Source of the DNA: Promethearchaeia archaeon
Lineage (GTDB): Archaea > Asgardarchaeota > Lokiarchaeia > Sigyniarchaeales > SOKP01
Length of the DNA: 32,000 nucleotides
Assembly: GCA_046497275.1 (NCBI GenBank)
Contig: JAWOFX010000029.1
Coordinates: forward strand, 12,792-44,791
Direction: 5' to 3'
A model generated the notes under the pieces. That model was given only the letters and a program-made list of their open reading frames with translations. It did no database searches and had not been told where the DNA came from. This document shows, in pieces, positions 1-32,000 of this stretch. A program made the position numbers and the translations under genes. Position 1 is the first letter of the stretch. The number at the start of each line of letters is the position of its first letter.

Positions 1-643
1 GCATAATTACTCTTCCTGGTCCGGTTAATTGAGCAACTAAGCCTTCACCAGAGAGAACCGTTGATTTTAGACCACCAACCTTTTTAATATCAAAAGACAC
101 ACTAGATTCCATAGATACTAGATGACCATTATCGCAATTGAAAATCTGTCCATCTGCTAACGTGATTTCATGGAAAGCGCCCATTGCACCAATAAATAAA
201 TCTCCAGGTCCATTTAAAGCTTGAACATTTAAGAAAAAGGCTCTCTCACCACCAAAAAAAGAACGTTTTAATCCTAAAAAGTTTGTCTCGGTTTCAAAAT
301 GTATTGAACTTGCGACAAAGCAACCACTAAACAGAACCCAACTTTCATTCTTCTCTAATGGGATTTGCATTAAATCTCCAGGAAAAGCAGGGGCTAATCC
401 TACATAACCATCGTCATGAGCTTCAAAAGTGTTCATAAAAAAGGTCTCCCCAGCAAGAGCTCTTTTTAAAGATTTTAAAAATCCAGAAGAGGCTTTTTTT
501 GTTGAAATTTCTAATGTAGGATCAAAATAAATCATTGTACCTCCTTCGCATTGTATTTTTTGTCCTTTTCTTAAGTGCACCCTCAAATAAGAAAAAGTGG
601 GTCGTTCTAAAACTTCAAAATCATACTCTATTCCTTTTGGCAT
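1..643 (-). CDS. AIM24/TIGR00266 family protein, 3' end runs off the window
   Basis: Manual translation from ATG at 643 (GGAG upstream): MPKGIEYDFEVLERPTFSYLRVHLRKGQKIQCEGGTMIYFD...LKRALAGETFFMNTF...LAPAFPGDL...FGGERAFF...DNGHLVSMES...SGEGLVAQLTGPGRVIM. No stop before position 1, so it is absent from the ORF track. Confidence 0.88.
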   Translation of the reverse strand, partial: MPKGIEYDFEVLERPTFSYLRVHLRKGQKIQCEGGTMIYFDPTLEISTKKASSGFLKSLKRALAGETFFMNTFEAHDDGYVGLAPAFPGDLMQIPLEKNESWVLFSGCFVASSIHFETETNFLGLKRSFFGGERAFFLNVQALNGPGDLFIGAMGAFHEITLADGQIFNCDNGHLVSMESSVSFDIKKVGGLKSTVLSGEGLVAQLTGPGRVIM

Positions 644-767
644 TTTTTTTAATCTCCATAATTTGTTGTGAATTAATGATAGATTGTATCATTATTAACT
701 TTTTCCTATATATTTTTCATAAAATAAAAAGAATAGAAATAAGAATTACAAAAAAAATTAGATGTAA

Positions 768-899
768 TTAAGAAAGTAGTTTTAATTTCTTTTTTTTACT
801 CAAAAGATAAATAAGTATGAAGCTTGTAATAAAAACTCCGAAGAGTATATAAAGATCATAACCTGGAATCGTGATTCCATCTCCTCCGACAAATCCCAT
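768..899 (-). CDS. 43-aa micro-protein made only of a Loki-CTERM-like sorting signal
   Basis: MGFVGGDGITIPGYDLYILFGVFITSFILIYLLSKKKKLKLLS*. GAGGTG Shine-Dalgarno at 916-911. In-frame TAA at 926-924 prevents upstream extension. Same IPGY-TM-basic layout as the tail of 4078..5934. Confidence 0.75.
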   Translation of the reverse strand: MGFVGGDGITIPGYDLYILFGVFITSFILIYLLSKKKKLKLLS

Positions 900-1087
900 T
901 ATTTTATTTTCACCTCTTACTTTTTATTAAAATGAATAAGATTTGAAAAGAATAGATGCATTTATCATATTTAAGTATTTTAGTTGCATAGAGAAATTGG
1001 GATTTTTTGAAATGTGAGAAATGTTTTTATAAATTAAGTAAACTTTCGATTCGTATTTAATTTAAAAAATCAGGTTCGATTCTTGGC

Positions 1088-1870
1088 TTAATCTTCAATT
1101 TTTTTATCTCTCCAAGCCAATAAATCTGTAGAATCTGACACGTTAAATATTTTAAGATAAGCTTCTTCTAAATTGTTAGTATTATTTAAATTTATTATGT
1201 CTTCTATAGTTCCTTCCAATTTCAATGAACCTTCCTTTATTATACCTATTCTATCACATAAATCTTCTGCAATATCTAATAAATGAGTACATATAAAAAC
1301 AGTTTTATTAGCTTTTTTTGATAAATTTTTAATAAGATCTCTAACCATTTTTGCCGCAACAGGATCTAAATTGGAGGTGGGCTCATCTAGAAAGATTATA
1401 TCTGGATCATGAAATAATGCTGCGCATAAACATAATCTCTGTTTCATTCCTCGGGAATATTCTTCAATAAGATCATCTTTTCGTTTTTCCAATTTAAAAA
1501 GATTGAGTAATTCTTCCGTTCTGCTTCTAATCAATTCTTTTTGCATATAATATAATTCCCCCACAAATTCTAAATATTCTACAGCATTTAGTTTTTGATA
1601 AAGAGCGGGTGATTCTGGTAAATATCCTGAATTCTTCTTAACATCAGAAGATTGTTTTAGTAAGTCAAATCCAAGAACTTTTCCACTCCCAGATGTAGGT
1701 TTAATTATGCAATTCAATATTCTAACCGTTGTTGTTTTTCCCGCACCATTTGGACCTATTAAACCATATGTTTCTCCATACTTGATTTTTAAATTCAAAT
1801 TCTTAACTGCGGTGAGTTCTCCATAATTTTTTTTTAAATTATCAGTGTATATTGCGAATTTTTCTTTCAT
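1088..1870 (-). CDS. ABC-2 type exporter ATP-binding subunit
   Basis: Walker A GPNGAGKT, signature YSRGMKQR, Walker B IIFLDEPT, H-loop CTH. Confidence 0.95.
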   Translation of the reverse strand: MKEKFAIYTDNLKKNYGELTAVKNLNLKIKYGETYGLIGPNGAGKTTTVRILNCIIKPTSGSGKVLGFDLLKQSSDVKKNSGYLPESPALYQKLNAVEYLEFVGELYYMQKELIRSRTEELLNLFKLEKRKDDLIEEYSRGMKQRLCLCAALFHDPDIIFLDEPTSNLDPVAAKMVRDLIKNLSKKANKTVFICTHLLDIAEDLCDRIGIIKEGSLKLEGTIEDIINLNNTNNLEEAYLKIFNVSDSTDLLAWRDKKIED

Positions 1871-2059
1871 TTTTTATCTTAATTTTAAGAATATGGTTTT
1901 ATTATAAGAATTTCATATGAGTAATCCAATAAATATTCTAATAGTTAAATTATTATTCTTATGATGAAAAGGATATTAATAATCAATTATTGACTTATAT
2001 TATTTTGATTATTCATATATCTGTGAGAGAATTTTAGCAAAATTATTTATATTTTTATA

Positions 2060-3718
2060 ATGATAACGAAAAGAAATATTAAGATTTGGTGGGCAATAAG
2101 CAAGAAAGAATTTAGAATTTTTACATACAGATTTAAAAAAAGTAGGAAAAAAATTTTAATTCTTTTAACTTTAATCCTCATTTTATGGGGATTCTATTTA
2201 GGTCCTAATATTATCGGATCAATATTTCCACAAATCTTTTATGATTCTGCACTTACATATAAAAGCAGATATAGTGATTTTTTGGGATTTCTTTTCACAA
2301 TCTGCTTCTTAATAAACTTATTAGTTCCGATATATGATTCGTATCGAAGATCTGAAGTAGATCTAAAAGAATTATGTTTATCTGCCCCCGTTAAATTAAA
2401 TGACATTTTTTTTGCTGATTTCTTATGGCGGATTCCTTTTTATGTTTTAGTAGTTTTATTATTGGGGCCTTTAATAGCAGGAACCATAAATCTTATTACT
2501 CCGCTTAATATATTGGAAATCCTTCTTTTATATTTGTGTTTATTAGGGAATTTTATATTTAGTCTATTAATAGGTTCAATTCTTATGGTCTATTTAGAAA
2601 GAACTGTTCTAGACAGTCAAAAAATAAAAAAAAATAGCGCTTACGTTCTATTCTTTATAACACTCATAATTATTGGAGTGATATACTTACTTCAATTTCT
2701 TATTTTTTATTTAACTCAAATTCCAGAGCTAAATTTTATCCTAATAATATTCCCATCATTTTGGTATTCAAATATAGTTACTTATCTTATTGATCCAGAA
2801 TTACTAGTTCTACCTAACCTTAATATCTTAATTTCAGTTAGTACCTCAATAATCATTCCCTTCTTAGTTTTACTTGTATATTATAAAAAGCTAGACAGAA
2901 TAGTGGAAATGGAAAAGTTTAATAAAAATTCTAAAAAAGTACAAAAAAAATTTAGTTTTTTCTCATTAATAGAGTCTATCACTGCTAAAAATTGGAAATT
3001 TTTAGTTTTAACTCAGTTTAAGGAATATTTAAGAGATAAAGAAAATTTGGTTAAAATTATATTTACAATTGCAACTATATTTATTTCGGCTTTAGCCTTG
3101 TTATTATCTTATGATCAACTAATAACTTTTCTAAAAAATAATGGAATAACTGTTGTTAATATAAATGATGTTAAGTTAATAGCAATACCATTATTATCAT
3201 GGTTAGGTTCATTTTTTTTAGCTATTCTAAATGCTGTGTTTTCATTTTTAGAATCAAAAGATTTAATCTTATATTATAGAAAATCTCCACGCGGAGTAAA
3301 AGCCCTCATTTTTTCTTATTTTTATTCTCAAATCCAGTTAATCCTACTAATAGATGTTATCGTTACAATAATAATTTCCTTACTTTATCTATTCGATATA
3401 ATTCTAATATTATACTTTTTCATATTATTTTTCTTTTATGGAGTAATGTCAATAGGTTTAGAGATTGGATTCCAATGTATCAATCCACTGTTTAAATACA
3501 AAACTAAAACTGTACTTATTAACATTTATTACATTATTTTTATCCAAATTATATCATTTTTTATAGTTTTGATGTTAATTATTCCATTAGTGCCAGAATC
3601 AAGTTTACATTTAACAATCTTACACCAAATTTTATTATTGCATTTATTATTGATGTATTGCTCTTTCCTCCCTCTATTTTTATATTTAGGTTATAGAAAA
3701 ATTAAAAAAATTGAATAA
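2060..3718 (+). CDS. Putative ABC exporter permease (two-repeat, about 12 TM), divergent from its probable ATPase
   Basis: Highly hydrophobic; N-terminal 'ISKKEFR' and mid-protein 'TQFKEYLRD' helices typical of ABC-2 permease halves; 'LSAPVK..DIF' and 'YRKSPRG' EAA-like loops; adjacent ATPase. Confidence 0.7.
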   Translation: MITKRNIKIWWAISKKEFRIFTYRFKKSRKKILILLTLILILWGFYLGPNIIGSIFPQIFYDSALTYKSRYSDFLGFLFTICFLINLLVPIYDSYRRSEVDLKELCLSAPVKLNDIFFADFLWRIPFYVLVVLLLGPLIAGTINLITPLNILEILLLYLCLLGNFIFSLLIGSILMVYLERTVLDSQKIKKNSAYVLFFITLIIIGVIYLLQFLIFYLTQIPELNFILIIFPSFWYSNIVTYLIDPELLVLPNLNILISVSTSIIIPFLVLLVYYKKLDRIVEMEKFNKNSKKVQKKFSFFSLIESITAKNWKFLVLTQFKEYLRDKENLVKIIFTIATIFISALALLLSYDQLITFLKNNGITVVNINDVKLIAIPLLSWLGSFFLAILNAVFSFLESKDLILYYRKSPRGVKALIFSYFYSQIQLILLIDVIVTIIISLLYLFDIILILYFFILFFFYGVMSIGLEIGFQCINPLFKYKTKTVLINIYYIIFIQIISFFIVLMLIIPLVPESSLHLTILHQILLLHLLLMYCSFLPLFLYLGYRKIKKIE

Positions 3719-3735
3719 TAGAGATTTATTAGAGA

Positions 3736-4023
3736 CTAATTCAAAGATTTAGCTGGGTTTTTTTTGTTCTTAATTTGAATAAAGATTTTCCAAATTATAA
3801 AAATCAGAATAAAAGGAATTAAGATATAGAGTAAATTCTGAGGATTTAAGATTAAATCATAAAATATTCTTAAACCAATTTCAAAGGGATTCAATATAAA
3901 TAAGTATACCAAAATGTAAAGATATACAGAAATCAAAAAAACTATTAAAAAGAAATCTGCTTTTAAAGAGTATGCAATAAATAAGATTATAAACAAAAAT
4001 ACCATCGCGTATAGAAGCTGCAT
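3736..4023 (-). CDS. Small membrane protein (about 3 TM, basic C-terminus), function unknown
   Basis: 95-aa ORF with an ATG start, directly downstream of the surface-protein gene on the same strand. AT-rich hydrophobic ORFs can be spurious. Confidence 0.55.
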   Translation of the reverse strand: MQLLYAMVFLFIILFIAYSLKADFFLIVFLISVYLYILVYLFILNPFEIGLRIFYDLILNPQNLLYILIPFILIFIIWKIFIQIKNKKNPAKSLN

Positions 4024-4077
4024 TCTTAGTGAAATATCTCTTTATTATTAATATAAATAAAAAAAAATGAAAAGAAT

Positions 4078-5934
4078 TTAGTGTTTATAAAGTATTATCT
4101 TTTTCCTTCTTAATATATAAATAAGCCCAATAATGCTCGTGGTTGAGAATGCAATGAGAACGATTGGTTCATATCCTGGAATTTCTCCTCCTGGTTGAGA
4201 TATCGAGATTACTGTCGCAGAACCATATTTCACGCTAGCGAAACGAAGAACGCCGTTACTATCCCAATCCATATCAATATTAATGTTTGGCATCGGGTCT
4301 GGCATATCCATTTGCATAGATTTAAATGTTATTTGTGTTTTGTCATAGGTACTCCCAAGAAACATTAACAAATTACCAACTGCCGGATAAACCAAGGCTT
4401 CCATAGGATCTGAAAAGGCAACTTCGAGGTCAGCTGGATCAAAAATCCATATACCATCTTCAGGAAAAGGAAAATCCTCGGTAATATCATAATATTCTCC
4501 AGTACCAAAATCAGCATGTATTGTATAATTAAGTTGGGTAGCATTTAATCCGCTTACAACTTCGGCCTCATTTAATATTTCAGTTATATTCAATCGAAGT
4601 TTAATTCCTGTCGTAAGCATTGCGAGTTCTTCTACTTCACTAAAAAGCATATCAAAGCTCAGCATTGAATACTCCCATAACTCATCAATTAACTCATTTA
4701 TGGATAGTTCATACCACGGAACTCCGAAATATTTAATAGAGAAATTATAAAAACCGCCATCATCGGATTGATTAATTGCGTATAATAACTCGAGAGAAGC
4801 ATTATTTAGAATCTCACCTGCAGTAATATCGGGTGCAAATGGAAAATTCTCCATATAGAGAGATTGATTGATACCCATTTTCATGAATTCTATACAATAT
4901 GATATATTCATACTCAAAATGTCAAATCCCGGATCCTCAATAGTTTCGTTAATATTGGTTAATGTTTCATTAATTAACTCTGAAATAGTGAGGACGTCCC
5001 AATCTTCGGGGATAATTGCTGCGTTAATGTCATAATTGATTCCCATCATAGTAAGATTTAACAGATCAGACATGCTACAAGTAACAAGATCTAAGGGGAA
5101 ACCATCAGCACCAGCAGTTTCATTAAGTATATAAATTGATTCATTTAATAATTCCTCCATATCCCAAGTTAAAAGGAAATCTGCCACTTCATCTCCATCA
5201 GAAGTAAAATTAACTATATACAGAATGAAATCAATGAAATTACTGTCAAGTCCAGGAATTATGCCCTCCATAAAGCCGGACATAGTTAGATCTTCCCAAT
5301 CATCGGGGATTTCAAATGTGCCACCAGTGAAATATGTCAAAAGATCATTCATAAAATTATTTAATTGCCACATTAGAAGTTCCTTAAATGTTAAGCTTTC
5401 CCATCCATCAGGTAAAGCTCTTTCTACTGGTGTTTCAGCAGCGATATCCTCAATAATTGTGTCAATTATATCAAAAAGAGTATCTTCAGTAGCACCTTGT
5501 GCTTCAATTATTTGATCAGCAAAAGCAGTTAAATTCATAGATTTCCAATTCGTTAATCCCAAATCATATTCAGTATTTACAAATTCTACCAAGGTTTCAA
5601 TTGTTCCTTCAAAGAGTTCGGTTAAATTGAGGGATTCCCAATTAGGAGGTAAGATATCAGAGAAAATATCAATGCTTATTTGTTTAAAGAACTCAGTGAA
5701 ATTTAAATCTCCATATTCATTCAATTCTTCTTTAAAGTCATCTTTAACACCTTCCAAATCGTCCATAATTTTATCTATAGTGCTGTTACTCAAAACAATA
5801 TTCCATTCATAAACGTCTCCTTCAGAAACACCCACATAACTTGGAATGGTTTGAGCAGTAGAATATCCTTGTAAAGATATCGTAGAAAACATAAGGCTTA
5901 TTATTATTAATGTTAATAATAGTTTTTTCTTCAT
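4078..5934 (-). CDS. Secreted acidic surface (glyco)protein with internal repeats and a Loki-CTERM-like C-terminal anchor
   Basis: Signal peptide MKKKLLLTLIIISLMFSTISLQG; 'YVGVSEGDVYEW' N-terminal motif; many NxS/T sequons; C-terminus GEIPGYEPIVLIAFSTTSIIGLIYILRRKK. ATG at 5934 preferred over TTG at 5940. Confidence 0.85.
   Translation of the reverse strand: MKKKLLLTLIIISLMFSTISLQGYSTAQTIPSYVGVSEGDVYEWNIVLSNSTIDKIMDDLEGVKDDFKEELNEYGDLNFTEFFKQISIDIFSDILPPNWESLNLTELFEGTIETLVEFVNTEYDLGLTNWKSMNLTAFADQIIEAQGATEDTLFDIIDTIIEDIAAETPVERALPDGWESLTFKELLMWQLNNFMNDLLTYFTGGTFEIPDDWEDLTMSGFMEGIIPGLDSNFIDFILYIVNFTSDGDEVADFLLTWDMEELLNESIYILNETAGADGFPLDLVTCSMSDLLNLTMMGINYDINAAIIPEDWDVLTISELINETLTNINETIEDPGFDILSMNISYCIEFMKMGINQSLYMENFPFAPDITAGEILNNASLELLYAINQSDDGGFYNFSIKYFGVPWYELSINELIDELWEYSMLSFDMLFSEVEELAMLTTGIKLRLNITEILNEAEVVSGLNATQLNYTIHADFGTGEYYDITEDFPFPEDGIWIFDPADLEVAFSDPMEALVYPAVGNLLMFLGSTYDKTQITFKSMQMDMPDPMPNINIDMDWDSNGVLRFASVKYGSATVISISQPGGEIPGYEPIVLIAFSTTSIIGLIYILRRKKIILYKH
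4680..5660 (-). repeat. Degenerate intragenic peptide repeats, consensus about P-x-x-W-x-x-[LM]-[TNS]-x-x-[ED]-[LF]
   Basis: PPNWESLNLTELF, TNWKSMNLTAF, PDGWESLTFKELL, PDDWEDLTMSGFM, PEDWDVLTISELI, VPWYELSINELI, plus weaker copies. Boundaries are approximate. Confidence 0.7.
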
Positions 5935-6064
5935 TTTCAATCAATAAGATTTTTTATAAAATACATTAAACCCTTGTAAAAAAATAATTCAATCCATTAT
6001 TTAAATATATTTCAATTTGGTATGGATGAAAGTTTTTAATTTTTTGTGAGTTTTATAGAGTATC

Positions 6065-7000
6065 TTGGTAAAAGAGAATATAAAAAAAGGGATAATATTT
6101 GGGTTTTTTGCCAATTGTTTCATAGGTCTACAGCCTATAGTAGCTAACGCTCGACCAGAGTATATTGATCCTTTCTTTTATGCAGCATTGACAGTCTTAT
6201 TTGAATCAGTTGTTTTCTTACCCATCATGATAATAAAAAGAAGAAAAATTAAAAACGATTTTAATGATGGATTAATTTCTCAAGAAGATTTTTATTCTCT
6301 ACTATATGGATATAGAAAAAATAAATTAGTTTTAATATTTATTGGAGCTGTTTTTGGGATGGGTCAAATTCTGTTTTTTATTGGATATCGTTTAGCAGGT
6401 TCAATAAATGGGTCATTAGCTCAGAAATCTACAATTTTCTTCTCTCTTTTGTTTGGATTTTTATTTTTAAAAGAAAAAATCACAAAACTTCAGATATTAT
6501 TTTCGATATTTCTCTTCTTTGGACTTATTATTGCTGTTACTGAAGGTTCATTTAATTTATTAACATTAAATCTAGGAGTTCTTGTTATAATTATTCTAAC
6601 ATGTATGTGGACGATAGCTCATACCTTAACAAAACCTATATTTGAGAAAAACGAGGGGTTCCCTTCTCAAATAGTTGTTATTAGAAATGGAATAGGTGCT
6701 GTTATTTTGTTTAGTATTTTTTTTATTATTTTTCCAATCCAAGTAATAAATATGTTATTAGATCCTGTTTATGTTTTTTGGGGTTTTGCAATGGGAGCGA
6801 CTTATAGCATAGGTTTGTTTTTTTGGTATCAAACTCTTTCATCCTTAGATGTTTCTAAAGCAAGTATCCTCGTTTCTCCGACTCCAGTTGTGACCGCATT
6901 ATTTGCAACTCTGTTATTACATGAAACATTTACATTTTTTGATTTTTTAGGCACTTTAATCATAATCGTGTCTATCATTATAATAATGAGAGAGAAATAG
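6065..7000 (+). CDS. DMT/EamA family transporter
   Basis: About 10 TM in two repeats, 'FGFLFLKEKIT' and 'FATLLLHETFT' EamA loop motifs. The TTG start is uncertain. Confidence 0.9.
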   Translation: MVKENIKKGIIFGFFANCFIGLQPIVANARPEYIDPFFYAALTVLFESVVFLPIMIIKRRKIKNDFNDGLISQEDFYSLLYGYRKNKLVLIFIGAVFGMGQILFFIGYRLAGSINGSLAQKSTIFFSLLFGFLFLKEKITKLQILFSIFLFFGLIIAVTEGSFNLLTLNLGVLVIIILTCMWTIAHTLTKPIFEKNEGFPSQIVVIRNGIGAVILFSIFFIIFPIQVINMLLDPVYVFWGFAMGATYSIGLFFWYQTLSSLDVSKASILVSPTPVVTALFATLLLHETFTFFDFLGTLIIIVSIIIIMREK

Positions 7001-7079
7001 ATTATTAAATCGGGTATTTTATTGTTTGATAATTTCTCCTAAAAAGTAAAACTTATAGGACAAAAATTTTTAGAAAATA

Positions 7080-7889
7080 TTGAAAATGTCAGATAATATA
7101 ATAATAAAAGTACGGAACTTAAAGAAATACTTCGAAAACGTGAAGGCAGTAGATGGTATCTCTTTTAATGTTAGTGAAGGGGAGGTTTTTGGATTATTAG
7201 GACCGAACGGTGCAGGAAAAACTACCACGATTAAATTACTTCTGGGTTTGCTTGAACCCAATGATGGCGAAATGGAGATATTCGGGTTAGATCCGCAACG
7301 TAATGATGTTCAAATAAAGGCAAATACGGGTTATGTCAGTGAAGAACCTTTGATATTTAAATCCTTAACACCGAAAGATATCTTCAATTTTATTGCCTCA
7401 ATCCGTGAACTTGATGAAACAAAAGTCCAAGAACGAGCTAAAGAATACTTAGAAAGTTTGGATGCTCTTGAATTCTATGATCAAATGGTTGCTACATTAT
7501 CTCATGGGAACAAACAAAAAATCCAGATTATTTCGTCAATTTTGCATGATCCTAATTTGTTAATTTTAGATGAACCATTAGCAGGACTTGATGCGAAATC
7601 AGTAAAAGTGATGAAGGAAATACTTGATATACATACTGAAAATGGAGGAGCAGTCCTATTTTCAACTCATATTATGGAGATTGCTCAAGATATTTGTGAT
7701 AGAATAGCGATTATAAATAAAGGGAAACTAGTTGGAATTGGAACCATAGAGGAATTACGAAAACAATCAGATAAATTAGGGGCGAGTTTGGAGGATGTTT
7801 TCTTACGTCTAACGGAACAAGATACATCAGTTAATGACATTGTGAAAAAATTAAGAGAATCTTTCAAGAAAAAGAAGGAGTTGATGTGA
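7080..7889 (+). CDS. ABC-2 type exporter ATP-binding subunit
   Basis: GPNGAGKT, LSHGNKQK signature, LLILDEPLAGLD, STH. The start may be the ATG at 7086. Confidence 0.95.
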   Translation: MKMSDNIIIKVRNLKKYFENVKAVDGISFNVSEGEVFGLLGPNGAGKTTTIKLLLGLLEPNDGEMEIFGLDPQRNDVQIKANTGYVSEEPLIFKSLTPKDIFNFIASIRELDETKVQERAKEYLESLDALEFYDQMVATLSHGNKQKIQIISSILHDPNLLILDEPLAGLDAKSVKVMKEILDIHTENGGAVLFSTHIMEIAQDICDRIAIINKGKLVGIGTIEELRKQSDKLGASLEDVFLRLTEQDTSVNDIVKKLRESFKKKKELM

Positions 7890-7893
7890 TCTT

Positions 7894-10491
7894 TTGGATG
7901 AAAATCTTCTTGATTTATATTCACAGACAAAATATATAACCAGAGAAGTTTTTATAGAATCTCAACTACAATCTGCTGGCTCAAACCAAGCGCGATTGCT
8001 TGAAAAGATGGAAAAAAATAAGAATTATATGCGCAATAACGTAATTGCTTTAAAGATTGTTTATGCTTTTGTTTTATCTTTTATGCCTATAATTCCTCTA
8101 ATCTCATATTTTCAAGTAAGAGAATTATTAGGAAGTGCTCCAATTGAAGCAATTATATTTACACAAAGTATCATTTTCTCAATATTCTTCGGATTAAATT
8201 TTGCGTATCTAATTCTATTCGGAATGTTAAATACAAGTTCATTTATGTCAGGAGAATCGTTCGAATGGCTACATACACTTCCGATATCTGAGAAAAAGAT
8301 GAAGAAATTAGGTTTTTTAACTATTTTTAGAAGCTTAGACCTTCCTCTTATTGTAATGATGGTATCTTTTCCTATCATTATCGTAATCGGAACTCGGGAT
8401 GTTTTATTAATGATAATTACAGCTATAGTATCTGTACCTAATGTTATTTTGAGTTTTAGTGTTTTAATATTTATCGGAGAGAAACTTAGTCGAATTCTTT
8501 ATGGAGAACAAAAAACCACTAAAAAAACAACTATTCTTAGAATGGTGACAATGATTAGTTATATACTGATGGCAATGAGTTTAGGTTTTATCATAAATTT
8601 ATCTGTTCAAGCTGTTGATTTTTTATTTAATATTTTTATAGTTTCGGAAGATATGTTAATCCTCAGCATCATTTTCACTTTAATCCCTTACCCATTCGCT
8701 CCTAGTTTTTTAATATCTAATTTTTCTGCACCCTTACAAATCTCACCTATTATTTGGACTACAACTATTATTGGTTTTATTCTTTTCGTATTATTAACGT
8801 GGATAATATATCATAAAGCAGTAAATTCACTTAAAGCAGTCACTGCATTCGAGAAAAAAGAGGAAAAAATTGAACAGCCGATAGAAAGAAAAACTGAAGT
8901 GATCCAAGTTGAAATAACAACACGAACCCCTATTATGGCATATCTTCGAAAAGATCTCACAACCGCTACAAGAGATTTTCAAACTTTTATGTTTTTATTA
9001 ATGCCTATAATTTTTCCACTTATTTTAGTTCTTTCTGGCTCAGCGGCAATAAGTTTTACGAATCCTATTCAAGATGTAATAATTATTTGGGTTTTGATAC
9101 TAGCAAGTTTGGCTTATATTCCAGCGATTTTAGTTTCAGGATTGCTTAATATGGAAGAAACAGGAGCTACTATTTTATCCTCTTTGCCTATTATCCCTAG
9201 AGATCAAGCAAAAGCAAAACTCTTATTAATGTTATCAATTCAAACTGCTTCGTTTTTAATTGCACCATTAATACTTTCCATTGTTTTTGGAGTATGGACT
9301 ATCTTTTTATTAATTGGTGCTTCCATTCCTCTCGGATGGACTTTTATGATTCTATTTTTTGAGCTTAAGATCAGGTTATTTGGACAGATGCGATATAAAT
9401 ATGTAATTGAAGAAATAAATAGGGAAAAAAAAGTTTTAAAATGGGCTGTTATGCTTATCGTAGAATTAGGTTTATTTGTTTTAGTTTTAATTATTGTTTT
9501 AAATATCGCGTTCTTAATAACCGATATTATTCTAATTTCAAGTGTTGTTCTTATAATGGGTTTAATCGGTACATTAACCACTTGGTATTCATTCAATCGT
9601 TTGTTTCCAAAACCTAAAGAAATGGGAGATTATGCAACTGGGGGTGCTCTAAGAGAAACTCCAATCATTGGAGGTGTAGTTTTAACACTGACATATTTTG
9701 GATTCCAAATCTTACCAGGCTTCTTAGAAGCGCTTCTCATACTTCTATTATTCCCTTTTTTATCATATCTGGGTTTAGTATTAATAGATTTCATTTTCAT
9801 ATTTGGTTTCTTAGCCCTCTTATTTCTATATGTAGTTCCTTTTGGATTTAAACTTCCTTTCAAGGATCGTAATTTTAGTGAATATCTTCAAGATGTCGGG
9901 TTGGGTAAGAAGCAACCGATATTTAAAAATATTTTAATTGGAGTCTGCGCTTTTATATTCTTTGTACTAATAGTAGTACCCGGTGGAGTAATTTTAGGAG
10001 ATTTTACATTTGATCTTGATATTTTATTTGGAAACCCCAATCTATCTAATCTTGGGTGGTTTTTATTCATTATTATGCTAATCCCAGGGATATGGGAAGA
10101 GTTTTCCTTTAGAGGAGTGATTATGCCAAACTTGAAAAGAAAATATTCGGATGTTTCAGTGATATTAATAAGTGGAATCATTTTCGGTCTTGCTCATTCA
10201 ATCAACTTTTTAAATATCCTTGCCGGACTAAATCCATTATATGTTGGTTTTCAAATATTCTATGCGTCGTTATTGGGTTTCAGTTTTGGATATATGTTTT
10301 TAAAAACTGGCAGTCTAATTCCTAGCATCACTTTTCATTATCTTGTGGATTCTGTTGGTCAGCTATTTTTAAATGTTTACTTTAGTAATTGGTTAACGAC
10401 ATCAATATACTTGATTGTATTTATAGGAATTCTACCAACGCTTATAACTATCCTATTCGTTAGATATATCACCAAATCAAACGAGAGATAA
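7894..10491 (+). CDS. ABC exporter permease fused to a C-terminal CPBP (Abi/Rce1-like, type II CAAX) intramembrane protease
   Basis: N-terminal ~570 aa is a two-repeat permease (WLHTLPIS, YLRKDL..ATRD, LSSLPIIPRDQAKAK). C-terminal domain has EEFSFRG, FGLAH and KTGSL...HYLVD, the CPBP motifs. Starts 4 nt after the ATPase stop. Confidence 0.85.
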   Translation: MDENLLDLYSQTKYITREVFIESQLQSAGSNQARLLEKMEKNKNYMRNNVIALKIVYAFVLSFMPIIPLISYFQVRELLGSAPIEAIIFTQSIIFSIFFGLNFAYLILFGMLNTSSFMSGESFEWLHTLPISEKKMKKLGFLTIFRSLDLPLIVMMVSFPIIIVIGTRDVLLMIITAIVSVPNVILSFSVLIFIGEKLSRILYGEQKTTKKTTILRMVTMISYILMAMSLGFIINLSVQAVDFLFNIFIVSEDMLILSIIFTLIPYPFAPSFLISNFSAPLQISPIIWTTTIIGFILFVLLTWIIYHKAVNSLKAVTAFEKKEEKIEQPIERKTEVIQVEITTRTPIMAYLRKDLTTATRDFQTFMFLLMPIIFPLILVLSGSAAISFTNPIQDVIIIWVLILASLAYIPAILVSGLLNMEETGATILSSLPIIPRDQAKAKLLLMLSIQTASFLIAPLILSIVFGVWTIFLLIGASIPLGWTFMILFFELKIRLFGQMRYKYVIEEINREKKVLKWAVMLIVELGLFVLVLIIVLNIAFLITDIILISSVVLIMGLIGTLTTWYSFNRLFPKPKEMGDYATGGALRETPIIGGVVLTLTYFGFQILPGFLEALLILLLFPFLSYLGLVLIDFIFIFGFLALLFLYVVPFGFKLPFKDRNFSEYLQDVGLGKKQPIFKNILIGVCAFIFFVLIVVPGGVILGDFTFDLDILFGNPNLSNLGWFLFIIMLIPGIWEEFSFRGVIMPNLKRKYSDVSVILISGIIFGLAHSINFLNILAGLNPLYVGFQIFYASLLGFSFGYMFLKTGSLIPSITFHYLVDSVGQLFLNVYFSNWLTTSIYLIVFIGILPTLITILFVRYITKSNER

Positions 10492-10596
10492 AGGTTTTAT
10501 TTTAAAAAAATTATCTTTTTATTAAGCCTTTTTTTTTGAATAATAATTCTCTAATATTTAACTAGAGTTAACTATATTCTATCAAAAGATCATAAA

Positions 10597-11007
10597 ATGA
10601 GCGAAAAATTATATCCTATAAGTGTAAATCCTGATTTATGTAAACGTTGTCAAAAATGTTCTTATTCTTGTCCAACGAAAGCAATTTTTTGGAAGGCTTC
10701 TATGAGATATGTAAACTATAATAAATGTAAGGGATGTTTAAAATGCGTTGAAGTTTGTGAGCATGGAGCCGTTTCAGTCATTTCTATTGAGGAAGGAATT
10801 CTTAAAGGTTTTAAAATTGATAAAGAAAGATGCAGTCTATGCTTAACTTGTACAAAAGAAGGTTTTTGTTTTCAAGATAGGTTTTCATTTGATGAAGAGA
10901 AGAAACAAATAGTTTTTGATGATAGTGATTTGAATAAATGCTCAGCGTGCCTGAAATGTTTCAAATCCTGTCCGGAAAATGCGATAATTCCCATTATAGA
11001 AGAATAA
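10597..11007 (+). CDS. 4Fe-4S polyferredoxin with four cluster motifs
   Basis: CKRCQKCSYSCP, CKGCLKCVEVCE, CSLCLTCTKEGFC, CSACLKCFKSCP. Confidence 0.88.
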   Translation: MSEKLYPISVNPDLCKRCQKCSYSCPTKAIFWKASMRYVNYNKCKGCLKCVEVCEHGAVSVISIEEGILKGFKIDKERCSLCLTCTKEGFCFQDRFSFDEEKKQIVFDDSDLNKCSACLKCFKSCPENAIIPIIEE

Positions 11008-11087
11008 GAAAAATATAAGCTTCATTTGGATCTTATTAATAATTTGAAATCGCAATAAATAAATATTTTCTCTTTTGATTTTAAAAT

Positions 11088-11300
11088 ATGGCAAATCTAA
11101 GTGCGAGAAATCAATTAGAAGGTACTATTAAAAAAATCACCGAAGGAGCTGTAAATTCTGAAGTAATCATAGAGCTCCCCGGTGGTATTGAAATCACTTC
11201 CATCATTACAAAACATTCTGTAGAACGTTTGGGTCTTAAGGAAGGGAAAAAAGCCAAAGCCGTGATTAAAGCAACTAGCGTAATGATTGGAACTGATTAA
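11088..11300 (+). CDS. mop: Molbindin / Mop-type TOBE molybdate-tungstate binding protein
   Basis: SARNQLEGTI...GAVNSEV...ITSIIT..SVERLGL..G....AVIKATSV matches the Mop/ModG pattern. Confidence 0.92.
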   Translation: MANLSARNQLEGTIKKITEGAVNSEVIIELPGGIEITSIITKHSVERLGLKEGKKAKAVIKATSVMIGTD

Positions 11301-11321
11301 ATAATTTTATTTTTTTTATTA

Positions 11322-12605
11322 TTATTTTGAATTTAAAGATTCACTATTAATATATCCCAAACAGATCTTTAAGACTTGCTCAAGTGAGCCTCTTTCTATC
11401 ATATCCAATGTGTCAGTTGGTTGATGATAAAATTTCATTAATTCCTCCAATTCCATCGCAGAAATGGTACTAGCTTTAATATTAGCTTTAGAGAACGCAG
11501 CAGCATCGGTTCCACCACTTATTTGTCCAATAAGTTTTTCTTTAACAGATGATCCGAAAGCTTGTGCATTAATATTTACACTCTCAGCCGCTTTAATAAG
11601 TTTTTCAACAACCTCTTCGGAATGCTTAGTCCTGGTGGTAGGTTCATATTCTACAAACTTTATCTTATTCTTACTCATAATCCCATCCATATTCACGTTT
11701 TCAGCATCTAATTTTTTTAAATTCTCTTCATGTGCTTCTACATATCGATAGGCACCTCTTAGACCTGCTTCTTCACATCCGAAGGAGATTAATCTAATTT
11801 CTGTGTTTTTAGGAATAAGATTATTATGTTTTTTCAAATGTCTTCCGATTCCCAGTACTATCGATACTGCACTTAAATTATCAACAGCGCCAGGAACTTT
11901 ATTTGCTGTTTTTCCGGGAGTGACAAAATTAAATAACGCTATCAAGGGAATAATCCCAATTATTAACAACCAATATGCTATGGTTAATAAAATGTGATAT
12001 AATTCTATAGTGAATATTGTAAAGATAAAATATAATAATGAAACGATTAACCAAGTGATCATTATTCCCAATCCAAGAAATATAACTATTGGATATCCAA
12101 TTTTTAAATAACGTAAAAGATTAAATTGGAGTGCTGAGTCATGATGACCGGAAAATATAAGAATTTTTCTTATTTCACCATTTCCTCGTATTTTTCCAAT
12201 TACATTTTGAGATTGTCGCTTTTTAAAAATTGGATCAATAAACTCTCTATAATTAAAAAACTCATTCCAAATAATTATGAACGCAATGCCATTTAGCAGG
12301 AAAATTAAAAATGAAAAAACTAGTTCTATTAAATATCCATAACCTTTTGGTTGGAATAGGAAGAGTAGAAAAGAAATAAAAACCATTACTACATTTATTT
12401 TAATGAATCCTAAGAAGGCACGAGGCGCGCAAGTAAAGGTCTCGATTTTTGTCTCGTCACATACTTTTTCCAGTTCATTTCTAATTATTTTTGCTGCCTT
12501 TTCTTCTCTTTCACTACAAGGCATTCGTGGTCCACATTGATCGATTATTTTATCGATAATATCATATAAATATGCAGAATCTTCAGAAGATATTTCAATA
12601 TTCAT
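11322..12605 (-). CDS. M28 family metallopeptidase with internal transmembrane segments
   Basis: Zn ligand motifs SGHHDS, GAVDNLS, GCEEAGLRG, NMDG, YHQPTDT; two hydrophobic blocks inserted. Confidence 0.88.
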   Translation of the reverse strand: MNIEISSEDSAYLYDIIDKIIDQCGPRMPCSEREEKAAKIIRNELEKVCDETKIETFTCAPRAFLGFIKINVVMVFISFLLFLFQPKGYGYLIELVFSFLIFLLNGIAFIIIWNEFFNYREFIDPIFKKRQSQNVIGKIRGNGEIRKILIFSGHHDSALQFNLLRYLKIGYPIVIFLGLGIMITWLIVSLLYFIFTIFTIELYHILLTIAYWLLIIGIIPLIALFNFVTPGKTANKVPGAVDNLSAVSIVLGIGRHLKKHNNLIPKNTEIRLISFGCEEAGLRGAYRYVEAHEENLKKLDAENVNMDGIMSKNKIKFVEYEPTTRTKHSEEVVEKLIKAAESVNINAQAFGSSVKEKLIGQISGGTDAAAFSKANIKASTISAMELEELMKFYHQPTDTLDMIERGSLEQVLKICLGYINSESLNSK

Positions 12606-12761
12606 ACTAAATCATCTGCTTAATACAATTTAAATCTTATATAGAAAAATATTCCAAATAAATTTGTATATTAAAGTAGATTTAATTTTAAAATATAAAT
12701 AAAACAAATAATTACCTAAACATCTTATTATAATCTATTCAAAATATAACAATGATTCATA

Positions 12762-13601
12762 ATGGCTGATTTAAAAAATAAAACTCTTTTCATAACAGGA
12801 GCAAGTAGAGGGATTGGTAAAGCAATAGCTTTAAAAGCAGCTCGAGATGGCGCTAACATAGCTGTTGTCGCAAAGACTAAAGAACCACATCCAAAACTTC
12901 CCGGAACAGTATATACTTCAGTAGAGGATATAGAAAAGGTTGGAGGACACGGACTGCCTTGCATTGCTGATATCCGTTTTAAAGATCAAGTTGAAAATGC
13001 AATAGAAGAAACTCTTGACAGATTTGGTGGAATAGATATCTTAGTAAATGATGCAAGCGCAATTAATTTAACTTCTACTCTCAACACTTCTATGAAGCGA
13101 TTTGATCTCATGTTTTCTGTAAATGTTCGAGGGACTTTTCTTTGTTCTAAATTATGCATTCCTCATTTGAAGAACGCAGAAAATCCTCATATTCTGAATA
13201 TGTCTCCTCCATTAAATCTCGACCCGAAATGGTTTAAAAACCATGTAGCCTATACAATGTCTAAATATGGGATGAGTATGTGTGTATTGGGAATGGCGGA
13301 AGAATTTAAAGAGGATGGAATCGCTGTAAATGCATTATGGCCTAGAACAGCCATAGCAACAGCCGCCGTAAAGAATTTATTGGGAGGGGAAACATCGATA
13401 AAACATTCTCGGAAACCTGAAATAGTTGCAGACGCTGCTTATTATATTCTTACTTCCCCTAGCAAAGAATATACGGGAAATTTTTTCATAGATGATGAGG
13501 TTTTAATGGAAAATGGAATAACAGATCTGGAGAAATATTCTGTTATTCCTGGAGCGAAATTAATTCAAGACTTTTTCTTATATGGTGGGGGAGAAACTTA
13601 A
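12762..13601 (+). CDS. SDR oxidoreductase, HSDL2-like, without an SCP2 domain
   Basis: TGASRGIG, KTKEPHPKLPGT, catalytic YTMSK, NALWPRTAIATAAV. Confidence 0.9.
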   Translation: MADLKNKTLFITGASRGIGKAIALKAARDGANIAVVAKTKEPHPKLPGTVYTSVEDIEKVGGHGLPCIADIRFKDQVENAIEETLDRFGGIDILVNDASAINLTSTLNTSMKRFDLMFSVNVRGTFLCSKLCIPHLKNAENPHILNMSPPLNLDPKWFKNHVAYTMSKYGMSMCVLGMAEEFKEDGIAVNALWPRTAIATAAVKNLLGGETSIKHSRKPEIVADAAYYILTSPSKEYTGNFFIDDEVLMENGITDLEKYSVIPGAKLIQDFFLYGGGET

Positions 13602-13721
13602 ATTAAGATATATAACTATTTTTTATAGTAAAATCCTAAGGAAGGAGTCTATTTTTTTATTATTCTTTAAAATTCAATAGGTAATTAAAAAACAAAAAGA
13701 AGATTAATTGTTAATCCAAAT

Positions 13722-14615
13722 TTATATCCAAGAGACCTCTAATGGAGCTCGTGGTGGAGCTCTATAATATTTTAGATCAGGATAACCAAGAATGAACAAT
13801 CCATTAATGTTCATATTATCGGAAATTTCCAAGACTTCTTTTAACTCATCATATCGATTTAATGCTTCCTGCGCATATCCTATCCAACATGTTCCCAGAC
13901 CAATTGATTGAGCTGCGAGCATACCATGTGTTAACGCAATTCCGGCATCATTAGGAGCGAGTGAACCAAGTTCAGGAGCATAAGAAATAATTACGACTGG
14001 AGCTTCATAAAAAACTGGATCTTCTCCTTTCTCTATACGATCAAAAAAATCATTCAAACTTACTTCTGTTCTCTTTTCAGTCACCATATGTTTGATACTC
14101 TTTGGAAGGAAATATTTTATAATTCTTTTATGTTTTACAAGTTTATTCAATAATCCGAGCATTTTAATAACAGCTTGTCTTATTTGGTCTATTTTTTCAT
14201 GATCCTTTAAAACAATATATTGCCATGATCGGTCATTCCTAGCACTTGGTGCATAGCGCATTGCTTTTAGAACTTTTTGAATCTCTTCTTTAGGGACATC
14301 TTTTTGTTCGAATCTCCGAACTGAACGCCTTACTCGAATAAATTTCATCAAACTCTCATAATCTAAAATTTTTTCTGGAGTTTTAGCTTCATCAAACTCT
14401 AAAGATTTATCTTCCGCCTTGTAAATGATTGCGTTCGTTGGGCATATTGCTATACAATGCCCACACTCGATACATCCATTATCTGGATCTTTAAATATTA
14501 CCTTCCTTTTTTCCCCAATCTTCGTTGGAGGCTTGATAAAGAGTCCTGATGGGCAATCTTTGACACATTCTAAGCATTTTATACATTTTACATTATCTAT
14601 TCCTTCAATTTTCAT
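13722..14615 (-). CDS. Nitroreductase family protein with an N-terminal 2x[4Fe-4S] domain
   Basis: CIKCLECVKDCP, CIECGHCIAICP, RRSVRRF, APSARN, GLGTCWIG. Confidence 0.92.
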   Translation of the reverse strand: MKIEGIDNVKCIKCLECVKDCPSGLFIKPPTKIGEKRKVIFKDPDNGCIECGHCIAICPTNAIIYKAEDKSLEFDEAKTPEKILDYESLMKFIRVRRSVRRFEQKDVPKEEIQKVLKAMRYAPSARNDRSWQYIVLKDHEKIDQIRQAVIKMLGLLNKLVKHKRIIKYFLPKSIKHMVTEKRTEVSLNDFFDRIEKGEDPVFYEAPVVIISYAPELGSLAPNDAGIALTHGMLAAQSIGLGTCWIGYAQEALNRYDELKEVLEISDNMNINGLFILGYPDLKYYRAPPRAPLEVSWI

Positions 14616-14704
14616 ACCTATTCATCTAATTTTTAAAAATTAACAGATCTTAATTATTTTATTAATGAATATTTTTTTAATATTACTCCAAAATACTATT
14701 AGAT

Positions 14705-15628
14705 ATGAAACAAAAAAATTATGATGATTATTGGTTTCATTATGTCTTATCTGAGAATCCCATAAAAATTAAGGAGGCAATTAAAGAAACCAATATTGTT
14801 TCTGAAGATATTAAAATCCATGTAGATATATATGGAGATGAATTTTTAACAGATAAAAATATTATTTTTATCCATGGTACTTCAGTATATGGTAAATTTT
14901 ATGCTGAGTTTTGCTATAATTTACTAAAACAAGGATATCGGGTTTTTGCTCCAGATCTAATTGGACATGGTTTAAGCGATGGAACACGAGGTCATTTCAC
15001 TATGGAAAACTTTACAAATATAATTTATGACCTAACAACTCATATAATAGAAAATTATGGGAATAATGTTGTGGTTATGGGATCCAGTTTAGGTGGAATT
15101 ACGACATTATATTGCGCTGCTAACGATTCGAGACTGAAAGGAGCCATCTGTCATAATGCAGCAATTTTTAATGAGGATGCTTACAAAAGAATCATAAATT
15201 TAAATGGAGTTTTGAAATTGTTAATACGAATCATTCCAATTATGACAAAACTATTTCCAAAATTGAAACTAAGTGTTTTTATCTACTTAGATTTTTATGA
15301 ACTAGCTAAATCTGATAAAATTCTTGAGTCCATCGATTTTTTACTAAAAGATAAATTATTCAATAAAAAATATACCTTGACAGCAATAAAAACTCAAATG
15401 CGAGCACCATTGAAAAGACCTATTGAGAAAATTGATACACCTATAATGATTATTAATGGAGAAAATGATAATTTATTTTCTGTAGGTTATATGAAGGAAT
15501 TGTATAATCGAATAAATTCTAAAAACAAAGAATTGGTAATTATAAAGGATGCATCACACCTGATATTTCAAGAAAATATCCAAGAATCTCTAGAAAATAT
15601 TATAAATTGGTTAGAAAAAATTTTATAA
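14705..15628 (+). CDS. Alpha/beta hydrolase, lysophospholipase/monoglyceride-lipase-like
   Basis: FIHG, DLIGHGLSDG, nucleophile elbow GSSLGG, GENDNL, ASHL triad positions. Confidence 0.88.
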   Translation: MKQKNYDDYWFHYVLSENPIKIKEAIKETNIVSEDIKIHVDIYGDEFLTDKNIIFIHGTSVYGKFYAEFCYNLLKQGYRVFAPDLIGHGLSDGTRGHFTMENFTNIIYDLTTHIIENYGNNVVVMGSSLGGITTLYCAANDSRLKGAICHNAAIFNEDAYKRIINLNGVLKLLIRIIPIMTKLFPKLKLSVFIYLDFYELAKSDKILESIDFLLKDKLFNKKYTLTAIKTQMRAPLKRPIEKIDTPIMIINGENDNLFSVGYMKELYNRINSKNKELVIIKDASHLIFQENIQESLENIINWLEKIL

Positions 15629-15654
15629 TATGGCGTATACTTTAGATTGAGATC

Positions 15655-15846
15655 ATGTTATATTGTGAAAAATGTCAGAAAGAAGTAATTATTGTTGGAG
15701 AAGGAAGTCTCGCTGGAATGGATGAAGAAGTAGATGAGTGGGAAGAGAAGATTGAAAAGCAAGGGAAATTGATATTATATGATCCTCCTCCCAATCCTCC
15801 TTATTTATGCCCCAAATGTGGAAATGATCTAATAGAGAAAGATTAA
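15655..15846 (+). CDS. Small Zn-ribbon protein (63 aa)
   Basis: CEKC near the N-terminus and CPKC near the C-terminus, acidic middle; ATG start. Confidence 0.7.
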   Translation: MLYCEKCQKEVIIVGEGSLAGMDEEVDEWEEKIEKQGKLILYDPPPNPPYLCPKCGNDLIEKD

Positions 15847-16017
15847 TAGAACTCTCTTTTTATAGATTTACATTTTTTATTATAATTATTCAATTGACTC
15901 TATATTATGAGTTTTTTTGAAGAAATAGTTAAAACTACTAAAATATATATTGTTAATTTGAGAATTATTTATATAAGAAAATTAAAGTCAAAAAATTTGA
16001 TCATCAATAATAAGATT

Positions 16018-16863
16018 ATGACGGACGGAGAGAGAGAAATACGCTTAACGTGCCCCATTTGCCAAAAAGAGAAAAAAATTCGTATTCCAAATAAAGTTTT
16101 TGCTCAAAAGAAATTTGGAAGCATCAAAATCCAAGTACCTCCAGGAGCGGTGTGTCCCGATCATCAATTCATCGTCTTCCTAGACCCAAAGGGATTGATC
16201 CGAGGATATGAAAAGATAGATATTCTAATGAAAACACAGCCTGAGGAGGCAAAAAAAGTTATTGAAGGTAAAATAAATCTTAAGAAATTGATTAATATTT
16301 TTGGATTGTATGGGGTTTTTAGTTTAATCCATTCAAAAATTTTTGGTTATCCTGCCTATATTATCAGGGATAATCCCCCAGAGGGATTAAGTCAACAAAT
16401 AAATGAATTCTTTAATAATGTATCTAAAAATAAATTTACCGAAACATCTCAAATTCAGTTTATTGAGGAAACTAAATACGATGATATTAAATTAAAAAAT
16501 AATACTCTTTTGATAGATGCTCATAACAACATCCTTCAAACTCCTTGGGAAGAGAAATTGGATTTTGAAGAGTTTATTGTTAAAAAAGCTTTAGAAATAA
16601 TTGATGAAAATGAGCAGAAAGTTCTTTTGCGACAGGATATAAGTAATCTCCTAAAGGAGATTGACCATACTGTTAAGGTATTGGAGGATACTGATGAGAT
16701 TTATGATACTGAATTAATCGAAACTCTCTCCAAGGATTTAAAAATCCCAAAAATGAGCAAATCTCGACTCAATTTAATTAGAAAATTTGTAAAAATGAAT
16801 ATATCAGAAGATCTTGCTAACAAAGTTAAAAACAAGGTCCAAGAGTTCTTGAATTTCTTATAA
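16018..16863 (+). CDS. Asgard-type protein with an N-terminal CxxC...CxxH Zn-binding domain
   Basis: CPICQKEK...VCPDHQF...IRGYEKID. ATG at 16018 preferred, because the ORF-track extension from 15907 reads like intergenic DNA. Paralogous to 25388..25981. Confidence 0.8.
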   Translation: MTDGEREIRLTCPICQKEKKIRIPNKVFAQKKFGSIKIQVPPGAVCPDHQFIVFLDPKGLIRGYEKIDILMKTQPEEAKKVIEGKINLKKLINIFGLYGVFSLIHSKIFGYPAYIIRDNPPEGLSQQINEFFNNVSKNKFTETSQIQFIEETKYDDIKLKNNTLLIDAHNNILQTPWEEKLDFEEFIVKKALEIIDENEQKVLLRQDISNLLKEIDHTVKVLEDTDEIYDTELIETLSKDLKIPKMSKSRLNLIRKFVKMNISEDLANKVKNKVQEFLNFL

Positions 16864-17145
16864 TTTACATTAGAATAAATAAATTAGCCTTAATTTTCTG
16901 TATTCAAAATTGTAATATAAAATTGATTATGTTTCATCTAGTTTTTATATAGATATTTCTTTAAAAATTCCATTATTGAATTCTATTTTTCCAAGAAATT
17001 ATTAATTCTTTAGTTGTAAAATCTAAATAGAAAGCTCTATTCCACCTTAAAGAATAAGGGTAATAAACTATAAAATTTAATACAATTTAATAATTAATAA
17101 GCACATATAATAGAATAAATATAATCGAAGAGAAGTGAAAAAAAT

Positions 17146-17967
17146 ATGGAAAATATGCAATGGGGTATGAAGAATCGTTTATCCCGTATTATTAATCCAA
17201 AAACAGGTCATTGCGTAATGCTTGCGATGGATCATGGGTATTTTGGAAATATACCCGGTCAACTTAAATGCTTCAGCGATTTAAATCCCTTATTTGAATA
17301 TGCTGATGCATTAATGCTTACAAGAGGTATGCTTAGGTCATGCGTTGCAGCGGAGATCGATAAACCAATTGTACTTAGAGTATCGGCTGGAGCCAGTATG
17401 ATGAAGGAATTATCTAATGAAGTGATTAATGTAACTATTGATGAGGCAATTAGATTGAATGTGTCGGCAATAACATGTTCTATTTTTGTTGGTGGAGAAT
17501 TTGAAAAACAAACTATTATGAATCTTTCAAAACTCGTGAATTGGGGCCAAGATTATGGGATCCCAGTGTTAGCAGTCACAGCGGTAGGGAGGGAAATGGC
17601 AAGGGATGCTAGATATTTAGGAATGGCAAGTAGATTAGCAGCAGAAATGGGAGCCAATTTTGTTAAAACATATTACTGCGATGATTTCGAAGATGTTATC
17701 GGAGTTTGCCCCGTTCCAATTGTCATTGCAGGCGGAAAAATAGATTTGAATTCCTAATCTATGCCGAAAAAAATCCCAGAAAGGGATGCCCTGCAAATGG
17801 CTAAAGATGCAATAGATAAGGGAGCCGTTGGAGTAGATATGGGAAGAAACATTTTTTTAAGTGATAGCCCTGTTGGAATGATTCAAGCAGTAAGGGAGAT
17901 TGTCCATAAAAATGCTTCTGTAGACGAAGCATACGAAATTTATCAACAAGGACCAAAAGGTCTTTAA
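17146..17967 (+). CDS. lsrF: LsrF-family class I aldolase/thiolase, interrupted by a 30-nt stop-containing insertion; predicted spliced product 263 aa
   Basis: [31 protein letters not shown], catalytic [23 protein letters not shown]. The two ORF-track fragments (17146..17757 and 17761..17967) are in the same frame. Deleting 30 nt gives [13 protein letters not shown], matching the LsrF motif IAGGKKLPE. Confidence 0.85.
17739..17768 (+). other. Candidate bulge-helix-bulge (BHB-like) mRNA intron, AATAGATTTGAATTCCTAATCTATGCCGAA
   Basis: 7-bp intron stem ATAGATT (17740-46)/AATCTAT (17756-62); 3-nt bulges 17737-39 and 17767-69; central helix CGGA (17733-36)/GCCG (17763-66) with three G-C pairs and one A.G mismatch. 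Cutting after the second nt of each bulge removes exactly 30 nt and the TAA. Confidence 0.65.
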
Positions 17968-18017
17968 AATATTATTCTCTTTTTTTTAATTTTGTTTTTT
18001 AAATATACAATAATTGT

Positions 18018-19496
18018 TTATATTTGAAAAGTAGTAATTTCTTCACTTTTTGTAGAAGTTTGGTTATCTAATCTCCATTTAATTTTTCTCACGTTATCTA
18101 AAAAATTAAAGGATTCCCTTAAAACATTGAAAATATTTTTCTGAAATATGAGTCTGAGACCTTTACTTCGTAATAGTCTGAGAATAGTATCCTTCCAATT
18201 TCGATTGAAATATGCGTTATAATATGCTTTTAACAGAAGTTCTTCCAATTTTTCTTTAGATAAATAATTCAATCTATTTACGGCGGTTGTAAAGTTATAT
18301 TGACTCCAATCCTCAGATAATAAATATCCTTTTTGAATTATAAGATCTCTAAATTTGGTGCCTGGTAAGGGTGTCATGACTGAATAAATCGGAAAATCAA
18401 TATCTAGTTTTTTAACAATCCTAATCATTATTTCAGTATCTTTTTCTACTTCGTCGAGATTTGCACCTATTAGCAGGCTTCCTACGATTAAAATATTATT
18501 TTCATGAAGTATTTGAATGGATTTGATTATATCCTTAAAATTAACTTTTTTATCAATATTATTTAAAGACTTTTGGTTAAATGATTCGATTCCACAGAAA
18601 AAAGACCAAAATCCCGCCTTCGCCATTTTCTTAATTATCCTTGGATTTCTATTAATAACATCCATTCTACTTTGGCACATTAGATCCAACTTAATTCCCT
18701 CTTCAATAATTAAGTCACAGATTTTCTCAACACGCTTCATATTAGCAGTAAAATTATCATCTACTATTAACACGTTCGTACGTCCTTTTTCTTCATATAT
18801 AATCTTCAATTCTTTCAAAACACGTTCTGGAGTTTTCATTCGATATGTTCCTCGAAAAAATAGATGAATATTACAGAATGTACATTTATATGGACAACCT
18901 CTGCTTGTTTCAAGAGCGTCAACAGGTAATTGAAAAATTTGATAATAAGATTTATTATCTCTTAAATGTCTTGCGGGAATAGGTAATTTATTAATATCTT
19001 TAATTAAGGGGCGATCTGGATTATTAATTATGTTTCCTTCTTTTTTATAAGATATACCATCAATTTCTTCGAAATCTTTATTTTGAATTAATTCTTTAAA
19101 GGTTATCTCTCCTTCCCCACGAACCACCACATCTACAAAACTATATTTTAATACATCAAAGGGAACAAAATTTGGGTGCCACCCTCCCAAAACTGTGGCG
19201 TATCCATTTTTTTTCGCTTCTCTTGCGATTTTTAATGAAAAATTTATACCTATCGTAAAACAACAAGAAATTCCTACTACATCTGGCTCATATTCGTTCA
19301 TTTCTTTAACAAGATCTTTAACTTTTAGATTCCGAACTTTCGCATCAATAATTTTAACTTTAACATGATCTAAAATACATGCGGCAATAGTCTCTAAACC
19401 TAATGGAGGTATTGTGATATTGTCTGTAATTGTCTTCGTTACGAAATTTGGATATACTAATAACACTTTTTTTATTTTCCTATTAAGTAATTTCAT
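18018..19496 (-). CDS. Cobalamin (B12)-binding radical SAM protein (class B methyltransferase-like)
   Basis: N-terminal PPLGL/B12 domain, GGWHP, GEGE, RGCPYKCTFC, DDNF. Confidence 0.92.
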   Translation of the reverse strand: MKLLNRKIKKVLLVYPNFVTKTITDNITIPPLGLETIAACILDHVKVKIIDAKVRNLKVKDLVKEMNEYEPDVVGISCCFTIGINFSLKIAREAKKNGYATVLGGWHPNFVPFDVLKYSFVDVVVRGEGEITFKELIQNKDFEEIDGISYKKEGNIINNPDRPLIKDINKLPIPARHLRDNKSYYQIFQLPVDALETSRGCPYKCTFCNIHLFFRGTYRMKTPERVLKELKIIYEEKGRTNVLIVDDNFTANMKRVEKICDLIIEEGIKLDLMCQSRMDVINRNPRIIKKMAKAGFWSFFCGIESFNQKSLNNIDKKVNFKDIIKSIQILHENNILIVGSLLIGANLDEVEKDTEIMIRIVKKLDIDFPIYSVMTPLPGTKFRDLIIQKGYLLSEDWSQYNFTTAVNRLNYLSKEKLEELLLKAYYNAYFNRNWKDTILRLLRSKGLRLIFQKNIFNVLRESFNFLDNVRKIKWRLDNQTSTKSEEITTFQI

Positions 19497-19715
19497 TTAA
19501 TGTACATTCTCGATTTGCTAGATTAATTTCAAATTTTTTCTCATTTAGAAGGCTATAAATTTGTAATATTAAAAAATTTATTAATTATTTTAGATTTCGC
19601 AATAAAATTAAATAAAATCAAGTTTTAGAAGATCTATTTTTAAATCTAATTCTCTATAAAAAACATTTAAGATTTAACCATCACTATTTCTATGTATACT
19701 CTCTCTCTCATAAAA

Positions 19716-20678
19716 ATGGCTCAGATTGATTTCAAAAATCTTAAAATCAAGGAAGTAACCAATAATATTCTGCTTGTAAAACAGATTAATCCTCCATTTT
19801 ATTTCTCTTGTTCTGATGGTTTAATTTTACTACCAAAAAAAGGGAGGAATCAAAACTTGATTGTTCTTGATTTAAACATTGAACCTAAATATATCGATCT
19901 CATAATTGAAAAGTATGGGAAACCATCTTATTATATTAATACTCATGGTCACATGGATCATATCGCTCATGTGCATGAGTGGGAAAAACGAGGTGCCCAA
20001 ATTCTCGGTCCTAAAGGAGAAATAGAAAATTTATTGAATCTAAAATATTTTTATAGATGTTATGAATTTAGTGAAGGTGTAAGCTTTTCCTCTATTAAGG
20101 AATTCGCGAAGGTTAATAGATATAATCATTGTCAAAAGATTACTGCATTTCAACCAGGAGAGGCCTTGGAATTAGAAGACCTAGTAATCCAGACGATTCC
20201 ATTAACAGGCCATTCAAAATCTCAAGTAGGATTTTTACTGAAAGAGGATAAAATATTTCATATTAGTTGTATGGGATTTGATATCTCTAATCCCGTTGAT
20301 AATGGTTTTGGACCTTGGTATGGATTTAAACAATGTTCAGTTGAACAATACATAAAAGATATCGATTTAGCAGAGAAGATATATAAAGAAAATGCAAATT
20401 ATCTTACCTCGAGTCATTCTTATATTATTAAAAAGCCAGAATTATTACCATTCATCTATATGAGAGAAAAAATCAAGCAAAATCAATTGATTATCGAAAA
20501 CGCTTTAAAGCAGATTGATACTCATCTAGGTTTAGAAGATAAAATACAAGAATTATTGAAAATGGATTTATTCTTTCCAAAAAAGAAGATGAATGGATTT
20601 TTAAAAGAAATATACACATTTTGGGAATATTGGATAATTAAAAATTCTTTACTCTTTCAAGAAAAGGATATTAATTGA
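19716..20678 (+). CDS. Metallo-beta-lactamase fold hydrolase
   Basis: THGHMDHIAH, TGHS, FGPWYG, SSH. ATG at 19716 preferred over 19692. Confidence 0.85.
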   Translation: MAQIDFKNLKIKEVTNNILLVKQINPPFYFSCSDGLILLPKKGRNQNLIVLDLNIEPKYIDLIIEKYGKPSYYINTHGHMDHIAHVHEWEKRGAQILGPKGEIENLLNLKYFYRCYEFSEGVSFSSIKEFAKVNRYNHCQKITAFQPGEALELEDLVIQTIPLTGHSKSQVGFLLKEDKIFHISCMGFDISNPVDNGFGPWYGFKQCSVEQYIKDIDLAEKIYKENANYLTSSHSYIIKKPELLPFIYMREKIKQNQLIIENALKQIDTHLGLEDKIQELLKMDLFFPKKKMNGFLKEIYTFWEYWIIKNSLLFQEKDIN

Positions 20679-20718
20679 AGAAAGAAATGAAAATCCAAAT
20701 ATAAACAAATTCTTTTAT

Positions 20719-21759
20719 TTAAGGTTCTAAAATAACCTTAAGAGATTCACTGGCATCACAGACTATTTGAAATCCTTTTTCTGCTTTTTCTAAGGGGAGA
20801 CGATGAGTAATGAGATCAATAGTATTTATTTGTTTGGATTTAATCCAATTATAGGACTCATCAAGATCTTGTGGAGCTGCCCCATAAGAAGTCATCAATT
20901 TAACTTCATTTCGCCAATAGGAATTAATTGGAATTTCAAGATTTATCCCCGGTTTCGGGACCGCAAAAAATATTATCGTAGAACTTGCTCCTACACAATC
21001 TAATGCCTGATTCGCAGCAGATAAAGCACCAGTGCACACTATAATCACATCAGGCATCCTCCCATCATTAACTTCTTTAATTTTATTTGGTATATCATCA
21101 GAGGCGTTAAATATGGCATCAGCTCCAAATTCGATTGCCTTATTTAGCCGATATTTACTAATATCCGTACAAATAATTTTATTGACACCTTTTGCTTTTG
21201 CAAGTTTCAAATGAAGTAATCCAGAAACCCCACTCCCTAATATGAGTAAGGTTTGCCCTTCATGAATATCTGCTAATCTTTGTGCTCTGCAAACACAGCC
21301 TAATGGTTCTATGAATACTCCATCTTCATAAGACATATTTTCATCGAGTTTGTATACCCCTTTTTTCTCAATATTAATGTGGGGGATTCTCACATATTCT
21401 GCGAAACCACCAGGATCAAAATTGGTATTATGTAATAGGTGACACGCGGTATGATGACCTTGATCGCAAAAGTGACATTCAAAACAAGGTACATGATGTG
21501 ATACAAATACTCTATCCCCAACTTTATAATTTTGAATTTCTTTTCCTACTTCAACAATATCACCAGCAATTTCATGACCCAAGATAAGATAATCTACACC
21601 TAATCGTTCCATTTTAGACAATCGATAATATTCTAATATATCTGAACCACATATTCCTGATTTTTTTACATGGACTAATAATTCATTATCTTTAATTGAA
21701 GGTTTAGGAATATCCTCTACTCTTATATCTGTATTATTATAATATTTTGCAGCTTTCAT
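20719..21759 (-). CDS. Zn-dependent medium-chain alcohol dehydrogenase (sorbitol/threonine dehydrogenase-like)
   Basis: CGSD, GHE, structural Zn CFECHFCDQGHHTAC, EPLGC, GSGVSG. Confidence 0.93.
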   Translation of the reverse strand: MKAAKYYNNTDIRVEDIPKPSIKDNELLVHVKKSGICGSDILEYYRLSKMERLGVDYLILGHEIAGDIVEVGKEIQNYKVGDRVFVSHHVPCFECHFCDQGHHTACHLLHNTNFDPGGFAEYVRIPHINIEKKGVYKLDENMSYEDGVFIEPLGCVCRAQRLADIHEGQTLLILGSGVSGLLHLKLAKAKGVNKIICTDISKYRLNKAIEFGADAIFNASDDIPNKIKEVNDGRMPDVIIVCTGALSAANQALDCVGASSTIIFFAVPKPGINLEIPINSYWRNEVKLMTSYGAAPQDLDESYNWIKSKQINTIDLITHRLPLEKAEKGFQIVCDASESLKVILEP

Positions 21760-21837
21760 GTATAATTCTTTATAAAATAGAATTGATTTAATTAATTATT
21801 CATTATTTTAATATCTAAAGTATATAATGTGAAAATT

Positions 21838-22002
21838 ATGGCGAAATGGGAATGTCTGGTATGTGGTTATGTATATGATACTGAAAAAGGAGATCCAACC
21901 AATGATATAGAACCGGAAACATCTTTTGAGGATTTACCCGATGATTGGATCTGCCCAGTGTGTGGTGCACCGAAGTCCCAATTTGAGCAAATAGAAGATT
22001 AA
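21838..22002 (+). CDS. Rubredoxin (54 aa), missed by the ORF track
   Basis: [20 protein letters not shown]...[20 protein letters not shown]. Confidence 0.97.
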
Positions 22003-22068
22003 TATTTCTTTTCTTTTTTATTTAAAATTAATTAAGCTTCTAAAAATAGAAAAAGAAAAAAAGAGAGT
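22003..22068. terminator. Probable bidirectional oligo-U terminator between convergent rubredoxin and RHH genes
   Basis: T-tract TTTCTTTTCTTTTTT after the rubredoxin stop and A-tract AGAAAAAGAAAAAAAG after the RHH stop on the other strand. Confidence 0.45.
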
Positions 22069-22263
22069 TTATTTTTGTTTACTTTCAACAAGCATCTGGA
22101 ATTTACTTTCCTCAAGATCCTCATACATTTTTAATTCATCTTTTAAAAAATTCTCTAGGGCAATTCGGATTGCCTCTGATCTTGATGGATAAATATCGAG
22201 GTCATTAAGGATTTGAATAGCATCCAAATATTTCTCAGGTAAATTAATTGTTATTATTCTCAT
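22069..22263 (-). CDS. Ribbon-helix-helix (CopG/Arc-MetJ) transcription regulator
   Basis: MRIITINLPEKYLDAI...YPSRSEAIRIAL. Confidence 0.88.
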   Translation of the reverse strand: MRIITINLPEKYLDAIQILNDLDIYPSRSEAIRIALENFLKDELKMYEDLEESKFQMLVESKQK

Positions 22264-22490
22264 TTTTAATCAAATTTGAAAAATACATTCATTATATAGA
22301 TTATATATTTTGTCGGATTGCTTATAAAAGAATAATATTAATAGTTTGATTTGTTAACCCTTTAATGATTGATGAATATTTCCCTTTAAATAATATTTTC
22401 AAAATATACATTATTAATAAATTGATATATGCTTTTCAATTTTGAAAAAAAGGGGAAAATAATATATTCATAAGATTGGAGAGTTTAATC

Positions 22491-23252
22491 TCAGAAGGGT
22501 TTATTAAAAGACTTTATATGGATCACGAGCGAGAATGAAGATTTAAATAATTCAGCATGCCCGATATCTTTAATTTCACTCAGAAAAGTAAGATTATAAT
22601 CCTTTTCCCGTTTTAAGTATTTAATATCTCGAGTTTTATGTTCTGGATCTAAATACACATCCATTTTAAGAACTTTTTTATCCGTTTTTCCTGGCATATC
22701 TGGCATTAAATTAAACGCAAATAATAGGTCGGGATCGGACTCTTGGGGCCCATTTTTAACAAACAATATGTTAGGTTCGGTTACTGCCATAAAACTCTTC
22801 AGATCATGATAGAGATCATCAATCTTTAGAGTCAATGGTTCATTCTCTTCATCTTGAAAAGGAGTGCAATCACTAATTTTAGGGATTATAAATTTTTCTC
22901 TCGTTCTAAAAGCTAAATCTATCTCTTTTTCTCTCAAAAACTCTCTAAAGATTGGATCATCTTTTTCTAGAATAAATTTATCAGAAATTAATTCCTTTTG
23001 GCAATACACTATTAAGGTTCCTACTGAAATTATGTTGATTTTTTGATAAAAAATGTTATAAATTGGGTTAAACGGAATATTAATAACATCTTTTTCTCCA
23101 CCCATTCCTAACTGGGCTAAAAGGTTAGAAGAAACTTGGCTATTTAAGGTGAATAATAAAAAATCTCTAAAATTATTAAGTTCAAGATAATTAGAAAATC
23201 CTTTAAAGTAGTTTTTAATGATTTCTATCTTATGAATTAATTCATTTGACAT
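22491..23252 (-). CDS. Hypothetical soluble protein (253 aa)
   Basis: Long ORF with ATG start and protein-like composition; no motif recognised. Confidence 0.7.
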   Translation of the reverse strand: MSNELIHKIEIIKNYFKGFSNYLELNNFRDFLLFTLNSQVSSNLLAQLGMGGEKDVINIPFNPIYNIFYQKINIISVGTLIVYCQKELISDKFILEKDDPIFREFLREKEIDLAFRTREKFIIPKISDCTPFQDEENEPLTLKIDDLYHDLKSFMAVTEPNILFVKNGPQESDPDLLFAFNLMPDMPGKTDKKVLKMDVYLDPEHKTRDIKYLKREKDYNLTFLSEIKDIGHAELFKSSFSLVIHIKSFNKPF

Positions 23253-23312
23253 TTTAAGCCCTAATAGTGATGATTATTAGTAAATATTTTAATTGTATTC
23301 AAGTAATTCATT

Positions 23313-23717
23313 TTACTTTAAATATTTATCTAAAAAATCTTTCAGAGAGTTTTTAACATCTAGATTGATGTGATGCTCTATTTGACATGCGAGATCTTCA
23401 ATAGTATCTTCATCTTCAAGTTTCAAGACTTTCTTGAAGAATATTTTTAATAATAAGTGTATTTCATTTAGTTGTCGAGCCAATTTTTTTCCTTTTGTTG
23501 TTAGTCGTATTGCTTTTCTTGGCTCCCATTTAATCAGATTCTTTTCTTTTAATTTTTCTAACATTCCGGAAACCGAAGCAGGTTCAACATTTAAACTTTC
23601 AGCAATTTCTTTATTGCTTACCCAACCGCCTCGCTTTTTACTAGCAATTAAATAAATCTCATCTAAATATCTTTGATATGATTCCGGAATATCTGAAAGA
23701 TGCTGATTTTCATTCAT
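23313..23717 (-). CDS. DtxR/MntR family metal-dependent repressor (no SH3/FeoA domain)
   Basis: ESYQRYLDEIY, IAESLNVEPASVSGMLEKL wHTH, LTTKG, EIHLLL..FF, ACQIEHHI metal site. Confidence 0.92.
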   Translation of the reverse strand: MNENQHLSDIPESYQRYLDEIYLIASKKRGGWVSNKEIAESLNVEPASVSGMLEKLKEKNLIKWEPRKAIRLTTKGKKLARQLNEIHLLLKIFFKKVLKLEDEDTIEDLACQIEHHINLDVKNSLKDFLDKYLK

Positions 23718-23764
23718 GAGAAATAAAATTATACATTATTTGTATAAAATCTAAGTTTAACAAA

Positions 23765-23782
23765 TCTAAATATGTATTTAGA
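23765..23782. promoter_or_regulatory. Perfect palindrome TCTAAATA-TG-TATTTAGA, candidate operator
   Basis: 8-bp inverted arms lying 48 nt upstream of the DtxR-family ATG, in a divergent promoter region. Confidence 0.4.
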
Positions 23783-23942
23783 ATTTTTATTTTTGTTCCT
23801 TTAAAAGTAAAAGTGTATATAAAAATGGATTCAGAAAATACATTTTATTTTTTCAAAATATCTTATAACAAGAAAAATTTATTAACTTAGAGGAGAAAAT
23901 TAGAATTATACAAAATATTAAATTTTGTTTTGGGTGAAAAAT

Positions 23943-24683
23943 ATGGTAGACTTGAATCTTTTTGATTATCTACACGGTATTACTACCCTTACTTTCGTAA
24001 TCCTCTCAATCATAATAGGCATTCGCCTTCTTACAAAATATAAATCGTTAAAACGGAAAGAGATAATTACAGTAGGATTTGCATGGATATTTCTTAGCTC
24101 TGCTTGGTGGGGAAGCTCTTTCTCCTTTCTTTCTATATTAATCGCGGATTATGCATTCGAAGATTTTCTATTCTTTTTTCTCGCAAATGTTTTTATTCCA
24201 ATAGCACTTGTCTGCTGGATCTATTCTTTTAGTGTTATTCTATATCCAAATTCTAAAGATAAGATCACGATTCCGTTCATAATTCTTTCTGTGCTCTACG
24301 AAATTTTTTTAATTTCGCTTCTATTAGATCCAACGTATTATCCTGATTTTATAGGAAAAATAAATCAAAAATTCTATTATCAACCTGGTTTATTAACGTT
24401 GATTTTCCAGCTATTTTCTGTATTAATTACCATCATTACAGGATATATTTTTTCTTTTAAATCAATGAAAGTAGAAGATCCTAAAGTCAAATGGAAAGGG
24501 AGATTTCTATTAATTGCATTTTCTTTATTTATAGTAGGAGCAATATTTGACGCATTAATCACTATGACCGAAGTGACGGTTGTTATCATAAGAAGCATTC
24601 TAATTTTAAGCTCCATTTTCTATTATTTGGGTTTTCTCTTGCCTGATCGACTTGCTGAACACCTCGGAGCCATCACAGAATAA
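23943..24683 (+). CDS. Stand-alone ~7-TM membrane protein, Lokiarchaeal expanded-family type
   Basis: Seven hydrophobic segments, C-terminal 'YYLGFLLP'; GGTGA upstream of ATG at 23943. Confidence 0.75.
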   Translation: MVDLNLFDYLHGITTLTFVILSIIIGIRLLTKYKSLKRKEIITVGFAWIFLSSAWWGSSFSFLSILIADYAFEDFLFFFLANVFIPIALVCWIYSFSVILYPNSKDKITIPFIILSVLYEIFLISLLLDPTYYPDFIGKINQKFYYQPGLLTLIFQLFSVLITIITGYIFSFKSMKVEDPKVKWKGRFLLIAFSLFIVGAIFDALITMTEVTVVIIRSILILSSIFYYLGFLLPDRLAEHLGAITE

Positions 24684-24731
24684 TTCAATTTTTCTCTAAT
24701 TATTTTTTTTAATAATGTCTTTTTTTTTTAC

Positions 24732-25301
24732 TTGGTGAGTAAAGTTAAAGAATATTCGGGTACTTTATTTTTGATTGTTGGAAACTCTTGTTCTGGTAAA
24801 GATTCTATTATTTCTGGAACTATTAAAAAATATCCTTCAAATTTAAAAAAGATTTATAATCCAAAGAGATATATTACTCGCCCTCCATCTAAAACAGAGG
24901 AAAATATTTCTATCACTCCAATTGAATTTAAAGAATTATCTGAGAAAGGTATGTTTGCATTAGAGTGGCATATCTATGGATTAGATTATGGAGTCCCAAT
25001 TAAGATCGATCAACTTCTTTCGAAAGGTCATCCAGTAGTAGTTAATGTTAGTAGAACAATTATTAAAGAAGCTCGTAAAGTATACAAGAATCTAAAAGTT
25101 ATTTTTATTAAAGTTCCATTAAAAGTCTGTATTGAACGCTTAAAGGAAAGAGGGAGGGAAAGAGAGAATCGGATTGAGGAAAGAATTCAGAGAGCTCGAA
25201 CCCATCAGGAATTTGAAGAAGCAGATTATGTGATTGATAATACAAGCTCTTTGGATTATGCTGTTGACAAGCTCTTAGGTTATATTATATTACATCTTTA
25301 A
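24732..25301 (+). CDS. phnN: PhnN-like ribose 1,5-bisphosphate phosphokinase (guanylate-kinase fold)
   Basis: GNSCSGKDS P-loop, RYITRP, FALEWHIYGLDYGVP..ID..L..G..VVVNVSR, ERLKERGRE. GTG start. Confidence 0.7.
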   Translation: MVSKVKEYSGTLFLIVGNSCSGKDSIISGTIKKYPSNLKKIYNPKRYITRPPSKTEENISITPIEFKELSEKGMFALEWHIYGLDYGVPIKIDQLLSKGHPVVVNVSRTIIKEARKVYKNLKVIFIKVPLKVCIERLKERGRERENRIEERIQRARTHQEFEEADYVIDNTSSLDYAVDKLLGYIILHL

Positions 25302-25387
25302 GAAAAATTTTAAATTTCATATAATCCCAATCTGCTAATGATTGAGGGGTTTTTATTATTGAATCAAAATAATATTATGAAGATTAG

Positions 25388-25981
25388 ATGACAGTTAAGA
25401 ATTGTACGAATCCAATTAAGAGTCATATGGATGATTTTGTAAAAGTGATCTTCGTTTGTCCAATATGTAAAAAGAAAAAGGAAGTGGTTCTTCCGAAAAA
25501 TGCTATTAATCAGACTAAAGGACTCTCAACTCTTTCAATTCATAAAGAGTTGGTATGTGAACATACATTTCAGGCATATATTGATAAAAATTATAAGATA
25601 CGAGGATATCAAAAAGTAGATTTTGAATTGAAATCAAGGAACAACATAGAAAAACATAATACCCAAAATTTGAATGAGAATGAAAAATTGTTGAATAATT
25701 TATTAATAGAAGGAAATTATCTGGAATACCAACCAAAGAATATGAATCAAAAAATCAATAATAAAGATTTCCATACTGATAAAAATCACCATAATAAGAT
25801 TCATACTAATGAGAATATCTCAATAATGGAAGGTAATAAAAAATTATTGAAAATAAAACCAAAGAGTTTGGAAGAAATATACGAAGATTTTAAGGAATTT
25901 ATTGATGAAGAAAATGTTTACTTTAAAGTTTTTATTCAAAACGATGAAAGCAGGAATAAGGTATTTAATGCTAATTATTGA
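25388..25981 (+). CDS. Asgard-type CxxC...CxH Zn-ribbon protein with an Asn-rich linker
   Basis: CPICKKKK...VCEHTF...IRGYQKVDFE; C-terminal SLEEIYEDFKEFIDEEN. Confidence 0.75.
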   Translation: MTVKNCTNPIKSHMDDFVKVIFVCPICKKKKEVVLPKNAINQTKGLSTLSIHKELVCEHTFQAYIDKNYKIRGYQKVDFELKSRNNIEKHNTQNLNENEKLLNNLLIEGNYLEYQPKNMNQKINNKDFHTDKNHHNKIHTNENISIMEGNKKLLKIKPKSLEEIYEDFKEFIDEENVYFKVFIQNDESRNKVFNANY

Positions 25982-26089
25982 ACGGTTATGATTAAATCTT
26001 CAATCCTTTAAAGTCATTTATCGATAAAACTTTTTTAAGAATATAAATTATACTCCTTACTAAATCACCTATTTTTAAAAAATATCAAT

Positions 26090-26162
26090 GGCCCGGTTAG
26101 TATAGTGGTTAGTATTGGGGACTGTGAATCCTTAGAAGCGGGATCGATACCCGCACCGGGCC
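26090..26162 (+). tRNA. tRNA-His (GUG), intronless, with encoded G-1 and C73; CCA not encoded
   Basis: Acceptor GCCCGGT/ACCGGGC, D-loop AGTGGTTA, anticodon loop CTGTGAA (GTG at 26124-26), T-stem GCGGG/CCCGC. Confidence 0.93.
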
Positions 26163-26400
26163 CTCACCTCTAATTTGATGTAAGTTTATTTAAGTTTCTA
26201 GGTAATCATAATAAATTTGATAAACACTTTAATTATCCATTGAAAAAATGAGAGATTAAATCTAATCAAAAAAACTATCATTATTTAATTTGTATTATCG
26301 AAATAAATTATGTTTAATAGTAAATAATACATAAATGGAAAATTAAAATCAAATATAATATTAGTTTTGATTAATTTAGTTCTATAATATAATAAAGCCT

Positions 26401-26865
26401 ATGTTTATAATGCTTGATTTAGAAAAGGATAAGCTTAGAGATATCCCAGGATGGGAGAAAAATGCCCCCGTACCTATCTGTATGGGAGGGGATTATAGAG
26501 CACTAACATTTTGTTGCAAGCCTGGCTATTCACTCACTTTTGGATTTAAATGTAAAAGAGATAAGGCTCTGTCTGAATTGGGTCTTACACATGAAAAATT
26601 TATTGAAATTAAAGAAAAATTTTCTAAAGAACATGATTGGAATTCTGATATCGTATGTTTTGGATCGATGTCTTACTGTTGTATGAGGCGTGGAGGATGT
26701 CCCAGAAGAGATACCGCTTTAAAAAACCGTTATCCAGAAATGGGAGAAAGAGAAAGATTAAAACACTATTTTGAGAAAAAAAAGGAATTAGCAAAAAGAA
26801 TCTTAAGAAATGTGAAAGATCCTAAAGGTAAAGAAAAAATCAAGCCATTATTAAAATATTGCTAA
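26401..26865 (+). CDS. Methanogenesis marker 9 C-terminal-domain-like Cys-rich protein
   Basis: W.NAP.PIC.GGD.RAL.FCC...CFGS..YCC.....C..RD pattern. The start may be the ATG at 26410. Confidence 0.7.
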   Translation: MFIMLDLEKDKLRDIPGWEKNAPVPICMGGDYRALTFCCKPGYSLTFGFKCKRDKALSELGLTHEKFIEIKEKFSKEHDWNSDIVCFGSMSYCCMRRGGCPRRDTALKNRYPEMGERERLKHYFEKKKELAKRILRNVKDPKGKEKIKPLLKYC

Positions 26866-26914
26866 TAAGTTTCTCAATTAATCTTGTGATTCAATAAATT
26901 AATAATTTTTAACT

Positions 26915-27862
26915 ATGATTGTTTCCATAACTCATGAAGTTGATCTTGATGGATTAGGATCCCAAGCAATCATTAAAAGATATTATGAAAAAAAGTTGGG
27001 AATAGTTCCTGAAGAGATTTCCCTTTATTATGCTCATTATACTAATTTTAAAAAGAGAATAAATGAGATTTTCTATAATTTTATACCTGAAAGTCTTATC
27101 ATAACAGATATTGGATTTAATAAGGATTATAAGGAAATATTTCCTCTATTTAAAAAATTGATAAACAAAAATTGTAAAATTTATTGGTTTGATCATCATC
27201 TTATCGATATAGCGTTTGCAGAAGAATTGATTCATACAATTGAACTTTATTATAATGATTTTCAGAAATGTTCGGCGGAAATTGTTAAAGATTTTTACCT
27301 TCCAGAAGATCAAATTGCCAAAGAAATTGCGCAATTCGCACATGAAACCGATTTTGGGATAAATCAATCTAAAAAAGCAATCGAACTACAATCAATTATT
27401 TCATTTAATAGAGGAAAGAAAAATGATCAAAATAAAAAAAAAATTGTTAAGTTATTATCTAATGGAGAATATGAGAATAAATGGTTTTCAGAAGAATTAA
27501 GAAAATCAGAAAAATGGCAAAAAAGTGAACAAAAAAGAATTGAAAAGAATATCCAATTGATTGAAATAAACAATTTTGGAGAATTAATTCTTTCTTATGC
27601 TAAAATGAGTGCGGGTTCGATAGCAAAGTATCTAAAACAATATTATCCAGATAAAAATGGATATCTAGGAATTGACCAGCGATATGATGAACTTGTATTA
27701 TACAGCACCAAGGTAAATTGCAGAAATATTGCTGTGAAATTTGATGGAGGCGGACATAAAAATAGAGCAGGATTTAAATTTGATAAGATTTCGATTGATA
27801 CTAATATAAAAAAACAGTTTTTGGAAATTTTAATTTCAGAAATTAAAAATAATTTGATATAA
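26915..27862 (+). CDS. DHH/DHHA1 phosphoesterase (nanoRNase-like)
   Basis: HEVDLDG, ITDIG, FDHH, GGGHKNRAG. Confidence 0.9.
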   Translation: MIVSITHEVDLDGLGSQAIIKRYYEKKLGIVPEEISLYYAHYTNFKKRINEIFYNFIPESLIITDIGFNKDYKEIFPLFKKLINKNCKIYWFDHHLIDIAFAEELIHTIELYYNDFQKCSAEIVKDFYLPEDQIAKEIAQFAHETDFGINQSKKAIELQSIISFNRGKKNDQNKKKIVKLLSNGEYENKWFSEELRKSEKWQKSEQKRIEKNIQLIEINNFGELILSYAKMSAGSIAKYLKQYYPDKNGYLGIDQRYDELVLYSTKVNCRNIAVKFDGGGHKNRAGFKFDKISIDTNIKKQFLEILISEIKNNLI

Positions 27863-28084
27863 AATTTTCCCATAATCAAAAAATTTTTCTTTTTAGTCGG
27901 TGGATCTGTTAAACCCTTAACATCTAACTTTATTTAATTATAAAAAAAACTCTAAATGAGATTTATCTTATCTAATTAAGAGAAAATAGTCATTTTATTA
28001 ATAGGAAAAAAAGGAAAATCTTTTATTATATAAAATAAATAAAAAAATAAGAAAAACCCAAAATACTGTTTAAATGGTGTTATA

Positions 28085-28240
28085 ATGTTATTAGAAATGG
28101 TTCAAAACCACCTTTATCGTGATGATATTTATATTAATCATGTAATTGTTCCACACGATAAGGTAAAGGAACACGATAAACTTATGATCAAAAGAGTATT
28201 GCGAAAAGAATTAAGTTTAGCTGAGTTAGTTGCTCAGTAA
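28085..28240 (+). CDS. Putative 51-aa small protein
   Basis: MLLEMVQNHLYRDDIYINHVIVPHDKVKEHDKLMIKRVLRKELSLAELVAQ*. GGTG about 5 nt upstream; less AT-rich than its flanks; T-rich tract after the stop. Confidence 0.5.
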   Translation: MLLEMVQNHLYRDDIYINHVIVPHDKVKEHDKLMIKRVLRKELSLAELVAQ

Positions 28241-28314
28241 TTTGATTTATAATTTTTTGATTTAAAATTTAGAAAAAGTGCTTCTTCTTAAAAAAAGAAA
28301 AAAAATTATATAAA

Positions 28315-29340
28315 TTATTTTACATTTGGATTTATTTTTGTAAAGATCCAGGGTACCACAAGCGTTAAAATCAGCGCGATAATTGCATATCTAAAGTATC
28401 TATATATTACTGAATTAAATATATCTTTGAGAAATTCTAGGCCGAAATAAATGGCAAATACGATAACTAACCCAATAATTAAGTTAATTATTTTGTATTT
28501 TTTCTCAAGCCTAGAGGGTTGATAATCCACATATTCATTTTCTAATACATAGCCGATTGATAAACCTAAAACAACACCACCAACTTGTGCATATGCACCA
28601 GTATCAGCATATGGTATTGGACTAGGTAGTAATTGTTCTCCAGAGGTTGGGAATAAGAGAGTTCCAAAAATAAATAATACAAGTGACACCACCACACCCA
28701 AAAGAATTTTATTGAGCATTTTTAGAGAATTTATCTTTTCCGAAATAATTGGTTCGATATAAATAAAAGCGAGTAATATCCCTATTCCCAAAATTAACCC
28801 TCCCGTTACATCTTGAACATCATGAACCCCCAATATTAATCTTGAGAGGACTACTAAAAAGATCACCCCAGATAGAATAACAGGTACCACTTTAGGTTTT
28901 GGTTTTTCTTTGAATTGATATCCAATATAACCCCAGAAGGTTGAGGATCCTTGAGAATGTCCGGAAGGAAAACCATATCCAGTTTCTTTTAATCCTCCAG
29001 GTATCACATTCTCAGCAGGTCTTGGATCCATAAAAATATCCTTTAGAAAGCTGTTGATTGAAACAGTTGTTAAAAGTGCAAAAGTTAAATTCTTAGCATA
29101 TCTTTTATCATAGATTATATAAATTATTGCGATAATGACTATGAAAACTATAGTATCTCCAAAATATGTAATCACATTAAAGATAGATTGAACAATGTTG
29201 TTATCAATATATAGTGCATCGATATATTTCACGAGACCTAATCCTATAATAGCGGTAACTATTATAATCAATACCATTATTATTAAAGTCTTATATGATA
29301 TCCGATCTTCAAAATTATATTCTGACATTTCATTTACCAT
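28315..29340 (-). CDS. PAP2 family membrane phosphatase
   Basis: KDIFMDPRP, FPSGH, SRLILGVH. Confidence 0.92.
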   Translation of the reverse strand: MVNEMSEYNFEDRISYKTLIIMVLIIIVTAIIGLGLVKYIDALYIDNNIVQSIFNVITYFGDTIVFIVIIAIIYIIYDKRYAKNLTFALLTTVSINSFLKDIFMDPRPAENVIPGGLKETGYGFPSGHSQGSSTFWGYIGYQFKEKPKPKVVPVILSGVIFLVVLSRLILGVHDVQDVTGGLILGIGILLAFIYIEPIISEKINSLKMLNKILLGVVVSLVLFIFGTLLFPTSGEQLLPSPIPYADTGAYAQVGGVVLGLSIGYVLENEYVDYQPSRLEKKYKIINLIIGLVIVFAIYFGLEFLKDIFNSVIYRYFRYAIIALILTLVVPWIFTKINPNVK

Positions 29341-29646
29341 TTTTAATTGAATATATATAGAAATGTTTTGATTTATCTCTTAATAAATATTTATGTTAAA
29401 AAATCTATAATCTTGAAACAAAGGTATTTATATAAGCATTTTCATTTTATTCAAAAATGTGTTATGTGTGAACTAAGTTTGATATGCCTAAATCTTTTCC
29501 ATCAGACTTCCCAGATAAATGGAAGATATGTTTAATCACTCTATAAAAAAATTGAAGAATTACAAATTCAAGCTGATAAAAATTGTGAAAAGAGACTTAT
29601 TGGAGTATACGATCTAAATATTGATTTAACTAGAAGAATAAAGAGT

Positions 29647-30288
29647 TTAATCAATGTCTATATTAGTATGTTTTTCATCTAATTTTTTTAATTTCACTTC
29701 TAGAATGCCATTAGCATATCGAGCTTTTGCGAAATCAGAATTTATCGCGGCTGGTAACTCTATTTCTTTATAATATTTTATACCCGAAGGTGCTTTTTTT
29801 TCCGTAGAAATTGTAATTGAATGCGTTGTAGCTTTTAATTCGATATTGTTTTTTAGAACACCTGGCATCTCTGCTATTATTATAATCTCGTCGCTTTCCT
29901 CACTGACCTCAACTAAGGGCTCCCTTGTCTCATCGATCTTAGGTCCTTCTTGTTTTTTATCTTTTATATTCCCAAATGAATCGATGATGGGTTTTCCCTC
30001 TGAATCGAAATTAATATTAAAACCTGCCATGAATGGTCCTTTCCATCCGAATTTTGATTTATTTTTCATGAACTCTTTTTGGAGATCCTCAGGGGAGAGA
30101 TTTTTCAGATCTTCAGGAAGATTTTTCATTAAATTCTGAAAAACATTCTGAAACATTTCTTTAAATTCTTTTGAATTAAAGAGTTTACTTGGATCTTGCA
30201 TTAATTTAAAGAAATCAAATGGAGCTTCAAAATTTTCCTCTTCTTCATCTTCATCCTCTTCATCATAATCATCATCTTTATCTGGCAT
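29647..30288 (-). CDS. hsp20: Archaeal small heat-shock protein Hsp20
   Basis: GF.I.FDSEGKP.I..FGNI, REPLVEV, IAEMPGV, A.Y.NGILEV alpha-crystallin domain. Confidence 0.93.
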   Translation of the reverse strand: MPDKDDDYDEEDEDEEEENFEAPFDFFKLMQDPSKLFNSKEFKEMFQNVFQNLMKNLPEDLKNLSPEDLQKEFMKNKSKFGWKGPFMAGFNINFDSEGKPIIDSFGNIKDKKQEGPKIDETREPLVEVSEESDEIIIIAEMPGVLKNNIELKATTHSITISTEKKAPSGIKYYKEIELPAAINSDFAKARYANGILEVKLKKLDEKHTNIDID

Positions 30289-30595
30289 TAGAGATCACTT
30301 TTAGCTAAAATAATTAAAATTTAGTTGTTATATATATGAATGAAATAAAACTAAAAAAATTACTACATAAAAACAAAAGAGAAATTTGTTGAAAGATTTA
30401 TTTGTTTTCCTTTAGGTTTGGGTTTCATAATCAATAGATTGTCTGTGATAATTATTTTTAATTCATAAATTTCAATATAATGATTTCTTGATTTTATATG
30501 TACGTTAGTATAACAACAGAATACTTTATAATGTAGAAAGATTGAATATTTATTATAAATTTCAAAAAAAATTAAAAAAAATTAAAGTGAGTTTA

Positions 30596-31648
30596 ATGGT
30601 AATTGAAACAAATGTAACAAAGATGTTGGGGATTAAACATCCCATTATTGCGGCACCGATGGGACCCTTTTATACTAAAGAATTAACTGTTGCGGTATCC
30701 GAAGCGGGTGGTTTAGGAGTTTTATCACATAGTTATCTCATTAGTGATATAATGGAAGGAAGAAATGGTGTGGAGATAATGAAAAGAGATATGAAATATG
30801 TGGTAGAACATACAGACAAGCCTTTTGGTTTTAATATACGAACAAATAGAAGGGAAATTGATGCGGCAGCACTTTGTAGAGAAATTCCGAAATTTATTAT
30901 GAATAACCCAAAAATAAAGGAACAATGTGTATATGCAATTACTAGCGCTGGTTCGGCTAAAACACTTCCTAAATCAAGATCCTTTCAAAAATTAAAGGAA
31001 AGTGGATCTAAAATTAAGCATTTTCATGTTGCTCCAGCTTTATGGCTTGCGGATAAGTGTGTAGAAGCAAATGTTGATGGTGTAGTTGGAACAGGTTGGG
31101 AAGGAGGAGGACATCAATCTTATGAAGAAGTGAGTACTTTAATTCTACTTCAACAAATTAGAAATAAATATCCAGATTTACCTTTAATAGCTTGTGGAGG
31201 ATTTTCTACAGGAGAAGGACTAGCTGCCGCTATAGCAATGGGTGCAGGAGCCATTGCTATGGGTTCAAGATTTATTGCGTCACATGAAAGTGAATTTCAT
31301 GAAAAATATAAAAATATTGTTCCTAACGCCACTGCTAAAGACACAATACTGGTTACTGGGGCTCTTGGTCCCATCCGATTATGGAGAAATGAATATGCTT
31401 TACACCATGATCTAGTTTCAAGCAAAGAAGAGAAACTTGCACAGGAAAAACAATATACCCAACAAGATTTAATTGATGAGGGAAAAAAATATGAAATGGC
31501 TTATAAAGGAAATGTCCAAGATGGCGCTGTACTCTTAGGTCAAAGCATTGGAACCATAGATATGCTCCAAAATGTTAAGGATATAATAGATAAAATTGTT
31601 AGTTCTAGTGAAGAATATCTTAAGAAAGCCTATAATCAAATAAAATAA
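30596..31648 (+). CDS. Nitronate monooxygenase / FabK-like FMN-dependent oxidoreductase
   Basis: LGIKHPIIAAPM, AVSEAGGLG, GWEGGGH, ACGGF, MGSRF, LGQSIG. ATG at 30596 preferred over 30542. Confidence 0.9.
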   Translation: MVIETNVTKMLGIKHPIIAAPMGPFYTKELTVAVSEAGGLGVLSHSYLISDIMEGRNGVEIMKRDMKYVVEHTDKPFGFNIRTNRREIDAAALCREIPKFIMNNPKIKEQCVYAITSAGSAKTLPKSRSFQKLKESGSKIKHFHVAPALWLADKCVEANVDGVVGTGWEGGGHQSYEEVSTLILLQQIRNKYPDLPLIACGGFSTGEGLAAAIAMGAGAIAMGSRFIASHESEFHEKYKNIVPNATAKDTILVTGALGPIRLWRNEYALHHDLVSSKEEKLAQEKQYTQQDLIDEGKKYEMAYKGNVQDGAVLLGQSIGTIDMLQNVKDIIDKIVSSSEEYLKKAYNQIK

Positions 31649-31976
31649 ATAAATTGGTATTTACCTATATACAAGACAAAATTTTTTCTATACTTATTTT
31701 TTTTATTAAAATTACAATTATTTTAAATTAATTTCTCCTTAAGAGTTATTCTTAAAGAAATTTACAAATAATATGATTATTTTTTATCTATTGGTTATAA
31801 TAATTTTCGATATTTAGAGAAAGATTTAATTAAATTTAATAGAAAGAATTTCGATATAAATACTTAAGAATTTAAAAAACCTAATAGGTTTTATTTTAAG
31901 AACTATTTTCAATAATAGTGTATTATTCCAATAAAAATATAATAAAAAATCATGTAAAAGGGAGTTTTAAAACGCC

Positions 31977-32000
31977 ATGTATGCAGACTTGAGTGATGAT
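31977..32000 (+). CDS. Possible start of the next gene (MYADLSDD...), truncated by the window edge
   Basis: ATG with GGGAG about 13 nt upstream; only 8 codons are visible. Confidence 0.3.

Follow-up and report, generated by a model that had tools for sequence, protein, structure and literature searches.

A cargo-less Loki-CTERM sorting tail encoded on its own in Lokiarchaeia: evidence for a selected microprotein, probably tied to archaeosortase H

C-terminal sorting tails such as LPXTG, PEP-CTERM, PGF-CTERM and Loki-CTERM are treated as disposable address labels. What, then, is to be made of a locus whose whole product appears to be such a tail? Here we analyze the window, a stretch of 32,000 nucleotides from a genome of Lokiarchaeia type (G000; 3.85 Mb, 30% G+C, 98.9% complete), in which a first-pass annotation had pointed out a 43-amino-acid open reading frame with a GAGGTG ribosome-binding site and an in-frame stop upstream. 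All three are present on the minus strand (Table 1), and the upstream TAA makes a longer reading impossible. The composition given for the product was equally accurate. A glycine-rich lead (residues 1-10) precedes the signature IPGYD (11-15), which is followed by some 19 hydrophobic residues (~16-34) and the basic end KKKKLK; the protein stops nine residues past the helix, which places signature, transmembrane segment and basic cluster at the extreme C-terminus. An identical 43-residue protein (P0001) has already been called and is listed in the public protein collection.

Table 1. Features at and around the micro-gene, in positions of the window
Feature	Position	Strand	Remarks
43-codon micro-gene	768..899	minus	ATG 897-899, TAA stop 768-770; lead, IPGYD, transmembrane segment, Lys cluster
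Shine-Dalgarno-type GAGGTG	911..916	minus	11 nt 5' of ATG; kept as AGGAGGTGA in L030
In-frame TAA upstream of the micro-gene	924..926	minus	limits the open frame to 51 codons at most
21-nt block, 100% identical in L030	959..979	minus	TATA-like TTAAATAT 67 nt before ATG; candidate own promoter
T8 run	750..757	minus	10 nt past the stop codon; candidate archaeal oligo-T terminator
Promoter-like block ahead of AIM24	690-725	minus	near-identical in L030
AIM24/TIGR00266 family protein, downstream neighbor	2..643	minus	runs off the window
ABC-2/DrrA-type ABC ATPase, upstream neighbor	1088..1870	minus	188-nt spacer to the micro-gene
620-aa secreted protein	4078..5940	minus	signal peptide and IPGYE-TM-RRKK tail; normal full-length substrate form (context)

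The surroundings of the frame can be compared with L030, a JGI metagenome contig (Ga0209918_1012856) that is about 90% identical to the window, and with the congener G004. A T-run follows the stop codon in both, as T7 at the same place in L030. From this run and the block at 959-979, conserved inside a spacer of only 74.6% identity, we infer that the micro-gene has a promoter and a terminator of its own. Its Shine-Dalgarno site also stands out in this genome: SD-like motifs precede only about 8% of the long reading frames (strong 6-mers 1.9%), against 1.1% in control windows. The GAGGTG is thus not background, and most genes of the genome seem to use another mode of initiation. A search of the region for known RNA families returned only a snoRNA match of 20 bits, well under the gathering score of 40, and a tRNA search found no tRNA, so that neither explains the region.

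The tail had been described as an IPGY-type sorting signal of motif, transmembrane helix and basic cluster, and this assignment can now be tied to a curated family. Scored with the Loki-CTERM model NF033507 (cut-off 19.9 bits), the 43-residue protein reaches 29 bits with E 8.7e-07, and a six-frame search of the entire genome places it first among nine above-cut-off matches (E 1.4e-5). The same model is passed by the L030 variant (27.3 bits), by a third variant available at protein level (P0002, 28.5 bits) and by a copy at the corresponding position in G004 (21.6 bits). No Pfam family was matched by the micro-ORF protein and the PGF-CTERM models gave no match at E<=1; NF033507 alone matched.

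With the full-length Loki-CTERM substrates of its genus, which would be processed by archaeosortase H (ArtH), the product shares an above-cut-off tail of signature, helix and basic end as well as the GG-x-IPGY[DE] linker and signature. It differs from them in what is missing. Whereas these substrates have a signal peptide and cargo, the micro-ORF has neither, as had been noted at first reading, and the tail is the whole protein: the ten residues before the signature contain no n- or h-region and no signal peptide is found. Of the genome's complete Loki-CTERM proteins, all eight have a signal peptide; of its three tail-only minis, none does. The likeness to the 620-aa protein encoded in the same window, which the original observation pointed out, is real, down to the order of signature, helix and basic residues, and that protein does have a signal peptide. 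Its own tail gave no match to NF033507 at E<=10, and the proline directly after the signature (IPGYE-P) may weaken the match; the tails of 624-626-aa proteins in the relatives G002, G004 and G011 match either the micro-ORF or NF033507.

Whether the frame is a gene at all can be judged from its divergence. L030 keeps the order ABC ATPase, 43-codon frame (preceded by AGGAGGTGA) and AIM24, with the frame intact. Identity between the window and this contig is 90.6% in the ABC gene, 74.6% in the spacer before the micro-ORF, 84.8% in the micro-ORF and 81.1% in the spacer behind it. Third codon positions account for 16 of the 20 base differences within the micro-ORF; synonymous changes number 15 and non-synonymous ones five (binomial P = 1.1e-6 for the synonymous excess). 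The dN/dS ratio, which the first-pass annotation had proposed as a check, is 0.06 for the micro-ORF and 0.12 for the ABC ATPase of the same pair, an estimate that comes from one DNA pair and 20 differences; the other five frames of the region contain stops and give ratios from 0.17 to 15. In P0002 the inner 43 residues are 86% identical, and the changes, F/L, I/L, G/S, K/R and K/N only, are conservative. Start codon, length and stop are conserved across the variants, and the SD site is conserved in L030. The three variants do not differ at residues 10-19, which hold the signature, or in the helix core (22-34); their seven variable sites fall in the lead, at the helix start and in the basic end, a pattern recognized post hoc from just these seven sites. 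As the 43-codon form is already present in both DNA lineages, it was the mini form itself that was under selection while the substitutions accumulated. The substitution pattern thus indicates that the micro-ORF is a genuine small gene, conserved in close relatives, whose 43-residue product is kept by purifying selection.

Such a pattern bears directly on another possibility raised at the outset, a remnant of a rearranged surface gene. In its strict form it holds that a surface-protein gene decayed or was rearranged, and that the micro-ORF is its orphaned, non-functional 3' end, with an ATG by chance. Similar fragments do exist, as described below, and the micro-gene is missing or start-less in two congeners (G002 and G004). 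Yet the low dN/dS and the third-position bias accrued after the 43-codon form existed in both lineages, and ATG, SD site, length and stop are conserved. There is also no cargo-domain residue left in the product and no upstream room for a larger gene, as the spacer is followed by a complete ABC ATPase. A mini-intron or exon reading was rejected for the same reason, that is, the complete ABC gene and the 188-nt spacer. The closest matches to the 43-residue protein in 40 related genomes are tails of long proteins with at most 58% identity, and no long orthologue was found in them; a search of proteins above 76 residues for a matching tail likewise returned nothing, which carries little weight. 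Because of the purifying selection and the lack of a long orthologue among these genomes, a mere remnant is disfavored as the present state, and we regard it as improbable.

As a statement about origin, the remnant idea fares better. Two more tail-only frames above the NF033507 cut-off are found in the same genome, both devoid of a signal peptide. One, with 50 residues (28.4 bits; L048:1600-1752, G000:C25:31299-31451, minus), aligns over residues 3-49 to the ends of proteins of about 245-300 residues in the congeners G003 and G001, and is therefore the truncated end of a surface-protein gene. The other, with 69 residues (26.5 bits; L049:1555-1764, G000:C3:2754-2963, minus), carries an acidic lead of 43 residues, and no close relative was found for it among six congeners. 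A 47-residue mini in the relative G008 is again the end of longer proteins, and the short Loki-CTERM frames of other relatives mostly lack a start codon or lie at contig ends. Since two other tail-only frames in the lineage are truncated ends, an origin of the micro-ORF as an orphaned surface-protein tail turned into a gene is likely. So orphaned tails arise repeatedly in this lineage, and the micro-ORF is the one case with evidence of selection. Recent duplication was rejected: the tails of long proteins are only about 50% identical, and blastn of the frame and its flanking sequence across the genome returned nothing beyond short chance matches, with no recent DNA duplicate. Searches for mobile-element borders around the micro-ORF found only chance AT-rich repeats.

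How widespread is the micro-gene? In the congener G002 the ABC ATPase and AIM24 genes lie 108 nt apart with no micro-ORF between them, and the AIM24 tree is compatible with both histories for this genome, loss of the element or its absence from the start. G004 has a diverged copy 188 nt before AIM24 (L012:1192-1318, G004:C266), with a GGGG linker, IPGFD, a helix and RRKR over 40 open codons. No ABC gene stands beside it, and a start codon in its frame is lacking; directly ahead of an A8 run there is an ATG, but in a different frame, and a change of one nucleotide in the length of this run would give a 42-codon reading frame. Either the assembly is wrong at this homopolymer or the copy has decayed recently. 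Tail identity between G000 and G004 is 47%, a low value that is apparently below that of the tails of the 620-aa-type proteins. The micro-gene is thus young and dispensable and has a narrow distribution.

The first-pass annotation had also suggested looking for cargo-less tails in other Asgard genomes, and here the expectation of a wider family was not borne out. A profile built from 27 tails and run against proteins of 19-77 residues gave 11 matches, all in singleton or two-member clusters and several of them truncated ends, so that no broad conserved family of cargo-less tail microproteins across Lokiarchaeia emerged from this short-protein search. Nor is the annotation class itself new, since at least one tail-only frame, of 29 residues (P0009), already carries the Loki-CTERM family name from NCBI's pipeline. 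We found no reported evidence of selection for tail-only Loki-CTERM frames; what is new is the evidence of selection maintaining a cargo-less tail. A different kind of cargo-less substrate was seen in another family of the order: P0008 (L034 ~574-744, minus, G031:C57) has 56 residues, and its signal peptide runs almost straight into a Loki-CTERM tail (GG-IPGYP), leaving essentially no mature part.

The gene neighborhood offers two further explanations. Many bacterial small proteins tune transporters, and the micro-ORF product could be an ArtH-independent membrane protein, a single-pass helix that modulates a membrane partner such as the adjacent ABC system or AIM24 and is never cleaved. Synteny, suggested earlier as a check, gives a divided answer. 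The order of ABC ATPase, micro-ORF and AIM24 is kept in L030, and the G004 copy still lies beside AIM24; linkage to the ABC gene is not constant, as the G004 copy shows. The helix core, invariant despite four synonymous changes, suggests sequence-specific packing. On the other hand, the IPGYD signature and GG linker, needless for a plain anchor, are kept in all variants, and even the diverged G004 copy retains a signature-type motif and passes NF033507. Both putative partners persist in G002 without the micro-ORF, and no small transmembrane frame precedes AIM24 in the 14 other relatives with a scannable upstream region, so that a general link between AIM24 and an upstream small transmembrane frame was not found. 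The micro-gene moreover seems to own a promoter-like block and T-run. A promoter-like block also lies ahead of AIM24. The core of this second block, ATATATAG...AAAGTTAA, with CTCACAA further downstream, is common to the congeners G002 and G004, and in G002 it comes almost directly after the ABC stop. We consider an ArtH-independent helix possible, though on the unlikely side.

Far less plausible is that the product is a signal-peptide-less hydrophobic peptide exported or otherwise handled by the adjacent ABC-2-type transporter, as cargo or as an immunity-type partner. The idea draws on the position of the micro-ORF directly 3' of a DrrA/ABC-2-type ATPase, among whose NCBIfam matches are ATPases for lantibiotic protection and PSM export. 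These matches all lie far below the respective cut-offs and reflect generic ATPase similarity. A 552-aa membrane protein gave no match in Pfam or NCBIfam, and no permease partner could be identified by family. In addition, G002 has the transporter without the micro-ORF, while the G004 copy has no adjacent ABC gene. We therefore regard handling by this transporter as very improbable. Elsewhere in the window (7080-10491, plus strand), the gene behind an ABC ATPase encodes an 865-aa protein in which a 12TM_1-type membrane domain is fused to a CPBP/Rce1-like intramembrane protease (PF02517, 72 bits); this fusion stays far below the cut-offs of the ABC_perm_CPBP and myxosortase models; no relation between the 552-aa and 865-aa membrane proteins was detectable.

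If the tail is read as a sorting signal, the genome should hold an enzyme that recognizes it. The archaeosortase H model NF041736 matches G000 at 326-329 bits (cut-off 200; C172:64687-65292). The corresponding protein has 368 residues (L047:1474-2580, minus), lies on another contig than the micro-ORF, and carries the N-terminal domain NF041739 and an exo/archaeosortase signature. ArtH is above cut-off in 39 of 41 relatives, among them 16 of 16 high-quality genomes, and Loki-CTERM matches occur in all 41. The Pfam family Exosortase_EpsH (PF09721) has no match in G000 at E<=1 and none above cut-off in about 40 relatives. A reading of the lineage as free of archaeosortases, taken from PF09721, proved wrong, since its weak matches led to NF041736; as this family misses the enzyme of G000, Pfam-only annotation would report a lineage without archaeosortase. 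The permease-CPBP fusion was dropped as a candidate sorting enzyme in favor of ArtH, the stronger candidate, since its myxosortase-type matches fall far short of the cut-offs. We found no paper on Loki-CTERM, so the pairing of tail and enzyme rests on the curated models and on co-occurrence, from which we infer that ArtH is the cognate enzyme of Loki-CTERM tails. To our knowledge archaeosortase H, a cell-surface enzyme of Asgard archaea, has never been studied experimentally.

Combining these observations, the product of the micro-gene is a small membrane protein that is probably tied to a protein-anchoring enzyme. A specific version of this reading, which we see as about evenly balanced between right and wrong, is that a surface-protein tail has turned into an N-out/C-in microprotein that engages ArtH as a minimal substrate or as a competitor. 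At the 3' end of a surface-protein gene, a start codon, a ribosome-binding site and a promoter would have been acquired or retained, and this step may be placed in an ancestor shared by a few species within a single Lokiarchaeia genus. The helix would then insert in the same orientation as the tail of a secreted substrate. An N-out/C-in orientation is predicted by the positive-inside rule because the protein has no signal peptide, a short acidic N-flank (two Asp) and five Lys in its C-flank; by this charge bias, N-out insertion should be feasible without a signal peptide. IPGYD would come to lie at the outer membrane face, where ArtH is expected to meet its substrates. In one option the product would be an ArtH substrate of the least possible size, cleaved so that a peptide of some 10-13 residues remains, which might be lipid-linked if ArtH acts like ArtA. 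In the other it would act as a competitor, or occupant, of the tail-binding site of ArtH. With signature and helix core invariant, the tail itself rather than the tiny 'cargo' is favored as the functional part.

One step beyond this lies the idea of a sorting signal turned into a free-standing regulatory microprotein, which would occupy or titrate ArtH, or whose helix would signal as sortase C-peptides do, and in this way tune surface anchoring. We judge this regulatory role doubtful. If true, the free tail would be without precedent as a cargo-less sortase-type signal that has its own function.

Known systems provide partial precedents for these steps. All ArtA substrates that we know of are Sec or Tat cargo proteins. 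PGF-CTERM tails and ArtA follow the same tripartite logic with a similar P-G-aromatic signature and serve as a model for what ArtH would do, although they represent a different archaeosortase subfamily, as the enzyme of G000 is an ArtH and its micro-ORF has no PGF-CTERM match. For this system, it has been shown experimentally in Haloferax volcanii that archaeosortase A cleaves the tripartite PGF-CTERM tail, and that cleavage is coupled to lipid attachment (PMC6098224). In streptococci, the leftover sortase tail or 'C-peptide' is reported to act as a membrane signal on a partner protein (cited in PMC11502775). The C-peptide resembles the role proposed for the micro-ORF in being a transmembrane tail with its own function in the membrane; it differs in being a by-product of a full adhesin, bacterial, and released by an unrelated enzyme, whereas the micro-ORF tail is encoded alone.

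For the insertion route, the Pf3 coat protein offers an analogy. It enters the membrane through YidC as a single N-out/C-in span with no signal peptide, its short acidic N-tail crossing the bilayer. The micro-ORF product resembles it in size (~44 residues), in the acidic N-tail, in the one helix and in the basic C-terminus; the analogy concerns insertion only, and the two proteins are not homologous.

A tail that is encoded alone and stands under purifying selection suggests that an address label can gain a function of its own. As a natural substrate or probe for archaeosortase H, the micro-ORF product would be as small as possible, and, its origin being deduced from the truncated ends described above, the micro-gene would be a clean case, and a dated one, of a larger gene's end giving rise to a microprotein. 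The narrow distribution, the dispensability of the gene and a function predicted from sequence set limits to this significance. Weaker ArtH-like paralogues (98-102 bits) were also observed in two relatives (G026:C92, G026:C59 and G030:C19), each 2-4 kb from Loki-CTERM reading frames, and these may be dedicated sortase-substrate pairs.

Follow-up and report, generated by a model that had tools for sequence, protein, structure and literature searches.

A probable endonuclease-type mini-intron in the pre-mRNA of a Lokiarchaeial LsrF-family aldolase gene

The lsrF gene and its 30-nt insert

The window, the whole 32,000-nt stretch of DNA analysed here (G000:C98:12792-44791), belongs to a 3.85-Mb assembly with a G+C content of 30% and a completeness of 98.9%. 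A gene for an LsrF-family aldolase, lsrF, occupies positions 17146-17967 of its plus strand and contains an insert of 30 nt in which a TAA lies in frame. According to the list of open reading frames and their translations, the frame that begins with the ATG at 17146 closes at the TAA at 17755-17757, and beyond this codon the frame is open until the TAA at 17965-17967. The register given by the BHB rule comprises exon 1 (17146-17738), a 30-nt intron (17739-17768), and exon 2 (17769-17967). The last two bases of exon 1 (AA) are the start of a split lysine codon, the third base of which opens exon 2, and exon 2 continues to the stop codon at 17965-17967 in the same frame as exon 1. Excision of 17739-17768 gives GGA AAA AAA ATC CCA GAA and restores the peptide GG-KK-IPE, with GCAGGCGGAAAAAAAATCCC as the predicted exon-exon junction of the spliced cDNA. 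Runs of A flank the site, and deletions starting at any position from 17737 to 17741 yield an identical product; the cuts presumably fall after 17738 and 17768 within these runs.

Exon 1 matches Pfam DeoC in a profile search, as well as positions 30-228 of the 291 positions of NCBIfam NF006081, the LsrF equivalog model (296 bits), with the match stopping exactly at the insert. An intron-less orthologue, P0002 (87% identical), matches the same model over its full length, with 395 bits against a cut-off of 297. Membership in the LsrF family was scored on P0002 and on exon 1 of the window (NF006081; Pfam PF01791). By these profiles the gene belongs to the LsrF/DhnA-type class I aldolases, the biochemical function in archaea being a prediction. 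Exon 2 (ending in GPKGL) is intact, can be aligned with orthologues as far as their C-termini, and is about 90% identical to them. A search of 5.8 billion proteins returned thousands of matches, the best 120 of which are 76-90% identical, 236-266 aa in length and, where named, LsrF proteins of Lokiarchaeota, Promethearchaeota, or Thorarchaeota. The insert is absent from more than 100 orthologues at 80-87% identity and appears in the alignment as a clean 10-codon gap against 10 of 11 orthologues, between the invariant IAGG and KKIPE. A first-pass annotation, made from the sequence of the window, had described a 10-codon in-frame insert with a TAA inside a conserved IAGGKKxPE loop, and this description holds at every coordinate.

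The RNA of this region can fold so that a helix of four positions lies between two 3-nt bulges, one on each strand. In this central helix (H) the exon strand at 17733-17736 (CGGA) pairs with the intron strand at 17763-17766 (GCCG) through C-G, G-C, G-C, and A.G, that is, three Watson-Crick pairs and one mismatch. The 5' bulge (AAA, 17737-17739, with a predicted cut after 17738) is followed immediately by the inner helix h', the 5' arm of which (ATAGATT, 17740-17746) is the perfect 7-bp complement of the 3' arm (AATCTAT, 17756-17762). The last two bases of the in-frame TAA are part of this 3' arm. The 3' bulge (AAA, 17767-17769, with a predicted cut after 17768) lacks a closing outer helix, and all of these elements lie on the plus strand. 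The outer helix h of the strict hBHBh' motif is absent, as 17730-17732 (AGG) cannot pair with 17770-17772 (AAA), and the motif is therefore assigned to the relaxed HBh' class rather than to the strict BHB. The stem, bulges, and central helix are located where the first-pass annotation had placed them. Its designation of the intron as BHB-type survives for the bulges, the helix, and the rule of cutting behind the second bulge base, but has to be narrowed to relaxed HBh' for want of the outer helix.

Minimum free energy (MFE) folding of a 76-nt context finds only the 7-bp hairpin, with a z-score (-0.96) that is not significant. For the isolated 37-nt motif, the MFE structure is the proposed helix plus hairpin (-5.8 kcal/mol), with pair probabilities of 0.92-0.96 in the central helix. 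When flanks are included, a slipped register that pairs 17731-17733 with 17763-17765 is more stable by 0.8 kcal/mol. This slipped register was rejected; across the introns at this site it is paired at 46% only, and it is broken in two of the relatives described below (L047 and L049). Thermodynamic energy cannot discriminate between the pairing registers, and the choice therefore falls to the comparative data. The first-pass annotation had remarked that the A-runs allow other in-frame registers, five in all being compatible with the RNA contigs, and had regarded the fold as the discriminating evidence, a role that belongs to the comparative data and not to energy alone. The fold by itself is insufficient to place the motif beyond chance; that status comes from the comparative and RNA evidence.

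RNA contigs and lsrF inserts in related genomes

The gene or part of it is present in 15 public sequencing runs. All sampled words occur in three DNA runs (two studies), and 68-88% of them in eight metatranscriptome runs (two studies). Assembled contigs from two RNA and two DNA runs were compared over 17100-18000. The RNA contig of run X4 (796 nt) has a single mismatch to the window (795/796), and that of run X5, from the other study (449 nt), has none (449/449), both counted outside the gap. Both contigs lack exactly 30 letters at 17737, which is equivalent to the removal of 17739-17768 foreseen in the first-pass annotation, although five cut registers within the A-runs fit them equally well. 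The DNA contig of run X2 (991 nt, depth 55) retains the 30 nt and reproduces the region exactly, X2 being possibly the source sample. In DNA run X9, contigs of sequence-diverged relatives continue without the insert, and no X9 contig lies over 17751-17781. The RNA and DNA contigs derive from different samples, the RNA runs being labelled salt lake and the DNA holders sediment or freshwater sediment. As expected of a relaxed HBh' intron, the segment missing from the RNA is the one between the two bulge cuts, and its removal leaves a restored peptide. The X4 RNA contig starts at 17132, right behind an Illumina adapter, and ends within the gene. RNA cover is restricted to the gene, with the flanks uncovered; together with the adapter-abutting start, this argues for transcripts over DNA carry-over.

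Related genomes carry similar inserts in the same gene. When the family's 135 genomes were searched in six frames, lsrF turned up in 114, including the window's genome (113 of the 134 others), most of them without an insert; several matches are 30 nt overlong with internal stops or end near residue 220. A database protein, P0051, has a 10-residue insert at the window's position, and its contig (L003, from a JGI metagenome) carries a stop-free 30-nt insert there in addition to a second, frame-shifting insert of 32 nt after GVD. When the gene was aligned from 47 loci and the window, inserts were located at three sites. Site A, that of the window, is occupied by 30 nt in the window, L003, and L047 (genome G124) and by 36 nt in L049 (genome G015), and the host genomes belong to three genera. 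Site B lies at GVD|MGRN and is occupied in 13 loci by inserts of 30-32 nt, most of which are 32 nt in length and shift the frame; the exon beyond a frame-shifting site-B intron is still 72-91% identical in amino acids to the protein without introns. Site C, at DHG|YFGN, is occupied in six genomes, one locus each, by in-frame inserts of 30 nt. Genome G015 has introns at all three sites. All inserts share one architecture, in which the exon and the end of the intron form a 4-bp helix, followed by a 3-nt bulge, the intron hairpin, the return strand of the helix, and a second 3-nt bulge. For the window's intron and each of the 23 related inserts, cuts placed behind the second bulge bases bring back both the reading frame and the conserved peptide. 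At site C in the relatives an outer helix of 3-4 bp is also present.

Substitutions among these inserts follow the proposed pairing. Across the four introns at site A, the positions of the central helix read C-G in three and A-U in one, G-C in all four, G-C in three and G-U in one, and finally A.G in two, A-U in one, and U.G in one. The A.G mismatch of the window is replaced by A-U in G124 (L047) and by U.G in G015 (L049), with all four positions paired in both. The helix is paired at 87.5% of positions compared to at most 46% when slid, the statistics being weak with only four sequences. The alignment of relatives' lsrF, which the first-pass annotation had named as a check, yields three loci with an insert at the same site and helix-keeping changes (C-G to A-U, G-C to G-U, A.G to A-U or U.G). 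The site-A stem extends to 9-10 bp in L047 and L003 via changes in the loop region. The 'codons' of the site-A inserts vary non-conservatively (N/V/K, stop/K, P/S), and L003 and L047 have AAA where the window has the intron TAA, so the stop codon is not conserved while the RNA pairing is. From this pattern of substitution, the site-A insert appears to evolve as an RNA hairpin rather than as a peptide. At site B, 95.9% of cells are paired, compared to 28-41% with a slid partner; 7 of 13 pairs have changed on both sides, and 0 of 500 shuffles attain the observed score. In the exon-intron helix there, the wobble base of a glycine codon forms a C-G pair in eight loci, with U-A in three others and A-U in the remaining two. 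The inserts of site C are paired at 90.5%, with four pairs changed on both sides. In a check for co-conversion of the flanks, the window and L047 share 82-83% identity next to the intron and 69-78% in the rest, and the intron-less L004 is equally similar there.

Splicing enzymes and probable introns in other genes

Two EndA paralogues are encoded in the genome, in open reading frames of 201 aa (L001:1168-1773) and 200 aa (L002:1216-1818), each with the tRNA_int_endo_N and tRNA_int_endo domains. The first retains the catalytic Tyr, His, and Lys and aligns without gaps to the EndA alpha subunit of Aeropyrum pernix (3P1Z_B, E = 3e-38), including the Crenarchaea-specific loop. Within this loop (CSL/L1), SKPR of L001 lies opposite EKPR at residues 43-46, so that K44 and R46, the residues looked for as a sign of broad specificity, are both present. 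K44 is required for the cleavage of relaxed motifs (PMC3241643). The second paralogue lacks the His at the aligned place and hence should be the structural beta subunit. Judged by these alignments, the genome encodes a predicted (alpha-beta)2 splicing endonuclease that has the broad-specificity loop of crenarchaeal enzymes. Asgard archaea have been assigned an (alpha-beta)2 EndA with the specific loop, and relaxed motifs are cut only by such loop-bearing (alpha-beta)2 enzymes or by the epsilon2 type (PMC5829648). Two genes for the ligase RtcB are also present, and EndA and RtcB are the enzymes that presumably act on the lsrF mRNA.

Similar introns of 29-32 nt are predicted in other genes of the genome. 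Candidates were the best-structured matches of a scan described below, and the two exons of each were scanned separately against Pfam. In the gene for RNA polymerase A' (C83:1644-1673) the first exon matches Rpb1_1 positions 2-73 and the second 74-312, an exact continuation over the joint. Small gaps of 2-4 positions separate the two matches in a Ras-like GTPase (C45:12870-12898; Ras 1-57 and 60-161) and in a UbiA prenyltransferase (C111:36455-36426; UbiA 3-48 and 53-231). A nucleoside phosphorylase gene (C171:12136-12166) regains a DKHS|TGG motif at the joint. The TFS gene (C130) has a 30-nt insert in which the helix is AAUG/CAUU, the bulges are ACA and AAA, and the stem has 9 bp; its zinc-ribbon profile halts at position 27 of 39, and the joint rebuilds the zinc ribbon ADEGMT-HFIVCLRCG. 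Besides lsrF, introns of this kind appear to split at least five genes in the genome, those for RNA polymerase A', TFS, UbiA, the Ras-like GTPase, and the nucleoside phosphorylase. An ABC ATPase gene (C59:8285-8316), split at DEPT|TGVD, is probably interrupted by such an intron as well. Its profile stops at the joint and no Pfam family matches exon 2, the support being the motif only. Two further candidates were not counted, a thiolase (C105) for which Pfam continuity is weak and a CdhA-like gene (C46) for which it is absent.

The scan itself combined an H-B-h'-H-B motif with a test for fusion of open reading frames across the whole genome. It returned about 7,900 matches at the predicted register compared to 7,500-8,400 in controls with shifted registers, and filters for ATG, A-rich bulges, and Watson-Crick content brought no improvement. 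When matches were limited to the strictest class, with 28-34 nt, 8 or more Watson-Crick pairs, and a loop no longer than 10, 13 remained compared to 2-3 in the cleanest control, while in other control classes real loci recurred in slipped registers. The excess over controls is weak, and the background is too high for a census. Scanning the genome for other split genes had been suggested in the first-pass annotation; it is borne out by at least five genes through their exon profiles and joints, though not by a clear excess over the controls.

Probable splicing of lsrF, rival explanations, and known systems

Taken together, these data make it highly probable that 17739-17768 is an endonuclease-type (relaxed HBh') pre-mRNA intron of a Lokiarchaeia/Promethearchaeota gene of the LsrF-family class I aldolase/thiolase type. 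The first-pass annotation's central proposal, a spliced intron in an ordinary metabolic gene, is supported by the RNA contigs, by covariation, and by the presence of the enzymes. In the proposed mechanism, transcription would start at about 17132, and exon positions 17733-17736 would pair with intron positions 17763-17766, with the 7-bp intron hairpin stacking beside this helix. The two 3-nt A-bulges would thereby be exposed, and the (alpha-beta)2 endonuclease would cut after 17738 and after 17768. RtcB would then ligate the exons, and the excised intron would probably be circularised. The mature mRNA, reading through IAGG KK IPERD, would give a complete protein of about 263 aa, and unspliced RNA would give a truncated barrel ending at the intron TAA. 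This analysis yielded no evidence of a regulatory role for the intron.

The insert is real DNA of the organism. That the 30 nt are an artefact of assembly or sequencing, missing from the actual DNA, might be suspected of a metagenome-assembled genome in which A-runs flank the site, but a Logan contig of the public DNA run X2 reproduces the region exactly at depth 55. Run X2 may be the source itself. The full set of sampled words occurs in three DNA runs (two studies), and homologous inserts at the same site are present in assemblies made independently, namely a JGI metagenome contig and genomes from GTDB. An artefact is scarcely credible. Much the same can be said of translational bypass or of tolerated read-through of unprocessed RNA. 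The same-site inserts of L003 and L047 are stop-free and would be readable as a loop of 10 aa, which is how a gene caller treated P0051; however, the RNA contigs lack the 30 nt, the window's copy has a TAA, the 32-nt inserts at site B cannot be read through, and substitutions in the insert seem to follow the RNA hairpin rather than a peptide. Any such translation of the insert is exceedingly improbable.

Another possibility is that a recent insertion has inactivated or split lsrF, in which case the RNA contigs would come from a sister population with intron-less but otherwise identical DNA. The RNA and DNA samples do differ (salt lake compared to sediment or freshwater sediment), and intron-less relatives exist in DNA run X9, yet the X9 intron-less contigs have diverged in sequence, and outside the gap the RNA contigs agree with the window at 449/449 (X5) and 795/796 (X4) positions. 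An inactivating event is also difficult to reconcile with an insert that persists at site A in three genera with structure-preserving changes and non-conservative 'codons', including stop to Lys, with the intact exon 2 and its roughly 90% identity to orthologues, or with the conserved downstream exon at site B, where most of the inserts in the 13 loci shift the frame. We regard this explanation as very unlikely. Equally doubtful is excision of the 30 nt from RNA by an agent other than EndA and RtcB, such as an unknown nuclease and ligase or self-cleavage. The assignment to EndA is drawn from geometry, and the motif lacks an outer helix and contains an A.G mismatch, but the exact EndA signature (4-bp helix, 3-nt bulges, cut at the second base) recurs at each of the three lsrF sites and in the other genes examined, and the genome has the class of enzyme that accepts relaxed motifs (PMC5829648, PMC3241643). 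Self-splicing is further opposed by size, 30 nt being far below that of group I or II introns with a ribozyme core of hundreds of nucleotides, and a search of the whole window against Rfam gave no match except one tRNA.

On the preferred reading, splicing of lsrF by the tRNA-type enzymes, an Asgard metabolic gene depends on such splicing for a complete protein, and the intron is treated here as one of a lineage-wide set of 29-36-nt mini-introns in protein genes, a tolerated and possibly mobile element. It seems likely that endonuclease-spliced mini-introns of this size form a whole population in the Lokiarchaeial family, spread across ordinary protein genes, including those for RNA polymerase A' and TFS, with several independent sites per gene and repeated gain and loss among genera. 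If this is true, the closest prokaryotic relatives of eukaryotes routinely require RNA splicing for protein expression, and the tRNA-splicing endonuclease is a general mRNA-processing enzyme in the Lokiarchaeial family. Gene callers render such genes as truncated, split, or with odd 10-residue loops (e.g. P0051), so Asgard proteomes and pseudogene counts may be distorted. The family may also serve as a testable system for the spread of introns among protein genes of the lineage closest to eukaryotes, for the part of a broad-specificity endonuclease in permitting that spread, and for splicing alongside coupled transcription and translation.

Small mRNA introns removed without a spliceosome are known from eukaryotes, where the paired stem-loops of HAC1/XBP1 are cleaved by an endonuclease and the exons are joined by a ligase of the tRNA type. 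The endonuclease in that system is Ire1, and splicing is regulated by stress; in lsrF, by contrast, the predicted endonuclease is the tRNA-splicing enzyme, and no regulation is indicated. RtcB has been linked to splicing of the HAC1/XBP1 type (PMC5829648, ref. 5). Among archaea, the HVO_1309 mRNA of Haloferax volcanii contains a BHB element in its 5' UTR (PMC7714728) and offers a parallel for mRNA as a substrate of the archaeal splicing endonuclease, which for lsrF is inferred. The element of HVO_1309 lies in an untranslated leader, whereas the lsrF intron splits a codon in a conserved active-site loop.

The closest counterpart is the crenarchaeal cbf5 intron (Watanabe 2002; Yoshinari 2006; Yokobori 2009, PMC2738675), which is likewise short and inside a protein-coding gene. 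Further points of likeness are the often relaxed BHB, the hetero-oligomeric splicing endonuclease, and patchy gain and loss among relatives. Splicing of cbf5 was described as the only confirmed case in an archaeal coding region in 2009 (PMC2738675) and again in 2020 (PMC7714728). The lsrF intron differs in its host lineage (Asgard, Lokiarchaeia, rather than Crenarchaeota), in its host gene (a metabolic aldolase rather than an RNA-modification enzyme), in the presence of up to three sites per gene within the lsrF family and of similar introns in several genes of one genome, and in the very uniform size of the Asgard mini-introns (29-36 nt). Mechanistically the lsrF intron is of the kind defined by cbf5; lineage, multiplicity, and similar introns in core genes set it apart. 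In the full-text literature searched, a set outside which most subscription journals lie, no report of endonuclease-type introns in Asgard protein-coding genes was found, in agreement with the first-pass annotation, which knew of no description from Lokiarchaeia.

The non-canonical tRNA introns of Thermoproteales and Asgard archaea have the same motif (H, 3-nt bulges, and h'), the same presumed enzymes, and the same small size (PMC11291895; bioRxiv 10.64898/2026.10.13.758758; PMC5829648). Asgard lineages are rich in such introns, and these papers treat tRNA genes only. For lsrF, in contrast, the host RNA is an mRNA, in which splicing would set the reading frame and remove a stop codon. Only 19 tRNA genes were recognised by aragorn in this 98.9%-complete genome, a number consistent with the heavy interruption reported for Asgard tRNA genes.

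Interrupted protein genes elsewhere in the genome

The helix-bulge-hairpin layout of the lsrF insert recurs in five further protein genes of the same genome, each carrying an insert of 29-32 nt. Four of these lie in the genes for RNA polymerase A' (contig C83:1644-1673), a Ras-like GTPase (C45:12870-12898), UbiA (C111:36455-36426, minus strand) and a nucleoside phosphorylase (C171:12136-12166), and in each a Pfam profile or conserved motif runs on over the predicted joint. The fifth insert, in an ABC ATPase gene (C59:8285-8316), has only the DEPT/TGVD motif spanning its predicted joint. A 30-nt insert also interrupts the TFIIS-type zinc ribbon of TFS (L062, a locus on contig C130, about 1559-1610), where the fold comprises an AAUG/CAUU helix, ACA and AAA bulges and a stem of 9 bp, and removal of the insert restores ADEGMT-HFIVCLRCG at the joint.

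RtcB ligases and tRNA genes

The genome encodes two full-length RtcB ligase paralogues (C100:5154-6461, minus strand; C145:7959-9266, plus strand). Across the whole genome (98.9% complete) the tRNA genes detected by Aragorn number only 19, and several of these calls are dubious; most tRNA genes are probably hidden from detection by interruptions at non-canonical positions. An uninterrupted tRNA-His(GUG) is found at 26091-26163 (plus strand) and is the sole RNA-family match in the window.

The lsrF transcript and lsrF genes of relatives

Of the metatranscriptome RNA contigs from which the 30 nt are absent, the one from run X4 starts at window position 17132, immediately preceded by adapter and 14 nt upstream of the lsrF ATG; transcription may begin at this position, which would give the mRNA a short leader. 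In a related genome a single lsrF gene (L049; G015:C92:483-2108, minus strand) contains three mini-introns together, of 30 nt at site C (DHG/YFGN), 36 nt at site A (the window's site) and 32 nt at site B (GVD/MGRN), the site A variant also differing in hairpin sequence. Another relative has a second, partial lsrF copy (L051 404-826; G101:C11), encoding residues 119-259 with one internal TGA, 1.2 kb upstream of its complete lsrF. On JGI contig Ga0248667_101175, also from a relative, lsrF carries two inserts, and the ORF immediately downstream of it (L003 3849-5396, minus strand) encodes 515 aa and has a faint LAGLIDADG_3 match.
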